A stretch of DNA of 64,000 bases, taken from positions 189,747-253,746 of the forward strand of contig JBBPIQ010000002.1 of NCBI GenBank assembly GCA_038040345.1. Direction: 5' to 3'. The stretch comes from Chloroflexota bacterium. Lineage in GTDB: Bacteria > Chloroflexota > Limnocylindria > P2-11E. Below are positions 1-64,000 of this stretch, piece after piece; position 1 is the stretch's first letter; every line of letters starts with the position of its first letter. A model generated the notes under the pieces. That model worked only from the letters and a program-made list of their open reading frames with translations, did no database searches and had not been told where the DNA came from. Both the position numbers and the translations under genes were made by a program.

Positions 1-145
1 GACCGGCCGCTCGTCTCGTATTTCACGGTCGACGAGCACGCACCATTCGCTGTCTCGACCGACGGACCCCTCGATCCGGCCGCGGCGGAGCGCGAACATC
101 TCGCCGCCGCGCGACGCGCTGGCGCCAGCCTCGTTATCTCCTCAG

Positions 146-997
146 GTGCCTGGAGCGTCACCGAGTGATGAGCAGGACGGACCGCTGACCCTCGCCGCGC
201 GCCTCGCCCTATACGCGATGCTCGCTGGCCTCGTCGTGGCCAGCTTCACCCTGACTCCCGCGCGCCGCGCGCAGGTGACCGCCGCGCCGACGATCGACGA
301 CGAGCCGGTGGCTGCGCGGATCGCGCCCATGTCGCGTGGTCTGGCCCGAGTGCTTCGCGATATCGACAACCTCGAGCTCACGGTTTCGCCGTCGCCGTCG
401 CCGACGCCCGAAGCAATCGCGGCAATCGAAGTAGTCCCTGAGGCTCTGCCCGAAGCGACGGTCGAGCCGACGCCTGAAGCGACGGTCGAGCCGGAGCCCG
501 AAGCGACCGCCGCACCCGAGCCTCAGCCGGTGGCGACACCCGATCCGACGCCGGAGCCGACGCCACGCCCGACCCCGCGTCCCGTCGCGGCGCTCACGAC
601 CTCCACAACCTTCGCGGCTGAGGTCCACATGCTCGAGCTCATCAACGCGTCGCGCGTGCGCGGAGGTTTGGTGCCGCTCGGGGCGGACATCGGCGTCGCC
701 GACACGGCACGCGCGCACAGCGCCGCCGAAGCGCAGGTCCGCTACGTCTATCACGACGGACCGGACGGGACCGCGAGCTCGCGCGACGTTCCGGCGTGCG
801 GCACCGGTTGGTACGGTGAGAACACGGGCAAGATCTGGAACAACAACGTCGACGCGCTGCACATTGAGTTCATGAATGAGCCCTGGGAGCCCATCAATCA
901 CCGCACCAACATCATGGATCCCGCCTTTCGACGCGTTGGCGTCGGCGCGGTGAACGGGCCGGACGCGATGTACATGACGATGGTGTTCTGCCGCTAG
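146..997 (+). CDS. membrane-anchored CAP (SCP/PR-1-like) domain protein with Pro/Glu/Thr-rich linker
   Basis: N-terminal hydrophobic helix (LALYAMLAGLVVASF), PEATVEP/PTPEPTP repeats, C-terminal CAP-like motifs (HDGPDG, GENTG, HRTNIMDPAFRRVGVG). Confidence 0.55.
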   Translation: MPGASPSDEQDGPLTLAARLALYAMLAGLVVASFTLTPARRAQVTAAPTIDDEPVAARIAPMSRGLARVLRDIDNLELTVSPSPSPTPEAIAAIEVVPEALPEATVEPTPEATVEPEPEATAAPEPQPVATPDPTPEPTPRPTPRPVAALTTSTTFAAEVHMLELINASRVRGGLVPLGADIGVADTARAHSAAEAQVRYVYHDGPDGTASSRDVPACGTGWYGENTGKIWNNNVDALHIEFMNEPWEPINHRTNIMDPAFRRVGVGAVNGPDAMYMTMVFCR

Positions 998-1029
998 CCG
1001 ACCGCGCCCTCTGATAGCGTTCGCACTCG

Positions 1030-2319
1030 ATGGAATACCGCAAGGTCACACTGCCGAACGGGCTTCGGATCCTCGTCGGCGAGATGCCTGAGACGCGCTC
1101 CGTTTCGCTTGCCGTGTATGTCGGCGTCGGATCGCGCATCGAGACGAAGGACGATGCCGGCACGAGCCATTTCCTCGAGCACATGGTCTTCAAGGGAAGC
1201 GCCAAGCGTCCGACCGCGGCCGACATCAGCCAGGTGATCGAGAGCAAAGGCGGCGTGGTCAACGCATCGACCGACAAAGAGGTCACCGTCTTCTGGTCGC
1301 GCGTTCCGGCGCGCCATTACCTCGTCGCGCTGGACGTCATCGCCGACTTGATCCGCGCGCCGATGCTCCGGGCGAAAGATGTCGACTCGGAGCGCAACGT
1401 GATCGTCGAAGAGCTGCGCATGTATCGGGACCAGCCCCAGGACCGCGTTCACACGTTGGTCGACGAGCTTCTCTACCCGCGGCACCCGCTCGGTTGGGAA
1501 GTGGCCGGACGCGAGGAGGTCGTGCTCGGGATGACGTCGGATCGCCTGCGCGAGTTCATGGAGCGCGGCTACGCGCCGTCGCGGACCGTGGTCGCGCTCG
1601 CGGGTCCGCTGCACGCGGATGAAGCGATCGCGGCCGTCGACGAGGCCCTTGGCGGTCTCGCTTCCCGTGAGGTCGTGAAGTCGAAGCCGGCCCCACGCGC
1701 CGGAAAGCCGCACCTGAAGCTGCTCGGAAAGCGGGCCGAGCAGACCAACCTGTGCGTGGGCTGGCGCGCCGTTCACACAACGCATCCCGACAAGTACAGC
1801 CTCGACATGCTCAACGCCGTCCTCGGCGAAGGGATGTCGAGCCGGCTCTTTCTCGAGCTGCGCGAGAAACGCGGCCTCGCGTACGACGTCCACAGCTACG
1901 GTGCGAACTACGCCGACGCGGGGCACCTCGTCGTGTACGCGGGCTTCGCGCCGCAGAACGCCGCCGAGGTCCTGAAGGCGATCATGCGAGAAGTGGAGCG
2001 CCTCCGCGACGAGATCGTGCCGGATGTCGAGATCGACCGCGTGCGCGACTTCGCGAAGGGCCGTCTCGAGCTCCGGCTCGAAGACACGCGCGGTGTATCA
2101 GGCTGGCTCGCGGGGCAAGAGCTCTTCCTCGGGCGTGTTCGTTCGGTCGAGGAGGTCTCCGCGATCATCGACGGCGTGACGACCGCGGACATGCTGCGCG
2201 TCGCGCGCGAGTACCTGCGTCCCGAGCTCGCTTACGTCGCCGCGATCGGCCCGCGCGCGTCGCTCGCCGCGATCGCGCCGCCTGTCGCCGACGAGACCCC
2301 GGTCGTGATGGCGTCGTGA
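1030..2319 (+). CDS. M16 family zinc peptidase (insulinase-like), catalytic
   Basis: HxxEH motif HFLEH near N-terminus, 429 aa, typical M16 length. Confidence 0.85.
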   Translation: MEYRKVTLPNGLRILVGEMPETRSVSLAVYVGVGSRIETKDDAGTSHFLEHMVFKGSAKRPTAADISQVIESKGGVVNASTDKEVTVFWSRVPARHYLVALDVIADLIRAPMLRAKDVDSERNVIVEELRMYRDQPQDRVHTLVDELLYPRHPLGWEVAGREEVVLGMTSDRLREFMERGYAPSRTVVALAGPLHADEAIAAVDEALGGLASREVVKSKPAPRAGKPHLKLLGKRAEQTNLCVGWRAVHTTHPDKYSLDMLNAVLGEGMSSRLFLELREKRGLAYDVHSYGANYADAGHLVVYAGFAPQNAAEVLKAIMREVERLRDEIVPDVEIDRVRDFAKGRLELRLEDTRGVSGWLAGQELFLGRVRSVEEVSAIIDGVTTADMLRVAREYLRPELAYVAAIGPRASLAAIAPPVADETPVVMAS

Positions 2320-2783
2320 GCGCCGAGCGCACGCTCGTCGTGCTCAAACCCGATGCGCTACAGCGTGGGATCGCTTTCGAGATCCTGTCGCGCTTCGAGA
2401 AGCGTGGACTGCGCTTCGCCGCGCTGCGGCTCTTGAAGGTGGACCGCGCGATGGCGGAGAAGCACTACGCCGTGCACAAGGGGAAGTTCTTCTACAACGA
2501 CCTCGTCGGAGTGATCACGGCCTCGCCGGTCGTGGCGGCCGTCGTCGAGGGTCCGAACGCGATCGCCGTGGTGCGTGCGATGGTCGGCTCGACTCGCCCT
2601 CACGAAGCGAGCGAAGGATCGATCCGCGGCGACTACGCGCTCGTCGGTCTCCGCAATCTGGTCCACGCATCCGACGCGCCTGCGACCGCCGAGGCCGAGA
2701 TCAAGCTGTGGTTCCCCGAGGGCATCGTCGAATACACCCGCGACATCGACCGCTGGATGACCGAGGACAAAGCTCCCTCCTAA
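2316..2783 (+). CDS. ndk: nucleoside diphosphate kinase
   Basis: GTG start overlapping the upstream stop (GTGA); TLVVLKPDALQRG...YNDLVGVITASPVVAAVVEGPNAI; the ORF-track 1752..2783 ORF is an upstream fusion artefact. Confidence 0.9.
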   Translation: MSAERTLVVLKPDALQRGIAFEILSRFEKRGLRFAALRLLKVDRAMAEKHYAVHKGKFFYNDLVGVITASPVVAAVVEGPNAIAVVRAMVGSTRPHEASEGSIRGDYALVGLRNLVHASDAPATAEAEIKLWFPEGIVEYTRDIDRWMTEDKAPS

Positions 2784-2973
2784 CCCCGGACGCACCCGCG
2801 AGCGGGTCCTGTCCAAGGGGTAGGGGCCCCTGTCGGCGTAGCCGCTACGCGGGTCCCTCCCTCAGCGCACCCTCCCCGCCTTGCAGCTCTCTGTCGTTCG
2901 CTGCGGGCGGGGCCCCGGGGCACCCGCGCTTCGTGAGAGACCCGCTGCGCCGTGCCACCCGCTCGCGGCTCCC

Positions 2974-4330
2974 CTAGAGAGGTCGCAATGCCCTCAGAAA
3001 CTCATCGGCGAAAGACGCGATAGGCCGAAGGAAGCCGTCCGGTTGTATTCCCCCAATCAACAGCGCCACGAAAATCACGCCGCCGATGATTCCCGCAATC
3101 GGCCGTGGCTCAAGTACCCAACGTTCGATACCGCTTCCGAAGAGGGCGAGCACGGCGCGGAGCTGGCCGACGATCAGAAGGAGCGTGGCGACCACGAGCG
3201 CCGCGCCAGTGAACGGAGCGAACTGGTAGGCGATGAGCTCCATGAAGAAGCGGCCCGGGAATCCGAGAAGCGGCGGCGCGCCGATCAGCGCGAAGCCACC
3301 GACGACGAACGCGAGTGCGGCGAGCGGCGCCTTCCGCGCGGTCGGGCGCTCGGGCGCGCTGCGGCGCTCGAGCGTGCCCGCAGCAAGGAGCTGACCTGAC
3401 GCGGATGCGCCGGTGACGATCACGCTCGCAAGCGCGCCGATGATGCCGGGGCCCGACAGTGTCGCGATGCCGACGAGCGCGGCGCCGAGATTCGAGATCA
3501 CCGAGTAGACGACGAGACGACGCAGATCCGGCGCGCCGCTCGCCAGGAACGCGCCGCCGATGGCCGAGGTCAGTCCGATGCCATGCAACAGGTCTTGCAC
3601 CTTCACGACCTGCACGATCGCGGGCAGCAGGCCGGAGAGCGTGAGGATCTCCACGAACGCGATGAACGTCGTCGGGACCAGGACGCCGAAATACAACGCG
3701 AGCGACGCCGGCGGTACCTCGCCCGCGAGGAGCGCCGCGTGCGTGTGGAACGGGATGGCTGCGAGGAGCAGCGCGAAGGCGACGACGAGCACCACAACGA
3801 GGAGCACGAACGTGTTCGCGGGCTGCTCGTGCGGAAGGCTGGCAGCGAGCGCAAGCGCGGCGATGCCAAGACATCCGCCTAGCGCGACGAAGCCGAAGTG
3901 GCGGGTCGCCGCCTCGACCGAGCGATTCCGATGCACCTGGAAGGTGAATGACCCGACCGGCACGAGAAGTCCGAGAACCAGGAGACCGAAGATGGCGAGT
4001 GGCGCGGTGAGGACGAGCACCCCGAGTGAGGTCGCGCCGACCGCGAGCGCCGTGGGGAAGAAGTTGTACGCGGGTTCGTCTAGCCACACGCCGAGCACGA
4101 GGAGGAAGAGGGTCGCGAGGATCACGCCCGACGCGAGACTGCCCAGTCCGGTCGCACGGAGCTCGAGGTCGAGAAGAGTGCCCGTGGTGTCGAGCGGAGT
4201 CAGGAGGACGAGCGCGAGGGCGACGACGATCGCGACGAGCGAGAAGGGACCGACGATGTTGAGCCGCTTCCGGAGCACGAACGCACCGCACGCCGCGACC
4301 GCGAGGACGAGTGGCGCCGCCGCGATGATC
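2974..4330 (-). CDS. divergent proton-antiporter-like membrane subunit (NuoN/MrpD, Proton_antipo_M-like)
   Basis: polytopic; IPFHTHAALLAGEVPPASLAL resembles the PFHxWLPDAxxGPTPVSAL motif, PDLRRLVVYSVISNLG resembles DLKRLLAYSSISHMG; Arg-rich N-terminal part of ORF 2974..4968 is probably not translated, start approximate. Confidence 0.4.
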
Positions 4331-4916
4331 AATTCTCGCGCACCACACGCTCGTTCACGATGAGGAATCCGCCCGCGAGCGCGATAACGACCTCGACCCA
4401 TCCGAGCAAGAGAGAGAGACCGAGCTGCGGCACGGTGAGAAGACGAACGAGAAGCTCCACACCGGTGATCATCAGGATCGCACCGAGCGATCCGCGGACC
4501 GGGGTCCGAGCGGTCACGAGGATCGCGACGCCCGAAGAGATGAGCCAGAAGGCCGCGACCTGCGCCGTGACCCCGCTCGGATCCTCGCCGATCAGCGGGA
4601 CGCTGACGGTCTCGCTCGACGCGGTGCGAAGCGTCGCGAAGCACGCCGCCGTCGCCGCGGCCGCGACGATCGTCGCGAGCCAGAGCCGCCATCCGGGATC
4701 CTCGCCATATGTCCGGTCGCGCGCCGCCACGTAAAGGATCCCGCACGCCACAAGCGCACCGCAGCCTTCGACGGCGAGTTGGCTCACGGTGAGCTGGCCC
4801 GCGGTCACGACGTTCGCGGCGAGCGACACGCCGAGGAGCGCGACCGCCGAGTAGCGGAGCTGCCGCGAACCGTTCGCGGCGAGGGTCGCGAGCGCGACGA
4901 TGCCGAGGGGGATCAC
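4329..4916 (-). CDS. hydrophobic membrane protein, 195 aa
   Basis: ORF between two antiporter-like genes, several predicted TM helices. Confidence 0.3.
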   Translation of the reverse strand: MIPLGIVALATLAANGSRQLRYSAVALLGVSLAANVVTAGQLTVSQLAVEGCGALVACGILYVAARDRTYGEDPGWRLWLATIVAAAATAACFATLRTASSETVSVPLIGEDPSGVTAQVAAFWLISSGVAILVTARTPVRGSLGAILMITGVELLVRLLTVPQLGLSLLLGWVEVVIALAGGFLIVNERVVREN

Positions 4917-6734
4917 CTAGCGGGTCGACCAGACCAACAGCGCGACGATGAGGACCGCGGCCAGCCACACGCCGGCCCGCTGCTCGAAGAGCGCGAACCC
5001 ACCGGTGGCGACGGTCACGGCGCGCTCGAGCGCTCTAAACGTGGCGACTCCGGTGGGCACCGGGTCGGCCGCCCACACGAACCGTTGCAGTCGCGCGGCG
5101 AAGACCTGGAGGCCGGGCAGAAGCGGCCGCAGCATGCGCGCGGCGATGACGAGGATCGTCGCCGCGACGACCGAACCGATCGCGATGACCGGGTCGATCG
5201 GATCGAGCGGCCGTCGCAGAAGGGTGAGCGCGTCGGGGATCGGCAGCGACAGCAGGCTCGCGAGGAGCGCCGTGCTGAAAAGCGCGGCGACCGCGGCCGC
5301 GATATCGAGACCCGCCGGCGCTTCGCCCTGCGCCAGGCGCCGGCCGGCGTGCGCGAGCTCGAGCACGAGAACGACCATGACGACGAGAACCGCCGCCACC
5401 GCTGTCGTGGGATCCGCGGCGCTCGCCGCGCCGGTCGCGAGGCCGATGACACCGGTCACCGTCCAGACGCTCGTTGCCATGGTCGCCATATAGGCGCGAT
5501 GTGGCGGCATCCACACGCTCTCGAGGAGAGCGGCGAACGCCGCGCCCACCAGGATGAACAGGCCGGACGCGAGCGCGATCGGCGTGCCGACCGCGAACGC
5601 GATCCATAGGGTCGCAAGGGTCACGTCGTGGCGCGCGACCTCCCACTGCTCGGGAAGGGCGAGCGAGACGGCGGCGGCGTAGAGAACGGTCAGCGCAGCT
5701 GCCGCGAGCACGAAGTAGCTCCAATGGAGATCGTCCCACCCAGCCAGCACCGCGGCCGCGACGATCGTCGTCACGATCCCGCGCCGCGACGCGCGACCGC
5801 GCGCGCGCGCCCGCAGCGCGAATGCGACGAGCACAAGCCCGAGCAGAACGAGCCGCGGCACGAGTCCGATGAGCGGAAGCCCAAGGGTCGAAAGGTCGAT
5901 GCTCGTCACCCCGAGAAGACGAAGCAGCACGATCGACGCGGCCACACCCGCTGGCATCGCAAGGAGCCCGCGCAGTGGTTCGCGTTCCGCGGCGAGCAGA
6001 GCCTGGGCGGGCTGATAGCGCCACGGCACGAACGGGTAGAGGCCCGCGAAGAGGCCGGCGCCCGCGGTCGCGGCGAGGATCGCGCCAGGACTGATGGCGC
6101 CTGGGGAGATCGCGTCAAAGGCGAGTGACGCGCCTCCCTGCCGCGCGATGAGCAGCGCCGCCACGACGAATCCCTGGATCCCGACCGCGAAATACCCCGC
6201 GATCCGCATCGCCGAAGGTGCCGGCGCCACGAGCAGCGTCGCGAAAGCGCTCACAGCGGCGAGGACCGCGATGGCGACCGCCGCCGCGACCAGGTCGACC
6301 GTGACCACCACGGCGATGAAGGCGAAGCCGATGGCCAGGGCGAGCGAAGGGAGGAAGCGCGGGGAGCTCGCCGACCGCGCGTTGGCGAGAAGTGCGGCCG
6401 CGACATACGCGAACCCTGCGGAGACGGCCACTGCGCCGAGGCCATCGAGTCGGTACGACGCTTGGATGGTCGGTCCTCCGGCGGCCGACCACTCCCACAA
6501 GGCTCGGCCCGCGGCGAGGGCCGGATCGGTGAGCTGATAGAGAAGAAGGGGCGATATAGCGCCCAAAGTGGCGACCAAGAGGGCGGTCGGCACGCGCCAT
6601 GCCTGTGCGATGCGTCGCGGGGCGACGAGCAGCGCGACCAGCGACAACGTGATCGCGGCCGCGAACAACGTGAATTCCGCTCGCACTATCACCCTGCGGT
6701 AAGGTAGCCGAGGTGGATTTGAGACTCCTCCCAC
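4917..6734 (-). CDS. large polytopic membrane protein, weakly NuoL/MrpA-like
   Basis: 605-aa hydrophobic ORF; SVWMPPHRAYMATMATSVWTV weakly resembles the WLPDA...SALIHAATMV motif; N-terminal boundary uncertain. Confidence 0.35.
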   Translation of the reverse strand: MGGVSNPPRLPYRRVIVRAEFTLFAAAITLSLVALLVAPRRIAQAWRVPTALLVATLGAISPLLLYQLTDPALAAGRALWEWSAAGGPTIQASYRLDGLGAVAVSAGFAYVAAALLANARSASSPRFLPSLALAIGFAFIAVVVTVDLVAAAVAIAVLAAVSAFATLLVAPAPSAMRIAGYFAVGIQGFVVAALLIARQGGASLAFDAISPGAISPGAILAATAGAGLFAGLYPFVPWRYQPAQALLAAEREPLRGLLAMPAGVAASIVLLRLLGVTSIDLSTLGLPLIGLVPRLVLLGLVLVAFALRARARGRASRRGIVTTIVAAAVLAGWDDLHWSYFVLAAAALTVLYAAAVSLALPEQWEVARHDVTLATLWIAFAVGTPIALASGLFILVGAAFAALLESVWMPPHRAYMATMATSVWTVTGVIGLATGAASAADPTTAVAAVLVVMVVLVLELAHAGRRLAQGEAPAGLDIAAAVAALFSTALLASLLSLPIPDALTLLRRPLDPIDPVIAIGSVVAATILVIAARMLRPLLPGLQVFAARLQRFVWAADPVPTGVATFRALERAVTVATGGFALFEQRAGVWLAAVLIVALLVWSTR

Positions 6735-8152
6735 AGCTGCAGCTCAAGGTCACGCCGAAACAGATCGCGGCGAACTACATCCTTCAACTTAGCTCGCTCG
6801 AGCTGCAGGACGTCATTAACCAGGAGCTCCAGGAAAATCCTGCCCTCGATCTCGAGGAGGTGCAGGCCTGCCCGCTCTGCGGTCAGCCCCTCGCCGGCCG
6901 GGTCTGCCTGAACTGCTTCGGCACCGGCAAAGGCCCGTACAAGGGCAGCGAGGACCTCGAGACCGAGCCCCTCGAGGGCACCAGCCTCATGCAGCGCGAC
7001 GAGGAGGAGGATGAGCTCGACCCGATCGTTCGCGCGGAGGCCGAGCAGACCCTCGCCGAGTACCTCTCGTGGAACACACGCGTGCTGCTGCCGAAGCGGC
7101 TGTACCCCGTCGCCGAGTACATCATCGGGAACCTGAACGACTTCGGGTACCTCGAGCTGCCGCTCGAGGAGATCGCGAAGACGCTCAAGGTGTCCGTCGC
7201 CGACGCTACCGAGGTTCTCAAGACCATCCAGGGCATCGAGCCGTGGGGCATCGGCGCTCGCGACACCCGCGAGTGCCTTCTTATCCAGATCGACCACCTG
7301 TCCGAGATCGGCGAGGAGGTGCCCGCGCACGTGCGGTCGATCATTGCCGACCATCTCCGCGAGCTGGGGGAGCACAAGTTCGGCGACATTGCGCAGGCCC
7401 TTCGCGTCTCGCGCGAGGAAGTCCAGCAGGGCTGGGACTGGGTGAAACAGAGCCTCAACCCGTACCCGGCGCACGCGTTCGCCGCTGGCCCTGACGGCAC
7501 CAGCATCGGCGGCCGCCAGGTCGCACTCCGCCCTGACGTGATCATCGTCCGTAACGAGAAGGGCGACTTCGAGGTCGAGGTCATCGAATCGCGGCGGTTC
7601 TCGCTCCGGGTGAACCCGGTCTACCGCCAGCTCGTCGGACAGCTCCAGGCCGCGCGGAGCGCGGGCGCGGCGGCACCGACGATGACCGACGACGAACGCC
7701 AGCACATCCGGCAGTACGTCACGCGCGCGAAGTTCTTCATCGACAACATCAACCAGCGGCGCCAGACGATCGGCCGCATTACCGACGTCATCGTCGAGTG
7801 CCAGAGGGATTTCCTGGACAAGGGCGTTCAGTCGCTCCGGCCGCTCACGCGCGCGGAGGTGGGGGAGCGCATCGGGATGCACGAGTCGACGGTGAGCCGC
7901 GCCACGGCCGGCAAGTTCGTGCTCCTGCCCGCCGGCGAGGTGATCCCGTTCTCCACCTTCTTCACGGCTTCGCTCGGCGTGAAGGACGTGATCAAGAACA
8001 TCATCGAGGCCGAGGACCGCTCGCGGCCCTACTCGGACCAAGAGATCGTCGAAAAGCTTCGCGAGGACAACGGCATCCGCCTCGCGCGCCGCACCGTCGC
8101 GAAATACCGCGAAGAGCTACAGATCCTCCCTGCGAGACTGAGGAAGCGCTAG
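6713..8152 (+). CDS. rpoN: RNA polymerase sigma-54 factor
   Basis: GTG start with upstream AAGG; Gln/Leu-rich region I; HTH ESTVSRA; RpoN box ARRTVAKYREEL at C-terminus. Confidence 0.85.
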   Translation: MDLRLLPQLQLKVTPKQIAANYILQLSSLELQDVINQELQENPALDLEEVQACPLCGQPLAGRVCLNCFGTGKGPYKGSEDLETEPLEGTSLMQRDEEEDELDPIVRAEAEQTLAEYLSWNTRVLLPKRLYPVAEYIIGNLNDFGYLELPLEEIAKTLKVSVADATEVLKTIQGIEPWGIGARDTRECLLIQIDHLSEIGEEVPAHVRSIIADHLRELGEHKFGDIAQALRVSREEVQQGWDWVKQSLNPYPAHAFAAGPDGTSIGGRQVALRPDVIIVRNEKGDFEVEVIESRRFSLRVNPVYRQLVGQLQAARSAGAAAPTMTDDERQHIRQYVTRAKFFIDNINQRRQTIGRITDVIVECQRDFLDKGVQSLRPLTRAEVGERIGMHESTVSRATAGKFVLLPAGEVIPFSTFFTASLGVKDVIKNIIEAEDRSRPYSDQEIVEKLREDNGIRLARRTVAKYREELQILPARLRKR

Positions 8153-8274
8153 CCAGTTAGCGCGACGGCCGCTACTCTCGCGTGCTCGCGGGTCCCTCCG
8201 GCGACCACGTAGGGTCGCCGGCCCCCACTGCGCCGCGAGACCATCGTCCGCCGCGCTGTGAGAGACCTCGACTC

Positions 8275-8553
8275 CTAAGCCCGGGTCTTCCTCTTCGGAG
8301 CGTTTCCCTTAGGAGGTGGGGCGCCCAGCGTCTTGGAGATTTCGTCGACCGAGGCCGACTCGATGTGGTAGCCGAAGGACGTCCGACGCACGCCGGGCAG
8401 GTCCTTGCCACGCATGGCGTCGCGAAGGGCGTGCTCGCGCCAGCCGATCTTCGTCGCGAGCTCGGCCGTCGTCAGCCAGTCGCGGTCCTTGCTCTTCGTC
8501 TTTTCCGATACGTCGGCCTTGGGCTGGGACTTCGATGCTTTTTGCGGTGGCAC
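8275..8553 (-). CDS. small Lys-rich DNA-binding protein, excisionase/MerR-like HTH
   Basis: 92 aa; WLTTAELATKIGWREHALRDAMRGKDLPGVRR resembles HTH_17; basic tails at both ends. Confidence 0.4.
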   Translation of the reverse strand: MPPQKASKSQPKADVSEKTKSKDRDWLTTAELATKIGWREHALRDAMRGKDLPGVRRTSFGYHIESASVDEISKTLGAPPPKGNAPKRKTRA

Positions 8554-8673
8554 AACTCGAACTCTAGCCGGTTTGCGCCTGTCGGCAGGCTGTCCTAAAA
8601 TGACGTCGAAGCGCTGCGGCCCCCTCCGTCGGGGCGGGCGCCTTTTTCTTGGCCTTTTCGCTTTGGGGGTCGC

Positions 8674-10800
8674 TTGAACGCATCGCCTCTTCTGTGGGTC
8701 GTGCCGATCTCTGGCGTCCTGGCACTGGCGGTCGCGGGCTACTTCGCGTACGACGTCCTGCGTTCGCCGACCGGCACTCCCGCGATGCAGAAGGTCGCCG
8801 CGGCGATTTACGTCGCGGCTGTGGCGTTCATGCAGCGCCAGTACCGGACCATCGCGCTCCTCGCCCTCGGCGGCATGGTCGTCATTGGTCTCGTCATCTA
8901 CTTCTTCGAATCGGCGCCCGGCGTTTCCCCGATGGAGCTCGCGATCAAGACATCGATCGCGTTCATCGTCGGTGCAGCGTGCTCGATGGCCGCGGGCATC
9001 GTCGGTATGTTCGTCGCGGTGAAGTCGAATCTACGAACCGCGGCCGCGGCGCAGCATTCGGTCGCAGACGCTCTTCGCATATCGCTTCGCGGCGGTGCGG
9101 TCTCCGGGATCCTCGTCGTCGGTCTGTCGTTGATAGGCGTGTTCGTCATGTTCATCGCGTACGGCGGATTCGAGCATCCCGACCAGGCCCCATTCACGAT
9201 CGTCGGCTTCGGTTTCGGCGCGTCGTTCGTCGCACTCTTCGCGCAGCTTGGCGGCGGGATCTACACGAAGGCCGCCGACCTCGGCGCCGACCTCGTGGGC
9301 AAAATCGAGGCCGGCATTCCCGAGGACGACCCGCGCAACGCGGCTGTGATCGCGGACCTCGTCGGCGACAACGTCGGCGACTGCGCCGGTCGTGGCGCGG
9401 ATCTCTTCGAGTCCACCGCCGCCGAGAACATCGGCGCGATGATCCTGGGCGTCGCGATCTACGCGGTCACCCAGAACCCGGCGTGGATCCTGTTCCCTCT
9501 CGTGGTCCGTGGCTTCGGCCTGATCGCGAGCATGATCGGCATCTTCACCGTGCGCGGCAGCGACACGAAGAGCCCGATGTCGTCGCTCAACCTTGGTTAC
9601 TACATCACGATCGCGCTCTCCATCGCCGGCATGTTCCTCGTCACGAACGTGATGCTCAACGAGAAAGGCGCCGGCATCTGGTTCTTCTATGCCGGCGTCG
9701 TCGGCATCCTCACGAGCCTCGCGTTCGTCTACATCACGCAGTACTACACATCGGGCGACTGGCGACCGGTGAAGGAGATCGCGGAGGCCGCGAAGACGGG
9801 TCCGGCCACGACGATCATCTCGGGGATCGCGGTCGGCTTCGAGACCACCGCCGCGTCGGTGATCACCATCTCCATCGCTCTTTTCCTCAGCCACTGGTTC
9901 GGCGACCAGTGGGCCGCCGCGACCGGTCTCCCGCACGGCGGTATCTACGGCACCGCCGTTGCGACGATGGGGATGCTCATGAGCGCCGCGTTCATCCTGG
10001 CCGAGGACACCTTCGGTCCCATCACGGACAACGCCGGTGGCGTCGCGTCGATGGCCCGCGCGTCGGAGGAGACCCGTGAACGTACGGACCGTCTCGATGC
10101 CGTCGGCAACACCACCAAGGCACTCACCAAGGGGTACGCCGTCGGTTCGGCCGCGCTCGCGGCCTTCCTGCTCTTCTCGGCGTATCTCGACAAGATCGCG
10201 CAACTCACCGGCAAGCCGTTCAACTCTGTCGACCTCGCGAAGGTCGACGTCTTCCTCGGCGGCTTCCTCGGGGCGATGCTCGTGTACCTCTTCTCCTCGC
10301 TCGCGATCCGCGCGGTCGGCCGCGCCGGCGCCGCGATCATCCAAGAGGTGCGGACACAGTTCCGCGAGCACCCCGGGATCATGGCCGGCACCGAGGAACC
10401 GAACTACGCGCGCGTTGTAGACATCACCACCGCTTCGGCGCTGCGCAACATGATCGCGCCAGGCCTCCTCGCCATCGCCGCCCCAATAGTCGTCGGCATT
10501 CTGCTCAAGGCCGAGGCCGAGGCGGCGATGCTGATGGTCGGCACGATGGCCGGCGTCATCCTCGCCACTGTTCTGAACAACGGCGGCGGCGCGTGGGACA
10601 ACGCGAAGAAGTACATCGAGTCCGGGATGCTCAAGGACGAAAACGGCAAGGTCCTCGGCAAAGGCACGCCGGCGCACGCCGCTGCGGTCGTCGGCGACAC
10701 CGTCGGAGATCCGTTCAAAGACACCGCCGGCCCGAGCCTGCACGTCCTCATCAAGCTCCTCGCGACGATCACGCTCGTTCTCGCTCCGCTCTTCGTCTAG
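8674..10800 (+). CDS. hppA: membrane-bound proton-translocating pyrophosphatase
   Basis: TTG start after GGGGGT; about 16 TM segments; signature GDNVGDCAGRGADLFES and DTVGDPFKDTAGPSL. Confidence 0.9.
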   Translation: MNASPLLWVVPISGVLALAVAGYFAYDVLRSPTGTPAMQKVAAAIYVAAVAFMQRQYRTIALLALGGMVVIGLVIYFFESAPGVSPMELAIKTSIAFIVGAACSMAAGIVGMFVAVKSNLRTAAAAQHSVADALRISLRGGAVSGILVVGLSLIGVFVMFIAYGGFEHPDQAPFTIVGFGFGASFVALFAQLGGGIYTKAADLGADLVGKIEAGIPEDDPRNAAVIADLVGDNVGDCAGRGADLFESTAAENIGAMILGVAIYAVTQNPAWILFPLVVRGFGLIASMIGIFTVRGSDTKSPMSSLNLGYYITIALSIAGMFLVTNVMLNEKGAGIWFFYAGVVGILTSLAFVYITQYYTSGDWRPVKEIAEAAKTGPATTIISGIAVGFETTAASVITISIALFLSHWFGDQWAAATGLPHGGIYGTAVATMGMLMSAAFILAEDTFGPITDNAGGVASMARASEETRERTDRLDAVGNTTKALTKGYAVGSAALAAFLLFSAYLDKIAQLTGKPFNSVDLAKVDVFLGGFLGAMLVYLFSSLAIRAVGRAGAAIIQEVRTQFREHPGIMAGTEEPNYARVVDITTASALRNMIAPGLLAIAAPIVVGILLKAEAEAAMLMVGTMAGVILATVLNNGGGAWDNAKKYIESGMLKDENGKVLGKGTPAHAAAVVGDTVGDPFKDTAGPSLHVLIKLLATITLVLAPLFV

Positions 10801-11028
10801 CGAGTCAGCGCGAGCGCGGGTCGTGTCCGGGCGACGGGGGCGAGCAGCGCCGGGGTCTTCTTCGCTCGGCCCCTCGTGGGATCGCGATGGACCGCCCGCC
10901 AGGGGCCGCTCGCTCAGAAGACCCCGACGCCGCTCAACCCGCTCCCCCGTGCCACCCGCGGCCCGCGATCGCCTGTCACCTATCGGGTGATACCGAGCGT
11001 GATGGTCGCTCGTTAATGTTCCGAGAGC

Positions 11029-11784
11029 GTGGCAGGCTCGATCGACTTCAATAGTGATTTGGGCGAGGGCGCCGGCACCGATATGGCCCTCATGCCTTTG
11101 ATAACGAGCGCGAACATCGCGTGCGGTGGGCACGCCGGAAACGAGAACACCATGCGCACCACCGTCGAGCTCGCGATGAAAAACAAAGTCGCGATCGGTG
11201 CGCATCCCGGTTACCCCGATCGCGAACGGTTCGGGCGCGTGGCGATGGACATCCCGGCCCGCGAGCTGATCGAGTCGATCCGTCGCCAGATCGACTCGCT
11301 CGTCGGGATCGCGTCGCGCGTGGGCGCACGCGTCACGCACGTCAAGGTTCACGGTGCGCTGTACAACCAAGGGGAGCGTGACGCGACGATCGCGCGGAAC
11401 ATCATCTTCGGCGTCCAGGCGGCGACCGGCGGGCACGAGCTCGTCATCGTCGCGCCACCCGGCTCGGCGATGCTGCAAGAGGCGAGCGGCATGGGAATGA
11501 AGGTCGCGCGAGAAGGCTTTGTGGATCGCGCGTACGAATCCGACGGCACGCTGCAGTCGCGCTCGGTCGCGGGCTCGGTGCTCACCGATCCAGCGGATGC
11601 GGTGCGGCAGGCCCTTTCGTTCGTGAAGAACGGCGGGGTGACCGCGGTCGACGGGACATTCGTAAAGCTCGCGGTCGACACGCTGTGCCTCCACGGCGAC
11701 ACGCCCGGCGCGCCCGACATCGCGCGTGCGGTCCGTGACGCGCTCGGCAAAGCCAAGGTGAAGGTCGCGCCGTTCCGGTCCTGA
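11029..11784 (+). CDS. pxpA: 5-oxoprolinase subunit A (LamB/YcsF family)
   Basis: IDFNSDLGEG...ANIACGGHAGN...GAHPGYPD motifs. Confidence 0.85.
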   Translation: MAGSIDFNSDLGEGAGTDMALMPLITSANIACGGHAGNENTMRTTVELAMKNKVAIGAHPGYPDRERFGRVAMDIPARELIESIRRQIDSLVGIASRVGARVTHVKVHGALYNQGERDATIARNIIFGVQAATGGHELVIVAPPGSAMLQEASGMGMKVAREGFVDRAYESDGTLQSRSVAGSVLTDPADAVRQALSFVKNGGVTAVDGTFVKLAVDTLCLHGDTPGAPDIARAVRDALGKAKVKVAPFRS

Positions 11785-12413
11785 GCGATCCACGGATCGC
11801 TCCCTTCGGCGACGGCGCGCTCCTCGTCGAGCTCGGCGACCACATCGATGAGGCTGTCGCGGACCGTGCTCGCGCGCTCGCGGACGCGTGGGACGCGCAA
11901 GGTCACGGGCGCGCGGTCCCGGCGTACGCCTCCGTCGTCGTGCGGTTCGACCCACTTCGCATCGCGCCGGCCGACGCTGAGCGCGAAGTCATGCGGCTAG
12001 CGAAGACCCCGGGTCGCGTGGCTATCGAAGGTGGTCGCGAGGTCGAGATCCCGACGCACTACGACGGACCGGATCTTCTCGAGACGGCCGAGCGGTCGAA
12101 GCTCTCCGTCGAGGAGCTCGTCGCGCTGCACTCGGGTCGCACATATCGCGCGTTCTTCCTCGGGTTCCTCCCCGGCTTCGCGTACTGCGGCGTTCTCGAG
12201 CCGCGGATCGTCGCGCCTCGTCTGGTGCGCCCGCGCGAGCGCGTCCCCGCGGGGTCCGTGGCGATCGCCGACGGCCAGACCTCGATCTATCCATTCGATT
12301 CGCCTGGCGGCTGGCGACTCATCGGACGGACCGACGCCCGCATCTTCGACAGTACGAGAGAGCCGCCCGCGCTCATTCGGCCAGGAGATCGCGTGCGGTT
12401 CGTCCCGCTGTGA
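11784..12413 (+). CDS. pxpB: 5-oxoprolinase subunit B (KipI-like)
   Basis: in-frame extension upstream of ORF 11940..12413 (DPRIAPFGDGALLVELGD...); start codon not resolved. Confidence 0.75.
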   Translation, partial: SDPRIAPFGDGALLVELGDHIDEAVADRARALADAWDAQGHGRAVPAYASVVVRFDPLRIAPADAEREVMRLAKTPGRVAIEGGREVEIPTHYDGPDLLETAERSKLSVEELVALHSGRTYRAFFLGFLPGFAYCGVLEPRIVAPRLVRPRERVPAGSVAIADGQTSIYPFDSPGGWRLIGRTDARIFDSTREPPALIRPGDRVRFVPL

Positions 12414-13309
12414 TTCGTATCGAGGCGATCGGGCTGCGCGCGACCGTTCAGGACCGCGGCCGCTTCGGTCATCTTCGCGAGGGCGTTCCGCCGTCCGGTC
12501 CCGCCGATCCCGCCGCGTTCGCCGCCGCGCAGGTCCTGGTCGGTAACGATGTCGCCGCCGCGGCGATCGAGATCGTCGGCGACGCATTCACTTTCCGCTG
12601 CGAGGACCGCCGGATCGTCGCGGTGACCGGGAGAGACGTCGCGCTGCGCGGGCGGGACCTCGTCCCCGGGTGGACCGCGACGTTCGCGCGTCCTGGTGAG
12701 ACGTTCACGGTGCTCTGCGGCGAGCGTTCGCGGTTCGCCTACCTCGCCGTGTCCGGTGGCATAGCGACCGAACCGATCCTTGGAAGCCGCTCTGCGTATC
12801 TGCCCGCCGGCCTCGGCCGCGCCCTGCGGACCGGAGAGGACCTGCCGCTCGGGATGTCTCGCGTGGACGTCGAGCGGGCTGGTCGTTTCGCGGTCAGTCC
12901 TGATTACGACACCGGACAGATACGCGCCATCACGGGTCCGCACGCGCAACGTTTCACCGATGAGGCCGATTCCCTGTTCTTCAGCTCCGAATTCCGGGTG
13001 GAACCCGCGAGCGACCGCATGGGCGCGCGCCTGAGCGGCCCCCGGATCGCAGCGCGCGAAGGCGAAATCCTCACCACCGGTGTCGTCGCCGGAGCTGTGC
13101 AGATCCCGTCAGGTGGCGCGCCGATCGTCCTGCTCGCGGAGCATCAAGCGACGGGCGGCTACCCGGTGATCGCGACAGTGGTCACCGCGGATGTCGGTCT
13201 CGTCGCTCAGCGCCTGCCAGGCGAACGCCTTGGCTTCACGCGGGTCGATCGAGGTTTCGCAGTCGCGGCACTTCGCGACGCGCGCGCGGCGCTCGAGGCC
13301 ATCGCATGA
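12410..13309 (+). CDS. pxpC: 5-oxoprolinase subunit C (KipA-like)
   Basis: GTG start overlapping pxpB stop; IRIEAIGLRATVQDRGRFG... Confidence 0.8.
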   Translation: MIRIEAIGLRATVQDRGRFGHLREGVPPSGPADPAAFAAAQVLVGNDVAAAAIEIVGDAFTFRCEDRRIVAVTGRDVALRGRDLVPGWTATFARPGETFTVLCGERSRFAYLAVSGGIATEPILGSRSAYLPAGLGRALRTGEDLPLGMSRVDVERAGRFAVSPDYDTGQIRAITGPHAQRFTDEADSLFFSSEFRVEPASDRMGARLSGPRIAAREGEILTTGVVAGAVQIPSGGAPIVLLAEHQATGGYPVIATVVTADVGLVAQRLPGERLGFTRVDRGFAVAALRDARAALEAIA

Positions 13310-13396
13310 CGAAGCGAGACCTGCTCGCAGTCTTCCCAGCGGTCCGCGCTTGCCGCAATCTAGCCAACGAATGAAGCGGCATCGCCGGGTGACCGG

Positions 13397-15055
13397 ATGA
13401 CCGACGAAGTCGATCCGCGGCTCGTCGCCCTCGGCCTCGTGCCGGGTCCCGCCGCAGCGCCCGCGCCGCCGGATTGGGAGACGGCCGCTCCGCCGAAGCC
13501 CACCGACTGGGTGATCCCGACGGCTCCGGCTGTTGCACCTCCGCCGCCGCCTCCGCCTCAGCCCTCGGCGACCCCATCGGTGAGCATGCCAGCACACAAA
13601 CCGCTCACCGTCGGCGATCTCTTCCCGGGGATGGGTAAGTTCAGCGGCACGCCCTCGCCGGACGCCCCCGCGGCGCAACCACCACCGCCGACTTTCACGC
13701 CGGCGCCGCAGTCGTTCGCACCGGCCGCACCACTCGCTCAGCCCGCAACGCCACCACCGCCGCAGACATTCGCGCCGGCGCCCGCGTACACGCCGCCTTC
13801 GTACACGGCGCCGGTCGCGCCGCCGGAGCCTGAAGCGCCGGTCCGCGAAGCGCCCCCGCCGCTGCCTCCACTCGCCGCCGCGATGCCGACGCCAGTCGCT
13901 AAAGCGGTCGAGGCGCCGGCGATCCCGACGAAGAAAGAGAAGGCGGCGAAGCCCAAGAAAGAGAAAGCCGCGAAGGCCGAGAAGGCCGCCAAGCCCGCGA
14001 AGCCCGAGGTCGTGAAGCCCGAGAAGGTGAAGGCGCCGCCAAAGCCGCGGTTCGTCCTTCCGCCGAGCGGCGTCCTTCTTCGCGGACCGATCGTCATGGG
14101 CTACCCGGAGCAGAAGCTGCAGATCACGCTCGAGCAGCTCGGCTTCCGTATCAACGCGAAGGAGCCGATCGACGTCGCCTGGACGGACGTTCGCGAGATC
14201 AAGTCGCGGCGCGGGCGAGTCGTCGTGCGCACGAAGGGCAGGCCCGTCGCGTTCGGCATTCCGGTCGAAGGCGTTGCCGAACCGACGCTCTCCGGTCCAC
14301 TCGCGCGCGTCGTCAAAGAGGCGAGCGGCGGCAGCCTCGACCTTGCCGGGAGCTCGTTCCTCGAGCTGCAGAACGCGACCGATTCGCTGCGCGACCACTT
14401 CCACGACGAAGACGACCCGCTCGTTCCGACCGTGGTCGGCCTCGTGTTCGGGCTCGCAGGTCTGACGTTCACCGCACTTCTGCCGGATGCGCTCGCCATC
14501 GCGACGCGCACACCTGTCGCCGTCGGCGCATACCTGCTCGACTATCCCCTCGCTGGATTCGACCCGCGCATCCTCGCTGCCGCGTTCGCGGCCGCTGCGA
14601 TGCTGGCCGCGGGGATCGTGCGCGTCGCGATGGGGAAGGCTGCCACCGCATGGGCGCGTGGCACGCTCCGCGGCTGGCACGAAGGCGCGCGCCGGCCGGT
14701 CGCTCTTCTCCGCCGCGGGCTCGCCGCGATCGTGCTGAACCCGTCGATCGCGGCGGCCGTCCTGCTTGCCGCGATCGTCATGTGCCTACCGAGCGCGCGC
14801 GCGCAGACGATCATCGACGAGAGCGGCTTCCACATCATGCGGGCGCTTCCATTCTTTGACGACAACCGCTCGTGGACGTCGGTGAAGGACATGAAGACCG
14901 TCCCGGCGCCCACGGTGCAGCACTTCGAGGGTGTCGCCGTAATCTTCACTTTCACCGACAACTCGCAGGTCTCGACGCTCGACGCGCACCTGCGCGGCGG
15001 GACCGATAAGCAGCTGCTCACGAGCGCCACCCAGTGGCAGCGCGAGGCGCAATAG
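13397..15055 (+). CDS. hypothetical Pro-rich / Lys-rich protein with C-terminal hydrophobic domain
   Basis: 552 aa; poly-Pro segment, KKEKAAKPKKEKAAKAEKAAKPAKPE repeat, later TM helices. Confidence 0.45.
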   Translation: MTDEVDPRLVALGLVPGPAAAPAPPDWETAAPPKPTDWVIPTAPAVAPPPPPPPQPSATPSVSMPAHKPLTVGDLFPGMGKFSGTPSPDAPAAQPPPPTFTPAPQSFAPAAPLAQPATPPPPQTFAPAPAYTPPSYTAPVAPPEPEAPVREAPPPLPPLAAAMPTPVAKAVEAPAIPTKKEKAAKPKKEKAAKAEKAAKPAKPEVVKPEKVKAPPKPRFVLPPSGVLLRGPIVMGYPEQKLQITLEQLGFRINAKEPIDVAWTDVREIKSRRGRVVVRTKGRPVAFGIPVEGVAEPTLSGPLARVVKEASGGSLDLAGSSFLELQNATDSLRDHFHDEDDPLVPTVVGLVFGLAGLTFTALLPDALAIATRTPVAVGAYLLDYPLAGFDPRILAAAFAAAAMLAAGIVRVAMGKAATAWARGTLRGWHEGARRPVALLRRGLAAIVLNPSIAAAVLLAAIVMCLPSARAQTIIDESGFHIMRALPFFDDNRSWTSVKDMKTVPAPTVQHFEGVAVIFTFTDNSQVSTLDAHLRGGTDKQLLTSATQWQREAQ

Positions 15056-15059
15056 CCGA

Positions 15060-15653
15060 TCAGGCCTTCTTGCCGAGACGCTCGACGTATTTCGCGAGCA
15101 CGTCCGTCTCGACGTTGACGAGGTCGCCCGGCGCTAACGAACCGAGTGTCGTGCGCTCGGCAGTATTGGGGATGAGCGCGATCTCGAAATAGGTTTTGCC
15201 GAGGGCCGCGATCGCAAGCGATACGCCGTCAAGCGTGATGAACCCCCTCACCACGATGTAGCGGGCGAGGCCCTTGGGCACCGCGAAACGCAGGCGCGCC
15301 GCCCCACCGCCCTGCTCGCGACGACCGACCAGCTTGGTCGTCGCGTCGACCTGCCCTTGCACGAAGTGGCCGCCAAGTGCCGTCGTCGGCGTCGCCGCAG
15401 GCTCGAGGTTCACGCGCGTTCCGCGGATCGCACGGCCGAGTGTCGTACGCGAGAGGGTCTCCGCGACGACGTCGACGGCGAACCCGTGGGTGTCCCGCTC
15501 CACGACGGTGAGGCACACGCCGGCGACGTTGACGTTCGCGTCGATGCCGAGGTCCTGGGCCACATGTGACGAAGCGATCTCGAGTCGGAGACCCGACGCC
15601 TTCGGAGCGGTGTGTCGGACTGCACCTATCTCCGCGACGGCCCCGGTGAACAT
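15060..15653 (-). CDS. ribE: riboflavin synthase
   Basis: MFTGAVAEIGAV...GVCLTVVE...GFITLDGVSLAIA, two lumazine-binding repeats. Confidence 0.85.
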   Translation of the reverse strand: MFTGAVAEIGAVRHTAPKASGLRLEIASSHVAQDLGIDANVNVAGVCLTVVERDTHGFAVDVVAETLSRTTLGRAIRGTRVNLEPAATPTTALGGHFVQGQVDATTKLVGRREQGGGAARLRFAVPKGLARYIVVRGFITLDGVSLAIAALGKTYFEIALIPNTAERTTLGSLAPGDLVNVETDVLAKYVERLGKKA

Positions 15654-16721
15654 CTAGTCGAGCGTTCCTTCCAGCGCCAGATCGGCGCCGAGCCTGCGCA
15701 CGCGCACGTCGTGAAGCTCGCTCGCCTTCGGGACACCTTCGAGCGCCGGCGGTCCGTCACCGCCCGCAACGGGCGACATGAGAAGGAGCACGCGATCGGC
15801 GAGACCGCCACGCACGAGCGCGCCGGCCACCTGCGGCCCGGCCTCGCTCATCACGGTATTCACGCCGTGCTCGCCGAGCCAGCGGAGCACAGCGCCGAGG
15901 TCGAGTCCACCGTCGGCGCGCGGAGCGGTGACCAGCAGCACTCCCGCCTCGCGAAGCTTGTTCGTGCGGCGCACGTCGGCATCGCGCGCGACGAAGATCA
16001 CGGTGCGCTGCGGATCCTTCGCCCGCACGATCTTCGCTGTGATCGGAGTGCGCGCGTCCGCGTCGACGATGACGCGCAGCGGATCCCGTCCTTTGACCTC
16101 GCGTACCGTGAGTGCGGGGTCGTCGGCGAGAACGCTATCGATCCCGGCGAGGACCGCATCCGTGCGGTCGCGCAGGCGATGCACCTCGCGAAGGGCGGGC
16201 TTCCCCGAAAGGTCGCGCCGCCCGGGGACTGCCGCGCGGCCGTCGACCGTGGTCGCGAGCTTCAGCAGCACGAATGGCCGCCCGCGCTTCAGACGAGACA
16301 CGAATCCCGCGTTGAGGCGCTCGGCTTCATCTCGGAGAAGGCCCTCCTCGACCTCGATCCCGGCGGCGCGGAGCCCGCGTATGCCCTTGCCGTCGGTGCG
16401 CGGATCCGGGTCGCGCATCGCGACGACGACCCGCGCGATGCCCGCCTCGCGAACCGCGTCGACGCACGGCGGCGTGCGGCCCTGGTGCGCGCACGGCTCG
16501 AGATTCGTGAAGAGCGTCGCGCCGCGCGCGGCCTCGCCGGCCTTGCGGAACGCGTTGACCTCCGCGTGCGCCTCGCCGGCCGCGTGGTAGTAACCCTCGC
16601 CGACCACCTTGCTATCGCGAACAACAACAGCGCCGACCAGAGGATCGGGGCTGGTCCTGCCGGCACCGCGCACGGCGAGTCGGAGCGCGCGGCGCATGTG
16701 GATGGTGTCCGTGTCGATCAC
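15654..16721 (-). CDS. ribD: bifunctional pyrimidine deaminase / 5-amino-6-(5-phosphoribosylamino)uracil reductase
   Basis: HAEVNA and EPCAHQGRTPPC deaminase motifs followed by a reductase domain. Confidence 0.85.
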   Translation of the reverse strand: MIDTDTIHMRRALRLAVRGAGRTSPDPLVGAVVVRDSKVVGEGYYHAAGEAHAEVNAFRKAGEAARGATLFTNLEPCAHQGRTPPCVDAVREAGIARVVVAMRDPDPRTDGKGIRGLRAAGIEVEEGLLRDEAERLNAGFVSRLKRGRPFVLLKLATTVDGRAAVPGRRDLSGKPALREVHRLRDRTDAVLAGIDSVLADDPALTVREVKGRDPLRVIVDADARTPITAKIVRAKDPQRTVIFVARDADVRRTNKLREAGVLLVTAPRADGGLDLGAVLRWLGEHGVNTVMSEAGPQVAGALVRGGLADRVLLLMSPVAGGDGPPALEGVPKASELHDVRVRRLGADLALEGTLD

Positions 16722-16936
16722 GGCTGCTAGTCTGCGGCCCTCGTGACCGTCGTGAAGAAGCCCGGCGCCACGAACCCCGGGGGACGAGCTCCTTCAGTCC
16801 GCTCTCGCGCAGCTTGACCGCGCCGCGAAGGCGATCAATCTCGACCCGAGGATGCACCGCTTCCTGCAGCAGCCCGAGGGGAGAACACTCGGCCCCGATT
16901 GCATAATTATCCACTCGACCGCATAATTCCCCGTCT

Positions 16937-17959
16937 ATGCCGACGAAGGTCGCGATCGTGGGCGTCACCGGTTATGCGGGCGGCGAGCTCGCGCGTCTTG
17001 TGCTGCGACACCCCGAGGCGAGGCTCGTCGCCGCCGTGGCGCGCTCGCATAAAGGCGAGTCGTTGCGTGCCGTGCAGCCGCACCTGCACGCCGCACCGGA
17101 TTCGCTCGTGGTCGGGACGGACGTAGACGACGCCGAGGTCGTCTTCACGGCGTTGCCGGCGGGCGAGGCCGCGAAGCAGGCTCGCGCATGGCTCGACGAC
17201 GGCCGCACCGTCATCGACATCGGGAGCGACTTCCGCCTCCGCGATCCGAAGCTCTACGAGCGCTGGTACGGCTACACGCATCCCGCACCCGAGCTGCTGA
17301 AGGAAGCGGTCTACGGCCTCACCGAGCTGACGCGCGATCGCGTGCGAACCGCGCGCCTCATCGCCAACCCCGGGTGCTATCCGACCGCGGCGCTGCTGGC
17401 GCTGCTTCCCGCGCTGAAGGCGGGACTCGTGACCGAGGACGTCATCGTCGACGCGAAGTCGGGCGTGAGCGGCGCCGGTCATGCCGTCGAAGACGCGTTC
17501 CTCTTCGGCACGATCGACGAGAGCGTTCGCCCATACGGCGTGCCGAAGCACCGGCACACGCCGGAGATCGCGCAGGAAGCCGCGGCGCTTCTCGGCAAGC
17601 CGCTCAAGCTCACGTTCACGCCGCACCTCATTCCAATGAACCGCGGCCTCATCGCGTCCTGTTATGCACCGCTTCGTTCCGGCAAGACCATCAAGGACGT
17701 TGCGGCTACGTACGCGAGGGAATACGCGGAGGAGCCCTTCGTACGCGTCCTCGATACCTATCCCTCGACAAAGGCGACCCTCGGCAGCAACTGGTGCCTC
17801 GTGCACGCCCTCGTCGACGAGGAGAACTCGCGTCTCGTCGCGTTCGCTGCGCTCGATAACCTGGTGAAAGGCGCTGCGGGCTCGGCCCTGCAGAACTTCA
17901 ACGCGCGGTTCGGCTATCCCGAAACGATGGGGCTCGAGGCGCTGCCGCTGTGGCCGTGA
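16937..17959 (+). CDS. argC: N-acetyl-gamma-glutamyl-phosphate reductase
   Basis: MPTKVAIVGVTGYAGGEL...ANPGCYPTA. Confidence 0.9.
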   Translation: MPTKVAIVGVTGYAGGELARLVLRHPEARLVAAVARSHKGESLRAVQPHLHAAPDSLVVGTDVDDAEVVFTALPAGEAAKQARAWLDDGRTVIDIGSDFRLRDPKLYERWYGYTHPAPELLKEAVYGLTELTRDRVRTARLIANPGCYPTAALLALLPALKAGLVTEDVIVDAKSGVSGAGHAVEDAFLFGTIDESVRPYGVPKHRHTPEIAQEAAALLGKPLKLTFTPHLIPMNRGLIASCYAPLRSGKTIKDVAATYAREYAEEPFVRVLDTYPSTKATLGSNWCLVHALVDEENSRLVAFAALDNLVKGAAGSALQNFNARFGYPETMGLEALPLWP

Positions 17960-19131
17960 TCAACGACGTCCTCGGATTCACGGTGGGCGTCGCGTCGGCG
18001 GGTGTAAAGGACGGGACGCGCCGGCGCACGGACGTCGCGCTCATCGTCTCGGACCGCGACTGCGCGGCGGCGGGTGTCTTCACCACGAACGAGGTGATCG
18101 CCGCACCGTGCGTCGTGACGCGGAAGCATCTCGAGCACGGAAGGCTTCGCGCGATCGTCGTGAACTCGGGCAACGCCAACGCCTGCACCGGAGAGGCGGG
18201 CGAGCGCAACGCGATTGCGATGGCGCAGGCGGCGGCCGACAAGATCGGTTGCGATCCGCACGAGGTCGCCGTGGCGAGCACGGGCGTCATCGGGGTCCCG
18301 CTGCCCGTCGAACGGATCGCGGCCGCCGTGTCCGCGATGAGCCTGCGCGCCGGTGACTGGAACGAGGTCGCGAAGGCGATCATGACGACCGACACCCGGC
18401 CCAAGCTGCAGAGCGTCGAGGTCCCCCTCGCTGGGGGGGTGGTGCACCTGCGCGGAGTCGCGAAGGGCGCCGGGATGATCCATCCCAACATGGCCACGCT
18501 GCTCGCGTTCGTGTTGACCGACGCGGAGGTCGCGGCCGAAGAGCTTCAGGAAATGCTCGAGGACGCCGCGGACGCGAGCTTCAACCTGATCAGCATCGAT
18601 GGCGACACGAGCACCAACGACACGCTCCTCATCCTCGCGAACGGCGCGTCGGGTATCGAGCCCCGTGGCGACGACCTGGGGAAGTTCGGCGCAGCGGTCC
18701 GCGGTCTTTGCGAGACCCTGGCCCGAGAGGTCCTCGCCGACGGCGAAGGGGTCACCAAGGTCTTCGAGGTCCAGGTTAGTGGCGCGGCGTCCGCCGAGGA
18801 CGCGCGACGCGCGGCGCGGACGATCACCACTTCGAATCTCGTGAAGACGGCCATCCACGGCGCGGATCCGAACTGGGGCCGCATCCTCGCGGCCGCGGGA
18901 CGCTCCGGCGCGAAGGTGGATCAGACCAAAGCCAGCGTGCACATCGCCGACGTCGCGGTGTTCGCGCAGGGCTCGCCGCGCGCGTTCGACAGTGACGCGG
19001 TGCGCCGGGTGTTCGAGCAACGGGACATCACCATCGGCGTGGACCTCGGCGTGGGTTCAGAGTCCGCGCACGCCTGGGGCACCGATCTCTCGGCGGACTA
19101 CGTGCGGATCAATGCCGAATACACCACGTAA
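17950..19131 (+). CDS. argJ: glutamate N-acetyltransferase / ornithine acetyltransferase
   Basis: GTG start overlapping argC stop; NSGNANACTGE...ATLLAFVLTDA. Confidence 0.9.
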   Translation: MAVINDVLGFTVGVASAGVKDGTRRRTDVALIVSDRDCAAAGVFTTNEVIAAPCVVTRKHLEHGRLRAIVVNSGNANACTGEAGERNAIAMAQAAADKIGCDPHEVAVASTGVIGVPLPVERIAAAVSAMSLRAGDWNEVAKAIMTTDTRPKLQSVEVPLAGGVVHLRGVAKGAGMIHPNMATLLAFVLTDAEVAAEELQEMLEDAADASFNLISIDGDTSTNDTLLILANGASGIEPRGDDLGKFGAAVRGLCETLAREVLADGEGVTKVFEVQVSGAASAEDARRAARTITTSNLVKTAIHGADPNWGRILAAAGRSGAKVDQTKASVHIADVAVFAQGSPRAFDSDAVRRVFEQRDITIGVDLGVGSESAHAWGTDLSADYVRINAEYTT

Positions 19132-19900
19132 GGACCTGCTCGTGTTGAAGATCGGCGGATCGGTGGGCGCCGAGAACGACGCCGCGCTCGACGCGGTCGT
19201 CGCTCTGAACGACGCGGGTCATCCGCTCGTCGTCGTGCACGGCGGCGGCCCGCTCGTGGGCGAGTGGGCGGAACGGATGGGCATGCAGACGCGCTTCGTG
19301 CGCGGGCTCCGCGTCAGCGACGCCGAAACGCGCGACGTCGCGCTCGCCGTGCTCGGCGGGCTCGCGAACGGGCGCGTCGTCGCCACGCTCATCGCGCGCG
19401 GCGTCCCTGCGGTCGGCCTCACCGGCATCGACGGCGGGATGCTCCGCGCCGAACGCGAGGACGCCGAGCTTGGTTTCGTGGGGCGCGTAACCCTCGTCGA
19501 CAGCGCGCTCCTTGAGGAGCTCATCGACGCGGGCCGCGTTCCGATCGTGGCGCCGGCCGCGCTCGATCGCACCTCCGGTGAAGTGCTCAACGTCAACGGC
19601 GACGCGGCCGCGGGCGCGATCGCTGCAAGCCTCAGCGCGCGACTTCTCGTGTTCGTCACCGACGTGCCCGGCGTTCGCGGCAAGGACGGTCGCGTGATCG
19701 CTCAGCTCGACGCGGACAAAGCCCGCGCGCTCGTCGACGATGGAACGATCGAGGGAGGCATGCTCCCCAAGGTCGAGGCGTGCCTCATCGCGGCCGCTGC
19801 GGGGTGCCGTGCGGCCATCGTGGCGACGCGCGGGGTCGATTCCGTCGAGCGGCTCCTCGCCGGCGAACAGGTCGGCACCGTCTTCGAGGCCGCGGCATGA
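19112..19900 (+). CDS. argB: acetylglutamate kinase
   Basis: LVLKIGGS...VVVHGGGP; ATG at 19112 or GTG at 19142; the ORF-track 18992 start is an upstream extension. Confidence 0.85.
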   Translation: MPNTPRKDLLVLKIGGSVGAENDAALDAVVALNDAGHPLVVVHGGGPLVGEWAERMGMQTRFVRGLRVSDAETRDVALAVLGGLANGRVVATLIARGVPAVGLTGIDGGMLRAEREDAELGFVGRVTLVDSALLEELIDAGRVPIVAPAALDRTSGEVLNVNGDAAAGAIAASLSARLLVFVTDVPGVRGKDGRVIAQLDADKARALVDDGTIEGGMLPKVEACLIAAAAGCRAAIVATRGVDSVERLLAGEQVGTVFEAAA

Positions 19901-20378
19901 GGGACGCGCTCGCGCGCAAGCATCACCGGCAGCAGGCGCTGCTTCGCGTCGTCTCCCGGCAGCGACTATCGACGCAGGCCGACCTCGTCCGCGCGCTCCG
20001 TGGCGCAGGGTTCGCCGCGACACAGGCGACGGTCTCGCGCGACATCGTCGAGCTCGGCCTCGTGAAGGTGGCGCGCGACGGGACGCACGCCTACGCTCCG
20101 CCCTCCGCGGCCGCGCCCGGCGGCGGGATTGAGCGGCTCCGCCGGTTCTGCGAGGACTACCCGGTGGAGGGAGCGCTGGCCACGAATCTCGTGGTCCTGC
20201 GATCGCTTCCCGGGACCGCGAATGCGCTCGCCGCGGCGCTCGATGCGTCGCGGTTGGAAGAGGCGGTCGGCACGCTTGCCGGAGACGACACGGTCTTCAT
20301 CGCGGCCACCAACGAACGCCATGCGCGGGCGCTCCTCGGCCGACTGGCGACGTTCGGCATCGCGCGGAAGGGGACGAG

Positions 20379-20382
<4 letters not shown>
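19897..20382 (+). CDS. argR: arginine repressor
   Basis: ATG overlapping argB stop; RQQALLRVVSRQRLSTQADLVRAL...ATVSRDIVELGLVKV. Confidence 0.8.
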
Positions 20383-21670
<1,288 letters not shown>

Positions 21671-21674
<4 letters not shown>

Positions 21675-23056
21675 GCGAAGAAAAGAAGCCACTCTGGTCC
21701 GGCCGCTTCACGACGGGGACCGACCGCTCGATGCTCTGGTTCACGAGCTCGCTGGAGCTCGACCATCGCATCCTGCGGTACGACGTCCGCGGCAGCCTCG
21801 CGCACGCCAGGATGCTCGGCCGCCAAGGGATCCTCGCGGCGGAGGACGTGAAGCGAATCGTCGGGGGACTCGAGCGGATCCTCGAGGAAGTCGATCAGAA
21901 GCGGTTCCCATGGCCGAGTGACCTCGAGGACGTGCATACCGTCGTGGAGCATCGTCTCCGGGATCTCGTCGGTGAGGTCGCGGGAAAGCTGCACACCGGC
22001 CGAAGCCGCAACGATCAGATCGCCCTGGATCTGCGACTCTTCACGATCGACGCACTAGAGCAGCTCGACTCGGCGATCCTCGATCTCGCGCGTGCCCTGG
22101 TGGAGCGCGCGGCCGACGAGACGACAACGCTGATGCCGGGCTATACGCATCTTCAGCGCGCGCAACCCGTTTCTCTAGCACACCACCTTCTCGCGCATGT
22201 CGAAGCATTGCGGCGGGACCGCTCGAGGGTTGCGGAAGCGCGGGAGCGCGCCGCGACGTCACCCCTCGGTGCGGGAGCCCTGGCTGGCGCGCCGTATCCA
22301 CTTGACCCTGGATCGGTCGCGAAGGAGCTCGGGCTCGGCCAGGTGTTCCGCAACAGCATCGACGCCGTTTCCGATCGCGACTTCGTCGTCGACTTCGTTT
22401 ACGTGTCCGCGCTAACGGCGATGCACGCATCGCGTCTCGCCGAGGAGCTCGTGCTCTGGACATCCAGCGAGTTCGGCTTCGCCGAGTTCGCCGACGCACA
22501 CGCGACCGGGTCGAGCATCATGCCGCAGAAGAAGAACCCCGATGTCGCCGAGCTGGTTCGCGGTCGTTCCGGTCGCCTGCTCGGAGATCTGGTGGCGGTC
22601 CTCACGACGATCAAGGGTCTGCCGCTCGCATACAACTCCGATCTTCAGGAGCAACGGGTGCCCCTGTACGACGCGACGCGTCTTCAGGCGGCGCTGCAGG
22701 CCCTAGCCGCGGTCATCCGAGGCGTCCGATTCGATCGCGATCAAATGCGGCGCGCGACCGATCGCGGGATGCTCGCCGCGACGGATCTTGCCGACCATCT
22801 CGCAAAGCGAGGTGTTCCGTTTCGTGAGGCTCACGAGGTAGTCGGAAGGATCGTTCGCGACCGGCTATCGCGGGGAGGCGACCTCGGCGACCTGACGCTC
22901 GAGGAGCTGCGCCACTATCACGAACGCTTTGAGGCGAGTGCGATCGAAGAATCACGACCAGAGAATTCGCTGGCCTCCCGCGCCTCACCGGGCGGCACCG
23001 CGCCCGACCGCGTGCGCGAGGCTCTCGCGGAAGTCACAGCGGCGCTGAAGCAATGA
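21671..23056 (+). CDS. argH: argininosuccinate lyase
   Basis: GTG start overlapping argG stop; WSGRFTTGTD...GSSIMPQKKNPD; the 975-aa ORF 20129..23056 is a fusion artefact. Confidence 0.9.
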
Positions 23057-23604
23057 GCGTGGCCATTCGTCCCGCGCGCGTCGAGGACGTCGACGACATG
23101 CAGACCCTCATCAACCGGTACGCAGCGGAAGACCGGATGCTCGAGCGGTCGCGCGATTTCCTGCTCGAGCATCTCCGCGACTTCCTCGTCGCCGAGGACG
23201 CGTCCGGGTTTCTCGGTTGTTGCTCCCTCGCGGTGCTGACGCCGGACCTCGCGGAGGTACGTTCGCTCGCCGTGCGCCCCGAGGCGTCCGGCCGCGGCAT
23301 CGGCCGCCAGCTCGTCCGCGCCTGCGTCGCCGAGGCGCGGCGACTCGGACTGCGCCGCGTGTTCGCGCTCACCCTGGTGCCCGACTTCTTCCAGCAGTGC
23401 GGGTTCGTTCTGACGAGCCTCGGCCGGCTGCCGGAGAAGAGCGCATCGGAGTGCCCGGTCTGCCCCAAGCGCTTCGCGTGCGACGAGCACGCGATGCTCC
23501 TGCACCTCGACGGGACCATTCCCGAGCCGCTCGCATCGAGCGAGCCGGTCGGCTACACGCGGCTCTTCCTCGGCGTCGAGCCGGGAGGGAAGTCGGCGCC
23601 GTGA
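23053..23604 (+). CDS. GNAT acetyltransferase, candidate short-form N-acetylglutamate synthase
   Basis: single GNAT domain (RGIGRQLVRACVAEARRLG) directly after argH with overlapping stop/start; C-terminal CPVCPKRFACDEH. Confidence 0.6.
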   Translation: MSVAIRPARVEDVDDMQTLINRYAAEDRMLERSRDFLLEHLRDFLVAEDASGFLGCCSLAVLTPDLAEVRSLAVRPEASGRGIGRQLVRACVAEARRLGLRRVFALTLVPDFFQQCGFVLTSLGRLPEKSASECPVCPKRFACDEHAMLLHLDGTIPEPLASSEPVGYTRLFLGVEPGGKSAP

Positions 23605-23609
23605 GCCGC

Positions 23610-23981
23610 ATGGGAAAGGCCGCACGGTTCTTCGCGGCCGGATTCGACACGGTCGCGATCGGCATTCTCGCTTTCAACGAGACCGGTGGGCGATTCGCGG
23701 CGAGCCTCGCCGAGTTCGTCCTCTGGGGTTCGGTGCTGGCGGCGGCGATCTGCGCGATCGTCATCCTCGTAGAGAGCCTCGCGCCGCTTGCCTGGATCGC
23801 CATCGGTTACATGCTCTTCGCCGGTCTTCTCACACAGGGAAGTCCGCATTTCGGTTTCGTTCTGCTCGCGCTCGCCCTCGCGCCGATGGTCCCGCGGCCG
23901 CGAGGCTCGCTGAGCCTCGGGATCGGCATCGCCGCGGTCTCAGCTCTGGTGTCGCGCGTCGCGATCACATTCGCCCCTTGA
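23610..23981 (+). CDS. small hydrophobic membrane protein
   Basis: in-frame ATG/GTG at 23601-23610; three predicted TM helices. Confidence 0.3.
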   Translation: MGKAARFFAAGFDTVAIGILAFNETGGRFAASLAEFVLWGSVLAAAICAIVILVESLAPLAWIAIGYMLFAGLLTQGSPHFGFVLLALALAPMVPRPRGSLSLGIGIAAVSALVSRVAITFAP

Positions 23982-23997
23982 GTACCATCGAGGGCTG

Positions 23998-25566
23998 TTG
24001 ACGACTCGCCCGACGGTCCGAGCCGCGAACGGTCTGGTCGCGAGCGGACATCACCTCGCGACGTCCGCTGGTCTCGCCGCTCTCCGCGAAGGTGGCAACG
24101 CCGCCGATGCCGCTGTCGCCGCGGCGGCGGTCTGCGCCGTCGTTATGCCGCATCGCACGTCGATCGGCGGCGACATGTTCGCGCTCTTCTACGACGCGCG
24201 GTCGCGCGAGGTCACCGCGTACAACGGTTCAGGCGCCGCTCCGCATGCTCTCGATCCCGAGAGCTTCGGCAAGGCTTTCCCGGCGCAGGGCGCCACCATC
24301 GCGACCGTCCCCGGCCTCATCGCGGGGCTCGCGGATCTTGTCGCCGACCACGGCCGTCTCGGCCTCGATCGAGCGCTCGCTCCGGCGATCGGCTATGCGG
24401 AGAACGGTTTTCCCGTGAGCGACGTCCTTGCCGAGGTGATCGCCGACGAGGGAGACCGGATCGCGCGCGACGAGCAGGCCGCACAGATCTTCGGTCCGCG
24501 CGGGCGCTGGCCCGGTGCGGGGGAGATGCTCCAGCAGCGGGACCTCGCGGCAGCACTGCAAGCCGTCGCCCGCGACGGCGCGGACGCGTTCTATCGCGGC
24601 GATCTCGGTGAGCGCTTCGCGACGGCGATCGCGTCGATCGGCGGTGCGATCGACCGCGCCGACCTGGCCGCGCATCGCACCGATCGCCCCGAGCCCCTTT
24701 CCATCAGCTATCGCGGTCTGCGAGTCTTCGGTCAGCCGCCGGTCTCGCAGGGACACATCCTTCTCGAGGAGCTCGCGATCGTCGAAGGCATCGACGTCCG
24801 TGCGCTCGAGTGGGGGAGTGCCGACCTCATACATCTCATGGTGGAGACCAAGAAGCTCGCGTTCGCCGATCGCGACGCGCACGCGGGCGATCCCGCACGC
24901 GTCGACTTCGATGCTCGCCGCTTGCTCGACGCCGAGTTCGTCGCGAGCCGCCGCCGCGCCGTGAACGCCAAAGCGAGCGAGCGCAGCGAGGCGGGCTCGC
25001 TCATGACGCCGGCCGACACCACATACCTCGCGATCGTGGACCGCGACGGCAACGCGGTCTCGCTCATCGAGAGCGTGTTCAGCGCGTTCGGCGCGGCCAC
25101 GGTGGTACCGGGTACCGGGATCCTCCTCAACAACCGACTCTCGGGCTTCTCGCTCGATCCAAGTTCGCCGAATGCGGTCGCGCCGGGCAAACGCCCCGTG
25201 CACACGTTGAACACGGTGATCGCGCTCGAAGGGTCGATGCCGCGATTCGTTTTCGGCACGCCCGGACGCCACGCCCAGGTGCAGACGAACTTCCAGCTCG
25301 CGGTGGGACTCATCGACTTCGGCATGGACGTGCAGCAGGCGATCGAAGAACCCCGTTGGTATCACGACTCGGGGCGCACACTGAAGATGGAGCGCCGTTA
25401 TCCCGAGGCCGTCCGTCGCGCGATGGCGGCGAAGGGGCACGAGGTCGCGGTGCTGGGAGATTGGGACGAGATCACCGGGGGCGCACAAGCGATCGCGATC
25501 GACCCGAACGGATCGTTCGCCGGTGGCGCGGATCCGCGCCGCGAGGGTCAGGCCGCTGGGTATTAA
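23998..25566 (+). CDS. ggt: gamma-glutamyltransferase family protein
   Basis: TTG start; TSIGGDMFALFYD...TTYLAIVDRDGNAVS; no obvious signal peptide. Confidence 0.85.
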   Translation: MTTRPTVRAANGLVASGHHLATSAGLAALREGGNAADAAVAAAAVCAVVMPHRTSIGGDMFALFYDARSREVTAYNGSGAAPHALDPESFGKAFPAQGATIATVPGLIAGLADLVADHGRLGLDRALAPAIGYAENGFPVSDVLAEVIADEGDRIARDEQAAQIFGPRGRWPGAGEMLQQRDLAAALQAVARDGADAFYRGDLGERFATAIASIGGAIDRADLAAHRTDRPEPLSISYRGLRVFGQPPVSQGHILLEELAIVEGIDVRALEWGSADLIHLMVETKKLAFADRDAHAGDPARVDFDARRLLDAEFVASRRRAVNAKASERSEAGSLMTPADTTYLAIVDRDGNAVSLIESVFSAFGAATVVPGTGILLNNRLSGFSLDPSSPNAVAPGKRPVHTLNTVIALEGSMPRFVFGTPGRHAQVQTNFQLAVGLIDFGMDVQQAIEEPRWYHDSGRTLKMERRYPEAVRRAMAAKGHEVAVLGDWDEITGGAQAIAIDPNGSFAGGADPRREGQAAGY

Positions 25567-27679
25567 CCGCGGCGTAGTTGCCGCGGTCGCGATCTTGTGC
25601 GCCTCGGTGCTGAGCGCCTGCGAGCCTGGACCTCCGCCGGCCGAGCCCATCGCGCGCCAGTACGCCGCCGCATGGCAGAAGTCCGATTACCAGTCGATGT
25701 GGGACCTGTTGACCGACGACGCGAAGCAGCAGGTCACGACCGCGGGCTTCATCGACCGGCTGCCGCGCATCGCGGAGGAGATGACGCTCCAATCGCTCGA
25801 CCCAAGGCCCGGTGTGGCGACGCACCCGGCGCTCCCGAACGGGTCGCCGGACCCGCGAAAGGCGAGCGTGCCGCTCGACGTCATCTTCCATACGCAGCGC
25901 GTCGGTGATTTCGCTCGCGCAATCACGCTCCAGCTCGTGATGGTCGGCGAGAAGGACAAAGCGGTCTGGCGGATCGCGTGGACCCCCGAAGCGATCCTTC
26001 CGCATCTCACCGCGGGCCGTCTGGTGCGCATGACGCGCCTGCCCACCTCGCGAGGCCGGATCGTCGCTCGCGACGGCACCGAGCTCGCCACATTCATCGA
26101 AGCGGGCGTGGTCGGCGTGATCACCGGACAGATCCGCTCAGAGGCGGGGCTGTTGTCGTCGCTGTCATCCGTGCTCGCGATGACGCCCGACCAGATCAAG
26201 GCGAAGTACACGCAGTCCTGGGTGAAGCCCGATCTCTTCGTGCCGATCAAGACCGTGCCCACGACGCAGCTCGACGCCCTTCGTACGCGGCTCTCTCTGA
26301 TCGAGGGAGTTCAGGTGCAGGCGACGCGCGTGCGCAGCTACCCGACCGGACTTGCGTCGCAGACCCTCGGCTACCTCGCTGAGGCGAGCGAGGACGAGGC
26401 AAAGGCGAAGACGGCGCGCGGCGTCGAGGCCGGTGACCTCATCGGCAAGAAGGACACCGGGCTCGAGGCGACCCTCGACGACGAGCTCGGCGGGAGTTAC
26501 GGATTCCGTCTCGGCATCGTCGAGTCTGATGAGCGACCCGTCGAAACGCTCTCCGAGACCGCGCCGGTGCCCGGACGCGACGTCGTCCTCTCGCTCGATC
26601 CCAAGCTGCAGCGCGCGGCCGAGAACGCGCTCGGGAATCAGAAGGGCGCGATCGTCGCCGAGGATCCGTGGTCGGGCGAGATCCTCGCTCTAGCGAGTCG
26701 GCCGACGTTCGACTTGAACGCGCTCGTGTCGGGCGACGCCGCCGCGATCGCGCGCTATTCGTCGGATCCGAACCGGCCGTTCTTCAACCGCGCGACGTTC
26801 GGCCAATACCCGACCGGGTCGTCGTTCAAACCGATCACCTCGGCCGCCGCGCTCCGGAACGGCGTCTACAACTGGGGCGACAAGATCGACTGCCCGGCAC
26901 GCTGGACCGGCTACGGCGAGCAATGGGCGCAGCTCAACCACGAAACAAAGGCGCTCGGGCCGATCGACCTCCGCACCGCGCTCGCGCGCAGCTGCAACAC
27001 GTTCTTTTACGAGATCGGCAAACGCCTCAACGATCGCGATCCGAACATCCTGCCGAACACCGCGAAGAGCTTCGGGCTCGGGAAGGCCACGGACATCGAC
27101 TTCGTCTATGAGGCGGAAGGGATAGTTCCGAGCCCGGACTGGAAGAAGACGTACTTCACCAACCCCGCCGACCAGGTATGGAACCCGGGGGACGCGACGA
27201 ACCTCGCGATCGGGCAGGGGTTTCTGCTCGCGACGCCGCTGCAGATGGCGAACTACACGTCGACGCTCGCCAACGACGGCATCCTTTGGAAGCCGCGCCT
27301 CGTGATCGAGCTCCGCGACCGAGACGGCAAGACCGTCAAGACTTATCCGAAAACGCAGATGGGCTCGGCGCTCTCGATCCCGACGGACCTTTCGCTCATC
27401 CGCGACGGTATGCACGCTGTGACGAACGATCCCGACGGCACGGTGTCCTTCGTTTTCCAGAACTACTCGCCCACCACGGCGGGAAAGAGCGGTACGGCCG
27501 AGTCGCCGACTCCCGGCAAGGTCGACGCGTGGTTCATCGGGTGGGCCTCGTTCGAGCAGCCTTCGATCGCGATAGCCGCGGTCCTCGACGAATACACGGA
27601 GAGACCGGGCGTGTTCGGCTCGGTCGACTCGGCCATCGCCGTGAAGGCCGTATTGACCGCGAAGTTCGCCACGCCGTAG
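25523..27679 (+). CDS. penicillin-binding protein (transpeptidase) lipoprotein
   Basis: lipobox LSAC, then SSFKP, SCN and KSGTAE motifs; start may lie downstream of 25523. Confidence 0.75.
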   Translation: MARIRAARVRPLGINRGVVAAVAILCASVLSACEPGPPPAEPIARQYAAAWQKSDYQSMWDLLTDDAKQQVTTAGFIDRLPRIAEEMTLQSLDPRPGVATHPALPNGSPDPRKASVPLDVIFHTQRVGDFARAITLQLVMVGEKDKAVWRIAWTPEAILPHLTAGRLVRMTRLPTSRGRIVARDGTELATFIEAGVVGVITGQIRSEAGLLSSLSSVLAMTPDQIKAKYTQSWVKPDLFVPIKTVPTTQLDALRTRLSLIEGVQVQATRVRSYPTGLASQTLGYLAEASEDEAKAKTARGVEAGDLIGKKDTGLEATLDDELGGSYGFRLGIVESDERPVETLSETAPVPGRDVVLSLDPKLQRAAENALGNQKGAIVAEDPWSGEILALASRPTFDLNALVSGDAAAIARYSSDPNRPFFNRATFGQYPTGSSFKPITSAAALRNGVYNWGDKIDCPARWTGYGEQWAQLNHETKALGPIDLRTALARSCNTFFYEIGKRLNDRDPNILPNTAKSFGLGKATDIDFVYEAEGIVPSPDWKKTYFTNPADQVWNPGDATNLAIGQGFLLATPLQMANYTSTLANDGILWKPRLVIELRDRDGKTVKTYPKTQMGSALSIPTDLSLIRDGMHAVTNDPDGTVSFVFQNYSPTTAGKSGTAESPTPGKVDAWFIGWASFEQPSIAIAAVLDEYTERPGVFGSVDSAIAVKAVLTAKFATP

Positions 27680-27715
27680 CCACCGGAGGCTCTGGACCTC
27701 GGTACTAGGCTCGGC

Positions 27716-28501
27716 GTGATGCGACGCGTGCTGACGTGCGCTCTGCTCGCGGTCCTGTTGTCCGCTTGCAGCGTTGAGGCTCCCGAATATCGACCGACGC
27801 CCACGCCGGTACCCTCGGCCACGGTCGTCGCGAAGCCGGACATTCTGCCGCTCACATACGAGGTGAATCCGCTCGAGCTGCCTGGCGGCACGGTGGCAGT
27901 AAAGAAGACGGCGATCTTCTTCTCGAACCCCAACACGTTCGTGCTGGACTGGTTCATGACGGTGCGCTTCAAGAGCGCGGACGGACTCGCCGTCACCGAC
28001 GAGCGCATCGGAAATGCGGGAGTGCCCCCTGATCGAGCCGACGCGAAGTTCCAGAACTGGTATTTCCCGATCCCGCCGGGCGACTCCTGGACGGTCGTCA
28101 GGTACGACAAGGCGTTCACCAAGAGCGACGTCCAGGAGTTCAAGGTCGCGAGGAGCCTCACCACGATCGGCGAGGTCGGCGGCGTTGGGATCGCTGACAA
28201 GACGTGCGCGAATGACGCCGCGGTCGGCGTGATCGGATGCGATCTCGGCATCTCCGCGACGGCGACCGTGCCGGGGTTCTCGAAGCTCCACCTGGTCGTT
28301 CTCGTGCGGAGCGCGGCATCCCCGCGGCAAGTGATCGGCGCTCTGCAGTGGCGTCCCGAGCTCGCAACAAGCGGAAAACCGTGGTTCAACCTCGAGGCAG
28401 GGGAGACGGTGAAGATCCAAATGCACGATGGCTACCCGACCCCGTCCGTCCCGTGGGAATACGAGGTCTTCGTGCACGCGTACCAGTTCTCAAGCCAGTA
28501 G
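27716..28501 (+). CDS. hypothetical lipoprotein
   Basis: signal peptide with lipobox LLSAC, 261 aa. Confidence 0.5.
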   Translation: MMRRVLTCALLAVLLSACSVEAPEYRPTPTPVPSATVVAKPDILPLTYEVNPLELPGGTVAVKKTAIFFSNPNTFVLDWFMTVRFKSADGLAVTDERIGNAGVPPDRADAKFQNWYFPIPPGDSWTVVRYDKAFTKSDVQEFKVARSLTTIGEVGGVGIADKTCANDAAVGVIGCDLGISATATVPGFSKLHLVVLVRSAASPRQVIGALQWRPELATSGKPWFNLEAGETVKIQMHDGYPTPSVPWEYEVFVHAYQFSSQ

Positions 28502-28576
28502 CCGACGCTCTAGACTTTTCGTATCCCCACGCTGACTGAAGCCCCTGCCTCGCGCCGCCTCGACAACGGGCTGGTC

Positions 28577-29806
28577 ATGCACGCGCTCGAGGCGCGGCAC
28601 GCGCCGGTCGTCTCGCTGTGGGTCTGGTACCAGGTCGGCGGCCGCAACGAGGTGCCCGGGACGACCGGGATGTCGCACTTCCTCGAGCACATGCTCTTCA
28701 AGGGCACGCCGAAGCATCCGAAGGGCGAGCTCGACAAGCTTCTCGCGCGATACGGCGCGCTGTGGAACGCCTTCACGAGCGAGGACGTGACCTGCTACTT
28801 CGAGACGGTGCCGGCCGAGCGCTACCCGGTCGCGCTCGAGCTCGAGGCAGACCGCATGCGGAACGCGCTCATCACTTTGGAAGAGACCGAGGCCGAGCGC
28901 AACGTCATCGTGAGCGAGCGCGAGGGGCTGGAGAACGACCCGTCGTTCCTACTCGGGGAGCAGCTGCAGGCCGTCGCGTTCGCGCGACATCCCTACGCGC
29001 AGGGCGTCATCGGCAGCAAAGAAGAGATCAAGCTCATGACGCGCGATGGTCTGTACGCGCATTACCGCCGTCACTACGCGCCGAACAACGCGTATTTCAT
29101 CGTCGCGGGCGACGCGCCCGCGGAGGAGCTGCTCGATCGCGCTGCGAACGCGTTCGGCTCGCTCGATGCGGAAGCACCGATCGAACCGCCGAAGGCACCG
29201 GAACCGCCGCAGTACGGCGAGAAGCGCGTCGTCGTTCGCCGCGCGGGCGGCGCGCTCCCGATCATCCAGATCGGCCACAAGGCCCCGCGAGCTTCGGACC
29301 CGCGCGCGGCCGCGCTTTCGGCGCTCGCGGTCGCGCTCGGTGGCGCGACCGCCGGCGGGGGAGAAGCGGCGTCGGGACGGTCGTCGCGTTTCTATCGCGC
29401 GCTCGTCGACACCGGGCTCGCCACTGAGGTAGACGCGTCGTTCTCGCTCATGAAAGATCCGTATCTCTTCATCGCGGAGGCGCATATGCGTCCGGGCGTG
29501 ACGCACGACAAAGTGGAACGGGTGATCCTCGAGGAGCTCGAGAAGGTCTCACGCTCGGCGCTCGACGACGAGGAGTTCGGCCGCGTCCGCAGGCAGATGC
29601 TGTCGGCGAGCGCGTTCATGACCGACACGGTGACCTGGCGTGCTTTCCGTTTCGGACAGCTCCTCGCGACCGGCGCCGCCACGTCGCTCGGCGAGTGGTA
29701 CGACCGTCTCGCCGCGGTCACCGCGGAGGACGTCCGCGCCGCCGCGGAGTCGGTGTTCCAGGAGAAGGGCCGTGTCGTGGGCTGGTTCGTGCCGGAGTCC
29801 TCGTAA
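28577..29806 (+). CDS. M16 peptidase, catalytic subunit
   Basis: HFLEH motif; frame is open from 28502 so the true start may be a non-canonical codon upstream. Confidence 0.8.
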   Translation: MHALEARHAPVVSLWVWYQVGGRNEVPGTTGMSHFLEHMLFKGTPKHPKGELDKLLARYGALWNAFTSEDVTCYFETVPAERYPVALELEADRMRNALITLEETEAERNVIVSEREGLENDPSFLLGEQLQAVAFARHPYAQGVIGSKEEIKLMTRDGLYAHYRRHYAPNNAYFIVAGDAPAEELLDRAANAFGSLDAEAPIEPPKAPEPPQYGEKRVVVRRAGGALPIIQIGHKAPRASDPRAAALSALAVALGGATAGGGEAASGRSSRFYRALVDTGLATEVDASFSLMKDPYLFIAEAHMRPGVTHDKVERVILEELEKVSRSALDDEEFGRVRRQMLSASAFMTDTVTWRAFRFGQLLATGAATSLGEWYDRLAAVTAEDVRAAAESVFQEKGRVVGWFVPESS

Positions 29807-31062
29807 TGGACGTCCGCCGGCACGGTCTCGATAACGGCCTGCGCGTCGCCGTCGTCCCTATCCCCGGGCTTCTCTCCGCCGCGGTGCTCCTCGCCATCGA
29901 GGCGGGGCAATGGTTCGAACCCGCCGGCCGTCCTGGCATCGGACGCCTTACGGCCCAGGCCATGCTGCGCGGCACCACCACGCGCGACGCGAAGACGTGG
30001 GCCGACGCGCTGGACGGCATCGGCGCCGCCGCGCGTCTCGACGTCGGCTCGCATGCCGCGACCTTCAGCGCGCAATCGCTCGGGAGCGATCTCGATGTTC
30101 TGCTCGAGCTGATGGCGGACGCGGTCGTGCGTCCGGCATTCGCCGACAAGGAAGTCGAGCTCGTTCGACAGCAGACCGTCGCGCAGATCGAGGAGGACGC
30201 GAAGAACACACGCGCGGTCGCCGAGAGCGCTTGGCGCGAGCTCGTCTATCCAAAGGGACATCCCTTCCGCGCGCGTCCGATCGGCGATCTCGGCGTGGTG
30301 CGCACCGCGACGGCCGACGATCTTCGAGACCATCACCGCCGCGCTATCCGACCGGATGGCGCGGTCCTCGTCGTCGCCGGCGGGGTCGACGCGAAGCAGG
30401 TCTTCGACGCCGCCGCGACGGCGTTCTCATCGTGGAAGGCCGCCGGGTCTCGCGAGGATCGCAAAGTCCCGGAGGCGCGTCTGACGACGGCCGTGCGAAA
30501 GCTCGACGTCGTGCCCGACAAGACCCAGAGCGACATCGTGCTCGGCTGGCCCGGACTGCCGCGGACCGATCCGCGGTTCGTCGCGGCGCGTGTCACCAAC
30601 ATGGTCTTCGCGGCGGACACGTTCGCAAGCCGCGCGGGCCACGTTGTCCGCGACGAGCTCGGGCTCGCGTACTACGTCTTCAGCACGATCGGCGGTTCGC
30701 GTGGCCAGTCGCCGTGGGTCGTGCGCATGGGCGTGAACCCGATCAACGTCGAGCGCGCGGTGAGCACGACGCTCGACGAGCTGCGCAAGATCGTCGACGG
30801 CAAAGTCGCTGAGGACGATCTCGAGCTCGCGCAGGACAAGCTCGTCGGCGAGCTGGATGTCGCACGCGAGAGTCCGGCCGGCGTCGCGTCGCTGCTTCTC
30901 GAAGGCGAGGTCTTCGAGCTGGGCGATGATTACGCCGAGCGCTATCCACGCGAGCTGCGCGCGGTCACGCTCGAGCAGGTCGTCGAGATGGCGCGCACCT
31001 TCCTCATGCCGGACCGCTACGCCCTCGCGATCGCCGGGCCGCCGCTTCCCGAACGAGATTGA
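29806..31062 (+). CDS. M16 peptidase-like, non-catalytic partner subunit
   Basis: TAATG overlap with upstream gene; M16 fold pattern but no HxxEH. Confidence 0.75.
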   Translation: MDVRRHGLDNGLRVAVVPIPGLLSAAVLLAIEAGQWFEPAGRPGIGRLTAQAMLRGTTTRDAKTWADALDGIGAAARLDVGSHAATFSAQSLGSDLDVLLELMADAVVRPAFADKEVELVRQQTVAQIEEDAKNTRAVAESAWRELVYPKGHPFRARPIGDLGVVRTATADDLRDHHRRAIRPDGAVLVVAGGVDAKQVFDAAATAFSSWKAAGSREDRKVPEARLTTAVRKLDVVPDKTQSDIVLGWPGLPRTDPRFVAARVTNMVFAADTFASRAGHVVRDELGLAYYVFSTIGGSRGQSPWVVRMGVNPINVERAVSTTLDELRKIVDGKVAEDDLELAQDKLVGELDVARESPAGVASLLLEGEVFELGDDYAERYPRELRAVTLEQVVEMARTFLMPDRYALAIAGPPLPERD

Positions 31063-31421
31063 GCTTTCCAAAGGCGACCCTCGCGCTGCTCGATCGCGCG
31101 GACGAGGTCGACATCGAGACGCGGTCGCCGAAAGGCACCACGCATTCCGTCCCGATCTGGATCGTGGCCGACGGAGACGATGTGTTCATACGCGCCGTTC
31201 GTGGGCCGACGTCGCGCTGGTACCGCGAGCTCGTGGCTGGTCCGGGGGCGCTCGTCGTGAACGGAAAGCGCATCCCGGTGCGCGCGATCGCGGCCGCGGA
31301 GAGCGCATCGGTGAAACGCGCCTCGGATGGCTACCGAAAGAAATATCGGAAGGGCAGCTCCCTCGATTCGATGCTGGTCCCGTCGGTGCTGCCGACTACG
31401 GTCCGGCTCGAGCCGGCTTGA
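31059..31421 (+). CDS. DUF2255-like small protein
   Basis: TTG start overlapping upstream stop; 120 aa. Confidence 0.4.
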   Translation: MSFPKATLALLDRADEVDIETRSPKGTTHSVPIWIVADGDDVFIRAVRGPTSRWYRELVAGPGALVVNGKRIPVRAIAAAESASVKRASDGYRKKYRKGSSLDSMLVPSVLPTTVRLEPA

Positions 31422-31434
31422 TCGCCGCCGCGCG

Positions 31435-32343
31435 CTAGGGAGCCGTGCCCTCCTGCGCCTGGAAGCGGTCCGATAGCGTCGCGGCCTCGTCGAGACGGTC
31501 ATTCCAGCGATTGTCGAGCGCCTCGAACGCGTTCGCGGGCGACGTAGCGGACAGAAGCGAGTAGTCGCGGGCGATCGCCGCGGCATCGCGGAAGTTCTTC
31601 GCCATGGCCGCGCGGTACCACTCCAGTCTCGTCGGCGCGGTCGAGTTCGCGACGGCGTCAGCGATGCCCGCATACACGACCGACGCGTTCGCCATGTCGG
31701 CGCTGTCTGTCGCATCCCACGGGCCGGGCCGGCTCGCGACGCCGTTCACGAGCGCGCTGGCTTTGGCGACGTCGAGACTGGTGGCGTCGATCATCGTGTT
31801 CCACTTGTCGCGATCGGCCGCTGCTTGTGCGGCTTGCGACTCGCCCAGACCGACGAAGCCGGCGGAGAGGACGCCCACCGCGATGAGGCCGCCGAGCACC
31901 GCGAGATGCGTCGCCTGACGCGCTCCGCTCGGCACCGTGAGATATCTGAGCAGGCCGCGCACGAGCTGGAAGCCGCCGAAAAGCAGCGGCCCCCAGGCCA
32001 GGAAATACGTGCCGTGCGAGAACGCGTAGGTCACGGCGGTGACGAGCGCGCCGCCGGCGAACCAGAGACCACCCCGCCGGGCGTAGCGGAACGCCGCACC
32101 CGCGTCATCAGCGGCGTCGGCAACGTTGTTCTGCGCCGCCGCCGCAAGCGCCTCGTCGTACGCGGAGCGCTTCGTGGGATCGACGAGGGTCGCGAAGGCC
32201 GCGTCGAGCGCCGCGCGAAACTGCGCGACCTTGCTGTCCGACGCCTGCTCCTGGAGACGAAGCACGTCGCGGCCGTACGCCGAGCGGATCTCCAATTCGC
32301 TCGCGTGGGGCGGAACTCCCAGGAGCTCGTAGTAGCTGTTCAC
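31435..32343 (-). CDS. J-domain-like membrane protein lacking HPD
   Basis: SYYELLGVPPHASELEIRSAY...KRSAYDE matches a J domain except the HPD tripeptide is replaced (LRLQEQ); followed by TM helices. Confidence 0.5.
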   Translation of the reverse strand: MNSYYELLGVPPHASELEIRSAYGRDVLRLQEQASDSKVAQFRAALDAAFATLVDPTKRSAYDEALAAAAQNNVADAADDAGAAFRYARRGGLWFAGGALVTAVTYAFSHGTYFLAWGPLLFGGFQLVRGLLRYLTVPSGARQATHLAVLGGLIAVGVLSAGFVGLGESQAAQAAADRDKWNTMIDATSLDVAKASALVNGVASRPGPWDATDSADMANASVVYAGIADAVANSTAPTRLEWYRAAMAKNFRDAAAIARDYSLLSATSPANAFEALDNRWNDRLDEAATLSDRFQAQEGTAP

Positions 32344-32366
32344 CGCGCGCGATCGTGACAGTCACG

Positions 32367-33179
32367 TCAGCGCGCCGGAAGGCGAACCGTCCCGGATGAG
32401 ACCTCCACGAGACCCTCGCGCGCGAGTACCCGAACGAGGCGCGGTACTCGCGCGTCGTTGATACCCCTTCGAAGCGCCTCGACCTTCACACCGCGAGTTG
32501 ACATTGCGAGCTGGCGCACGATCGCGCCGCGCACGCGGCGATCGCTCGCTCCGAACGGCGATTGCCTTCGCTGCGATGGTTCATCGATGCCGTCGTAATC
32601 GCAGATCGTCCGGATCGGACAAACCTCGCAATGCGGGCGCTTCGCGAGGCAGATCGTCGCGCCGATGTCCATGAGCGCGTGATGCCATCGCGCCGGCTCG
32701 CGCTTGGAGCCGAAGCGCGCGTCGAGTTCGACGCCTTCGCGATCGGTGGCGAGACGACCAAGGATCGCGCGGCCGAGCACGCGGCGGATGTTCGTATCGG
32801 CGAACGCCGTCGGCTCGTCAAGGGCGAAGCACGCCACCGCCGACGACGTGTACGCGCCGATGCCCGGGAGCGCGTCGAGGCCCGCGACCGTGCGCGGGAG
32901 CGACGAGCCCATCCGTGCGATGCGGTGCAGGTCTCGCGCGCGCCGGTTGTACCCGAGGCCCGACCACTCGCGCAGCACCTCACCGAGCGGCGCGCGCGAG
33001 AGCGCGCGAAGCGTCGGGAACCGCCGCAGGAAACGTCGATACGCGGGAAGGACACGCGAGACCTGCGTCTGTTGGAGCATCACTTCGCTCACCAGGACGC
33101 GGTATGGGTCGCGCGTGCGGCGCCACGGAAGGTCGCGGCCGGAGCGGCGGTACCAGGAGAGGACGCGGCTGCGGAACAT
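32367..33179 (-). CDS. mutY: A/G-specific adenine glycosylase-like (MutY/Nth HhH-GPD family), short form
   Basis: LSWYRRSGRDLPWRRTRDPYRVLVSEVMLQQTQV; HhH; Fe-S cluster CLAKRPHCEVCPIRTIC; start taken at MFRSRV. Confidence 0.7.
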   Translation of the reverse strand: MFRSRVLSWYRRSGRDLPWRRTRDPYRVLVSEVMLQQTQVSRVLPAYRRFLRRFPTLRALSRAPLGEVLREWSGLGYNRRARDLHRIARMGSSLPRTVAGLDALPGIGAYTSSAVACFALDEPTAFADTNIRRVLGRAILGRLATDREGVELDARFGSKREPARWHHALMDIGATICLAKRPHCEVCPIRTICDYDGIDEPSQRRQSPFGASDRRVRGAIVRQLAMSTRGVKVEALRRGINDARVPRLVRVLAREGLVEVSSGTVRLPAR

Positions 33180-33321
33180 CGCCGGAGAGGCCGGTGTGTC
33201 GTACAATTCCGGCACAGAAGAGTACGCCGGGTTGAGTGCTGAGGGCCTTCGGCCTTCAGCGCTTTTCATTACAAGGAACCGCACGGTGCAGAAGCCGTGC
33301 GCAGAGAGAGCGGAGGCTCCG

Positions 33322-33792
33322 ATGAACAATCTTGAGAAGCCTGTCTACGTCTCCGCGGATGGTCTGAAGAAGATCCAATCCGAGCTCGACGATCTGAAGG
33401 CCGCGGGCCGTCAGCGCGTGGCCGAGCGCATTCACGCCGCGATGGAGTTCGGGGACTTCAGCGAGAACTCCGAGCTCGAGCAGGCGAAGAACGATCAAGC
33501 GTTCCTCGAGGGACGGATCATGACGCTCGAGCAGCAGGTGAAGAACGCGCAGATCATCGACCAGAAGACGCACCACGATAAAGTCGAGATCGGCAGCCAC
33601 ATCGTCGTAGAGGCGCAAGGCTCGAAGGAGCAGTACGTCATCGTCGGCTCGGCCGAGGCCGCGCCCGCCGAAGGACGTATCTCGAACGAATCTCCGGTCG
33701 GCAAAGCATTGATGGGACACCGCGCGGGGGAGACGGTCCGGCTGGTCGTTCCGGCCGGCGCGGTGGAGATGAAGATCCTCACCGTCCGTTGA
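33322..33792 (+). CDS. greA: transcription elongation factor GreA
   Basis: MNNLEKPVYVSADGLKKIQSELDDLK...; the ORF-track 32704 start is an upstream extension. Confidence 0.85.
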   Translation: MNNLEKPVYVSADGLKKIQSELDDLKAAGRQRVAERIHAAMEFGDFSENSELEQAKNDQAFLEGRIMTLEQQVKNAQIIDQKTHHDKVEIGSHIVVEAQGSKEQYVIVGSAEAAPAEGRISNESPVGKALMGHRAGETVRLVVPAGAVEMKILTVR

Positions 33793-35378
33793 GCTCCGGG
33801 CACGAGGCGGCCTTCTGGGCCGACGAAGAGGTGGGACGCCTCGCACCCGGCCGGCCGCACGTCGTGCGCGATTCGAAAACTCCCTCGGGGCCCGTGCCGA
33901 TATCTGGCCTGCGCGGTCCGATCATCAGTGACGCGCTCTTTCGCACCTTCAAGTCGCACGCTCTCGACGTGCGCTTCGTCTACACGATCGACGACTACGA
34001 CCCCATGGACTCGCAGTCGATGAAGGAACGCGCCGGCATGGCGGAGCACATGGGCAAGCCGCTCTGCATGATCCCGAGCCCCGATCCTTCCGTCGGAACG
34101 GACTTCGCCGACTATCACGCGACCCGCTTCGTCGCGCTCTTCGCGGGCCTCGGGATCACGCCCGAATTCCACCGGATGCGCGATCTCTATCGGACGGGCG
34201 AGCTCGATCGGCAGATCGATCTCGTGCTGCGCAATGCCGAGACGATCCGTCAGGTCCACAAGCGCATCGCGAACGTCGACCACCCCGAGGGCTGGCTCCC
34301 CGTCGCGGTGATCTGCGAGAACTGTGGACGAATCGGCACGACGCTTGCGACCGACTACGACGGAAAGACCGTCGCTTACGAATGCAAGCGCGACTACGTG
34401 GAGTGGGCCCAAGGATGCGGGCACAAAGGGCGCATCTCTCCGTTCAAGGGAAACGCGAAGCTTCTGTGGAACGAGCAGTGGTGCGCGCAATGGGATCACT
34501 TCAACGTCACGTATGAGGAAGGCGGCAAGGATCTGCTGACCGCGGGCGGATCTCGCGAGCGCTCGAACGAGATCTACCGGGAGGTCTTCAAGAAGGAGCC
34601 TCCGCCTGGCTTGCAGCATGAGTTTTTTCTTCTCGGCGGCAAGAAGATGGCGAGCTCGAAAGGCATCGGCGCCGAGGCGCACGAGATCGTGGCGATCTAT
34701 CCGCCAGAGATCGTTCGCTTTCTGATGCTGCGGACGCCTCCAAAGCGCCACCTCGAGTTCGATCCGGCCGGCATGACCCTGCCCCGTCTGATGGATGAGT
34801 ACGACCGCGCCGCGGACGCGTACCGCGAGGACCCCGAGAGCGATCTCGCAAAGACCTGGCGTCTCTCGCAGGTCTCGCCGACGCCGGCCGCGCCCGGCTT
34901 CCGCGTGCGCTTCACGACTATCGCGGCTTGGCTGCAGATCCCGAGCATCAAGCCCGACGCCGAGGCCGAGAAAGAGAAGGGTGCGCTCCTGACCGACGCG
35001 GAGCTCCGGGAGCTGCACCGGCGTCTCGAGCTCGCCCGCGCCTGGCTCGAGCGATGGGCTCCCGACGAGGCGAAGTTCCAGGTGCAGGAGACGACCCCGC
35101 CGGTGGAACTCACGCCGGAGCAGCGCCGCTACCTGATTGAGATCAAGTCACTGATCGGCACGGTCCACGATGCGGCTGAGATGCAGAACCGGCTCTACGA
35201 GGTCGCGAAGAAGGTCGGCCTCGTGAAGGCGGACGGCAAGCCCTCTCAGGACGCGTTCGCGGCGATCTACCTCGCCTTTCTCGGCAAGCCGAACGGACCG
35301 CGAGCGGGGTGGCTGCTCCTCTCGATAGACCCCGACCGCGTGCGCCGCCGCCTCGACGACCTGGGTCGTGCCGCGTGA
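33789..35378 (+). CDS. lysK: class I lysyl-tRNA synthetase-like protein
   Basis: TTG start overlapping greA stop; TPSG...IDDYD and KMASSKG motifs; the expected HxGN signature reads PISG. Confidence 0.75.
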   Translation: MSSGHEAAFWADEEVGRLAPGRPHVVRDSKTPSGPVPISGLRGPIISDALFRTFKSHALDVRFVYTIDDYDPMDSQSMKERAGMAEHMGKPLCMIPSPDPSVGTDFADYHATRFVALFAGLGITPEFHRMRDLYRTGELDRQIDLVLRNAETIRQVHKRIANVDHPEGWLPVAVICENCGRIGTTLATDYDGKTVAYECKRDYVEWAQGCGHKGRISPFKGNAKLLWNEQWCAQWDHFNVTYEEGGKDLLTAGGSRERSNEIYREVFKKEPPPGLQHEFFLLGGKKMASSKGIGAEAHEIVAIYPPEIVRFLMLRTPPKRHLEFDPAGMTLPRLMDEYDRAADAYREDPESDLAKTWRLSQVSPTPAAPGFRVRFTTIAAWLQIPSIKPDAEAEKEKGALLTDAELRELHRRLELARAWLERWAPDEAKFQVQETTPPVELTPEQRRYLIEIKSLIGTVHDAAEMQNRLYEVAKKVGLVKADGKPSQDAFAAIYLAFLGKPNGPRAGWLLLSIDPDRVRRRLDDLGRAA

Positions 35379-37054
35379 ACGGCAAGCTTCCCGTCGCGAT
35401 CCTCTGGCACATGCACCAGCCCTACTACAAGCACCCGCAGACGAGCGAGTTCGTCCTGCCGTGGGTGCGCCTGCACGCGTCGAAGGACTACCTGCACATG
35501 GCGCGGCTGCTTCAGGAGTTCCCACGCGTGAAGGTGAACTTCACGATGGTGCCGAGCCTCCGCGATCAGCTCGAGGATTACGCGCGCGGCGCCGACGACG
35601 AGGACACGCGACTCACGATGCGCACGGTCGATGGCGTGCTCGCGGATGAGGAGCGCGCGCACATCCTGCGGCGGTTCTTCTCCATCCACCACGGCAACGT
35701 CATCCACCGCTATCAGGAGTACCGTCGGCTTCTGCAGCTGGCGATGGTGACCGGCGACCGACACGAGCTGCTCTCGGACGATTACTTCGTCGATCTCGCG
35801 CTCTGGTTCAACCTCGCGTGGATCGATCCTGACGACATCCGCGCCGATCAGCGTCTCGTCGAGCTCGCCGATAAAGGCGCGCGGTTCACGCGCGAGGACG
35901 TGCGCTACGTCATCGGGCGCCAGCGCTTCATGGCGTCAGGCGTACCGCACCTCTATCACCGGCTCGAGCGCGACGGCCAGGTCGAGATCCTTACCACGCC
36001 CTACTACCACCCGATCCTCCCGCTGATCATCGACGACCGATCGGCGTTGCGGTCCGATCCGTCCGCGCAGCTTTCCGAGACGCCGTTCAGGTATCCGGAT
36101 GACGCCGCGTTCCAGCTCGAGGAGGCGGTCGCGTCACACGAGCGCGCGTTCGGGCAGAAGCCCCGCGGCGTGTGGCCGTCGGAAGGCGCCGTCTCGCCGG
36201 AAGCCGCCGACGCGATCCGCAAGGCCGGGCTCTCGTGGTTCGCGTCGGATGAAGGTGTGCTCGCGCGATCGGTCGACGTCGAGCTGCGGCGCGACGAGGT
36301 CGGTGCGCTCCTCGAGCCCGCGCTTTTGTACCGCCCGTATCGGCTCGCGAACGGCGCGACGGTCATCTTCCGCGATCGCGAGCTCAGCGACCACATCGGC
36401 TTCGTGTACGGCGACATGAAGCCCGAGGACGCGGTCCGCGACATGATCGCGAAGCTCGAGCGCGCGCGTGACCGCCTGCCGAACGAGGGCGGGCCCTATA
36501 TCGCGTCGATCATCCTCGACGGCGAGAACGCCTGGGAGCAGTACCCCAACAACGGCAACGACTTCCTCCGCGCGCTGTACGGCAAGCTCGAGGCGGACGA
36601 TCGTTTCGAAACAGTGCGCATCTCCGACTTCTTGGAGAAATCGCCGGCAACGGTCGAGCTTCCGCGGCTCCACACCGGGTCGTGGATCGAGGCAAACCTT
36701 CGCGTGTGGACCGGCGAGCCCGCGCACGCTCGCGCGTGGAGCGCGCTCGAGCGCACGCGCCGCTTCGCGCAGGAGCAGTGGGGCTCGCTCCGCTTCATGC
36801 CCAAGAGCGTCCGGCAGCCGCTGATGGTCGCCGAAGGCAGCGACTGGTTCTGGTGGTACTCGAGCCGCAACTCGTCGCCGGAGGACGGGGTCTTCGACGC
36901 GCTATTCCGCGCGAACCTCGAGGTCGTGTGGTGGTTCGCGGGTGCGGAGCCGCCGGACGACCTCCGAAGCCCGCTCATGGATCCCCAACGCTTTGCCGCA
37001 CCGACTAACCGCATCGGTGCGATGCTTCCAGGCTCAGGTGAGCGATACGGCTAG
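35375..37054 (+). CDS. glycoside hydrolase family 57 protein (alpha-glucan branching/amylase-like)
   Basis: GTG start overlapping lysK stop; PVAILWHMHQPYYK...ASDEGV...ILDGENAWE. Confidence 0.8.
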   Translation: MNGKLPVAILWHMHQPYYKHPQTSEFVLPWVRLHASKDYLHMARLLQEFPRVKVNFTMVPSLRDQLEDYARGADDEDTRLTMRTVDGVLADEERAHILRRFFSIHHGNVIHRYQEYRRLLQLAMVTGDRHELLSDDYFVDLALWFNLAWIDPDDIRADQRLVELADKGARFTREDVRYVIGRQRFMASGVPHLYHRLERDGQVEILTTPYYHPILPLIIDDRSALRSDPSAQLSETPFRYPDDAAFQLEEAVASHERAFGQKPRGVWPSEGAVSPEAADAIRKAGLSWFASDEGVLARSVDVELRRDEVGALLEPALLYRPYRLANGATVIFRDRELSDHIGFVYGDMKPEDAVRDMIAKLERARDRLPNEGGPYIASIILDGENAWEQYPNNGNDFLRALYGKLEADDRFETVRISDFLEKSPATVELPRLHTGSWIEANLRVWTGEPAHARAWSALERTRRFAQEQWGSLRFMPKSVRQPLMVAEGSDWFWWYSSRNSSPEDGVFDALFRANLEVVWWFAGAEPPDDLRSPLMDPQRFAAPTNRIGAMLPGSGERYG

Positions 37055-37784
37055 CTCCGGGCGGATCCTCCCCGGCGGTCTCGGGTACCTCCGGCCGCCG
37101 GCCGAGATCGAGCTGAGCGCGTACGGCCTCGACCTCCGCGGCCTGCGCGTTGCCGACATCGGCTCCGGCGAGGGACGGCTCGCGCTCGGCGCCGCTCGCG
37201 ACGCGGCCTCTGTGCTCGCCGTCGACCCAGATCGCGGCGCGCTCGCGCGTGGGCGGGCCGAGGCCAAGCGGCAGGGCGTTTCAAATGTGACGTTTCGCGA
37301 GGGAGCCGCGCAGTCGCTTCGACTGCCGGACGCATCGTTCGACGTGGTGATCTTCTCGTGGACGCTCTGATGAGTTGCGCGCAAGGGCATGGTCGATGCC
37401 CTCCAGGAGACCCACCGGATCCTCGTCGAACGAGGCGTCTTCGTCGACGCGCGTCCTGATTCGCGCGTCGCGGTGCGGGTGCACGCCGGGAGCGCCCGCG
37501 GCCGCGTGATCGGGACCATCGGCACGCAGCGCCTCGCGAAGACCGACGATCAGCTGTCAGACAGAGCGGTCCGCGATGTCCTCCGCCGAAAGCTCTTCCG
37601 ATCGCGGCGGCGCGGCCGGCTCTTGCACGCGATCCCGTTCGAGGATTCCGACGAGCTCAACGACTACCTGAAGGACCACCTGCGCCTCTCGAAACGTGTC
37701 CGGTGGCTGGCGCCCGCGGCGCGCCGCGCGACGCCGCTCTTCGTCGAGCGCGCGGTGCGGTTCGAAATACTGGAGAAGCTCTAG
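37038..37784 (+). pseudogene. class I SAM-dependent methyltransferase interrupted by in-frame tandem TGA-TGA
   Basis: motif I VADIGSGEG, then FDVVIFSWTL, TGA TGA at 37368-37373, then the same frame continues VARKGMVDALQETHRILVERGVFV. Confidence 0.55.
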
Positions 37785-39034
37785 CTCGACGTGAGGGCGA
37801 ACGCCGTCTCCCAGATAGCCTCGTAGCCGTCGAGCACGCGCGGCCATGCGAACCGTTTCGCGGTCGCCTTGCCGTCGGCGCGGATCGTGCGCACCACCTC
37901 GGGGCGAGTGCCAAGGGTCGCGTACGTCGCGAGCAGCTCGCGCGGGTCGTCGCTCTGCATGACCACCGCGTTGCCGAACGGGACCGCGTAGTCCTCGCCG
38001 GTCCGGCCAACGTACGCGACGCCGCCGGAGGCCATGACCTCCAGACCGACGAGGCCGAATGGTTCCTTCTCGGAGTTCGCGAGAACGCCATCCGCGGCCT
38101 GGTACATCGCGCGGAGACTGCGCTCGGGGATGAAGTAGTCGAGAAAGAGCACGTCGGCCGAGCTCGCCGCGACCGCGGCGGCGAGGTCCTTCGTCACCCC
38201 CTCTGCCGGGAGGGCGATGCGCTCGATCGAGAGCCCGCGCGCGCGGATGCGCGCGCCGACGATGTCCGCGTACGGGCTGCGGCTTCCGCGCATGAGCAGC
38301 CGCGGCCGCGCGCCGGTGTCGCGCATGAAGGCGATCGCGTCGATCGCCCAGAGCCAGCGCTTGTCGGGATCGAAGCGCGCGACCTTCACGAACGTCGGAC
38401 GGTCGCCGAACGCCTCGCGCAGCGGGCGAGCCTCGGTCGGTGGAAGCGGCTTGAGCCAGCGCTCGGCGATGCCGTTCGGCAGCACGGCGGCGTCCACGTC
38501 GAGGGCCGACATCTCGGCGCGCATGAAGCGCGAGACCGTCGTTATCGAAGCGGCGCGGCGGAGCAGTGGGAATTCGATGCTGCCGAATCCGTAGGTGTTG
38601 TTCGCGTTCCAGAGGATCGCGGCCGCGCCCGGCATGCGAACGTTGAGGATCGCGGCGGTCCCGATCGCGGCGTTGGCGGTCTGCCAGTCCTCGAAGAGGA
38701 GCACGGTGCGCCGTCCTTCCGAGGCGGACGCGGCGACGAGGTCCGCCAGGTGCGGCGGAACCGTGCGCGAGAAGTCGCGCCACTTCCCGTCCTCGCCGTC
38801 ATACACGTCGCGCGGGTGATAGCCGCTGATCCACTGGGACCACCGCTCGAGAACGAGGCGCCCCTCGTCGCGTTCCTCGCGGGCCGGCAAAGTCGGATCG
38901 CCGACGAATAGCTGATGCACGAGGTACCCGCGATGCACGAGAGCCTCGGCAAGATCGATCATGCGCGTGGCGAGGCCGCCGACGAACGAATAGCGGTCGG
39001 GTCCTTCGAAGGCGACGAGCACCACGTCGTACAC
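37781..39034 (-). CDS. GT4 family glycosyltransferase
   Basis: EKEPFGLVGLEVMASGGVAY GT4 C-terminal motif; likely GTG start at 39034 (track start 39124). Confidence 0.75.
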   Translation of the reverse strand: MYDVVLVAFEGPDRYSFVGGLATRMIDLAEALVHRGYLVHQLFVGDPTLPAREERDEGRLVLERWSQWISGYHPRDVYDGEDGKWRDFSRTVPPHLADLVAASASEGRRTVLLFEDWQTANAAIGTAAILNVRMPGAAAILWNANNTYGFGSIEFPLLRRAASITTVSRFMRAEMSALDVDAAVLPNGIAERWLKPLPPTEARPLREAFGDRPTFVKVARFDPDKRWLWAIDAIAFMRDTGARPRLLMRGSRSPYADIVGARIRARGLSIERIALPAEGVTKDLAAAVAASSADVLFLDYFIPERSLRAMYQAADGVLANSEKEPFGLVGLEVMASGGVAYVGRTGEDYAVPFGNAVVMQSDDPRELLATYATLGTRPEVVRTIRADGKATAKRFAWPRVLDGYEAIWETAFALTSS

Positions 39035-39063
39035 GGGAGAGCACGGATAATGGCACGCGCTCC

Positions 39064-40326
39064 ATGACGCCTCTCCAGCGCATCCGCGAGGACCCCGAGG
39101 AAGTGCGCGACATGCTCGTCGCACGCGGCTTCGACGCGCCCCTAGACCGGATCCTCGAGCTCGACCGAAAGGCGCGCGATCTCCGGGCCCAGGTGGAGTC
39201 GCTCAACGCCGAGCGGAACAAGGCGAGCCGCGGCGGGCCGCCCAGCGACGAGGTCAAAGCCCGGATGCGCAAGGTGGGGGAGGAGATCAAGTCGCTCCAG
39301 GCCGAGCTCACCGCCCTCGAGGCCGAGCGCGACGAGAAGCTCCTGTGGATACCGAACGAGATCGACCAGCGCGTCCCGCGCGGCAAGGACGAGCACGACA
39401 ACAAGGTCGTCCGCCAGGACAAGCCGAAATCGCTCGAGCTCGCTCCGCGGCCGCACTGGGAGTTCGGCGAGTCGCTCGGGATCCTCGACATCCCGCGGGG
39501 GACGAAGCTTTCGGGCTCGCGCTTCTACGTGCTGCGCGGCGCCGGCGCGGCTCTGCAGCGCGCGCTCATCGCGTGGATGATCGATCTCAAGATCGCCGCC
39601 GGCTTCACCGAGATCTACCCCCCGTTCGTCACACGGCGCGAGACGCTCATCGGGAGCGCGCACCTTCCGCACTTCGACGAAAACCTCTACCGCGACGAGG
39701 ACGACGACGTGTGGCTCGTTCCCACCGCGGAGCCGCAGCTCGTGGGGCTGCATCGCGACGAGACGCTGGACGCGGCGACCTTGCCGCGGCGCTACGTCGC
39801 GTACACCGCGTGCTTCCGCCGCGAGCACATGAGTGCGGGCCGCGATGTCCGCGGGATCAAGCGCGGGCACCAATTCGACAAGGTCGAGATGGTGGTGCAC
39901 TGCGCGCCCGACGAATCGCCTGAATGGCTCGACAAGATGACCGCGCTCGCTGTCGAGGTGCTCGAGAAGCTCGAGCTGCCGGTGCGCGTGACGGAACGGT
40001 GCACCGGCGATCTCGGATTCACGGCGCTGCGCGGTTTCGACGTGGACGCGTGGGGCCCGGCCGCGAACGAATGGCTCGAGGTCTCATCGGCGTCGAACTG
40101 CGGCTCGTTCCAGTCCGAGCGCTCGAACATCCGCTTCCGCCGCGAGGCCGGCGGGAAGCTCGAGCACGTTCACATCCTCAACGCGTCGGGCCTCGCCCTG
40201 CCTCGACTGATGATCGCGATCATGGAGAACTACCAGCGCCCGGACGGTTCGCTCGAGATCCCGAAACCGGTTCGTTCCTATATGGGGGGCCGCGAGAAGA
40301 TCGCGCCGGGAGAGTTCTCCCTCTAA
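39064..40326 (+). CDS. serS: seryl-tRNA synthetase
   Basis: N-terminal coiled coil; class II motifs (FRRE, GLALPR). Confidence 0.9.
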   Translation: MTPLQRIREDPEEVRDMLVARGFDAPLDRILELDRKARDLRAQVESLNAERNKASRGGPPSDEVKARMRKVGEEIKSLQAELTALEAERDEKLLWIPNEIDQRVPRGKDEHDNKVVRQDKPKSLELAPRPHWEFGESLGILDIPRGTKLSGSRFYVLRGAGAALQRALIAWMIDLKIAAGFTEIYPPFVTRRETLIGSAHLPHFDENLYRDEDDDVWLVPTAEPQLVGLHRDETLDAATLPRRYVAYTACFRREHMSAGRDVRGIKRGHQFDKVEMVVHCAPDESPEWLDKMTALAVEVLEKLELPVRVTERCTGDLGFTALRGFDVDAWGPAANEWLEVSSASNCGSFQSERSNIRFRREAGGKLEHVHILNASGLALPRLMIAIMENYQRPDGSLEIPKPVRSYMGGREKIAPGEFSL

Positions 40327-43300
40327 GCGCTCTCTGCCTTGCCTTCGAGGTCGAGCTCGGCGATGCGGCGTCGCGTGCGCTCGGCCAGATAGGTCGGGCC
40401 GTTCTCTTCGAAGACAGCGAGGGCCTCGATACATTCGTTGCGCGCCCCGGCCACGTCGCCGTGCGCCGCGAGCAAGCGCGCCGAGGCTGCGCGGATCTCC
40501 GCGCTCGCCACGGGGAGCCCCAGGCGGAACGCGTGCTCCAGACCTTCGGTCCGGCGCGCGTCGGCCATCGCGAGGTCGTCGCTCGCGCACGCGACCTCGA
40601 TGAGGGTCGCCGCGATCCCGGCGCCGCAGCGGCGGCACTCGTGTTCGATCGCGGCGGCATGGGCGGCCGCGGCGTGCTGCCCGGCATCTTCAAGCGAGCC
40701 CTGATACAGAGCCAGGCGGGCCAGCTCCGCGGCGATCCGCGGCGCGAGGTGGGCCCTCGCCGGCGAGCGCTCGGCGACGGCGCGCGCCTCCGACAGGGTC
40801 GTCGCGGCGGAGATGAAGTCGCCGCGCTCGATGGCAAGCGAGCCCAGCACGAGCAAGGTGGACGCGGGATCGGCCGGCTGTGGGCCCTGCGCGAGCGGAT
40901 CCGCGAGGCCCAGCGCGCGCCCCAGGGTGGCCTCAGCCTCGGCGAAGCGACCGAGCCCGAAGAACGCCCGACCGAGAGCGCGGAGCGCCCCCGCTTCGCC
41001 GGAGACGTTGCCCAGTCGCGATTCGGCCCCGAGGAGCTGGTGCGCCAGATCTTCGGCCTTCGCGAGCTCCCCGCGATCGAGCGCCGCGTAGGTAAGGAGC
41101 GCGAGAGCTCGGGCCAGTCCGGAGAGGTCACCGATCGCCGTGGCGTGCTCGACGCATCGCTCGGTCGCGCGGAGCGCTTCGTCCGCGGCGCCCGAGTCGG
41201 CAGCGAAGATCGCGACGGCTTCCTCCGCGGCGAGCGCGAGACCGCGATCGTTCGCGGCGAGCGCCTCTTTCACGGCGGTACGCCCGACGGCGAGAGCCTC
41301 GGCCGGTCGCTCGTCTGAACGCGCGAGGTACGCCTTGGCGAGCGTGAGCTCCGCCCGTTCGCGTCCCTCTGCAGGGGTCAGGCGATCCGCCTCGGCGAGA
41401 TGCTCGGCCGATCGCTGCGTCTCATGCGCGCGCGCCGCGAGCTCGCCGGCGCGGCGCCGAAGTGCCGCGCGCACGACATCGTCGGAAAGCGGGCCGCTGA
41501 GCGCATCCTCGGCGATCGCGAGAGCGTCCTCGTGCCCGAGCGCGCGAGCCGCATCGCACGCCTCCACGAGTGCGCGGGCGCGCTCGGATTGGCCACCGCC
41601 GGGGAGCCGCTCGGCGAGACGCGCCGCCGCGCGATAGTGATGAAGGCCATCCGCGAGCGCGTACAACGCGACGGCGCGGTCGCCCGATCGCATCGTGTAG
41701 TCGATCGCGCGGGTGACGTGCGTGGACTCGGCGAAATGATTGGCGAGAAGCTCGGGCTGCTGGACCGCGACCTCGGGCATCACGCTCTCGATCACCTGGC
41801 CGATGCGGCCGTGCAAGTCCTCGCGGTTCCGCGGTGAGATCGAGTCGTACACGAGCTCGCGCAACAGCGATTGCCGGAACCGGTAGTCGCCGTGGCTCGC
41901 GAGCTCCAACAGGCCGCGAGCGCAGAGACTCGCGAGGGCCGAATCGACATCGAGGTCCTGGCCGAACAGCGCCCGCAGCAGGCCGGGCTCGCAGGCGCGC
42001 GCAGCGACCGCGGTCGCGTGAAGCACGCGCCTTTCCGGACCGACCGCGAGCTCCGCCCGCCGCAGCAGGAGCATCGGAAGCGCATCGGGTAGCTCGCGCA
42101 TCCGGCTGACGTCGGCGAGCGGCGATGCGTCCTCGCGCACGACCACGACGCCGGTCGCGACGAGCCACCGCGCCGTCTCCTCTATATAGGTGGGGCTGCC
42201 GGCGCTTCGGGAGACGACGTCGTCCACGGCCTCCTGCGGGAGCGCGCTCGCCGGGAGAAGGGCCTGAAGGAGAGCGGCGCTCGAACCGCGGTCGAGCGGT
42301 GTGAGCCGGATCTGCACGTGGCCGCGGCTCGTCGACCAGGGTGGATTCAGCTCCGGGCGATACGTCGTCACGAACAGCGCCGCGGTGCTTGCGAGCGCAG
42401 GCGCAAGCGCGGCCAGGAGCTCCTGCGACGCCGCGTCGGCCCACTGCACGTCGGACAGCGCGAGGATGACCGGCTGCGTGCGAGCGACGCGAAGGATGAG
42501 ATCGCGGATCGCGCGGTCAAGGAGCTTGCGGCGCGTCTCGCCAGAGAGCGGCGGCAGCGTGAGGCTGTAACCGAGAGCGGCGAGCACGAGCTTCGCGGCC
42601 TCGGGCTCCATGCTGGGGACCGTTTCGGTGAGCATGCGGTGCGCGATCTCTGTCGGCGCGTTCGTGCCGATCGCGAGCGCTCGCCTGAGGAGGTCGGAGA
42701 TCGCGCCGTATGCGCGGTGCGCGTCGTATGGCGAGCATCGTGCCCGAGCGACGCGCGCGCCAAGCGCACGCGGATCGGCGAGCAGCTCGTCAACCAGCCG
42801 CGTCTTCCCGAGCCCGGCCTCGCCCACGATCGAGACGATGTGGCCCTTTCCGGCGAGCGCCTCATCGAGTGCGCCCAAGAGCAGCCCCATCTCCTGATCG
42901 CGACCGATCAGCGGAGCGCGGCCGCGGTCGGTCGCGGCGGTCTCGACACGAAGGAGCCGCCACGCGACGAGGGGCGCGCTCTTGCCTTTGGCGGCGACGG
43001 GCGGGTGCGGCTCGTAGGCGAAGAGACCCGGAGCAAGACGGTATGTGGCATCGCCGACGAGGACCTCGCCCGGCTCCGCCGCCTGCTCGAGCCGCGCGGC
43101 GACGTTTACGGCGTCGCCGAGCACGCCGAACTCGCTCTCCTTGTCGCCGACCGCCCCCGCGACCGCGAGGCCGGTGTTTATCCCGATTCGCAGCGCGAGG
43201 TTGCGACCGGTGCGCTCGGCGATGCGCTCGTTCTCGCGATCCAGCGCGCCGAGGATCGCGAGGGCGGACCGTTGCGCGCGTGCCGGATGATCGACCTCGT

Positions 43301-43607
43301 TGTCTACCGCGCCGAACACCGCGACGACGGCGTCCCCGATGTACTTCTCGATGAGGCCGCCGGACGCCCTGATCTCCACGGCGATCGCGTCCCACGCGGC
43401 GCGCATGTTCTCGTGGAGCTCTTCCGGATCGAGGCGCTCCGCAAGCGCGGTGAACCCGGAGATGTCCGCGAAGAGGACCGTGACCTGCTTCGTCTCGCCC
43501 TCGACGGGCGCGCGCGCGAGAAGCCGCGCGCCGCATTTTCCACAGAAGCTGTACGCAACAGGCATCTCCGTCGCGCACTTCGGACAGGTGATCGTCGCTC
43601 CCCGCAT
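40323..43607 (-). CDS. zinc-ribbon / class III adenylate-guanylate cyclase / STAND-type ATPase / TPR protein
   Basis: CPKC...CGKC ribbon; VTVLFADISGFT...YIGDAVVAVFG cyclase motifs; Walker A GEAGLGKT; long alpha-helical repeat C-terminus. Confidence 0.75.
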   Translation of the reverse strand: MRGATITCPKCATEMPVAYSFCGKCGARLLARAPVEGETKQVTVLFADISGFTALAERLDPEELHENMRAAWDAIAVEIRASGGLIEKYIGDAVVAVFGAVDNEVDHPARAQRSALAILGALDRENERIAERTGRNLALRIGINTGLAVAGAVGDKESEFGVLGDAVNVAARLEQAAEPGEVLVGDATYRLAPGLFAYEPHPPVAAKGKSAPLVAWRLLRVETAATDRGRAPLIGRDQEMGLLLGALDEALAGKGHIVSIVGEAGLGKTRLVDELLADPRALGARVARARCSPYDAHRAYGAISDLLRRALAIGTNAPTEIAHRMLTETVPSMEPEAAKLVLAALGYSLTLPPLSGETRRKLLDRAIRDLILRVARTQPVILALSDVQWADAASQELLAALAPALASTAALFVTTYRPELNPPWSTSRGHVQIRLTPLDRGSSAALLQALLPASALPQEAVDDVVSRSAGSPTYIEETARWLVATGVVVVREDASPLADVSRMRELPDALPMLLLRRAELAVGPERRVLHATAVAARACEPGLLRALFGQDLDVDSALASLCARGLLELASHGDYRFRQSLLRELVYDSISPRNREDLHGRIGQVIESVMPEVAVQQPELLANHFAESTHVTRAIDYTMRSGDRAVALYALADGLHHYRAAARLAERLPGGGQSERARALVEACDAARALGHEDALAIAEDALSGPLSDDVVRAALRRRAGELAARAHETQRSAEHLAEADRLTPAEGRERAELTLAKAYLARSDERPAEALAVGRTAVKEALAANDRGLALAAEEAVAIFAADSGAADEALRATERCVEHATAIGDLSGLARALALLTYAALDRGELAKAEDLAHQLLGAESRLGNVSGEAGALRALGRAFFGLGRFAEAEATLGRALGLADPLAQGPQPADPASTLLVLGSLAIERGDFISAATTLSEARAVAERSPARAHLAPRIAAELARLALYQGSLEDAGQHAAAAHAAAIEHECRRCGAGIAATLIEVACASDDLAMADARRTEGLEHAFRLGLPVASAEIRAASARLLAAHGDVAGARNECIEALAVFEENGPTYLAERTRRRIAELDLEGKAESA

Positions 43608-43696
43608 CGGCCAACCGAGGTTACGTCGGGGGACCTGTCATCCGGGTGTCGGCGAGGTGTGTTAGCAAGTCACCCGTTCAGGTGACTTTCGGCCTA

Positions 43697-45037
43697 ATGG
43701 ACGAGCGCTGGCGCGGGCTCACCGTGGGCCTCGTTCTCAACGTGACGTTCGTCGCGTTCGAAGCGCTCGCGATCGCGACGATCATGCCGCTCGTCGCCGA
43801 CGACCTCGGCGGCATCGAGCTGTACGGATGGGTCTTCAGCGCTTTCCTTCTCGCGAATCTCGTCGGGATCGTTGTGGCCGGCGAATTCGCCGACCGCTTT
43901 GGTCCGGCGATTCCATTCGGCGCCGGCCTCGCTCTATTCGCGCTCGGCCTTCTCATCGGTGGCCTTGCGCCATCGATGCCTGTGCTCGTGGCGGCTCGTG
44001 CGGTGCAGGGACTCGGCGCCGGCGCGATACCCGCCGTCGCTTACCTGGTGATCGGCCGCACGTATCCAGATGCGCTCCGGCCGCGCATGTTCGCGATCCT
44101 CTCGACGGCCTGGGTCGTTCCCGGCATCGCCGGCCCGGCCCTCGCCGCGTTCGTCGCGGACCACATCGGCTGGCGCTCCGTGTTCCTTGGTCTCCTGCCA
44201 CTCGTGATCGTCGCCGGATCGCTCGCGCTGCGCGAGCTGCGCACCGTTCCGGGCAATCCCGATCGCGCGGCTCGGGGCGTGCTCGTCGATGCGGTCCGCG
44301 TCGCGTCAGGAGCGGGGCTCGCGCTCGCAGGCCTTCAGGCCCGCGACATCCTCATAACGCCCGCGCTCCTCGCGATCGGACTTCTGGCCGGTCTCCCAGC
44401 GCTGCGAAAACTCCTGCCGCGCGGCACGTTCACAGCGCAGGGCCCATTGCCCGCGGCGGTGCTTTTAAAGGGGATCCTCACATTCGCATTCTTCGCGGCG
44501 GATGTGTTCGTGCCGCTCACCGTGACAACCATCCGCGGCGAGAGCGTCGTCCTCTCGGGGCTCGCGCTCACCGGCGGCACGATCGCCTGGACCACGGGCG
44601 CGTGGATCCAGGAGCGGACGGTCTTGCGCGTTGGCGAGGCTCCGCTCGTGCGGAACGGCTTTCTCCTGATCGCGATCGGGATCGCCGGGATGGGTGTCGT
44701 GCTGGCGGGCGCGGTGCCCGCGTGGCTCTGCGTCCCGGTGTGGGGCATCGCCGGTCTCGGGATCGGGATGGCATACAGCTCGATCTCGCTCACCGTGTTG
44801 CGCCACGCCCCCTCGGGCAGCGAAGGCGCGAGCGCCGCGGCGATGCAGCTCGCGGACGTTCTCGGGAACGCGCTCGGCACCGGCATCGGCGCGGTCGCGG
44901 TCGCCGCCGCGGTCGCCGGACTGGGCAGCGCTGTCGTCGGAGTTGCGATCACCGACGCCATGGCCTGCGCCGTCGCGATCGCAGGCGTGTTCGTCGCTTC
45001 AAGGCTCCGTTCGCCCGACGCCGCGCCCTCGATGTAG
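43697..45037 (+). CDS. MFS transporter
   Basis: about 12 TM helices; GEFADRFGP and LGLLIGGLAP loops; start taken at MDERWRGL. Confidence 0.7.
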   Translation: MDERWRGLTVGLVLNVTFVAFEALAIATIMPLVADDLGGIELYGWVFSAFLLANLVGIVVAGEFADRFGPAIPFGAGLALFALGLLIGGLAPSMPVLVAARAVQGLGAGAIPAVAYLVIGRTYPDALRPRMFAILSTAWVVPGIAGPALAAFVADHIGWRSVFLGLLPLVIVAGSLALRELRTVPGNPDRAARGVLVDAVRVASGAGLALAGLQARDILITPALLAIGLLAGLPALRKLLPRGTFTAQGPLPAAVLLKGILTFAFFAADVFVPLTVTTIRGESVVLSGLALTGGTIAWTTGAWIQERTVLRVGEAPLVRNGFLLIAIGIAGMGVVLAGAVPAWLCVPVWGIAGLGIGMAYSSISLTVLRHAPSGSEGASAAAMQLADVLGNALGTGIGAVAVAAAVAGLGSAVVGVAITDAMACAVAIAGVFVASRLRSPDAAPSM

Positions 45038-45583
45038 AGCCCATCGGGTAGCGACCAGGAGCAGCGCGGTGTAGCCGACGGTCGCCACGACCAAGACCGC
45101 CTTTAGATCCGAGACGTCTGCGCCTGTTTGGTCCCGCATGAACCAGATGACGGCCTGGTAGTCCGTGTACGCGCTTTCTGCTCCGCGGGGCAGCGTCTCG
45201 GGCACTTTGGCCTGAAGACCTTGCACGAGCTGGAGGATGAGATCGCCTGACCACGCGATGCCGATCGCCGATAGGAGCATCCACCGCTTCAGCCCGGCCC
45301 GCTCGCCACTTGCGAGCAAAAGAATGGCAAACCAGCAAAGCAGTTGGGTGAAGACGACCCCGCCGAAGTTGACGAGTACGTTCGCAATGTCTCCCAGTCG
45401 GGATGAGTCGTACAAGTTGCAGCCCATACAGGCGCTTTGTCCCTGCGCCTGATAGAGCACGTAATGAGCGGAATCATCGCCAAGTAGCTTCGCGAATATG
45501 GTGTGTCCGATCTCGTGGACGTTGACCATGACGAAGAGGAACGCAAGCCCGAACACAAGCCACCGGAAAAATGCCGCGATCAC
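44999..45583 (-). CDS. membrane protein with HExxH motif (putative zinc metalloprotease)
   Basis: VNVHEIGHTIFAKLLGDD within a hydrophobic 194-aa protein; convergent overlap with the MFS gene. Confidence 0.45.
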   Translation of the reverse strand: MIAAFFRWLVFGLAFLFVMVNVHEIGHTIFAKLLGDDSAHYVLYQAQGQSACMGCNLYDSSRLGDIANVLVNFGGVVFTQLLCWFAILLLASGERAGLKRWMLLSAIGIAWSGDLILQLVQGLQAKVPETLPRGAESAYTDYQAVIWFMRDQTGADVSDLKAVLVVATVGYTALLLVATRWALHRGRGVGRTEP

Positions 45584-45607
45584 GACGGGAACCCTACTCT
45601 GTGAGTT

Positions 45608-46061
45608 ATGGCCGAGATTCGTATCGTGCGCGCCGGGCGCAACGAGCTCGATGACCTCGCTCCGCTCTTCGATGGCTACCGTCAGTTCTACGGACAGCGG
45701 TCGGACCTCGCCGCCACGCGCGCGTTCCTCGGCGATCGGATCGAGCGCGACGAGTCCGTGACCTATGTGGCGTACACGGGTTCACGAGAGCCGGTCGGGC
45801 TTCACCCAGCTCTACCCATCGTTCTCGTCCGTCTCACTCAAGCGCCTCTGGATCTTGAACGACCTCTTCGTTCGCTCCGACATTCGACGTGGCGGGGTCG
45901 GGCGAGCGTTGCTCGAGCGAGCGAGGCGCCACGCGGTCGACACGGGCGCCAAGGGCCTCGTTCTCAACACTGGGGTAACGAACACGCCCGCGCAGACCTT
46001 GTACGAATCTTGCGGCTGGAAGAAGGACGACGAATTCTTCCAGTACCACCTGTTCCTCTGA
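45608..46061 (+). pseudogene. GNAT acetyltransferase with +1 frameshift
   Basis: N-terminal part in ORF 45608..46069 and C-terminal GNAT core (GVGRALLERARRHAV...GW) in ORF 45765..46061 join if one G is removed from the GGG run at about 45797-45799. Confidence 0.55.
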
Positions 46062-46091
46062 GCCGATAGCTCTTCCTCGGCCCACGGGCGC

Positions 46092-46128
46092 ACTTGACAG
46101 CTGGCCTGTAAGCCTGTAGTAAACCAAG
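46092..46128 (+). promoter_or_regulatory. sigma-70-like promoter upstream of arsR-like gene
   Basis: TTGACA, 17-nt spacer, TAGTAA in an AT-rich island. Confidence 0.35.
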
Positions 46129-46159
46129 TAGTTATTTAACCGGAAGGTACAATAGATAG

Positions 46160-46510
46160 ATGGCGACCGACCACCTCAGCGCGACGTTCGCGGCCATCGC
46201 CGACCCGACGAGGCGGGCGATCCTCGCGCGCCTGGCGTCGGGAGAGGCCTCGGTCACGGAGCTCGCGAAGCCGTTCGACATGACGCTTCCCGCGGTCTCG
46301 AAGCATCTCAAGGTGCTCGAAAACGCGGAGCTGATCTCGCGCGGACGGGACGCCCAGTGGCGCCCGGCGCGGCTCGAGGCGGCGCGTCTGCATGAGGCCG
46401 CGAAATGGATGGAGCGCTACCGGATCTTCTGGGAGCAGAGCCTCGATCGCCTCGACCAGCATCTGCGTGAACTACAAGGGGAGGACAAGAAGCATGGCCG
46501 CAAGAAATAG
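46160..46510 (+). CDS. ArsR/SmtB family transcriptional regulator
   Basis: FAAIADPTRRAILARLASGEASVTELAKPFDMTLPAVSKHLKVLENAELI wHTH. Confidence 0.8.
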   Translation: MATDHLSATFAAIADPTRRAILARLASGEASVTELAKPFDMTLPAVSKHLKVLENAELISRGRDAQWRPARLEAARLHEAAKWMERYRIFWEQSLDRLDQHLRELQGEDKKHGRKK

Positions 46511-46994
46511 CGTGAGCGCGCCGGAGCGGACCGTCGTCACGACCCGGGTCTTCGATGCGCCGCGCGAGATGGTCTACAAAGCCTGGACCGATCCGAAGCA
46601 GCTCGCGCAGTGGTTCCCGCCAAAGGACTTCACCTCGCCGCGGTGCGAGGTCGACGCGCGGCCGGGTGGCATCTTCCGCGTCGACATGAAGGGACCGGAC
46701 GGGCCGCCGTTCAACGGCGAGGTACTTCCCGGCAAGGGCATCTTCCGCGAGGTCGTGCCGAACGAACGCCTGGTATTCACGTTCGGCGGCGAGGAAGGCG
46801 CGCCGCCCCCGCCGATCCTCGTCACCGTTCTCTTCGAGGCGCAGGGCAACAAGACCAAGCTGACTATCCACCAGACCGCCGAGACGGTCGCCGAGTACGA
46901 GTCGCTCATCAAGCTTGGCGTGACCGAGGGCCTGCGACAGAGCTTCGATAAGCTGGACGAGCTCCTCGCTCGCCGTAAAGGACAAGCGCGGTGA
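46494..46994 (+). CDS. SRPBCC (AHSA1-like) family protein
   Basis: RVFDAPREMVYKAWTDPKQLAQWF...; start at internal ATG of ORF 46392..46994. Confidence 0.7.
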   Translation: MAARNSVSAPERTVVTTRVFDAPREMVYKAWTDPKQLAQWFPPKDFTSPRCEVDARPGGIFRVDMKGPDGPPFNGEVLPGKGIFREVVPNERLVFTFGGEEGAPPPPILVTVLFEAQGNKTKLTIHQTAETVAEYESLIKLGVTEGLRQSFDKLDELLARRKGQAR

Positions 46995-47128
46995 GCACGA
47001 CGAATCGAATCCTCACTTTGACCCGCGTGTTCGACGCGCCGCGGGAACTTGTATGGAAGGCCTACACCGACCCAAAGCACATCGTGAAGTGGGCGTTCTC
47101 CAGGCGTAGTCGCGTAGAGTCCGCGTAG
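46991..47128 (+). pseudogene. truncated second SRPBCC gene (N-terminal about 36 codons only)
   Basis: VSTTNRILTLTRVFDAPRELVWKAYTDPKHIVKWA, then an unrelated tail and stop. Confidence 0.4.
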
Positions 47129-47147
47129 CACGTGGGGGAGCAGACGA

Positions 47148-47540
47148 ATGGCCGCACCGAAGACCGCCGCCAAGAAGCCCGCGGCAAAGAAGACCGGCGC
47201 GGGCGTGGACGATCGCTATTTCGCTGAGCAGCCCGCCGACAAGGCGGCGTTGCTCGAGAAGCTGCGCGCCCTCGTGAACAAGGGAGTGCCCGACGCGGAC
47301 GTCTCGATCAAGTGGGGCGTGCCGTTCTACCAAATGAATGGAAAGAACATCTGCGCGCTCGCCTCATTCAAGGACCACGTCGGCATCAACTTCTTCGCGC
47401 CGCCGAGCGCGTTCGTCGATCCAGGCAAGAAGCTCGAGGGCAGCGGCAAGGGCAATCGAATGCTCAAGGTCCGCACCGCCGCCGATGTCGACAGCGCCAG
47501 CATTCTTCGTTGGCTCAAGGCGGTCGTCGCTGCGAACTAG
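47148..47540 (+). CDS. DUF1801 (YdhG-like) domain protein
   Basis: Lys-rich N-terminus; WGVPFYQMNGKNICALASFKDHVGINFF. Confidence 0.6.
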   Translation: MAAPKTAAKKPAAKKTGAGVDDRYFAEQPADKAALLEKLRALVNKGVPDADVSIKWGVPFYQMNGKNICALASFKDHVGINFFAPPSAFVDPGKKLEGSGKGNRMLKVRTAADVDSASILRWLKAVVAAN

Positions 47541-47585
47541 GACTAGGCTTCACGTAGCGACCAAACCAACTCAGGGGGAGACAAC

Positions 47586-47996
47586 ATGAACCTCAATGGC
47601 CTACTCATCGGAACAGAGAACCCGGACCGACTCAGGGACTACTACACCAAGCTCTTCGGCAAGCCCAACTGGGACGAGGGCGGCTACTTCGGATGGCAGA
47701 TCGGTAGTGGCTCGATGACCGTCGGGCCGCACGACCAGGTCAAGGGAAAGAACACCACGCCAGGTCGGCTGATCTGGAACATCACCGCGGCCGACGTCAA
47801 GGCAGAGTTCGAAAAACTGAAGGCCGCGGGCGCCACCGTCGTGAAGGAGCCCTACCAGATGGATGAGGCTCCTGGGCAGCAGATGTGGATCTCGACGTTC
47901 GCCGACCCGGACAACAACTATTTCCAGCTCATGACCCCGATGGAGATGCCGACGGAGGCTGACCGACCGGTGGCCGATATCGGAGCGCGTTCCTAA
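47586..47996 (+). CDS. VOC (glyoxalase/bleomycin-resistance fold) family protein
   Basis: 136 aa, typical small VOC architecture. Confidence 0.55.
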   Translation: MNLNGLLIGTENPDRLRDYYTKLFGKPNWDEGGYFGWQIGSGSMTVGPHDQVKGKNTTPGRLIWNITAADVKAEFEKLKAAGATVVKEPYQMDEAPGQQMWISTFADPDNNYFQLMTPMEMPTEADRPVADIGARS

Positions 47997-48011
47997 GGCC
48001 GGGCTCTTCGC

Positions 48012-48392
48012 CTAGCGGGTCTTTTCGATCTCGGCGACGCGGGCTCTTACGATCTTCGTCACGAGCCCGTACGGAAGCGGCTTGTTTGCGGGAAACTGAA
48101 GTGTGCCTTTGCTCTGCACGTAGGCCGTGAGTTCGTCGGCGTGCGCGTCGATGAACTTGCGGCTGGTGCCGTACAGGGCGGTGTGAGCCTTCCAATAGGC
48201 GAAGTACGCAACTCGTTTCCCGTCTTGCTTGAACCCCGCCATCCCGTAGCTGACGATCTCGGTCGCCTTCGGCGCGGCTGCCTTGATCGTCTGGCGCAGC
48301 TTCGTCAGTGCGGCGCGCCTGTCCTTCGGTGCGGACGCGATGTAGTCATCGACGGTCTTCGAGGGTTTCGTGGTGACCTTCCGTATCGGCAT
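48012..48392 (-). CDS. DUF1801 domain protein
   Basis: VAYFAYWKAHTALYG; real start at internal ATG of ORF 48012..48677. Confidence 0.55.
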   Translation of the reverse strand: MPIRKVTTKPSKTVDDYIASAPKDRRAALTKLRQTIKAAAPKATEIVSYGMAGFKQDGKRVAYFAYWKAHTALYGTSRKFIDAHADELTAYVQSKGTLQFPANKPLPYGLVTKIVRARVAEIEKTR

Positions 48393-48394
48393 TT

Positions 48395-48736
48395 CTAGAC
48401 CGCCGGCCCCGAGTGCTCGATCCAATACACCATTGCGAACACAACGGCGGCCGCGAAAACCTGCAGCGCGAGCACTGGGAGCGCCGCTCGTGGCGCGCGC
48501 GGGAGCCAGGTCAGCGCGAAATACCCCATCACCGCCAGTTGCACCGGCATGAGGAGCTGGAAGAGGTGCGCCTCGGTGCCCTCGTCGGCCTGGCGGACCA
48601 GCCCATTCGTGGCGACGAATCGCACACCTAGGACCAGCAGCAAAACGGGAATCGCGATCGGCAGCCAACCGCTCCAATGCGTTAGCGGTGAGGTTCGTGG
48701 ACTCGTGGTGGTCGCCATTGGCGAAATGCTACCCAC
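48395..48736 (-). CDS. small membrane protein
   Basis: 113 aa with three hydrophobic helices. Confidence 0.3.
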   Translation of the reverse strand: MGSISPMATTTSPRTSPLTHWSGWLPIAIPVLLLVLGVRFVATNGLVRQADEGTEAHLFQLLMPVQLAVMGYFALTWLPRAPRAALPVLALQVFAAAVVFAMVYWIEHSGPAV

Positions 48737-48748
48737 GACGCGACGACT

Positions 48749-49120
48749 TCATGATCCTCTGAAGCGATCGAGCTCGCGGCGCTCGCGCTTTGTCGGACGG
48801 CCGCTGCCCGGCTCTCGTACGGCTACGCGTGGCTGTCGCTTGACCACCGGCGCAGGCGGGCTGTGGTCGACCATGCACTTCGCCGCCGCCGGCGCCCCAA
48901 CGCGCTTTTCGATGATGACCACGACCTCGAGAATGCGGGGACGCCCGACGAACGCGTCGATGCGGTCGCCGACCTTCACCTGCGTCGACGCCTTGGCCGC
49001 ACCGCTGTTCACGCGCACATGGCCGCCACGGCAGGCGGCCGTCGCTTCCGACCGAGACTTATAGATCCGGACGGCCCACAGCCAGATGTCTACCCGGGTT
49101 TTTTCTGTGCCTGTGACCAT
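48749..49120 (-). CDS. S4-domain RNA-binding protein (Hsp15/HslR-like)
   Basis: RVDIWLWAVRIYKSRSEATAACRGGHVRVNSGAAKASTQVKVGDRI; basic C-terminal tail. Confidence 0.55.
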   Translation of the reverse strand: MVTGTEKTRVDIWLWAVRIYKSRSEATAACRGGHVRVNSGAAKASTQVKVGDRIDAFVGRPRILEVVVIIEKRVGAPAAAKCMVDHSPPAPVVKRQPRVAVREPGSGRPTKRERRELDRFRGS

Positions 49121-49486
49121 CAAGGCTCCGAGAGCGAACGTTAACGACTGGCACAAGCCTCGGTGCATCGCGACCGTCCCGGGCGCGGGCGACCGATTTG
49201 TCTCCGATTTCGACACCGAAGACACCTAGGCTCGTTTAGCGGCACCTCTCAGCGCATCGGACCCAAAGATAGGCCCGGTTTGTTTCCTGGGTTACGAAAT
49301 CGTCATCGGGGTGTGGCTCCGATTCGCGCATGATTCGGTTCGTGGCGCGACGTTGGTCGGTGCCACCTGCACGGCGATCTGATCGCTGACGCCAGGGGGG
49401 GCGGCGCGATCGTCTACACGGCGCAAAGAGCGTCGGAGCGCGCGGATACGACAAGACGAAGAAGATTTGAAAGAAGGCACCTCTCA

Positions 49487-50452
49487 ATGACAACGAACAT
49501 TACCCACGCGCGTCCTCGAGTTCGCGGTCCAAAATTACTGCTGACAGCTGCGGTCGCGGTCATGCTCGCGATGAGCATGCTCACGTTGGGAGGACCCACC
49601 GCGAACGCGGCGGCTCCAGGACCATCCCTTGGAATCGCTGGCAACTTCGCGATCCTCAGCGCAGCCGACGGGGGTTTGGGAGCGGTGACCTGTGTTGGCC
49701 CCGCCACGATCATCGGAAACCTGGGCTCCTCTGGCGTCCCGGCCTCGATCACTCCAGGCACGTGCACGATTACGGGGTCGCAGACCGCGCCGGTCTCGGC
49801 TGGAGTTGTAGCGGCCTTTGACAAGGCGTATGCGGCGCTTGGGCTCGTGCCGTGCACCACGACCATCCTTACTGCGGCCTACACGACCACGACGCTCTCG
49901 CTCGGGTCCGGTGTCACCTGTTTCCCGAACGGGCTGACGTTCACAGACAGCACGTTGATCCTCACCGGGAGCGGGCCCTGGCTCATCGAGGTCGGGACTC
50001 TGGCCACCGGCAACAGCGGCGCTCTCACGGGCACCAATCTCCATATGGTCCTGCCCGCTGGCGCGAACCCGTGTGACGTGACGTGGTGGGTCCGCGCGGG
50101 TGCGTCCATGACCACTTCGAACGCCACCGGCACGCAGTTCTTCGGCACGGTTCTCGCCGGGGCGGCAATCACCGTGATCGGGACGACCGTTGGAACCTTC
50201 AACGGGCGGGCTCTCGCCAAAGCCGCGGTGTCGATCACCGGCGGCACCTTCACCGGCTGCACAGGCGGAAGCCTTGGCGGCGGAGGCAAGAACAAGGACA
50301 AACACGAGGCCTGCAACCAGGGCGTAGGCAACGGGCCCGAGGACTGTGATCCGGGCAACTCGAACCAGGGCGACGACGACCGTTCGAACGACGAGAACGG
50401 CGGGACGCCTGGGCACCCTGGCCGCCAAGGCGGCAACGACAAGGACGACTAG
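49487..50452 (+). CDS. secreted DUF3494 (ice-binding-like beta-helix) family protein
   Basis: signal peptide; LGIAGNFAILSAADGGLGAVTCVGPATIIGNLGSSG motif; Thr/Gly-rich repeats; acidic Gly/Asp/Asn-rich tail. Confidence 0.65.
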   Translation: MTTNITHARPRVRGPKLLLTAAVAVMLAMSMLTLGGPTANAAAPGPSLGIAGNFAILSAADGGLGAVTCVGPATIIGNLGSSGVPASITPGTCTITGSQTAPVSAGVVAAFDKAYAALGLVPCTTTILTAAYTTTTLSLGSGVTCFPNGLTFTDSTLILTGSGPWLIEVGTLATGNSGALTGTNLHMVLPAGANPCDVTWWVRAGASMTTSNATGTQFFGTVLAGAAITVIGTTVGTFNGRALAKAAVSITGGTFTGCTGGSLGGGGKNKDKHEACNQGVGNGPEDCDPGNSNQGDDDRSNDENGGTPGHPGRQGGNDKDD

Positions 50453-50473
50453 GGCCGCACTGGCCAAGAACGA

Positions 50474-50514
50474 GGCGGAGGGACCCCTTCGGGGCCCTTC
50501 CGCCTTTTTTCTTT
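50474..50514 (+). terminator. rho-independent terminator between convergent genes
   Basis: GGCGGAGGGACCCC-TTCG-GGGCCCTTCCGCC hairpin followed by TTTTTTCTTT. Confidence 0.6.
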
Positions 50515-50524
50515 AGCTCGACTT

Positions 50525-51595
50525 CTAGAGCTCGCGATCCAGGGCGAGCAAGATCCTGCACATGCGGTCGACGCGGCGGCGTGACCAGCCGGGCTCTCGC
50601 TCATGCGTGTCGAGTCCCGGTGCGGAGTTCACCTCTAATACGGTGCACCTCTTTGGCAGCGCATCGGATGGTTGACTGAGGACTAGGTCCAGGCTGGCGA
50701 GGCGCAGGCCCATGTCGCCAACCACTCGGATAGCGAGCGCTCCTAGCTTGGGGTGCAGCACTTCAGTCACCAGCCGAACGTCACCACCCACGCCGAGATT
50801 GCCGCATGGCAGAAGCTCGACGCGTTGACCTGCGGTAGGCACCGTTTCGAGCGCCTGGCGACTGTGGGCGAGGTGCCTGCCCACCCGGACATCGTCTACG
50901 CGCAGCCGGGTCGGGTGCCCTGCTGCGCGGCTGCGTCGCTGGCCAGTCGCGATGAGCTTGCGAATACTGGAGTGGCCATCACCGAGCACGTACGGCCGCG
51001 TCTTCTCGCTCGCCATCAGGACCTCGCCGTCGAGGACGACTATCGAGCAGTCGCTGCCGCGTGCGATGCGCTGCACCAGGAGCTTCTTGGAGGCGGCGAA
51101 GACCTCACGGGCGGCCGCGTAGAACTGCGCGCGGGTATAGACGACGCACACGTGCTGGTCGCCGGAGCTGTCGTTTGGTTTGAGTAGCACTGGCAACCCG
51201 AGCCTCTGCGCGTACGCGTAGGCGCCCCCGATGCCGCGCGCCTCGTGGAGCCGCCCGTAATACGAGAAGCTGCGTCCAGTCGGGACCGTGTGGCCCAACT
51301 GCTTGAGCACACGCGCGGTGGCGTCCTTATCGAGAGCGATCGCCGCCGCACCAAGGGTGTTGAGGTCCCATTGCAGTCGGTGGAAGTAGCGCACGCGACC
51401 TGACGGAAGGGTGATCCTGCCCGAGTTGTCCGCCTTGGGTATGACCTCCAGTTTGGCACCGACGAGGTCGCAGGCCTCCTTGAGACGCGAGAGGAACGGC
51501 GTCTTCACCTCGCGATCTATGGCCGCCTGAGGCGATCGAGTTCGCGGGGCTCTCGCTTGACCACGGGCACAGGCGGGCTGTGGTCGACCAGACAC
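50525..51595 (-). CDS. ATP-grasp family ligase (RimK/GshB-like fold)
   Basis: C-terminal VLEVNSAPGL motif; alternative start about 51508; N-terminus overlaps the S4 remnant. Confidence 0.55.
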   Translation of the reverse strand: MSGRPQPACARGQARAPRTRSPQAAIDREVKTPFLSRLKEACDLVGAKLEVIPKADNSGRITLPSGRVRYFHRLQWDLNTLGAAAIALDKDATARVLKQLGHTVPTGRSFSYYGRLHEARGIGGAYAYAQRLGLPVLLKPNDSSGDQHVCVVYTRAQFYAAAREVFAASKKLLVQRIARGSDCSIVVLDGEVLMASEKTRPYVLGDGHSSIRKLIATGQRRSRAAGHPTRLRVDDVRVGRHLAHSRQALETVPTAGQRVELLPCGNLGVGGDVRLVTEVLHPKLGALAIRVVGDMGLRLASLDLVLSQPSDALPKRCTVLEVNSAPGLDTHEREPGWSRRRVDRMCRILLALDREL

Positions 51596-51720
51596 TTCGC
51601 CGCCGCACTGTTCACGCGAACCCGGCCACGGCAGGCGGCCGTCGCCTCCGAACGGGTCTTATAGATCCGGACGGCCCACAGCCAGATGTCTACCCGGGCC
51701 CTCTCGATATGGGCGTGAAA
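51517..51720 (-). pseudogene. degenerate duplicate of the S4-domain gene at 48749-49120
   Basis: about 190 bp near-identical to 48749-49110 with two in-frame internal deletions (about 54 and 117 bp) that remove the S4 core. Confidence 0.5.
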
Positions 51721-51752
51721 GGCGACGGAGCGGATTTTGTGCTCCCGTGCAT

Positions 51753-52262
51753 TCAACCATGGGGAGAGTTCTCGGAAGGCGAGCGATTTGGACTGAGCAG
51801 TCGCATGAAGATCAGGAGGCTGCTGACCAATAGGGCTGGCACATAGATGGCCACAATGACCCAATTCACGCCCAGCGAATACGTGAACACATTGTCGCGG
51901 ACCGATTGAACGATCGCGTTGACCGTATCTAGCATTCCGACGATCACGCAAAGCCAGACCAATGGGATCGCGCCACTGAAACGGGCACGGAGGGCGATGA
52001 GTGCCAGTAGTGCCAAAAATGCCGTCGCCAGGTCGCCATATCCGATCATCACCCGGAACTCCATCGGTACTCCCGCGTCGACGGAGCCGGGAGCCAGGAT
52101 CGTCCCGCCAACAACGCGAAACGCGTGGATCCAGAGCAGTGGCGCGAGGGCTACCTCCCGCGGCAACTTGGACAGGCGAGGCGCTACGTACCAGAAGCCG
52201 ATGAGCGCATATGCCGCCAGGCTCAACGTGAATTGAATTCCGAAGAGCGCGATTGGGTCCAT
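51753..52262 (-). CDS. membrane protein, 169 aa
   Basis: 4-5 predicted TM helices. Confidence 0.35.
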   Translation of the reverse strand: MDPIALFGIQFTLSLAAYALIGFWYVAPRLSKLPREVALAPLLWIHAFRVVGGTILAPGSVDAGVPMEFRVMIGYGDLATAFLALLALIALRARFSGAIPLVWLCVIVGMLDTVNAIVQSVRDNVFTYSLGVNWVIVAIYVPALLVSSLLIFMRLLSPNRSPSENSPHG

Positions 52263-52334
52263 GAATCGTCCCTCCCGTGGTCATAGTCTTCCATTCATGA
52301 ACATCTGGGATGTCGTACGCCAGAGGGTCGGAGC

Positions 52335-53231
52335 GTGATCCTCGTGACTGGCGCCACCGGCCTAAATGGTGGGGAGCTGGTGCGGAGGCTGTCGGCCCGC
52401 GGCGTCGCCGTACGTGCGCTGGTTCGCAATGCCACTGGCGCCAATGCTCCAAAAGCGGCCGAGTTGTCGCGGCTGGCCGGCGTCGAGGTTGCTGAAGCCG
52501 ATATGGCCCGTCCGCAGACTCTGGCGTCTGCGCTCAAGGGAATCGATCGAGCGATGCTCATTTCTTCCTCAGACCCGACCATGGGGGAGGTCCAGTCGGC
52601 ATTCATCGACGCGGCAGCCCTTGCTGGTGTGCGTCATGTCGTGAAGCTCTCCGGAATAATCCCCGACCTCAACTCGCCTTTCAGGTTTGCTCGCATGCAC
52701 GGCGAGATCGAGCAGCACCTGGAGGCGTCGGGGATGGCCTTCACGCATCTCCGCGCGGGCGAGTTCATGCACGCGTACTTCCGCCAGGTGCCGTCGATCG
52801 TCAACAGAGGTGCCTTGTCCTTGCCAATGGCTGACGCGCGGATCGCAGCCATAGACATCGGCGACATCGCTGACGTGGCCGCGGACGTGCTCACCGGTTC
52901 GGGACACGAAGGCAAGACGTACCCGATCACGGGTCCGGATGCGCTCACGATGACCCAAGTCGCAGCTGCGCTCTCCGCTGCGACGGGCAAGCCGATCCGC
53001 TACGTCGACGTGCCGCCCGAAGACGCCAAGGCCGCCCAGCTCGCCGCGGGCATGCCTGCGTATCTCGCAGATGGACTGGCCGAGCTCTTCGCGGAGCGTC
53101 GTAAGGGAAAAGAGGCGACCGTGTCGCCGGTGATCCAGACGATCTTCAAGCGCCGACCCTTGAGCTTCGAAGACTTCGCTCGACGCCATGCGGCGGTCTT
53201 CCGCGGCGAACAGCCGGCGCCGAGGGTCTGA
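52335..53231 (+). CDS. NmrA-like NAD(P)-binding (atypical SDR) protein
   Basis: GTG start; ILVTGATGLNGGELVRRL Rossmann motif. Confidence 0.7.
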   Translation: MILVTGATGLNGGELVRRLSARGVAVRALVRNATGANAPKAAELSRLAGVEVAEADMARPQTLASALKGIDRAMLISSSDPTMGEVQSAFIDAAALAGVRHVVKLSGIIPDLNSPFRFARMHGEIEQHLEASGMAFTHLRAGEFMHAYFRQVPSIVNRGALSLPMADARIAAIDIGDIADVAADVLTGSGHEGKTYPITGPDALTMTQVAAALSAATGKPIRYVDVPPEDAKAAQLAAGMPAYLADGLAELFAERRKGKEATVSPVIQTIFKRRPLSFEDFARRHAAVFRGEQPAPRV

Positions 53232-53504
53232 CGAGTCTCCGCGATCGCGCCGGTCGATCTAAGAGCCGCGCGTTCTCCAGTTCGCACTCGGACTTAAGAC
53301 CAGGCTCGCGGCGCGACCGAGCGGTCGTCGGTCTCGACAGGGCATAGTCGGACTGCTAGTACTACCGAGTTCGGCGTACTGCGGTCATGGGCAAGGCCGC
53401 CCGGGGTGGGGAGGAGTCATTAGGACGAACCTTCCGCAGCGTCGTGGCGGCACGCCTGCAAGACCGAGCACCGCGCTCGAACAGAGATAGAGGGGAGACA
53501 CGGA

Positions 53505-54125
53505 ATGACCGAATCGCGTATTAGCCGACGTGGGATCTTGAAGACCGCTGGGGCGCTAGGCGTTATCGGAGCGCTTTCGTCATCGGCGACCGCGCTCGCG
53601 GATGACGGCGAAGGGGGAGAAGGGGCAAGATTCCGCTGGGACATCATCAGCATCGACTTTACGACCGGCACGGTGTCGGCGGGGGGCAGCGCGTCCGCCC
53701 GCGCAAACCTCGACACGGGGATCATCACGCTCACCGGCTCGGGGACCTTCCGACCTGGCCAGCGCAAAGCGGTGACTGGCGGGGGGACCTGGTCGACGAC
53801 CGGGACCGCGGGTGTCGGCCACGGCACCTACAGGGTGACTGAGCTCGTCGAGTGGCACCTGGCCCCGGGGACGTTCCCGCTGACGATCGACGCCATCGGC
53901 GACAAAGCCGACGCTCGCGCAGGACTGGCGGTCCTTCGCGTCCGGTACTCAGACCAGAGCGAGGGGATCCTCGTGGTGAGCTGCACGATCGCTGGGACCC
54001 CGTCTTCGGTGTTTGAGGGGATCAGGACGTCCAGGGGCTTTGTCTATTACTGGAACGGCGACATCGCGGCAGACAACGTGAACCACACGCTCTTCCACTT
54101 CCTGTCAAAGGCGGAAAAGGACTAA
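53505..54125 (+). CDS. Tat-signal secreted hypothetical protein
   Basis: twin-arginine motif SRRGILKTAGALGVIGAL...A; Thr/Gly-rich. Confidence 0.5.
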   Translation: MTESRISRRGILKTAGALGVIGALSSSATALADDGEGGEGARFRWDIISIDFTTGTVSAGGSASARANLDTGIITLTGSGTFRPGQRKAVTGGGTWSTTGTAGVGHGTYRVTELVEWHLAPGTFPLTIDAIGDKADARAGLAVLRVRYSDQSEGILVVSCTIAGTPSSVFEGIRTSRGFVYYWNGDIAADNVNHTLFHFLSKAEKD

Positions 54126-54214
54126 GACCGCTGAGAGCAGAGGAAGGCGGCGCAGCGGCCGCCGCCTTCCTGACCCCGCGAGCCCTCGACACTTCGGCTA
54201 TTCAGCGCTGCCGC

Positions 54215-54793
54215 TCAAGCGCTCGAACCAAAACCAGAGGAGTCGCTCGTGTCCGGCGGCACTGGCGCTCCGTCCTTCGTTCCCGTGGAGACGAAGTTCG
54301 CCTTCAGCTCGCGCAACGGGTCAGGGCCGTTCGAGTGCCTAGCGCTCGCACCGAGCGCTGTGCGGGGTACTGCGGGCAGCGGCAACTTCGATACCAACGT
54401 CATGTATGTCACCGGGACGATCACCTCGGCTGAGGTCAACGGGCAGACCGCGGTCTTGAAGGGGTGCGGCGGTCTTGAAATTGATCGTTGTGCGTGCAGG
54501 GAGCGGCAGGAGTAGGCGCGCTTCTGGTCGATGATGATCGGCGCGTTCAGGTGCTCGATCCGCTCGACGTCGGGCTGCCCGTAGTGCGGCATGAAGCCTT
54601 GGACGAAGAAGGTGAACGTCTCGTTGAGCTGCCGCTGCGCCTCGGCGGCGATCGTGTCGAACACGAGCGAGGACTTCCCCGAGCCGGAGATGCCGGTGAA
54701 GACTGTGATCTTCTGCTTCGGGATGGACAGCGAGACGTTCTTGAGGTTTTTCTCGCGGGCGCCGTGGACCTCGATGAACGGATGGTCGGTCAT
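54215..54793 (-). pseudogene. UvrA-like ABC ATPase, N-terminal fragment only
   Basis: first about 93 codons match the UvrA N-terminus (GAREKNLKNVSLSIP, Walker A GISGSGKSSL, FDTIAAEAQRQ, IIIDQK); the remainder of the ORF is unrelated. Confidence 0.5.
54441..54480 (+). other. tRNA-Ser(UGA)-derived 5' fragment
   Basis: exact 16-nt match TGCGGCGGTCTTGAAA to the D-stem/anticodon arm of the tRNA at 56651; partial repeat CCGCGGTCTTGAA just upstream. Confidence 0.4.
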
Positions 54794-54900
54794 GCGTCGA
54801 CCCTAGAGCGCCGCGAGCATCACTTCAGGCAGCGCCGGATGCTGGCGGCGTCGAGGTCCTTCTCGCACCGCCGCTTGAGCATCCGGCGTTCTTACTCGGG

Positions 54901-55374
54901 CTAGCGGGCGTGCGCGGCCACCCAAGTGGCGAGGCTGTCGAGAGACCCGCGGGCGCCCTCCGCGGCGTAGTACTTGGCGACCTTCTCGTCTCTCTCTTCC
55001 TTGCTGCCGAAGACCAAACGGAGTGTCGCCTCGGTCGTGGCGCCGCGCTCGGCGAGCGTCAGGACGGTCTTTACCTGGTTGGGGTCGTCCTTGCCCATCC
55101 CGTACATCCAGACGATACGTTCCGGTGGGGTGATCTCTTTCCAAACGAAGTGGTTCGGGTACTCGCTGCCGTCGGGGCCGTGGATCGTCGCGTCCCAGAC
55201 ACCGCCCGGCTTGAAGTCGAACGAGTGCGTGGTGATCTCGCCGCCCTTCGGCGCACACCACTCCTCGAGGTGGGCGGCGCTGGTGAACGCGTCGAACACG
55301 AGTCGTCGTGGCCCCTCGATGATCCGCGAGACTACGATCTCGCGCTCCGCCTCAGTGCTTGTTTCGGTTGCCAT
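54901..55374 (-). CDS. SRPBCC (AHSA1-like) family protein
   Basis: RIIEGPRRLVFDAFTSAAHLEEWCAPKG... Confidence 0.7.
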   Translation of the reverse strand: MATETSTEAEREIVVSRIIEGPRRLVFDAFTSAAHLEEWCAPKGGEITTHSFDFKPGGVWDATIHGPDGSEYPNHFVWKEITPPERIVWMYGMGKDDPNQVKTVLTLAERGATTEATLRLVFGSKEERDEKVAKYYAAEGARGSLDSLATWVAAHAR

Positions 55375-55741
55375 CTGTGTGCTCCTTCTGCTGCAATTTC
55401 TTCACGTATTCGTTTAGCCTCTCGAAGTTCTCGTTCCAGTACTGCTCGAATCCGACGACCCATTCGTGGACCGGCTCAAGGCCGCGCGCGTCGAGCGCGT
55501 AGAGCCGCTGCTGTCCCGACTCGCGAACGCGCACGAGGCCGACCTCGCGCAGCACACGAAGGTGCTTCGACGTCCGGGGCTGCGTGATCCGCAGCGCTCG
55601 GGCGAGCTCGTTCACCGGGCGCTCGCGCCCCTTCAGGAGCATGAGGATCCGGCGACGCTGCGGCTCGGCCACCGCGTTGAAGGCATCGGAGGTGGTCGCG
55701 GCTCGGGCCATGTCGCTTGAAATATATGTCCATATCGGCAT
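55352..55741 (-). CDS. ArsR/SmtB family transcriptional regulator
   Basis: FNAVAEPQRRRILMLLKGRERPVNELARALRITQPRTSKHLRVLREVGLV; start at 55741 or 55711. Confidence 0.7.
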   Translation of the reverse strand: MPIWTYISSDMARAATTSDAFNAVAEPQRRRILMLLKGRERPVNELARALRITQPRTSKHLRVLREVGLVRVRESGQQRLYALDARGLEPVHEWVVGFEQYWNENFERLNEYVKKLQQKEHTDGNRNKH

Positions 55742-55848
55742 ATGTCAAGAAGCGGTGCCGGAAGATTGGCTCGCAAACATTTGATCAGCCTCGTTGTTTC
55801 GCGAGAGAGCTCTTGGGGCGATTCAGATCACCATCGCAAGCTCGGTCC

Positions 55849-56328
55849 TCAGCGCACCGCTTTCTTTACGAACGCGCCGATCCTTGCCTCTTCGGCCGCA
55901 GCCAACTCCGTCAGCGCGTAGGCGACCGGCCACATAGCGCCTTCGTCGAGGTTCGCCGCGTCGCTGAAGCCGAGCGTCGCGTATCTCGTCTTGAACTTCT
56001 GCGCGTCTTGGAAGAAGCAGACGACCTTGCCGTCTTTGGCATACGCGGGCATCCCGTACCAGAGCTTCGGAGACAGGGCTGGCGCGCTGGCTTTGACGAT
56101 CGCGTGGAGCCGCTTGCCCAGGGCGCGATCCGGTTCCCGCATCTGGGCGATCTTCGCGAGCACCGCGCTCTCCCCGTCCGCCTTGTCCGCGGCCGCCTTC
56201 AGCTCTTGGGCGCGCTCCTTCATCGCGGCTCGTTCCTCCACGGTGAATCCCTTGGACGTCTTGCCGCTCGCGGTGGTGCTCTTGGCGGACTTCTGCGCGC
56301 CCTTCTTTGCAGGTTTCCTCTGAGCCAT
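55849..56328 (-). CDS. DUF1801 domain protein with Lys-rich N-terminus
   Basis: [19 protein letters not shown]. Confidence 0.6.
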
Positions 56329-56650
56329 GGTGTCTGCTGACCTCCTGCGCGTCTGCGGCGCTGAGCCGCGGCCCCAACATTACGGAGTCTGAGCCCCGCC
56401 TCGCACTTTAGTGGGTCGCCGTCCGCGAGGATGCGATGGGTGGCATGGGAGTCGCGATGCCGCTGGTAGCGGTCGCAGTCGCACCGCACCTTTCGCCTTA
56501 TCGTCCTGCACCACGCGTTAAGCAACGCTCTTCTCGCGAGGGCCCAAGCAGCCAACGCCCGTCGGCCTTGATGATGGGCATCAGAAATGGGCATCAGTTC
56601 TCCAACCCTGGTGTCCCAAGTCTGTTCAGGAGCCCCATCATTGTTGCCTC

Positions 56651-56737
56651 GGAGGGGTGGCAGAGCGGTCGAATGCGGCGGTCTTGAAAACCGCTACGTC
56701 CTTAGGGGCGTCGTGGGTTCGAATCCCACTCCCTCCG
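56651..56737 (+). tRNA. tRNA-Ser (anticodon UGA)
   Basis: acceptor GGAGGGG/TCCCTCC, anticodon stem GCGGT/ACCGC with loop CTTGAAA, long variable arm, T-loop GTGGGTTCGAATCCCAC, discriminator G; CCA not encoded. Confidence 0.8.
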
Positions 56738-56744
56738 CAGTGTG

Positions 56745-57020
56745 CAACTGACGATGTCAACTGACATCTGTGGTCTTGCTCTTTTTGGCGCAGCCGCTCG
56801 TACGGAGTCTGACCGCCCAGGGCGCCGAGGGGCCGGTCGAAAGTGTAGAAGTCCTCCCACTCTTGAAGTTTGGTCATGAACAGCTCGCTCTGGTCGACGA
56901 CGACGCCATTGAGCTCATCCCATCGCCGGGCATCCAGGAGCCTCTGTCGCCGGAGGGTTGAGGGAGCGAGGAGTTGGGCAGCACGTTCGCGTTGGCCTTG
57001 CCGCTCGCCGGATCGGACGG
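56745..57020 (-). mobile_element. DDE transposase/integrase C-terminal remnant
   Basis: minus-strand frame reads ...LQEWEDFYTFDRPLGALGGQTPYERL, resembling the rve-core YNxxRPHxxLGGxTP motif; no N-terminal catalytic region present. Confidence 0.4.
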
Positions 57021-57022
57021 GG

Positions 57023-57763
57023 TCAGTTCTTCTCGGCGTCGGAAGCGCTGACGAATCGGTAGCCGGCGCCCGGGACCGTCTCGATGTACCGGGGCTTGTG
57101 CCAGTCGTCCTGGAGCTTCGCCCGCAGCGCCCGCACGTGGCGGTCCACGACGTTGCTCTCGATCACGAAGTCGGTGCCCCAGAGCGCGTCGAGGATCTGC
57201 TCGCGCGTGAGGACGCTCCCGGCGTTGGCGGCGAGAAGGTACAGCAGTGCCTGCTCGAGCGAGGTGAGGTGCAGCTCGTGTTCGCCAGCGAGCACCTTTC
57301 GGTTGAGAACGTCGATCTCGAGGTCACCAATGCGCAGGCGCGGGACCAGCTCTACGGCGCTGCCGTGGGTCCGGCGGATCACCGCGTGGGCGCGGGCGAC
57401 CAGATCGTCCGGCACGAAGGGGATGCCGATGTAATCGTCCGCGCCGCGCTCGAAGGCGTCGAGCTTCCCGCGGAGGTCGCTGCGCCGGGTGAGGGCGATG
57501 ACCGCTGTCGACCCCTGGGCGCGCGCCTCGTTGATGAGCTGGATCCCCCGACCGGCCTCGATGTCTATGTTGACCAGAAGGAGATGGGGCTTCCACTCCA
57601 CGATCGCGCCCTTGGCCTGATTCACCGTTTCCGCGATCCGGCGGGCGTATCGCCCATGCCGCAGGGTGAGGTCGACGGTGTTCGCGAGCGCTTTGTCGCC
57701 GATGACCAAGAGCACGCGGACCGCGCGGTCGGATTCTCTTGCGGCCGGCTCGGCCTCTGCCAT
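57023..57763 (-). CDS. OmpR-family response regulator (orphan)
   Basis: receiver domain followed by winged helix (ETVPGAGYRFV); no histidine kinase gene adjacent. Confidence 0.75.
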   Translation of the reverse strand: MAEAEPAARESDRAVRVLLVIGDKALANTVDLTLRHGRYARRIAETVNQAKGAIVEWKPHLLLVNIDIEAGRGIQLINEARAQGSTAVIALTRRSDLRGKLDAFERGADDYIGIPFVPDDLVARAHAVIRRTHGSAVELVPRLRIGDLEIDVLNRKVLAGEHELHLTSLEQALLYLLAANAGSVLTREQILDALWGTDFVIESNVVDRHVRALRAKLQDDWHKPRYIETVPGAGYRFVSASDAEKN

Positions 57764-57772
57764 CGGCCCATT

Positions 57773-58342
57773 CTAGGCTTGGCTGTTCTCGTAAATACGC
57801 ACGCCGAGCTCGCGGCTCAGCGGAAGTGGCCAGCCGGAGGGACCGCGCCCAACCGATACCGGATCGTCATAGCTACCGAGGAGCACCAAGAGACCCGCGT
57901 GCGTCCCGACAGGCGCTCCGATCCAGACCAGACCTACCGCGTGGCTCGTCGTTCCGTCGCCGGCCGGCTCTTGGCTGAGGGTGACCGGAGGAGCGCCGCC
58001 GGTATTGATACCAGATTCGGTCACGGCGAGCCGGAAGTGCGAAGGCGGACTTTGCGAGCCCTCGGCGATCCTCGGCCCGTAGTGTTTCGGCACCGCCCAG
58101 CTCGAGACCAACGGTTCGAGAGCCGCGCGTTGTGCCGCGTCGGCCTCGGTCGACTCTCCCGCGTGGAGCGCTCTGAGCATCGCGACGTCGCGTCGGTCGT
58201 CGATGCTCGTCAATAGAGGTATGGCGGGTTCGATCCCGTGTGGCGACCCCGCCACGATTCGCGCGGCCGCGCCGTCCACATCTGCGACGCGCAGCCGGAA
58301 CTCTTCGAGCACGAGGACGCGGATGGGGTCAGCGATCGACAC
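57773..58342 (-). CDS. hypothetical protein upstream of the response regulator
   Basis: 189-aa ORF with normal composition, 10-nt gap to the regulator gene. Confidence 0.35.
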   Translation of the reverse strand: MSIADPIRVLVLEEFRLRVADVDGAAARIVAGSPHGIEPAIPLLTSIDDRRDVAMLRALHAGESTEADAAQRAALEPLVSSWAVPKHYGPRIAEGSQSPPSHFRLAVTESGINTGGAPPVTLSQEPAGDGTTSHAVGLVWIGAPVGTHAGLLVLLGSYDDPVSVGRGPSGWPLPLSRELGVRIYENSQA

Positions 58343-58463
58343 TGTCTTGAACCCTGACGCCTGGGGGTGTCCTTGTCATGACCTTGCCGTCATCTGCGCC
58401 GCATCTGCCGCATGACTGTTTGGTCATGACTCGAGCAAGCAACCAGCCCAAGATGCAGTCGAG

Positions 58464-59441
58464 GTGTCCGACATGAAGAACTCAAAGGCACTCGCTGCGA
58501 CGGTCGTCATCGCGCTCATCATTGCGATCGGCGCGATGGCAGGCACCGCTGCGAATGCGGCAACTTCCACTGTTCCCCTGGGAACGGCTGCCAGCTTCTC
58601 GGTCCTCGGCGGTCTGGCAGTGACCAACACAGGCCCGACCACCACCGACAAAGACGTAGGGGTTTGGCCCGGTACCTCGGTGGGCGCGTGGCCGCCCGGA
58701 ATAGCCGGCGGGGCAATCCACGCGGGTGACGCCGTCGCGCAGCAGGCCCAGAGCGACCTGACCACCGCGTATAACAACGCCGCAGGACGAACGCCGTTCA
58801 CGGTTGTGGGTGGCGATCTCGTCGGGCAGACCCTCGTTGGTGGCGTCTATAGAGGCGGCACGCTCGGTCTCACAGGAGTGCTGACCCTCGATGGGCAGAA
58901 CGATCCAGCGTCCGTCTGGATCTTCCAGACGCCGGCAACCCTCATCACCGGGTCGTCGAGTCTTGTGAGCTTCATCAACGGCGCGAGCCCGTGCAACGTC
59001 TTCTGGCAGGTCGGGAGCTCAGCGACTCTGGGAACGGGCTCCACCTTCGTCGGCACGATCATGGCTCTAACCAAGATCACGGTCACTACCGGCGTGACCG
59101 TCTATGGCAGAGCGCTGGCCCGGAATGATGCCGTGACATTGGACAACGACCGATTCCTAACGTCAGTGTGCGCATCTGCGCTAAACATTCCGCCGACGCG
59201 GCCACCGTTCACGGTTGCACCTTCGGCAACTCCGATAGCCGCGCCCACAGCGACCCCGATCGGTGCGGCCACTCCAACCGCAGCGCCGACAGTCGCTCCA
59301 ACCGCAGCGCCGACAGTTCATCTAACAGTCCTGCCATCAACGAGCACGGCGGAGTCGTGGGGTCCGCTCGCGCTGCTTGGCCTGGCCCTGGCCAGCTTCG
59401 GGGCGCTTCTGCTGCTTCGTAGACCACTTCGGAACTTCTAG
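58464..59441 (+). CDS. secreted DUF3494 (ice-binding-like) protein with Pro/Thr/Ala linker and C-terminal hydrophobic-basic tail
   Basis: signal peptide; LGTAASFSVLGGLAVTNTGPTT; PTAAPTVAPTAAPT linker; C-terminus LPSTSTAE + hydrophobic helix + RRPLRNF. Confidence 0.65.
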   Translation: MSDMKNSKALAATVVIALIIAIGAMAGTAANAATSTVPLGTAASFSVLGGLAVTNTGPTTTDKDVGVWPGTSVGAWPPGIAGGAIHAGDAVAQQAQSDLTTAYNNAAGRTPFTVVGGDLVGQTLVGGVYRGGTLGLTGVLTLDGQNDPASVWIFQTPATLITGSSSLVSFINGASPCNVFWQVGSSATLGTGSTFVGTIMALTKITVTTGVTVYGRALARNDAVTLDNDRFLTSVCASALNIPPTRPPFTVAPSATPIAAPTATPIGAATPTAAPTVAPTAAPTVHLTVLPSTSTAESWGPLALLGLALASFGALLLLRRPLRNF

Positions 59442-59763
59442 CGAGATCCTCGCGCAAGACCGCCAAGCCAGGTGAAGATCCAGCTCAGTGCACTTGGCTT
59501 GGCGGCGGCGTGTGCGAGCAACTTGTTCGCGGATTCTCAGCTCCCGGACGCAAGTCGATCCATTGTTCAGGATCCTTCTCATAGTTGCGCTCGTCGTCAT
59601 AGTTCCGCGTGTTGGTCGACGAGGCGATCCGCCTGCTACTACAGCAATTCCTGTAGCAGAGACGAGCGACGGCCGCGCACGATCGGGGACGACACCGGAC
59701 GGGCTGCGCGATTTTCTCGAATGAATCGACGTTAGCGGACGATCATGGACGGGCCGGGGCGCA

Positions 59764-59818
59764 CTTGAAAACCGCTGAGGGTGCAAGCTCTCCGTGGGTT
59801 CGAATCCCACCCCCTCCG
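59764..59818 (+). other. partial tRNA-Ser-like sequence (anticodon loop to 3' end), att-like
   Basis: CTTGAAAACCGCT ... GTGGGTTCGAATCCCAC CCCCTCC G shares anticodon loop, T-arm and acceptor 3' strand with tRNA-Ser but has a different variable arm and no D-arm. Confidence 0.5.
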
Positions 59819-59833
59819 CAGATCGTTAGGGAA

Positions 59834-60292
59834 TCAACGGCGGGCTTTTAGCGCGGCCTCGATCTCGTCGAGGTGCTCGCGGCGGTGATCGGCGCGTACC
59901 GGATTGATCGGGCTGTCGGGGTCGCCCGGCCAAAGCCGGTCCAGGGGCAGCTTCGCTACGCGCGCGTCCGTCTCGTCGGCGATCCGCAGGGCGAACTTCG
60001 CGGCCTCTCTCGGCGCGATCGCGTGGATCAGCGGACGGGTCGAGTCGTTGAGCCAGTCGCCGCCGGGCTCGGCGTCCGACGTCGCCCACGGTTCGCCGCG
60101 ATCGATCTTCTCGGCGAGGACCAGAACGCGGATGTCCCAGTACGCGATGTGACCGAGCACGCCGGCGACGGTCCAAAACTCGTTCACGGGAGCGGTGAGC
60201 GCGTCGTCGTCCAAGCTTTTGATGAGCGCGCGCAGACGCTCGCGTTCGCGGGTGTTCGCATCGATGTAGGAGCGATCGTCAGCCATCGTCGT
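59834..60292 (-). CDS. hypothetical protein, possibly DinB/YfiT-like
   Basis: start at MADDRSYID inside ORF 59834..60487; family assignment tentative. Confidence 0.4.
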   Translation of the reverse strand, partial: TTMADDRSYIDANTRERERLRALIKSLDDDALTAPVNEFWTVAGVLGHIAYWDIRVLVLAEKIDRGEPWATSDAEPGGDWLNDSTRPLIHAIAPREAAKFALRIADETDARVAKLPLDRLWPGDPDSPINPVRADHRREHLDEIEAALKARR

Positions 60293-60294
60293 AG

Positions 60295-61008
60295 CTAGGC
60301 GCGGCCGGCGTGAGCCTTCGCGACGTCGCCGATGATCTCGGCGAGCTCCTTTGGCCGCGACCACATCGGCCAGTGGCTCGTCGGCAGGTCGACCCAGGTG
60401 ACATTGCGTAGCTCGGCGAGACCCCCGAGCCACGCCTGGCCCTCCTTGACCGCGTCCTTGTATTGCGCGGACGTGTACCCCGTGCACACGACCGTGCTCG
60501 GCACGTCGAGGCGCGCGGCGTTCGTCAGCTTGGCCGCCCCGCGCAGCGCGGCGCCCGGCTCGGGAACGGCCCGGCGCCGGAACGTCTCGAGCTGCTCCTT
60601 GGAGAGCCCGTCGAGGTTCTCGTCTGCCGCGAGCTTCTCGAGCGAGGGCATCGGCTTCTCCGCCGCGTCGAAGCTCGCGTCGAGCGCGGCCGTCGCTGGG
60701 CCGGTGTCGACGTAGACAATCGCCGCGAGCTGCTTGGGGATGCGGTCGGTAACCGCATACCCGGGGGCCCCGGCACCACTATGCACCGCGAGCACGACAC
60801 GATCCCCCGCGGCCTTCACCGCGTTGCAGATCGCGTCGACGTGGTCGGCGAACGTGATCGCGGATCGATCGGCATCCGCCGACTCGAGACCGGGCAGCGT
60901 CACCGCCGTCACGCGGTGACCGTCGGCACGCAACGCGGCGGCGACCTCGTCCCACGCCCACGCGCCGAGCCAGAAACCGGGAACCAGGACGATCGGTGCA
61001 GTCGTCAT
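60295..61008 (-). CDS. alpha/beta hydrolase fold protein
   Basis: start MTTAPIVLVPGFWLGAWAW with upstream GAGGA; nucleophile-elbow-like LAVHSGAG. Confidence 0.6.
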   Translation of the reverse strand: MTTAPIVLVPGFWLGAWAWDEVAAALRADGHRVTAVTLPGLESADADRSAITFADHVDAICNAVKAAGDRVVLAVHSGAGAPGYAVTDRIPKQLAAIVYVDTGPATAALDASFDAAEKPMPSLEKLAADENLDGLSKEQLETFRRRAVPEPGAALRGAAKLTNAARLDVPSTVVCTGYTSAQYKDAVKEGQAWLGGLAELRNVTWVDLPTSHWPMWSRPKELAEIIGDVAKAHAGRA

Positions 61009-61086
61009 TCCTCGGACCCTAGCGCGGGCAACGACATCGCGCATCCGGGCGGCTAGAGTCCATCCAGAAATCCTCGGAGGTGCGTC

Positions 61087-61167
61087 ATGTCCTGCGCTTG
61101 TGGAGCGTGCTGCGGTAAATGCTGTTCCGGCGTGAGCACCGAGACCAAGCCCAAGCCGACCAAGTAG
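61087..61167 (+). CDS. 26-aa cysteine-rich micropeptide (metallothionein-like or leader peptide)
   Basis: GGAGG 6 nt upstream of ATG; MSCACGACCGKCCSGVSTETKPKPTK, 7 Cys in 13 residues. Confidence 0.4.
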   Translation: MSCACGACCGKCCSGVSTETKPKPTK

Positions 61168-61280
61168 CTTCGAATCCCGTCCGGGGTATGCTCCCCGCGG
61201 CCCGGGGGAGGATGCGCGCTTCCAGAGATCGCGACCCGGACCTTCGCGCGTCGGTGTGAGCGCGGCGGAGGAGGGACTGC

Positions 61281-62738
61281 ATGGCTGCACGGGCGGCACG
61301 AACGGCCAGAAGGCCGGAGGCGCCGGCGATTCTTGAGCGGTTATTCAAGCTTCGCGAGAACTCGACCACGGTAAGCACCGAGGTCATTGGCGGCATCACG
61401 ACGTTCTTCGTGATGGCCTACATCATCGCGTTGAACCCGATCATCCTGAACTATGTCGGGAACGCGGGCCTTCAGGACAAGAACCTCGGGCCCGGCTTCC
61501 CGCAAACGGTCGCGATGACCGCGCTCTGCGCCGGCGTCCTCACGATCGCGATGGGTCTTTACGCGAACAGGCCGTTCGCGATGGCCGCCGGCCTCGGTCT
61601 CAACGCGGTGGTCGCGTACCAGCTCGTTCTCGGCACTCCGCCGCTGCCGTGGCAGGCCGCCATGGGGATCATCCTCATGGAAGGCATCGTCATCACCGCG
61701 CTCGTCCTGAGCGGCCTGCGCGAGGCCATCCTCAATGCGATCCCGATGCAGCTCAAACAGGCGATCGGCGTGGGCATCGGCCTCTTCATTCTGCTGATTG
61801 GACTCGTGAATGCCGGTTTCGTGACCCGCGGCGTGGGCACAGTCGTCACGTTGTCGCCTCTTAACACAGGCCCAATCCTGACGTTCGTCATCGGTCTCAT
61901 CATCACGCTCGCGCTCTTCGCCCGCGGCGTGCGGGCGGCGCTACTGCTCGGCATCGTCGGGACGACGATCGTCGCGGGTCTCCTACACGCGGTCTTCTCG
62001 ACGTACGTGCCCTCGACGGCTCCAGGCACGGCGCAGCTTCCCACGTCATGGTTCGAATTCCCCAACTTCTCGAACGCGCTCAGCGGACTGAACTTCAGCG
62101 CGTTCGCGACCATCGGCGTCCTCGCGACGATCCTCGCGGTGTTCACGATCATGCTGTCGGACTTCTTCGACACGATGGGCACCGTCATCGGCATTGGCGG
62201 CCAAGCCGGGTGGCTCGACAGCAAGGGCCGGCTCCCTGGCATCCGCAAGATCCTTCTTGTCGACTCGGTCGGTGCGGCGTTCGGCGGCCTCATGGGCGCG
62301 TCGAGCAACACGACCTATATCGAGTCTGCCGCGGGCGTCTCGTCCGGCGCGCGGACGGGCCTCGCGAGCGTGGTCACCGGCATCCTGTTCCTCGCCGCGA
62401 TGTTCATCGCGCCGGTCGTGGCGGTCATCCCGCCTGAGGCGACCGCGCCCGCTCTGGTCATCGTCGGATTCCTCATGGCGGGCATCGCGTCGAAGATCGA
62501 CTTCACCGATCTCGAGCTGGGTCTCCCCGCCCTGCTCACGATCGTGATCATGCCGTTCACGTACTCGATCACGAACGGCATCGGCGCAGGGTTCATCACC
62601 TTCGTCTTCATCAAGCTCGCACGCGGCAAGGCGAACGAGGTCCATCCCCTCATGTGGGGCGTCGCGCTCGCCTTCCTCCTGTACTTCGCGCAAAACGTCT
62701 ACGCCAGCGCGTTCGGCGTGGGTGGGTACCGCGAGTAG
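61281..62738 (+). CDS. NCS2 family nucleobase permease (AzgA-like purine permease)
   Basis: GGITTFFVMAYIIALNP...; about 13 TM helices; true start may be slightly downstream. Confidence 0.8.
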   Translation: MAARAARTARRPEAPAILERLFKLRENSTTVSTEVIGGITTFFVMAYIIALNPIILNYVGNAGLQDKNLGPGFPQTVAMTALCAGVLTIAMGLYANRPFAMAAGLGLNAVVAYQLVLGTPPLPWQAAMGIILMEGIVITALVLSGLREAILNAIPMQLKQAIGVGIGLFILLIGLVNAGFVTRGVGTVVTLSPLNTGPILTFVIGLIITLALFARGVRAALLLGIVGTTIVAGLLHAVFSTYVPSTAPGTAQLPTSWFEFPNFSNALSGLNFSAFATIGVLATILAVFTIMLSDFFDTMGTVIGIGGQAGWLDSKGRLPGIRKILLVDSVGAAFGGLMGASSNTTYIESAAGVSSGARTGLASVVTGILFLAAMFIAPVVAVIPPEATAPALVIVGFLMAGIASKIDFTDLELGLPALLTIVIMPFTYSITNGIGAGFITFVFIKLARGKANEVHPLMWGVALAFLLYFAQNVYASAFGVGGYRE

Positions 62739-62804
62739 CGTTCGGTCCGGCACCTAAAGGAGAGGCCCTGCCGCGCTGGCAGGGCCTCTTTCTATGCTGA
62801 ACAC

Positions 62805-63575
62805 GTGGAGCCACGAGCAGCGGTCCGCGAAGCGCTCGAGCGCGGTGAGCGCGCGGCCCTCGTCACGGTGACGGCGCTCGAGGGAAGTCCGCCGTCGCGC
62901 GAAGGCATGGCGCTCGGCGTGCTCGAAAGCGGCGAACGGTTCGGCAGCCTGGGGTGCGACGGATTCGACGAGTCCGGCGAGCACGACGCGACGCGCGCGT
63001 TGCGCGAACGCGTTCGACTCGAGCGCACGTACGACTGGGACGATGCGTCGCGCATCCGCGTCGAGGTCCGTCCATTCGTGCCGGGCGAAACGGTCCCTGG
63101 ATCGACCGCGCGGCCCGAGCTGATCGTTATCGGAACAGGTCCGGTCGCGCGCGCGCTCGCGACCATCGGGAAGGTCCTCGGGTTCACGATCCGCGCGGTC
63201 TCCGTCGGTGCATCCGATGCGCCGGAGCCTGATGAGCGCATCGTCGTTCGTGACGCGACCGAGCTCACCAGGCTGCGCCTCGGACCGGAGACCTATGTCG
63301 TCATCGCCGGGCACGACCGCGAGTTCTCGCAGGCGGCATTGCGCATCCTTCTCCTTTCGGAGGCGCCGTATCTCGGGATGATGGGCAGCCGCCGGCACAC
63401 CGGCGGTCTTCTCGACGAGCTACGTGCCGCGGGAATCTCTGATCGATCGCTCGCGCGCGTGCACACGCCGGTCGGTCTTGACCTTGGAGCGCAGACGCCG
63501 GAAGAGATCGCGCTCGCTGCGATCGCGCACATCGTCGCCACACGTAGGGGGAGGAGCGGGTCGCCTCTCGCCTGA
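62805..63575 (+). CDS. XdhC/CoxI family molybdo-enzyme maturation protein
   Basis: GTG start; LVTVTALEGSPPSREG... and Rossmann-like LIVIGTGPVARALA. Confidence 0.7.
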   Translation: MEPRAAVREALERGERAALVTVTALEGSPPSREGMALGVLESGERFGSLGCDGFDESGEHDATRALRERVRLERTYDWDDASRIRVEVRPFVPGETVPGSTARPELIVIGTGPVARALATIGKVLGFTIRAVSVGASDAPEPDERIVVRDATELTRLRLGPETYVVIAGHDREFSQAALRILLLSEAPYLGMMGSRRHTGGLLDELRAAGISDRSLARVHTPVGLDLGAQTPEEIALAAIAHIVATRRGRSGSPLA

Positions 63576-63619
63576 CCGGGCCGGCACGGGTAGACTCGCT
63601 CTGGGTTTGGTGACCTCAC

Positions 63620-63712
63620 GGGGAGGTCGCATAGTTGGCCTAGTGCGCGGGTTTGCTAAACCCGTAAGGATGCCGTAAGGCGCCTTCGAGGGTTCGAATC
63701 CCTCCCTCCCCG
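63620..63712 (+). tRNA. tRNA-Ser (anticodon GCU)
   Basis: acceptor GGGGAGG/CCTCCCC, anticodon stem CGGGT/ACCCG with loop TTGCTAA, long variable arm, T-loop GAGGGTTCGAATCCCTC. Confidence 0.8.
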
Positions 63713-63725
63713 CAGTTGTGATGTC

Positions 63726-64000
63726 TCAGGACATCGAGGACACCTGTCTCACGACATTGTGGACAGGTGTCCGCGCGCCGAAATAGCGGCGGCTCGGATC
63801 GAGGGTGAGCTCGCGTAGCAGCTGACCGTCGTCGCGGACGATCCGGACGTTCGCGCCGGCGATGAGCAGACGGATCCGCTCACCCTTGTGCGCGCGTCCG
63901 ACGTAGATGTGCCGCAGCTGGCTCAGGTAGCGCAGCGTGACTCGACCGCAGCTATCCACCTTGTCATGGCGGACCCGGAAGTCGGTGACCGTCTCCGGCA
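63726..64000 (-). mobile_element. transposase/integrase gene, C-terminal part (continues beyond window)
   Basis: stop 13 nt downstream of the tRNA-Ser(GCU) 3' end on the opposite strand; C-terminus ...GERIRLLIAGANVRIVRDDGQLLRELTLDPSRRY; family assignment tentative. Confidence 0.45.

What the first reader, a model, noticed from the sequence alone, without database searches (positions are those of the whole stretch)
57023..58463. Orphan response regulator with upstream hypothetical gene and paired GTCATGAC palindromes
The OmpR-type regulator has no adjacent histidine kinase and is preceded in the same operon by a 189-aa protein of unknown function. The divergent intergenic region shared with the DUF3494 gene (58343-58463) contains two copies of the palindrome GTCATGAC about 48 bp apart plus a tandem CATCTGC(G)CCG repeat, plausible operator sites.
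Basis: seen in the sequence. Interest (0 to 1): 0.45.

Follow-up and report, generated by a model that had tools for sequence, protein, structure and literature searches.

The report
Kinase-less, aspartate-less regulator cassette with operators
This is one copy of a signalling cassette found only in soil Chloroflexota (Limnocylindria): a DNA-binding response regulator that has lost its phosphorylation site and its kinase, is always co-encoded with a new small barrel-fold protein, and sits next to conserved palindromic operator sites. It is a natural example of a two-component regulator evolving away from phosphorylation.

Summary
The OmpR-type regulator (RR, 57023-57763, minus strand) follows a 189-aa gene (HY, 57773-58342, minus strand) after a 9-nt gap. 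The only two GTCATGAC copies in 64 kb lie 48 bp apart in the divergent intergenic region.

The interpretation needs revision in four places:
- **Operator.** The real element is an 18-bp palindrome, cATGAC-N6-GTCATg. It is conserved upstream of HY in about 60 related loci. It recurs upstream of other cluster genes (kinase, receiver-less wHTH, YggT, small membrane proteins). The tandem CATCTGC repeat lies in a variable spacer and is not conserved.
- **Orphan status.** It is local and derived. 18 of 28 Asp-type relatives carry a soluble REC-HisKA-HATPase kinase beside the RR. The window has none in 64 kb.
- **Receiver.** This RR has Asn65 at the phospho-acceptor position. Every family member lacks the conserved Lys (Ile114 here). 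It is still under purifying selection (dN/dS 0.10).

Best reading: a kinase-less, aspartate-less paralogue of an HY-RR-kinase module. It probably autoregulates and controls envelope-protein genes, with HY as the likely non-phosphoryl input.

Verdict: a new variant of a known kind, of moderate interest.

The parts
57023..57763 (-). OmpR/PhoB-type response regulator (RR, 246 aa) with a pseudo-receiver. DD positions are Ile21-Gly22, the phospho-acceptor position is Asn65, Thr92 is kept, and the conserved Lys is replaced by Ile114. The C-terminal winged helix is intact.
   Evidence: Pfam hits. Full-length alignment to KdpE, MtrA, PrrA and RegX3 structures, with residue-by-residue alignment to KdpE. 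Family alignment. Residue numbering. dN/dS 0.10 against L003.
57764..57772 (-). 9-nt HY-RR junction (stop codon, 9 nt, ATG) with no Shine-Dalgarno sequence. This suggests co-transcription and probably coupled translation.
   Evidence: The junction is conserved as TAG/TAA + 9 nt + ATG/GTG in L002-L007 (10 nt in L001; different in L008). No terminator was found between the genes.
57773..58342 (-). HY: a 189-aa cytoplasmic protein of a Limnocylindria-restricted family with no sequence-level family. The predicted fold is a tandem ferredoxin-like (ABM / dimeric alpha-beta barrel) domain in one chain. It is the conserved upstream partner of the RR.
58375..58393 (.). HY-proximal operator: GTCATGAC + CTTGCC + GTCAT, with the core 16-mer ATGAC-N6-GTCAT at 58378-58393. 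It overlaps the inferred -35 (ATGACA, 58379->58374 on the minus strand) of the HY-RR promoter. The core centre lies about 42 bp upstream of the HY start codon / inferred TSS.
   Evidence: Conserved at -39/-40 from the HY start in about 60 loci. Logo gcgTGACGgCaa.GTCATGACA.
58351..58356 (-). Inferred -10 element of the HY-RR promoter (CAGGGT; family consensus CAnnGT). It lies 17 nt after the ATGACA -35 and 7-8 nt before the start codon, so the HY mRNA would be leaderless. This is an inference only.
   Evidence: Conserved C-A..G-T columns in a 62-sequence logo anchored on the proximal operator. No Shine-Dalgarno sequence before HY. The strict sigma-70 scan found no promoter.
58391..58410 (.). 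Tandem CATCTGCGCCG / CATCTGCCG in the spacer between the two operators. It is not conserved.
   Evidence: The spacer is variable in sequence and length (5-30 nt) among relatives.
58412..58430 (.). Distal (DUF3494-side) operator: ATGAC + TGTTTG + GTCATGAC, with the core 16-mer at 58412-58427. It overlaps the inferred -35 (ATGACT, 58426-58431) of the DUF3494 promoter. The inferred -10 is CAAGAT at 58449-58454.
   Evidence: Conserved as cgagTCATGACgaatC.GTCAtg in 58 distinct sequences. Promoter elements are read from the sequence and are an inference.
58464..59441 (+). Divergent target gene: a DUF3494 / ice-binding-like surface protein. It has a signal peptide, a Pro/Thr/Ala-rich stalk and an LPSTS-type C-terminal anchor. 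The likely true start is ATG 58474.
   Evidence: Ice_binding 182 bits; LPXTG_anchor 15.9 bits, at its cut-off. Orthologues are divergent from HY in L003, L004, L009, L010 and others.
56939..59569 (.). Extent of the cassette (DUF3494, operators, HY, RR) shared with the closest relative, L003. The flanks differ on both sides.
   Evidence: blastn of the window against L003: 85.7% identity over 2.68 kb, ending 84 bp beyond the RR stop and 128 bp beyond the DUF3494 stop.

Best explanation
The locus is a kinase-less, aspartate-less paralogous copy of a signalling cassette specific to Candidatus Limnocylindria (Chloroflexota).

Family architecture (shown by comparison). The ancestral module is HY, then an OmpR-type RR, then a soluble REC-HisKA-HATPase kinase. 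A receiver-less wHTH gene and an ArsR-type gene often accompany it. Every transcription unit of the cluster is preceded by the palindrome cATGAC-N6-GTCATg. So are nearby genes for envelope proteins: a DUF3494 surface protein, YggT, and small membrane or secreted proteins.

This copy. Only DUF3494, the operators, HY and RR remain. I infer four steps:
1. The RR, as a dimer through its PhoB/KdpE-like winged helix, binds the two 16-bp palindromes. Each is centred about 42 bp upstream of one of the two divergent start sites and overlaps a weak -35. Binding would activate, class-II style, both the leaderless HY-RR operon (positive autoregulation) and the DUF3494 gene.
2. This RR cannot be controlled by Asp phosphorylation (Asn65, Ile114, no kinase). 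It is nevertheless under purifying selection.
3. Its activity is therefore set by its abundance and by HY. HY is made from the same message and is a tandem ABM-type barrel, a fold that typically binds or converts small hydrophobic ligands or haem. I propose that HY is the signal-input subunit. It would act either by contacting the pseudo-receiver directly or by making or removing a ligand.
4. In Asp-type relatives the adjacent kinase adds a phosphoryl input to the same circuit.

Shown: gene order, residue states, conservation and distribution of the operator, fold class of HY, absence of a kinase, purifying selection. Inferred: who binds the operator, the promoter and TSS positions, activation rather than repression, and the HY-RR functional link.
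For: - HY-RR adjacency in 62 of 69 non-redundant loci. It holds even at 31-37% HY identity (L008, L013). The 9-nt junction is conserved.
- A REC-HisKA-HATPase kinase lies next to the RR in L004, L009, L011/12, L005, L006 and others: 18 of 28 Asp-type loci. There is none in the window or in L003.
- L003 (Asn, no kinase) and L004 (Asp, kinase) are two cassettes in one MAG.
- Receiver residues: KdpE alignment. The Lys position is I, V or L in all relatives. Asn at the phospho-site occurs only in the window, L003, L025, L049 and L052-54.
- dN/dS is 0.10 for RR and 0.27 for HY against L003.
- Operator: only 2 per 64 kb here, both at the site. Fixed positions upstream of HY. 288 exact RTGAC-N6-GTCAY matches in 535 kb of related loci, which is 17 times the window's density. 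Of all 290 matches (the window's two included), 170 lie upstream of HY, 32 of wHTH-only genes, 22 of YggT and 17 of the kinase.
- Promoter geometry comes from the anchored logo.
- HY fold.
- OmpR-family regulators with degenerate receivers that act without phosphorylation are documented. HP1043 is modelled head-to-head on DNA, and OmpR itself can bind head-to-tail or head-to-head (PMC8345958; PMC12632262).
Against: - There is no direct evidence that this RR, rather than the receiver-less wHTH paralogue, the ArsR-type protein or an unlinked factor, binds the palindrome.
- Most OmpR/PhoB regulators bind direct repeats head-to-tail. A 5-N6-5 palindrome centred near -41.5 is more typical of CRP/FNR-type dimers.
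- Operators persist upstream of HY where the RR is missing (L014-17, L032).
- The promoter hexamers are weak, and the consensus scan found none.
- No test of HY-RR contact was possible. HY could be a co-regulated enzyme.
- One Asn-type lineage (L053/54) still has the kinase 2 kb downstream, so loss of Asp and loss of the kinase are not strictly linked. The association is 0/3 against 18/28, in non-independent data.
- The DD assignment depends on an ungapped alignment. Asp23 lies one residue after the canonical DD2 position.
- All comparative data come from MAGs and metagenome contigs.
Confidence: 0.6

Rival explanations
1. The palindromes are operators for a different dimeric regulator, not for this RR. 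Candidates are the receiver-less wHTH paralogue, the ArsR-type protein found in many clusters, or an unlinked CRP/FNR-like factor. The RR would then be merely one of the regulated genes.
For: - The 5-N6-5 palindromic architecture centred near -41.5 is classic for symmetric HTH dimers (my knowledge).
- Sites remain upstream of HY in loci that lack the RR but keep the wHTH-only gene (L014-17, L028).
- wHTH-only genes carry their own sites, 32 in all.
- ArsR genes sit in L011, L014 and L053.
Against: - The window and L003 have neither a wHTH-only gene nor the cluster-type ArsR. The nearby ArsR at 55352-55741 is only 33% identical to the cluster ArsR and lies outside the shared cassette. The operators are nonetheless intact.
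- The RR is the only DNA-binding protein in the 2.6-kb conserved cassette.
- GTCA(C/T)-type half-sites resemble those of PhoB/MtrA-type winged helices (my knowledge).
- No CRP/FNR gene appears in any annotated neighbourhood.
Confidence: 0.2
2. HY is simply a co-regulated cargo enzyme with no role in controlling the RR. It would be, for example, a cofactor-independent ABM-type oxygenase or isomerase acting in envelope or redox stress. The RR would be constitutively active, or controlled only by its expression level or by heterodimerising with a kinase-linked paralogue.
For: - The closest folds are 'putative monooxygenases', HmoB, PenE and LsrG-like ABM enzymes.
- HY persists without RR or kinase in a few loci (L027, L032).
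- Paralogous cassettes sharing the same operator coexist in one genome (L003 and L004), which allows cross-regulation.
Against: - HY is always the first gene of the regulator operon, with a 9-nt coupled junction.
- HY accompanies the signalling genes, not the variable target genes, in 62 of 69 loci and across 31-98% identity.
- HY has no invariant His or Cys, as haem-degrading ABM enzymes would need. Instead it has many invariant Arg, Glu and Asp residues and conserved motifs in predicted loops (FRLAVTESGIN, WPLPLS).
Confidence: 0.3
3. The RR is an ordinary phosphorylatable regulator whose kinase is encoded elsewhere in the genome. A candidate is the kinase of a paralogous cassette. It would be phosphorylated at a neighbouring acidic residue such as Asp67.
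For: - Most family members keep Asp at the phospho-site and have an adjacent kinase.
- Only 64 kb of a much longer contig was examined. An identical RR protein is recorded from a 375-kb contig.
- An Asp follows two residues after Asn65.
Against: - Asn replaces the acceptor Asp in the alignment to KdpE.
- The catalytic Lys is absent and the DD pair is degenerate.
- Under the definitions in PMC12632262 this is an aspartate-less pseudo-receiver. Position D+2 is not a known acceptor (my knowledge).
Confidence: 0.08
4. The inverted repeat functions as a nucleic-acid hairpin or cruciform (an attenuator, terminator or recombination site) rather than as protein-binding sites.
For: The 70-nt segment folds with z = -4.1 on the plus strand and -3.7 on the minus strand relative to shuffles.
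Against: - Pairing between the arms is confined to the conserved half-sites.
- The N6 segments of the two arms are complementary at 31%, roughly what unrelated sequence would give.
- The inter-site spacer ranges from 5 to 30 nt.
- Single copies of the 16-mer occur alone upstream of many other genes.
- There is no Rfam match.
Confidence: 0.03

Closest known systems
Atypical (pseudo-receiver) OmpR/PhoB-family response regulators that act without phosphorylation, e.g. H. pylori HP1043/HsrA and C. trachomatis ChxR
   Same: - The same two-domain architecture: a REC-like domain plus a winged helix.
- Degenerate phosphorylation pocket and no cognate kinase at the locus.
- HP1043 is modelled as a head-to-head dimer on its DNA site (PMC8345958). 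That would fit a palindromic operator.
- HP1043 (2hqr) is among the sequence hits.
   Different: - Sequence is closer to KdpE, MtrA and PhoB than to HP1043 or ChxR.
- Here the degeneration is recent and polymorphic. Orthologues 82-89% identical keep Asp and an adjacent kinase.
- Every member lacks Lys.
- A dedicated partner gene (HY) is co-transcribed, which has not been reported for those regulators as far as I know.
Aspartate-less receiver (ALR) domains / pseudo-receivers as defined by Maule et al. 2015 (PMC4395418) and the 2025 J Bacteriol review (PMC12632262)
   Same: It meets the definition. It lacks the D site (Asn65) and also K (Ile114) and at least DD1/DD2 by alignment.
   Different: According to that review the commonest replacements are D to Glu and K to Arg. 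Here they are D to Asn and K to Ile, Val or Leu.
Two-component systems with a co-transcribed auxiliary protein ('three-component' systems, e.g. LiaFSR, SaePQRS, MtrAB-LpqB, CseABC; my knowledge)
   Same: An accessory gene of unrelated fold is encoded in the same operon as the RR and kinase, and the operon has its own operator (autoregulation).
   Different: - Known auxiliaries are mostly membrane or lipoproteins acting on a membrane kinase.
- HY, the RR and the kinase are all predicted to be cytoplasmic.
- HY stays with the RR when the kinase is lost, which points to the RR side of the pathway.
Tandem ABM / dimeric alpha-beta-barrel proteins (PDB 3f44, 3mcs, 2pgc; related single-domain ABM proteins HmoB, LsrG, S. 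aureus TRAP)
   Same: - LsrG and TRAP show that the fold is used in signalling circuits (my knowledge for their roles).
   Different: - Only 8-12% identity, with no Pfam ABM hit and no PDB sequence hit.
- No conserved His or Cys.
- Two long low-confidence loops, one of which (161-175) carries a conserved motif, WPLPLS.
- The top structural neighbours themselves have no known function.
E. coli KdpE / PhoB and actinobacterial MtrA (closest characterised sequences)
   Same: Full-length alignment: KdpE 4kfc E 2.5e-33, MtrA 2gwr 5e-32. NCBIfam PhoB 153.7 bits and MtrA 152.1 bits.
   Different: - All scores are far below the equivalog cut-offs (about 296-300 bits).
- Public annotations calling relatives 'KdpE' are not supported. 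There are no kdp genes nearby, and the context and operator differ.

Membership tests
OmpR/PhoB-family response regulator | N-terminal receiver-fold (REC) domain | tested here: met
   PF00072 scores 36.9 bits against a 30.2 cut-off, residues 18-125. Aligns to KdpE, MtrA, PrrA and RegX3 over residues 14-238.
OmpR/PhoB-family response regulator | C-terminal winged-helix Trans_reg_C DNA-binding domain | tested here: met
   PF00486 scores 91.4 bits, residues 162-237, covering the full model.
Canonical phosphorylatable receiver | Phospho-acceptor Asp at the end of beta-3 | tested here: not met
   Asn65 aligns with KdpE Asp52 (LLLVNIDIE against LIILDLGLP). The same Asn occurs in L003, L025, L049 and L052-54. 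All other relatives have Asp.
Canonical phosphorylatable receiver | Conserved Lys before the Pro of the beta5-alpha5 loop (K-P-F) | tested here: not met
   GADDYIGIPF against KdpE GADDYLSKPF gives Ile114. The position is I, V or L in every relative examined.
Canonical phosphorylatable receiver | Acidic DD pair after beta-1 | tested here: inconclusive
   The ungapped alignment puts Ile21-Gly22 opposite KdpE Glu-Asp, with Asp23 one residue later. The distant clade has I-E-D-D. A one-residue shift cannot be excluded without a structure.
Canonical phosphorylatable receiver | Conserved Thr/Ser at the end of beta-4 | tested here: met
   Thr92 in VIALTRRS aligns with the KdpE Ser in VIVLSARS.
Aspartate-less receiver / atypical response regulator (PMC12632262 definition) | Receiver-fold domain lacking the D phosphorylation site (ALR) or any of the five active-site residues (PsR) | tested here: met
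   Asn65 and Ile114. Definition quoted from the review.
Orphan response regulator | No histidine kinase gene at or near the locus | tested here: met
   No HisKA/HATPase ORF in the 64-kb window. This is not a property of the family: a kinase is adjacent in 18 of 28 Asp-type relatives. The rest of the genome was not available.
KdpE / PhoB / MtrA equivalogs | NCBIfam equivalog score above cut-off and the matching genomic context | tested here: not met
   Scores of 124-154 bits against cut-offs of about 296-471. No kdp, pst or mtrB genes in the neighbourhood.
ABM / dimeric alpha-beta barrel superfamily (HY) | Ferredoxin-like beta-alpha-beta-beta-alpha-beta repeat forming an alpha+beta barrel | tested here: met
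   [not shown]
ABM / dimeric alpha-beta barrel superfamily (HY) | Sequence-level membership (Pfam ABM or related models) or known catalytic / haem-binding residues | tested here: not met
   No Pfam hit for any of the 63 members except scattered noise. No PDB sequence hit with the family profile at E up to 10. No invariant His or Cys.
DUF3494 / ice-binding-like protein (divergent gene) | PF11999 domain; secretion signal and cell-wall anchor | tested here: met
   PF11999 scores 182 bits. The LPXTG_anchor model scores 15.9 bits, exactly at its cut-off. The N-terminal hydrophobic signal-like segment was read from the sequence. Ice binding itself was not tested.
Transcription-factor operator | Sequence conserved at a fixed position relative to orthologous genes, and over-represented upstream of a coherent gene set | tested here: met
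Transcription-factor operator | Demonstrated binding by a specific protein | not testable with these tools
   Requires EMSA, footprinting or DAP-seq.

The most novel reading that the evidence does not exclude
HY is a new kind of input module for a pseudo-receiver. It would be a cytoplasmic, ligand-binding tandem-ABM barrel that docks on the Lys-less (and here Asp-less) receiver of an OmpR-type regulator and gates its dimerisation and DNA binding. On this reading the HY-RR pair is a self-contained, kinase-independent 'two-component' switch. Natural Asp/Asn variants and copies with and without the kinase would capture the evolutionary hand-over from phosphoryl control to partner-protein control.
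Probability: 0.25. Interest if true: 0.72.

Novelty: new variant of a known kind. Interest (0 to 1): 0.5.

Why it matters
How pseudo-receiver (atypical) response regulators are switched on and off is an acknowledged open question. The 2025 J Bacteriol review (PMC12632262) says that their activation and inactivation mechanisms 'remain a mystery'.

This family offers a natural comparative series:
- All orthologues lack the catalytic Lys.
- Orthologues 82-98% identical carry either Asp or Asn at the phospho-site.
- Copies occur with and without an adjacent soluble kinase.
- A dedicated, co-translated partner protein of a ligand-binding fold is nearly always present.
- The operator is clearly defined.

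That combination makes the question testable with a few recombinant proteins and one 70-bp DNA fragment. The module also defines a first candidate regulon (envelope, membrane and surface proteins) and a new protein family for Limnocylindria, an abundant but uncultured soil lineage. Finally, it corrects public 'KdpE' annotations of these regulators.

Tried and rejected
- **Sequence-family searches for HY.** Pfam and NCBIfam on the single sequence, Pfam on all 63 aligned members, a family profile against PDB sequences, PADLOC and PHROGs all found nothing.
- **Foldseek against AFDB50.** The library was not available.
- **HY-RR co-fold as a natural fusion.** The two ORFs are in frame. Translating across the stop codon was rejected. 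A concatenated sequence aligned with HY and RR homologues was grossly misaligned by MAFFT.
- **Stop-codon read-through fusion of HY and RR.** Rejected because the stop is TAG or TAA interchangeably, and the distant clade is out of frame.
- **Strict link between Asp-to-Asn and kinase loss.** Rejected as a rule. L053/54 keep a kinase 2 kb away. Only a trend remains.
- **Hairpin or RNA element.** Rejected.
- **The nearby ArsR (55352-55741) as part of the module.** Rejected. It is only 33% identical to the cluster ArsR and lies outside the shared cassette.
- **Consensus sigma-70 promoter scan.** It found nothing. The promoter model therefore rests on conservation only.
- **Look-up of the source contig via the identical RR protein.** It failed.
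- **First genome-collection scan.** Run with a single protein, it returned only 6 loci.
- **Literature search on Limnocylindria regulators.** It found nothing relevant.
Full report
**1. Observation**

- The RR ORF is 57023-57763 (minus strand, 246 aa). It scores Trans_reg_C 91.4 bits and Response_reg 36.9 bits.
- The 189-aa ORF (here called HY) is 57773-58342 on the same strand. It ends with TAG, 9 nt before the RR ATG.
- The divergent gene is a DUF3494 / ice-binding-like protein (182 bits) with an LPXTG-type anchor at threshold. Its longest ORF starts at GTG 58464. The conserved start, preceded by GAGGTG, is ATG 58474.
- GTCATGAC occurs at 58375-58382 and 58423-58430 and nowhere else in the 64 kb, against 0.84 expected for the whole window.
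- The two 8-mers are the outer ends of a 19-nt imperfect inverted repeat.
- Each arm contains the 16-mer ATGAC-N6-GTCAT. These are the only exact RTGAC-N6-GTCAY matches in the window.
- The tandem CATCTGCGCCG / CATCTGCCG (58391-58410) is real.

**2. Origin and extent of the unit**

- HY has more than 881 homologues at 70-98% identity. All are unnamed, and the few that carry an organism label come from Chloroflexota / Candidatus Limnocylindria; the rest are unlabelled metagenome contigs.
- An exhaustive HMMER scan of 1.84 billion cluster representatives found only 67 clusters at 50% identity. Those that are full length are about 190 aa.
- I collected 93 related loci.
- The window shares only 56939-59569 with its closest relative, L003 (85.7% nucleotide identity). 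That span is the DUF3494-operator-HY-RR cassette; the flanks are unrelated.
- Just beyond the RR in the window lie tRNA-Ser(tga) at 56651-56738 and a short ORF fragment that resembles the C-terminus of an rve-type transposase (read by eye; no Pfam hit).

**3. HY-RR is the conserved pair; DUF3494 is not**

- Of 69 non-redundant loci with at least 400 bp after HY, 62 have the RR immediately downstream.
- This includes the distant clade, where HY is 31-37% and RR 53-55% identical (L008, L013).
- The stop + 9 nt + start junction is conserved, with TAG and TAA used interchangeably and no Shine-Dalgarno sequence. This indicates co-transcription and probably coupled translation.
- There are seven exceptions:
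  - In L014-L017, HY is followed directly by the kinase, and by a receiver-less wHTH gene where the contig extends that far.
  - In L027, L028 and L032, HY is followed by unrelated genes (L028 also keeps a wHTH-only gene).
- L002 is counted among the 62, but its RR has decayed to frameshifted fragments beside a ParE/Phd pair.
- DUF3494 is divergent from HY only in a minority of loci. Elsewhere a 61-63-aa membrane protein gene, or a YggT gene one position further out, occupies the upstream side.

**4. The orphan status is local and derived**

- Many relatives encode a soluble 383-394-aa kinase (REC + HisKA + HATPase_c, no membrane segment) next to the RR. It lies either 160-215 bp downstream on the same strand or convergently.
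- Among loci with at least 1.4 kb after the RR, 18 of 28 Asp-type loci have the kinase within 600 bp.
- The kinase's own N-terminal receiver has all canonical residues: VVEDD, ILDGE, FSAD, GKPF (read).
- The window has no HisKA/HATPase ORF at all. tblastn and a custom kinase profile run against every six-frame ORF hit only the RR.
- L003 (no kinase) and L004 (with kinase) are two paralogous cassettes in one MAG. The window copy is the orthologue of the kinase-less paralogue.

**5. The receiver is a pseudo-receiver**

Residue-by-residue alignment to KdpE gives the following.

| Active-site position | KdpE | This RR |
|---|---|---|
| DD pair | Glu-Asp | Ile21-Gly22 (Asp23 one residue later) |
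| Phospho-acceptor D | Asp52 | Asn65 |
| T | Ser | Thr92 |
| K (in K-P-F) | Lys | Ile114 |

- Across about 65 relatives the Lys position is always Ile, Val or Leu.
- The acceptor is Asp except in the window, L003, L025, L049 and L052-54, where it is Asn.
- By the definitions in PMC12632262, the whole family is a pseudo-receiver family, and the window protein is also an aspartate-less receiver.
- None of the three Asn-type loci with enough flank has an adjacent kinase, against 18 of 28 for Asp-type. L053/54 (Asn) keep a kinase 2 kb away, after a wHTH-only gene and an ArsR gene. The link is a trend, not a rule.
- The Asn-type RR is not decaying. dN/dS against L003 is 0.10 for the RR (16 synonymous against 5 non-synonymous differences) and 0.27 for HY.

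**6. The operator**

- Upstream of HY, the proximal GTCATGAC sits at -39/-40 from the start codon in almost every locus. A second site lies 25-50 bp further up.
- Logos give gcgTGACGgCaa.GTCATGACA (proximal) and cgagTCATGACgaatC.GTCAtg (distal). For sites elsewhere the logo is cATGACgg.tcCGTCATGc, which is an 18-bp palindrome, CATGAC-N6-GTCATG.
- In 535 kb of related loci there are 288 exact RTGAC-N6-GTCAY matches (0.54 per kb, against 0.03 per kb in the window).
- Of all 290 matches, counting the window's two, the locations are as follows:

| Location | Matches |
|---|---|
| Upstream of HY | 170 |
| Upstream of the receiver-less wHTH genes | 32 |
| Upstream of YggT | 22 |
| Upstream of the kinase | 17 |
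| Unassigned, largely next to small membrane or secreted protein genes | 36 |
| Other labelled categories (RR-family hits, DUF3494, and three minor ones) | 13 |

- The unassigned set includes sub-threshold Transgly_assoc and DoxD-like proteins.
- The spacer between the two HY sites ranges from 5 to 30 nt and is not conserved. The window's tandem CATCTGC repeat lies in it and is absent even from L003.
- The predicted hairpin (z about -4) is a by-product of two palindromes. Inter-arm complementarity in the N6 segments is 31%, close to what unrelated sequence would give. Single sites occur alone elsewhere, and there is no Rfam hit.

**7. Promoter geometry (inference)**

- Anchoring 62 distinct upstream sequences on the proximal site shows only one further conserved feature, C-A-n-n-G-T. 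It lies 17 nt after ATGACA and 7 nt before the ATG, with no Shine-Dalgarno sequence.
- I read this as a weak -35 (inside the operator), a -10, and a leaderless HY mRNA. That puts the 16-mer centre at about -42.
- The window's distal site has the mirror arrangement for DUF3494: ATGACT 58426-58431, 17 nt, CAAGAT 58449-58454, and a TSS near 58461, upstream of GAGGTG and ATG 58474.
- The strict consensus scan found no promoter. Weak hexamers overlapped by an operator near -42 are what activator-dependent (class II) promoters look like (my knowledge). Repression cannot be excluded.

**8. HY**

- It has no signal peptide or membrane segment.
- The AF2 model (63-sequence alignment, pLDDT 76, pTM 0.74) has two ferredoxin-like repeats and two low-confidence loops, 111-132 and 161-175.
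- Invariant residues are mostly charged or Gly: E14, R16, D49, R91, N113, R182, Y184. No His or Cys is invariant.
- The motifs FRLAVTESGIN and GWPLPLSxDLGVRIY are nearly invariant. The WPLPLS part of the second lies in a low-confidence loop (161-175), and the first runs into the start of the other (111-132).
- There is no sequence-level family in any library.

**9. Most likely mechanism**

- The RR, the only DNA-binding protein in the 2.6-kb cassette, binds the two palindromes as dimers. It thereby controls both divergent promoters: autoregulation plus an envelope or surface-protein regulon.
- In this copy, control cannot come through Asp phosphorylation.
- HY is made stoichiometrically from the same leaderless message and has a small-molecule-binding fold. 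It is the best candidate for the input, either by contact with the pseudo-receiver or by acting on a ligand.
- In Asp-type relatives the soluble kinase adds, or ancestrally provided, a phosphoryl input.

| Claim | My probability |
|---|---|
| Derived kinase-less paralogue of an HY-RR-kinase module | ~0.8 |
| The palindromes are operators | ~0.9 |
| The RR is the protein that binds them | ~0.65 |
| HY directly modulates the RR | ~0.3-0.4 |

Rivals are listed separately in the Rival explanations section.

**10. Comparison with known systems and novelty**

- The RR is an OmpR/PhoB-family member, closest to KdpE, MtrA and PhoB. It fails their equivalog thresholds and their contexts, so the 'KdpE' names in public annotations are wrong.
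- It works like the atypical OmpR-type regulators HP1043 and ChxR. HP1043 gives a precedent for head-to-head binding.
- The co-transcribed accessory protein recalls 'three-component' systems. Here, however, the accessory is cytoplasmic, has an ABM-type fold, and stays with the RR after kinase loss.
- I found no paper on this module.
- I rate it a new variant of a known kind. The HY family and the operator are new; the principle (an atypical regulator with a partner) is not.
- Interest is moderate. The main value is a natural Asp/Asn and with/without-kinase series bearing on how pseudo-receivers are controlled.

Noticed in passing
window 49119-49229 (+), 49291-49306, 49487-50452 (+): There is a relic of a second cassette. 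An 87-nt fragment matches the RR 3' end (82-85% nucleotide identity; it encodes ...NDWHKPRCIATVPGAGDRFVS...*). It is followed by a degenerate operator half (GTTACGAAATCGTCAT). Next comes a 321-aa secreted protein with weak similarity to the DUF3494 protein (39% over 82 aa) but no Pfam hit.
   Followed up: partly
window 56651-56738 (+) and 63620-63713 (+); 56770-56877 (-) and 63726-63959 (-): Two tRNA-Ser genes (anticodons tga and gct) are each followed by a short ORF fragment that looks like the C-terminus of an rve-type transposase. That reading is by eye; the first fragment has no Pfam hit and the second was not scanned. They bracket the region that holds the cassette, which suggests insertions or rearrangements at tRNA genes.
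   Followed up: partly
window 48749-49225 (-) and 51517-51700 (-): Two near-identical S4-domain / Hsp15-like segments (RVDIWLWAVRIYK[ST]RSEATAACRG...) lie about 2.5 kb apart. This is another sign of local duplication or rearrangement.
   Followed up: no
window 54215-54793 (-): A 192-aa ORF begins like a UvrA-type ABC ATPase (Walker A GISGSGKSS) but loses similarity after about 90 residues. It is probably a truncated pseudogene. Only sub-threshold P-loop Pfam hits were found.
   Followed up: partly
L011 13397-13780, L014 3440-3817, L028 5415-5798, L053 6650-7048: Receiver-less paralogues of the RR (about 125-132 aa, Trans_reg_C only, about 46-49% identical to the RR DNA-binding domain) recur in the clusters. 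In the annotated examples an ArsR-type gene lies next to them. Each has its own ATGAC-N6-GTCAT site immediately upstream.
   Followed up: partly
L002 6580-6961: In one relative the RR gene has decayed into frameshifted fragments and is truncated by a ParE/Phd toxin-antitoxin pair. HY and both operators remain intact.
   Followed up: partly
L011 11410-11757 (-): A 115-aa remnant of the DUF3494 gene keeps only the signal peptide and the C-terminal LPST-anchor regions. It sits between the RR and the kinase, which shows how fluid the target-gene slot is.
   Followed up: no
L013 11511-16583: In the distant clade the HY-RR pair is followed by a GGDEF-EAL protein, a KaiC/RecA-like ATPase and a different 442-aa histidine kinase. 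An ATGACGGTACCGTCAT site lies upstream of that kinase.
   Followed up: no
window 57023-58342 (-): HY and RR are in the same reading frame, separated only by a stop codon and three codons. This also holds in most close relatives. Read-through fusion was considered and judged unlikely, because TAG and TAA are used interchangeably and the distant clade is out of frame.
   Followed up: yes

What the first reader, a model, noticed from the sequence alone, without database searches (positions are those of the whole stretch)
58464..59441. Second DUF3494 paralogue with a C-terminal sorting-signal-like tail
After the DUF3494 domain comes a Pro/Thr/Ala-rich linker and a tail LPSTSTAE + hydrophobic helix + RRPLRNF, which resembles a sortase or exosortase-type sorting signal. 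The gene ends with a 14-bp inverted-repeat hairpin (59452-59498) and lies inside the tRNA-Ser-bracketed segment.
Basis: partly seen in the sequence, partly recalled or inferred. Interest (0 to 1): 0.55.

Follow-up and report, generated by a model that had tools for sequence, protein, structure and literature searches.

The report
Surface-anchored ice-binding-like protein, LPSTST tail
This gene from a soil Chloroflexota bacterium encodes a secreted ice-binding-type beta-helix protein whose C-terminal tail is a lineage-specific variant (LPSTST instead of LPXTG) of the signal that Gram-positive bacteria use to fasten proteins to their cell wall; the enzyme that would read it was not found.

Summary
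ORF 58473-59441 (+) has a Sec signal peptide, a DUF3494/ice-binding beta-helix (Pfam E=1.5e-53; 43% identical to the solved ice-binding protein 6EIO), a 48-residue Pro/Ala/Thr linker and the tail LPSTST-AES-(20 hydrophobic)-RRPLRNF. A conserved 15-bp hairpin follows the stop codon.

The tail looks like a portable sorting signal. Among the best 120 homologues, 86 of 98 distinct tails read LPSTST. A profile of the tail alone finds 59 protein clusters among 1.84 billion, always at the C-terminus. These include at least five unrelated N-terminal families. Named sources are all Candidatus Limnocylindria or Chloroflexota MAGs. Position 5 is S, rarely N or G (LPSTGT, LPATGT), so the motif derives from LPXTG. 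It scores at the cut-off of TIGR01167. No dedicated model or paper was found.

No sortase lies in the window or in about 370 kb of related loci, and whole genomes could not be scanned, so the enzyme is inferred.

Extra finding: the gene, an orphan response regulator and a 189-aa unknown sit in a 3.1-kb stretch between tRNA-Ser(UGA) and a partial copy of its 3' end.

Verdict: a new variant of a known kind, of moderate interest.

The parts
58473..59441 (+). Gene for the 322-aa DUF3494 / ice-binding-like surface protein.
   Evidence: ORF. It is 100% identical to NCBI protein P0001, 'ice-binding family protein [Chloroflexota bacterium]'. A GAGG lies at 58461-58464, 8 nt before the ATG (sequence).
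58473..58559 (+). Sec-type signal peptide, MKNSKALAATVVIALIIAIGAMAGTAANA | ATST.
   Evidence: Read from the sequence: basic N-region, hydrophobic core and an A-N-A site. The AF2 model shows helix 4-23 followed by a low-confidence junction. The segment is conserved in homologues.
58602..59153 (+). DUF3494 / Ice_binding beta-helix domain with its flanking alpha-helix (IBP-1 fold).
   Evidence: Pfam PF11999 E=1.5e-53. AF2 pLDDT is above 90 over about residues 30-235, with helix 87-104. Foldseek best match is 6EIO: 43% identity, rmsd 0.9 A, target TM-score 0.87. phmmer against 6EIO gives E=7.1e-45.
59187..59330 (+). Pro/Ala/Thr-rich disordered linker, probably the wall-spanning stalk. It contains a 24-nt tandem duplication at 59272-59319.
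   Evidence: Composition P12, A12, T11 of 48 residues. pLDDT is below 50. The duplication is repeat D4.
59331..59348 (+). LPSTST motif, the LPXTG-equivalent recognition site.
   Evidence: L and P are invariant and S, T, S, T are each at least 90% conserved in 50 tails. LPSTST occurs in 86 of 98 unique DUF3494 tails and in 39 of 45 representative tails. Variants with G at position 5 are P0127 and P0168.
59358..59417 (+). Hydrophobic membrane-spanning segment WGPLALLGLALASFGALLLL.
   Evidence: Mean Kyte-Doolittle hydropathy 1.98. AF2 helix 298-315. The median hydrophobic run in the tail family is 20 residues.
59418..59438 (+). Basic C-terminal cluster RRPLRNF.
   Evidence: Read from the sequence. 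In the family, a median of 7 residues follow the helix, with 4 R/K/H among them.
59460..59505 (+). Conserved GC-rich hairpin 18 nt after the stop codon. It is a likely transcript end or stabiliser and has no T-tract.
   Evidence: The RNAalifold consensus over five orthologous loci shows compensatory changes in the core stem, such as A-U to G-C and C-G to A-U.
57773..58342 (-). Divergently transcribed 189-aa protein of unknown function. It is a conserved neighbour of the DUF3494 gene.
   Evidence: It is 85% identical to the 190-aa neighbour in L001. The same position is occupied in L001-L003 and L028-L031. No Pfam, NCBIfam or PDB hit.
57023..57763 (-). OmpR-family response regulator, co-oriented with the 189-aa gene. 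Its histidine kinase partner is missing here.
   Evidence: Trans_reg_C E=3.8e-26 and Response_reg E=4.5e-9. In related loci the order is histidine kinase, response regulator, 190-aa gene.
56651..56738 (+). Intact tRNA-Ser(UGA), the left boundary of the 3.1-kb stretch that holds the module.
   Evidence: ARAGORN. Rfam tRNA model, 57.4 bits.
59750..59821 (+). Partial copy of tRNA-Ser(UGA): anticodon arm, T arm and 3' acceptor strand. This is the right boundary of the stretch.
   Evidence: Direct repeats D1 (29 nt, 97%) and D10 share the same 3081-bp spacing. Alignment. Only a weak tRNA-like score, 23 bits, E=0.25. ARAGORN does not call it.

Best explanation
The gene encodes a cell-surface protein. 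Steps 1 and 4 below are inferred; steps 2 and 3 are shown.

1. A Sec signal peptide exports the protein (inferred from the sequence).
2. A DUF3494 beta-helix of the ice-binding-protein fold is displayed on a roughly 48-residue Pro/Ala/Thr stalk (fold shown by HMM and by structure prediction; ice binding itself was not tested).
3. The C-terminal tail is a tripartite sorting signal of the LPXTG/sortase type, in a form specific to Candidatus Limnocylindria. Its extended consensus is (VAGVQx)LPSTST, followed by a few polar residues, about 20 hydrophobic residues and RRxxR. Conservation and portability across unrelated families are shown.
4. By analogy with LPXTG signals, the helix and basic cluster would hold the protein in the membrane. 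A sortase-like cysteine transpeptidase would cleave after the Thr of LPST and join it to a peptidoglycan precursor. The leaving-group residue would then be Ser instead of Gly. The cleavage, the enzyme and the acceptor are all inferred, not shown.

The gene is probably controlled by the divergently transcribed module of the 189-aa protein and the OmpR-type regulator (inferred from conserved synteny). Its transcript probably ends at, or is stabilised by, the conserved hairpin.
For: Domain and fold.

Tail architecture.

Conservation. L and P are invariant and S, T, S, T are each at least 90% conserved. The linker in front of the motif is not conserved.

Portability. The tail-only profile finds 59 clusters in 1.84e9 representatives, always C-terminal. 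The carriers include several families with no Pfam domain:
- a 'GNNGxVKIHE...KVFWVEC' domain family;
- an 'AWVxPTLTAxCAPD' family;
- an 'SLVSYTAPSxTF' family;
- low-complexity proteins, small proteins and a 733-aa protein.

Relation to LPXTG. TIGR01167 is the best sorting-domain model and the only one at or above its cut-off: 13.6-20.8 bits on nine of the eleven tails scanned against a cut-off of 15.9, with no hit on P0081 and 15.9 for this protein. Two cluster representatives carry LPSTGT and LPATGT in an otherwise identical context.

Precedent. Natural sortases can accept Ser at P1'; S. pneumoniae SrtA cleaves LPATS (PMC8361268).

Peptidoglycan. The window encodes a class B penicillin-binding protein at 25523-27679, so peptidoglycan cross-linking machinery is encoded.

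Lineage restriction. All five true genome hits are Limnocylindria or Chloroflexota MAGs (the sixth, L010, is a false positive).
Against: No sortase was found in the 64-kb window or in about 370 kb of related loci. Three methods were used: a catalytic-motif regex, phmmer with S. aureus SrtA, and an HMM built from 120 class F sortases. None of the roughly 25 loci that carry an LPSTST gene has a neighbouring gene with PF04203. This is weak evidence, because housekeeping sortases are usually unlinked to their substrates and whole genomes were not scanned.

The canonical Gly is missing. Pfam Gram_pos_anchor does not reach its cut-off on any carrier.

The conservation upstream (VAGVQx) and inside the helix (PL..LG....G) is more extended than in classical LPXTG signals. 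That could point to a different recognition machinery. This protein itself lacks the VAGVQ extension; it has HLTV instead.
Confidence: 0.65

Rival explanations
1. The tail is only an uncleaved C-terminal membrane anchor. In this reading the LPSTST and VAGVQ conservation serves something else, such as an O-glycosylation site or contact with an S-layer or wall polymer, and no transpeptidation occurs.
For: No sortase was found in any sequence examined. The Ser/Thr-rich motif sits at the end of a Pro/Thr/Ala stalk of the kind that is often glycosylated (the link to glycosylation is general knowledge). The conserved residues inside the helix fit a structural role in the membrane.
Against: Invariant L-P and near-invariant T at position 4 across unrelated proteins is the pattern of an enzyme recognition site. 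The occasional Gly at position 5 and the TIGR01167 matches tie the motif to LPXTG. A plain anchor needs no conserved polar hexapeptide at a fixed distance from the helix; the median spacer is 2 residues.
Confidence: 0.15
2. The tail is read by a dedicated processing enzyme that is not a sortase, for example an exosortase/archaeosortase-like, rhombosortase-like or so far undescribed membrane protease. It would then define a separate sorting system that only resembles LPXTG.
For: Conservation extends upstream of the motif (VAGVQx) and into the helix (PL..LG....G) in unrelated carriers, as in signals read by intramembrane sorting enzymes. Weak sub-threshold hits of the helix and basic part to MYXO-CTERM and GVDTG_CTERM were seen. 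No sortase was seen.
Against: Among sorting-domain models only TIGR01167 reaches its cut-off for the DUF3494 carriers. Elsewhere only the srtB_target model, also a sortase-type signal, passes its cut-off (P0170). The motif has no PEP, PGF or GG signature. The MYXO-CTERM and GVDTG_CTERM hits cover only the generic helix-plus-basic part and stay below their cut-offs. No candidate enzyme is conserved next to any carrier.
Confidence: 0.12
3. The resemblance to a sorting signal is a coincidence of a hydrophobic C-terminus in a single protein.
For: The window holds no other protein with this tail.
Against: The tail is conserved in about 109 of 120 homologues and occurs on at least five unrelated families, with profile E-values down to 1.6e-16 against 1.84e9 proteins.
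Confidence: 0.01

Closest known systems
LPXTG cell-wall sorting signal (TIGR01167 / PF00746), read by sortases
   Same: It has the tripartite layout: a short polar motif beginning L-P-x-T, about 20 hydrophobic residues, and a basic cluster at the extreme C-terminus. There is an N-terminal signal peptide and a Pro-rich stalk in front of the motif. It is portable between unrelated surface proteins. It scores at or above the TIGR01167 cut-off in many carriers.
   Different: Position 5 is Ser (91 of 96 DUF3494 tails; Asn in the other 5), with Gly only in 2 of 45 tail-profile representatives. Position 6 is a conserved Thr. Most carriers add a conserved VAGVQx in front of the motif. Pfam PF00746 is below its cut-off. 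LPXTS is not among the variants usually searched for, which are LPXTG, NPXTG, SPXTG, PPXTG, LPXTA and LAXTG (PMC13251363). The cognate sortase was not identified.
Nostoc sp. HG1 ice-binding protein nIBP (DUF3494 + PEP-CTERM; Raymond et al. 2021, PMC7783341)
   Same: It is a DUF3494 ice-binding-type domain followed by a tripartite C-terminal sorting signal that would keep the protein on the cell surface.
   Different: nIBP carries a PEP-CTERM (exosortase) signal in a diderm cyanobacterium. The protein here carries an LPXTG-type signal in a Chloroflexota MAG. [quoted passage not shown] My searches found no open-access paper that pairs DUF3494 with LPXTG.
[quoted passage not shown]
   Same: It is the closest solved structure: 43% identity, rmsd 0.9 A over 201 columns and phmmer E=7.1e-45. 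Both have the same IBP-1 beta-helix.
   Different: The solved 6EIO chain (237 residues) aligns only with the beta-helix domain; the linker and tail here have no counterpart in it. The protein here has a 48-residue stalk and a membrane/wall anchor. Ice-binding activity was not tested here, and the homologues come from soil metagenomes.
Class F (and class E) sortases of Actinomycetota
   Same: These are the sortase classes of high-GC monoderm bacteria and the most likely kind of enzyme to read this signal. That is an inference, and that they also occur in Chloroflexota is my recollection of NCBI annotations. Real class F sortases were easily retrieved.
   Different: Every named hit was from Actinomycetota. 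None was tied to Limnocylindria, and none lies near an LPSTST gene. The physiological substrates of class F sortases are still unknown (PMC13251363).

Membership tests
DUF3494 / Ice_binding (PF11999) | Match to the Pfam model above its gathering score | tested here: met
   182 bits against a cut-off of 28.7, E=1.5e-53, model positions 1-206 of 208.
DUF3494 / Ice_binding (PF11999) | IBP-1 fold: right-handed beta-helix with a long alpha-helix alongside | tested here: met
   AF2 pLDDT above 90 across the domain, with helix 87-104. 31 solved ice-binding proteins match at E<=1e-3.
DUF3494 / Ice_binding (PF11999) | Ice-binding activity (recrystallisation inhibition, thermal hysteresis) | not testable with these tools
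   The NCBIfam equivalog IBP_CFB scores 73.8 bits against a cut-off of 400. The function is therefore not assignable by that rule, and an experiment is needed.
LPXTG cell-wall anchor (TIGR01167 / PF00746) | Pentapeptide L-P-x-T-G | tested here: not met
   The motif is LPSTS(T). Gly at position 5 occurs in only 2 of 45 representative tails.
LPXTG cell-wall anchor (TIGR01167 / PF00746) | Hydrophobic segment followed by a basic cluster at the extreme C-terminus | tested here: met
   20 hydrophobic residues followed by RRPLRNF. Family medians are 20 hydrophobic residues and 4 basic residues.
LPXTG cell-wall anchor (TIGR01167 / PF00746) | HMM score at or above the curated cut-off | tested here: inconclusive
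   TIGR01167 scores 15.9 bits, exactly the 15.9 cut-off, for this protein. Nine of ten other tails scanned range from 13.6 to 20.8 bits and one (P0081) gave no hit. PF00746 gives no hit for this protein and stays below its cut-off in others.
LPXTG cell-wall anchor (TIGR01167 / PF00746) | N-terminal signal peptide | tested here: met
   Read from the sequence. Full-length carriers from other families also start with signal peptides.
LPXTG cell-wall anchor (TIGR01167 / PF00746) | A sortase encoded in the same genome | not testable with these tools
   There is none in the 64-kb window or in about 370 kb of related loci.
LPXTG cell-wall anchor (TIGR01167 / PF00746) | The same tail on several unrelated proteins of the lineage (portability) | tested here: met
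PEP-CTERM / exosortase and other named CTERM sorting domains | Signature motif (PEP, PGF, GG and so on) and an NCBIfam model hit above its cut-off | tested here: not met
   For the window protein, no hit other than TIGR01167 appears even at E<=1. MYXO-CTERM and GVDTG_CTERM hits in other carriers are below their cut-offs and cover only the helix.
Intrinsic (Rho-independent) terminator | GC-rich stem-loop directly followed by a T-run | tested here: not met
   The stem is present and conserved, but no T-run follows it. The consensus scan does not list it.
tRNA-integrated genomic islet | Direct repeat of the tRNA 3' end bounding the segment | tested here: met
   Repeats D1 and D10 share the same 3081-bp spacing. 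Alignment.
tRNA-integrated genomic islet | Integrase or recombinase gene inside the segment | tested here: not met
   Only a roughly 34-aa ORF fragment next to the tRNA (56775-56877) was seen, and it gives no Pfam match. Its transposase-like look is my recollection only.

The most novel reading that the evidence does not exclude
The tail (VAGVQx)LPSTST + helix + RR would define a self-contained protein-sorting system specific to Candidatus Limnocylindria. Its processing enzyme would be either a new sortase subclass with obligate Ser/Thr at P1'/P2' and extended upstream recognition, or not a sortase at all. The system would display, among others, an ice-binding-type protein on the surface of abundant soil Chloroflexota.
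Probability: 0.25. Interest if true: 0.6.

Novelty: new variant of a known kind. Interest (0 to 1): 0.45.

Why it matters
Sortase signals are used to predict the surface proteome and are exploited as protein-ligation tools. A natural, strictly conserved LPSTST signal would imply a sortase with a different leaving-group preference, which could be useful for orthogonal ligation.

Motif-based substrate searches (LPXTG, LAXTG, LPXTA and so on) would miss the whole surface proteome of a widespread soil and freshwater class of Chloroflexota.

It would also be the first reported DUF3494 ice-binding-type protein tethered by an LPXTG-type signal. That bears on whether such proteins act at the cell surface rather than as secreted antifreezes.

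None of this changes a major paradigm. JGI annotation already labels many of these proteins 'LPXTG-motif cell wall-anchored'.

Tried and rejected
1. Looking up the MAG's own contig around the gene: P0001 and P0097 are not on record.
2. Neighbourhood search for a sortase next to LPSTST genes in about 25 loci: none found.
3. Regex, SrtA phmmer and class F sortase HMM scans of the window and all loci: nothing found.
4. A class F sortase query written from memory retrieved 120 real class F sortases. All named ones are from Actinomycetota, so no Limnocylindria seed was obtained. Cluster look-up added no taxonomy. One sortase context examined gave no link to the LPSTST lineage.
5. A search with the 'GNNG-KIHE' domain, meant to compare tails across phyla, returned only five fragments.
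A narrower alignment gave six loci, one of them (L010) an out-of-frame false positive.
7. Literature searches found nothing for LPSTS + sortase, Limnocylindria + sortase, DUF3494 + LPXTG, or class F sortase + Chloroflexi. The SortPred paper has no held supplement.
8. The 189-aa neighbour was considered as the sorting enzyme and rejected. It has no Cys, no membrane segment and no family hit.
9. The TAT-signal protein 53505-54125 matched the regex but has no sortase features.
10. Pfam did not confirm the transposase-like ORF fragments next to the two tRNA-Ser genes.

Full report
**What is there**

The best start is ATG 58473, giving 322 aa. A GAGG lies 8 nt upstream (sequence), and an identical 322-aa NCBI protein, 'MAG: ice-binding family protein [Chloroflexota bacterium]', sits on a 374,644-bp contig.

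The protein has five parts (coordinates):
- a Sec-type signal peptide, residues 1-29;
- a DUF3494/Ice_binding domain;
- a 48-residue linker made mostly of P, A and T;
- the hexapeptide LPSTST;
- three polar residues, a 20-residue hydrophobic segment and RRPLRNF.

The domain assignment is firm. Pfam PF11999 gives E=1.5e-53. An AlphaFold2 model built on 60 homologues has pLDDT above 90 over the beta-helix, with the long helix 87-104 typical of the fold. The linker has pLDDT below 50, and there is a terminal helix at 298-315. Foldseek and phmmer both place the domain closest to EfcIBP (PDB 6EIO), an experimentally characterised bacterial ice-binding protein: 43% identity, rmsd 0.9 A and E=7.1e-45. 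The NCBIfam ice-binding equivalog is far below its cut-off, at 73.8 bits against 400. Ice binding is therefore plausible but not established.

**Is the tail a sorting signal?**

Of the 120 best homologues (55-87% identical), about 109 end in the same kind of tail. Among 98 distinct tails, 86 read LPSTST. The rest read LPATNT, LPATST, LPSSST, LPSTNT and similar, and none has Gly at position 5. In an alignment of 50 tails, L and P are invariant. S, T, S and T, a P-L pair at the start of the helix and one Gly inside it are each at least 90% conserved. The linker in front of the motif is not conserved.

I searched a profile built from the tail alone against 1.84 billion representative proteins. 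It found only 59 clusters at E<=1e-3 (best 1.6e-16), and the match was at the C-terminus in every case.

Many of these clusters are not DUF3494 proteins. The carriers include:
- a family with an N-terminal 'GNNGxVKIHE...PHVCxFxIxGFNFD...KVFWVEC' domain;
- a family beginning 'AWVxPTLTAxCAPD';
- a 'SLVSYTAPSxTF' domain;
- low-complexity Ser/Thr/Gly-rich proteins;
- small proteins, and a 733-aa protein next to another carrier.

None of the eight carriers scanned has a Pfam domain. Full-length members start with signal peptides. This portability between unrelated secreted proteins is the usual operational criterion for a sorting signal.

The extended consensus is V-A-G-V-Q-x-L-P-S-T-S-T-[DGN]-[DE]-P. 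A median 2-residue spacer follows, then a 20-residue hydrophobic run and 7 final residues with 4 basic ones. The window protein has the core motif but not the VAGVQ extension.

**Which kind of signal?**

Against NCBIfam, the only sorting-domain hit of the window protein is TIGR01167 (LPXTG_anchor), at 15.9 bits, exactly its cut-off. Of ten other carriers scanned, nine score 13.6-20.8 bits and one (P0081) gave no TIGR01167 hit. MYXO-CTERM and GVDTG_CTERM hits stay below their cut-offs and cover only the helix. Pfam Gram_pos_anchor is sub-threshold.

Two cluster representatives carry LPSTGT and LPATGT in an otherwise typical tail. The motif is therefore an LPXTG derivative in which the leaving-group Gly has become Ser.

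Sortases that accept Ser at this position exist. S. pneumoniae SrtA cleaves LPATS (PMC8361268). However, LPXTS is not among the variants normally searched for (PMC13251363). I found no dedicated NCBIfam model and no paper on the motif. JGI already names many of these proteins 'LPXTG-motif cell wall-anchored protein'.

The closest published parallel for the architecture is the Nostoc ice-binding protein with a PEP-CTERM signal (PMC7783341).

**The missing enzyme**

The second test, a sortase in the genome, could not be run. The MAG's own contig is not in the look-up index. No sortase was found in the window or in about 370 kb of related loci. I used a catalytic-motif regex, phmmer with S. aureus SrtA (the query sequence was verified against PDB) and an HMM built from 120 real class F sortases. 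No neighbour of an LPSTST gene in about 25 loci carries PF04203.

This is weak negative evidence, because housekeeping sortases are normally unlinked to their substrates. The window does encode a class B penicillin-binding protein at 25523-27679, so a peptidoglycan acceptor is plausible.

I therefore rate 'LPXTG-type signal processed by a sortase-like transpeptidase' at about 0.65. The rivals are an uncleaved anchor at about 0.15 and a non-sortase enzyme at about 0.12.

**Distribution**

All five genuine hits in the reference-genome collection are Candidatus Limnocylindria or Chloroflexota MAGs (L010 is a false positive). The 15 metagenome hits have JGI-style contig names; their habitats were not looked up. 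Limnocylindria is a class of Chloroflexota.

**Surroundings**

In seven related loci the order is conserved: histidine kinase, OmpR-type regulator and a 190-aa unknown on one strand, then the DUF3494-LPSTST gene and a YggT-family gene on the other. The window keeps only the regulator (57023-57763), the 189-aa gene (57773-58342, 85% identical to its counterpart in L001) and the DUF3494 gene. Nucleotide similarity to L001 and L028 stops at about 57002-57033 on the left and about 59470-59512 on the right.

This block lies between the intact tRNA-Ser(UGA) (56651-56738) and a roughly 70-nt partial copy of its 3' part (59750-59821). The copy has the same orientation and lies 3081 bp away. Its 3' end is 97% identical over 29 nt, and its variable arm differs. 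That is the signature of insertion at a tRNA gene, but no integrase is left.

**The hairpin**

The arms are 59460-59474 and 59491-59505, 15 nt with one mismatch. The fold has dG -41.8 kcal/mol and z=-3.75. The stem is conserved 18 nt after the stop codon in five orthologous loci. The loops vary, and there are compensatory changes in the core stem. No T-run follows, and the consensus terminator scan does not list it. It is probably a transcript end or a 3' stabiliser.

**The 'first paralogue'**

ORF 49487-50452 has no Pfam hit at E<=0.01. It shows 39% identity over 82 residues in BLASTP. It aligns with the DUF3494 profile over 210 columns (hhalign probability 97.4%, E=1.1e-11). It is a divergent family member with a signal peptide and an acidic Gly/Asn/Asp-rich end, without a membrane anchor.

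**Verdict**

The tail is a real, portable, lineage-specific variant of the LPXTG sorting signal, attached here to an ice-binding-type domain. The reading enzyme remains unidentified. I class it as a new variant of a known kind, of moderate interest.

Noticed in passing
window 56651-59821: A roughly 70-nt partial copy of the 3' part of tRNA-Ser(UGA), at 59750-59821, lies 3081 bp downstream of the intact gene in the same orientation. It brackets the regulator, 189-aa and DUF3494 module. Synteny with related genomes breaks inside this bracket, and the histidine kinase and YggT genes that flank the module elsewhere are missing. It looks like a decayed tRNA-integrated islet without an integrase.
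   Followed up: partly
window 57023-58342 (-); L001 8185-9516; L028-L031: A 189/190-aa protein with no Pfam, NCBIfam or PDB match, no Cys and no membrane segment is always co-transcribed with an OmpR-type regulator. It is divergent from the DUF3494-LPSTST gene. The regulator's receiver domain matches Pfam only weakly (36.9 bits).
   Followed up: partly
window 49487-50452 (+): A divergent DUF3494-like protein that Pfam misses at E<=0.01 (hhalign probability 97.4% to the DUF3494 profile). It has a signal peptide, 8 Cys and an acidic Gly/Asn/Asp-rich C-terminus instead of an anchor.
   Followed up: partly
L006, L007, L009, L016, L039, L013/L014, L017, L020 (carrier genes): An undescribed secreted domain, 'GNNGxVKIHE..PHVCxFxIxGFNFD..KVFWVEC', has no Pfam match and always ends in the LPSTST tail. 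In L006, L007, L009 and L039 it sits after a divergent TetR-type gene (Pfam-confirmed only in L039); in L006, L007 and L009 a roughly 1100-aa protein with an adenylate-cyclase-like N-terminus follows, read from sequence only. Several members have long Thr/Gly/Ser repeats.
   Followed up: no
L013 ~7500-7730, L014 ~1850-2073, L020 ~1650-1866: Some carriers have a second, degenerate motif, AGVE[SNT]LP[GS]TSGGGMQ, about 20 residues upstream of the real VAGVQTLPSTST. Many carriers repeat 'AGVQ'/'GVQT' units in the stalk.
   Followed up: no
window 59272-59319: A 24-nt tandem duplication (92% identical) inside the linker encodes a repeated PTAAPTV unit. It suggests that stalk length varies by slippage.
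   Followed up: no
window 56775-56877 (-) and 63726-63998 (-): Short ORF fragments abut the 3' ends of both tRNA-Ser genes. To my eye they resemble C-terminal pieces of DDE transposases or integrases, but Pfam gives no match.
   Followed up: partly
window 54215-54793 (-): A 192-aa ORF begins like the N-terminus of a UvrA-type ABC ATPase (GISGSGKSSL) and then loses similarity. It may be a truncated or frameshifted gene. This was read from the sequence only.
   Followed up: no
window 53505-54125 (+): A 206-aa protein has a twin-arginine-type signal (SRRGILKTAGALG) and no family match.
   Followed up: no
L026 11175-12098: In one related genome a second Ice_binding gene (307 aa) directly follows the LPSTST-bearing copy. 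It did not show the tail in my scan.
   Followed up: no

What the first reader, a model, noticed from the sequence alone, without database searches (positions are those of the whole stretch)
61087..61167. Unannotated 26-codon Cys-rich micro-ORF with a strong ribosome-binding site
MSCACGACCGKCCSGVSTETKPKPTK is preceded by GGAGG at optimal spacing and lies about 110 nt upstream of the NCS2 permease gene. Seven Cys in 13 residues suggests a metallothionein-like metal-binding peptide, or alternatively a Cys-sensing leader peptide. The spacer (61168-61280) contains mutually exclusive GC hairpins, GGGG-tatgct-CCCC versus CCCCG-cggcc-CGGGG.
Basis: seen in the sequence. Interest (0 to 1): 0.55.

Follow-up and report, generated by a model that had tools for sequence, protein, structure and literature searches.

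The report
Conserved six-cysteine micro-protein gene
The 26-codon cysteine-rich ORF is a real, conserved small gene of uncultured soil Chloroflexota that stands on its own rather than serving as a leader peptide for the neighbouring permease; it looks like a miniature metal-binding (metallothionein-like) peptide, and gene callers and protein databases miss it because it is so short.

Summary
The ORF is at 61087-61167, encodes MSCACGACCGKCCSGVSTETKPKPTK and has GGAGG 6 nt before the ATG. It has six Cys, not seven.

It is a real gene. I found nine intact copies in high-GC soil contigs of Limnocylindria-type Chloroflexota. One of them (L210) keeps both flanking genes. All copies keep M-(S/A)-C-x-C-G-x-C-C-G-x-C-C-S-G, a GGAGG and a Lys/Pro/Thr-rich tail. 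Among seven close copies, 10 of the 12 variable sites in codons 1-15 are third positions, and dN/dS is 0.00-0.08.

It is not a leader peptide. It sits in seven different gene contexts, and in five of them the next gene converges on it. The permease has its own conserved promoter-like box and roughly 70-95-nt leader, and at least eleven relatives keep that leader without the micro-ORF.

It matches nothing in Pfam, NCBIfam, the PDB or plasmids. The sequence meets the compositional definition of a metallothionein: 23% Cys, CxC/CC/CxxC motifs, no aromatic residues or His. The most divergent copy directly follows a YHS-domain gene inside a CopC/CopD copper locus.

My best reading is an ultra-short metal-thiolate peptide representing a new family. 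The function is inferred, not shown. The spacer hairpins belong to the separate permease leader, which matches no Rfam family.

The parts
61053..61058 (+). -10-like hexamer TAGAGT, the putative promoter of the micro-gene
   Evidence: A TAnnnT hexamer sits 15-22 nt upstream of the GGAGG in window, L210, L203 and L205 (TAGAGTC), L206 (TATATT) and L150 (TATCCT). The consensus sigma-70 scan found no full promoter, so this assignment is inferred from conservation only.
61076..61080 (+). Shine-Dalgarno sequence GGAGG, 6 nt before the ATG
   Evidence: Read directly from the sequence. Eight of the nine intact family members carry GGAGG 6-9 nt upstream of their ATG; in L131 GGAGG is about 14 nt upstream and AAGGA about 8 nt.
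61087..61167 (+). Micro-gene of 26 codons plus stop, encoding MSCACGACCGKCCSGVSTETKPKPTK. The core is six invariant Cys (residues 3-13), followed by a Lys/Pro/Thr/Glu-rich tail.
   Evidence: Translation. Nine intact homologues in other contigs. Variable sites by codon position in codons 1-15 are 1/1/10 among 7 close copies. dN/dS is 0.00-0.08. RNAalifold gives no covariation support for an RNA structure.
61187..61192 (+). SEPARATE ELEMENT: -10-like TATGCT of the permease gene, where conservation with relatives begins
   Evidence: Alignments A1 and A2. Sequence upstream of this hexamer is unrelated between loci. Relatives have TATGCT, TATGAT, TAGCAT, TAGAAT or TAGACT at the same place.
61215..61284 (+). 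SEPARATE ELEMENT: conserved 5' leader of the NCS2 permease (blocks CGCTTCC and GTCGGTGTGAGC, then the SD GGAGGAGGG at 61267-61275 and the ATG at 61281)
   Evidence: Covariance model R1 matches window, L210 and L001-L011 (38-87 bits) and nothing upstream of the more distant permeases L012-L080. No Rfam family matches, even at E<=10.
61241..61271 (+). SEPARATE ELEMENT: putative SD-sequestering hairpin of the permease leader (5' arm CCTTCGCGCGT 61241-51, loop CGGTGTGA 61252-59, 3' arm GCGC-G-GCGGAGG 61260-71)
   Evidence: It appears in the MFE folds of the close group. On A5, 80% of cells pair, against 42-62% when partners are slid. Five pairs change on both sides (8 of 500 shuffles reach that). 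Support is modest, and RNAalifold alone gives only a weak consensus.

Best explanation
The ORF is a free-standing gene with its own ribosome-binding site and a -10-like promoter box. It encodes a 24-32-residue micro-protein found in Limnocylindria-type soil Chloroflexota.

Proposed mechanism (inferred, not shown). The N-terminal 13-15 residues, (M)-S/A-C-x-C-G-x-C-C-G-x-C-C-S-G, place six thiolates within 11 residues, too close together to build a protein fold of their own. I propose they wrap a small polynuclear metal-thiolate cluster, as the 26-residue fungal Cu-thioneins do. This could be a Cu(I)4-6 cluster or a Zn/Cd2-3 cluster. The variable, charged Lys/Pro/Thr/Glu tail would stay disordered and keep the peptide soluble. 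The peptide would then buffer or sequester soft metal ions; I favour copper.

It does not regulate the neighbouring permease. That gene has its own conserved leader, which carries a putative SD-sequestering hairpin.

Shown: the gene exists, is conserved, is under strong purifying selection at the protein level, is independent of gene context, and has no homologue in curated libraries. Inferred: metal binding, the metal's identity, the promoter, and expression.
For: Nine intact copies were found. The core is invariant apart from S2A, A7V and the L131 variant (A4N, A7N, K11A).

Selection is on the protein. Among 7 close copies, 10 of 12 variable sites in codons 1-15 are third positions (P = 5e-4). 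Pairwise dN/dS is 0.00-0.08 with dS of 0.6 to above 1. The tail varies in length by whole codons, giving peptides of 24-32 aa. RNAalifold finds no covariation.

GGAGG lies 6-9 nt before the ATG in eight of the nine copies; in L131 it is about 14 nt upstream, with AAGGA about 8 nt upstream.

The syntenic relative L210 (hydrolase 88% identical) keeps the ORF.

The gene is independent of context. It occurs in seven contexts, five with a convergent gene 0-320 nt downstream.

The composition fits a metallothionein: 6 of 26 residues are Cys (23%), with CxC, CC and CxxC motifs and no Phe, Tyr, Trp or His in any member. A 26-aa, 7-Cys precedent exists in the fungal Cu-thioneins (PMC4755600).

One context link to metals exists. 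In L131 the ATG is 5 nt after the stop of a YHS-domain gene. Its ortholog (70% identity, E = 2e-25) sits in a locus with a FUR-family regulator, CopC-CopD-YtkA, cytochrome c and a cupredoxin/CopI-like gene. ZnuABC lies on the same contig.
Against: There is no experimental or expression evidence at all.

Only one of seven contexts is metal-related. The others are an alpha/beta hydrolase with a purine permease, M1 peptidase with MoaA, typA (twice), ydhR and a nuoE fragment, and none of these points to a function.

Relatives of the L131 copper locus (L232-L238) lack the micro-gene, so the link is not conserved. The YHS match is below Pfam's cut-off (27 bits against 30.3).

No similarity to any known metallothionein family was detected.

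Six Cys is at the low end for a cluster-forming metallothionein. Cys-rich peptides can have other roles.
Confidence: 0.5

Rival explanations
1. A conserved micro-protein with a role other than metallothionein. Candidates include a thiol/redox buffer, a persulfide or sulfur relay, a tiny Fe-S or Mo/Cu-handling chaperone, or a trans-acting regulator that binds a larger protein.
For: All the evidence for a real, selected gene applies equally here. Most contexts are not metal-related. Three contexts touch molybdenum-cofactor genes: XdhC in window and L210, and MoaA in L150. One pairs it with a YHS-domain protein. These could hint at a partner-specific role rather than bulk sequestration.
Against: No partner is conserved across contexts. 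The composition (no aromatic residues, no His, CxC/CC/CxxC motifs, Gly after Cys) is the textbook metallothionein signature. Nothing points specifically to any of these alternatives.
Confidence: 0.3
2. A cysteine-sensing leader peptide. Ribosomes stalling on the Cys codons when Cys-tRNA is scarce would remodel the spacer hairpins and switch on the downstream permease-XdhC genes, as in the mycobacterial polycysteine sORF attenuators.
For: The ORF has consecutive Cys codons and lies 113 nt upstream of a co-oriented gene in window and L210. The permease leader has a hairpin that can sequester its SD. A precedent exists in mycobacteria (bioRxiv 10.1101/834739).
Against: In five of seven contexts the next gene is convergent, so there is nothing downstream to regulate. 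The permease leader, including the hairpin, is conserved in L001-L011 without any Cys-rich sORF. Conservation with those relatives begins only at the -10-like TATGCT, downstream of the ORF. The downstream genes are for purine uptake and Moco maturation, not cysteine metabolism. The non-Cys residues (Gly, Ser, and the tail's character) are also conserved, which stalling does not require. 61060-61290 folds no better than shuffles.
Confidence: 0.03
3. A precursor of a ribosomally synthesised, post-translationally modified peptide (for example a thiazole/thiazoline-containing or thioether peptide, or a metallophore). The core would follow the Met directly and the tail would act as a C-terminal follower.
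For: It is a short Cys/Gly/Ser-rich peptide with a dispensable-looking variable tail. N-terminal cores with follower peptides are known, as in bottromycin (my own knowledge).
Against: No cyclodehydratase, radical-SAM/SPASM maturase, MNIO enzyme, protease or exporter is linked in any of the seven contexts. The radical-SAM gene next to it in L150 is a canonical MoaA with a Mob_synth_C domain. NCBIfam RiPP precursor models do not match.
Confidence: 0.07
4. A chance ORF in GC-rich intergenic DNA, or a conserved non-coding RNA or DNA element that happens to be open.
For: High-GC genomes carry many spurious open frames, and the minus strand is open across this region. A 6-of-11 Cys-codon run arose once in 200 simulated windows.
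Against: Nine copies in unrelated flanks share a conserved start, SD, frame and stop. Substitutions are concentrated at third codon positions, and dN/dS is at most 0.08. Tail indels come in whole codons. There is no RNA covariation.
Confidence: 0.03

Closest known systems
Fungal family-8 Cu-metallothioneins (Neurospora crassa and Agaricus bisporus MT; 26 residues, 7 Cys)
   Same: Almost the same length and Cys count. Both have CxC motifs with Gly/Ser/Ala between the Cys, no aromatic residues or His, and are free-standing peptides too small to fold without metal (PMC4755600).
   Different: The organisms are eukaryotes. The Cys spacing differs, since the fungal peptides are built on CxC and have no CC doublets. 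They lack the Lys/Pro/Thr tail. No detectable sequence homology: phmmer against all PDB chains found nothing at E<=10. This is an analogy, not membership.
Bacterial metallothioneins: SmtA/BmtA (MT family 14) and mycobacterial MymT
   Same: Prokaryotic, cytosolic, small Cys-rich metal-sequestering proteins. SmtA also starts its Cys region with a C-A-C motif (my own knowledge).
   Different: They are about 53-56 residues and SmtA uses His ligands and a zinc-finger-like fold. No match to Pfam or NCBIfam models at E<=10. The peptide here is half that size, has no His, and its spacing is different.
Polycysteine leaderless sORF attenuators of mycobacteria (Canestrari et al., bioRxiv 10.1101/834739)
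   Same: Unannotated short ORFs with consecutive Cys codons in a high-GC bacterium, missed by annotation pipelines.
   Different: Those are leaderless, sit at the 5' end of cysteine-metabolism operons in conserved linkage, and act in cis through ribosome stalling. This ORF has a strong SD, occurs in unrelated contexts mostly with no downstream cistron, and conserves its non-Cys residues too.

Membership tests
Metallothionein (functional class, Kagi/Binz-type criteria) | Low molecular mass (below about 10 kDa) | tested here: met
   24-32 residues in all nine members.
Metallothionein (functional class, Kagi/Binz-type criteria) | High Cys content arranged as CxC, CC and CxxC motifs | tested here: met
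   6 of 26 residues (23%). The pattern C-x-C-G-x-C-C-G-x-C-C is invariant in all members.
Metallothionein (functional class, Kagi/Binz-type criteria) | Absence or scarcity of aromatic residues and His | tested here: met
   No F, Y, W or H in any of the eight distinct peptides.
Metallothionein (functional class, Kagi/Binz-type criteria) | Binds several metal ions in metal-thiolate clusters | not testable with these tools
   Needs peptide chemistry (ESI-MS, UV/CD titration with Cu(I), Zn(II), Cd(II)).
Metallothionein (functional class, Kagi/Binz-type criteria) | Linked to metal homeostasis (metal-induced expression, tolerance phenotype, or genomic association) | tested here: inconclusive
   One of seven contexts (L131) lies in a CopC/CopD, YHS and cupredoxin locus with ZnuABC nearby. 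The other contexts are uninformative, and relatives of the Cu locus lack the gene.
Bacterial metallothionein family 14 (SmtA/BmtA) | Sequence match to the family model; Cys9His2-type zinc-finger-like fold of about 55 aa | tested here: not met
   No Pfam or NCBIfam hit at E<=10 and no PDB hit. The peptide has no His and is half the length.
Fungal family-8 Cu-metallothioneins | Detectable homology or a shared Cys spacing pattern (my recollection of the family: C-x-C-x5-C-x-C-x3-C-x-C-x2-C) | tested here: not met
   No hit against the PDB chain sequences at E<=10. The spacing here is C-x-C-x2-CC-x2-CC.
Polycysteine sORF translational attenuators (mycobacterial 'Cys ribulon') | The sORF is the first cistron of, and conserved in linkage with, the operon it regulates | tested here: not met
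   Seven contexts, five with a convergent gene immediately downstream. The permease leader is conserved without the sORF in L001-L011.
Polycysteine sORF translational attenuators (mycobacterial 'Cys ribulon') | Regulated genes act in cysteine or sulfur metabolism | tested here: not met
   The downstream genes in the window are an NCS2 (Xan_ur_permease) transporter and an XdhC-family maturation factor.
Polycysteine sORF translational attenuators (mycobacterial 'Cys ribulon') | Leaderless mRNA (the transcript starts at the AUG/GUG) | tested here: not met
   GGAGG lies 6-9 nt upstream in eight of the nine members (about 14 nt in L131), with a -10-like box about 28-35 nt upstream of the ATG. The transcription start site itself was not measured.
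Polycysteine sORF translational attenuators (mycobacterial 'Cys ribulon') | Consecutive Cys codons | tested here: met
   Two CC doublets.
RiPP precursor peptide | Encoded next to its maturase, protease or exporter genes | tested here: not met
   No such genes in any context. The adjacent radical-SAM gene in L150 is MoaA. No NCBIfam precursor model matches.
Known riboswitch or leader families (for the permease leader 61215-61284) | Match to an Rfam covariance model | tested here: not met
   No hit at gathering score in the window, and none at E<=10 in 60900-61400 apart from a spurious miRNA match on the other strand.

The most novel reading that the evidence does not exclude
The peptide is more than a passive metal sponge. 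It would be the founding member of an unrecognised class of bacterial Cys6 micro-proteins that act in trans on specific partners. One possibility is a Cu/Mo-S or sulfur-handling mini-chaperone, or a metal/redox sensor. This is suggested by its translational coupling to a YHS-domain protein in L131 and its neighbourhood with XdhC and MoaA in three other loci. It would spread as a self-contained promoter-SD-ORF mini-cassette through Limnocylindria genomes.
Probability: 0.15. Interest if true: 0.8.

Novelty: new variant of a known kind. Interest (0 to 1): 0.55.

Why it matters
If the peptide binds metals, it would be the shortest prokaryotic metallothionein known to me and a new family. It would come from an abundant, essentially uncultured soil lineage (Limnocylindria).

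It also shows how annotation hides such genes. At 24-28 codons it falls below what gene callers appear to report. In databases of 1.8-5.8 billion proteins it shows up only as the C-terminal end of wrongly over-extended ORF calls.

It is a cheap target for experiment. A 26-residue peptide can be synthesised and titrated with metals directly.

The analysis also separates out a clade-specific, conserved 5' leader of a purine-type permease that is absent from Rfam. That leader is a regulatory-RNA candidate in its own right.

Tried and rejected
- Rfam, on the whole window at gathering score and on 60900-61400 at E<=10, found nothing relevant.
- Pfam, NCBIfam, PDB sequences and plasmid tblastn with the peptide gave no hits.
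I got round this with an artificial concatenation of three family peptides. Hits from that search are valid only as local matches.
Only 3 of 120 stretches were true homologues, so family size is underestimated.
- The viral-contig scan with a tighter motif returned only repeats.
- A search for a Cys-rich sORF upstream of permease homologues L001-L022 found none.
- The consensus promoter/terminator scan of 60900-61400 found no sites.
- Folding 61060-61290 showed no excess structure.
- RNAalifold on the permease leader gave only a weak consensus. A hand-defined hairpin gets modest support.
- The leader motif CGCCGGTGTGAGC is not enriched elsewhere in the window.
- The 22-nt motif upstream of some micro-gene copies is absent from the window.
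- I tested whether the micro-gene travels with the hydrolase. L208/L209 (93% identical) show unrelated sequence upstream of the hydrolase. L207 (92%) and L211 (85%) have different upstream neighbours and no copy anywhere in the locus. Only L210 has it.
- I tested whether it travels with the CopCD locus. It does not in L232-L238.
- Literature searches found no description of this family or of the leader.

Full report
**1. The observation**

The window is 67% GC. ORF 61087-61167 (+) translates to MSCACGACCGKCCSGVSTETKPKPTK*. GGAGG sits at 61076-61080, 6 nt before the ATG. An in-frame TAG at 61054-56, with no other start codon between it and the ATG, fixes the start.

Upstream and divergent lies an alpha/beta hydrolase (60298-61008, minus strand; Abhydrolase_6). 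Downstream, 113 nt away, lies an NCS2 permease (61281-62735; Xan_ur_permease, 107 bits), followed by an XdhC-family gene.

Six Cys codons within 11 codons occurs nowhere else in the window in any frame, and appeared in 1 of 200 Markov-2 simulations. That is unusual, but it is not decisive for a genome-wide scan.

However, 61060-61290 folds no better than its shuffles (z = +1.16). The public gene calls for the same contig (L201) list no gene here.

**2. Is the ORF conserved?**

The permease places the window in Limnocylindria-type Chloroflexota from soil; relatives L001-L011 are 75-95% identical in protein. In L001-L006 the sequence directly upstream of the permease is nearly invariant, starting at a TATGCT hexamer (window 61187). 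Everything further upstream, including the ORF, is unrelated and belongs to other genes. Taken alone, that looked like a refutation.

A degenerate DNA pattern for M-x-C-x-C-x2-CC-x2-CC was then scanned against metagenome contigs. Most hits were (TGY)n repeats, but three were true homologues in high-GC contigs:
- L132: MACACGACCGKCCSGASTEKPKTNK
- L150: MSCACGACCGKCCSGVSTEKPKPSK
- L131: MACNCGNCCGACCSGQTSKPEPIQPEPKQPST

Protein-database searches added further copies. I ran one with an artificial concatenated query, because the peptide is below the tool's minimum length, and one exhaustive HMMER search of 1.84 billion representatives. Both found the peptide only as the C-terminal end of over-extended ORF calls (P0001-P0004, P0006). 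Their contigs gave L202, L203, L205 and L206, plus a 5'-truncated copy in L204.

Homologues of the hydrolase were then traced to their contigs. L210 (hydrolase 88% identical) keeps the whole arrangement: hydrolase, ORF, leader, permease and XdhC. Its ORF encodes MSCACGACCGKCCSGVSTETKPKPSK. Other hydrolase relatives (L207, L208/L209, L211) lack the ORF.

**3. Is it protein-coding?**

There are nine intact copies encoding eight distinct peptides of 24-32 aa. All share the core M-(S/A)-C-x-C-G-x-C-C-G-x-C-C-S-G. Eight have GGAGG 6-9 nt before the ATG; in L131 GGAGG is about 14 nt upstream and AAGGA about 8 nt upstream.

- In codons 1-15 of the seven close copies, variable sites by codon position number 1, 1 and 10 (P = 5e-4 for 10 or more of 12 at third positions).
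- Nei-Gojobori dN/dS for full-length pairs is 0.00-0.08, with dS from 0.6 to above 1.
- Tail length changes come in whole codons.
- RNAalifold on the gene alignment gives a covariation term of +0.05, so there is no support for a conserved RNA structure.
- The flanks are not alignable between contexts.
- A TAnnnT hexamer lies 15-22 nt upstream of the SD in six copies.
- Four copies (L203, L205, L206 and a variant in L150) share a 22-nt motif, CTACGAAGCCGCCAGCCGTACG, just upstream of that hexamer. Its distance to the ATG varies (38-44 nt), so it is non-coding and presumably regulatory.

**4. Is it a leader peptide?**

No. There are seven distinct contexts:
- window and L210: followed by the permease on the same strand;
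- L150: between an M1 peptidase and a convergent MoaA that ends 16 nt away;
- L203/L206: a convergent gene ends about 9 nt away;
- L205: a convergent ORF ends 10 nt away;
- L202: after typA, with a convergent gene 320 nt downstream;
- L132: after typA, with a same-strand AAA_33 kinase gene 215 nt downstream;
- L131: converges on, and overlaps the end of, a cytochrome c gene.

 In five of these seven contexts there is nothing downstream to regulate. The permease carries its own conserved leader whether or not the micro-gene is present.

**5. The spacer**

From the TATGCT onward (61187), the sequence is the permease's own upstream region. Across L001-L011 and L210, two blocks, CGCTTCC and GCCGGTGTGAGC, and a purine-rich SD are conserved.

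A pyrimidine tract (CCUUC at 61241-45) can pair with the SD, forming a hairpin with arms at 61241-51 and 61260-71 and the conserved loop CGGUGUGA. On alignment A5, 80% of cells pair, against 42-62% when partners are slid. Five pairs change on both sides, which only 8 of 500 shuffles reach. One example is G-C in the window against A-U in L004.

A covariance model of the leader matches only this clade. No Rfam family matches. I treat it as a separate, clade-specific regulatory-leader candidate with modest structural support.

The second (CCCCG/CGGGG) is conserved in the close group, and L005 has a different self-complementary pair at the same place (CGAGGTC/GACCTCG).

**6. What the micro-protein does**

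No curated library recognises it: Pfam, NCBIfam, PDB sequences and plasmids all gave nothing. Inference therefore rests on composition and one context.

Composition. The peptide is 23% Cys, with CxC, CC and CxxC motifs, Gly after Cys, and no aromatic residues or His in any member. It is far too small to fold without a ligand. This is the classical sequence definition of a metallothionein. The 26-residue, 7-Cys Cu-thioneins of Neurospora and Agaricus show that such a size is viable (PMC4755600).

Context. In L131 the ATG lies 5 nt after the stop of a gene whose ortholog (70% identity, E = 2e-25) is a YHS-domain protein. The YHS match is 27 bits, just under the 30.3 cut-off. That protein is encoded in a locus with a FUR-family regulator, CopC-CopD-YtkA, cytochrome c and a cupredoxin/CopI-like gene. 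ZnuABC is on the same contig.

This association is not conserved: L232-L238 lack the micro-gene. The other contexts give no functional hint. Three loci touch Moco genes (XdhC in window and L210, MoaA in L150), which may be coincidence.

**7. Verdict**

The gene is real, conserved and previously invisible to annotation (confidence about 0.9). A metal-thiolate, metallothionein-like function is the best-supported mechanism but is inferred (overall about 0.5). A different micro-protein role is the main rival (0.3). The leader-peptide, RiPP and chance readings are unlikely.

On novelty, it would be a new family within a known functional kind. Interest is moderate (0.55): a tractable, testable micro-protein from an uncultured but abundant soil lineage, plus an unclassified conserved leader next to it.

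Noticed in passing
window 61187-61284: A conserved -10-like box plus a roughly 70-95-nt 5' leader of the NCS2 permease. It has invariant blocks CGCTTCC and (G/C)CCGGTGTGAGC and a putative SD-sequestering hairpin (61241-61271). It is present in L001-L011 and L210, absent upstream of more distant permeases, and matches no Rfam family. It is a candidate clade-specific riboswitch or translational control element for a purine-type transporter.
   Followed up: partly
L203:858-879, L205:932-953, L206:1122-1143, L150 (minus strand, about 6287-6308): A 22-nt non-coding motif, CTACGAAGCCGCCAGCCGTACG, is conserved 5-6 nt upstream of the -10-like hexamer of the micro-gene in four loci with otherwise unrelated flanks. 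It is absent from window and L210. It may be an operator or an unusual -35 region. No similarity to a known metal-regulator box was recognised.
   Followed up: partly
L131:9137-9432 (minus strand), compared with L232:5093-5518: In L131 the micro-gene starts 5 nt after the stop of a YHS-domain gene in a CopCD copper locus. The last codons of the L131 micro-gene (…AAGCAGCCCTCGACTTAG, KQPST*) resemble the last codons of the orthologous YHS gene in L232 (…AAGCCCTCGACGTAG, KPST*). The micro-gene may therefore have been inserted into the 3' end of that gene, or be the remnant of a fusion.
   Followed up: partly
L204:540-610; L205:772-1000: L204 holds a 5'-truncated copy (…CCGKCCSGASTEKPKPSK, with no ATG and lacking the first Cys). 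In L205 a nuoF-like N-terminal fragment runs straight into the micro-gene's upstream motif. These could be pseudogenes, rearrangements or assembly chimeras on very short contigs.
   Followed up: no
P0001-P0004, P0006 (public protein databases); window 60295-61299 (minus strand): In public protein collections the micro-protein exists only as the C-terminus of 84-203-aa over-extended ORF calls. The hydrolase frame is likewise open for 97 codons upstream of its real start, which explains a 331-aa database version (P0037). This is a systematic artefact of gene calling in high-GC MAGs.
   Followed up: partly
L210: about 2810-2836 (minus strand): Relative to the window, L210 has an extra GC-rich palindromic hairpin (GCGGCGCC-N10-GGCGCCGC) inserted between the micro-gene's stop codon and the permease's -10-like box. 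It may be a terminator-like insulator; it has no U-tract.
   Followed up: no
window 58464-59441: A 325-aa protein with an Ice-binding-like domain (PF11999, E = 1.5e-53) lies two genes upstream, which is unexpected in a soil Chloroflexota MAG.
   Followed up: no
window 56651-56738 and 63620-63713: Two tRNA-Ser genes (anticodons TGA and GCT) flank the region. The second lies directly after the XdhC-family gene.
   Followed up: no
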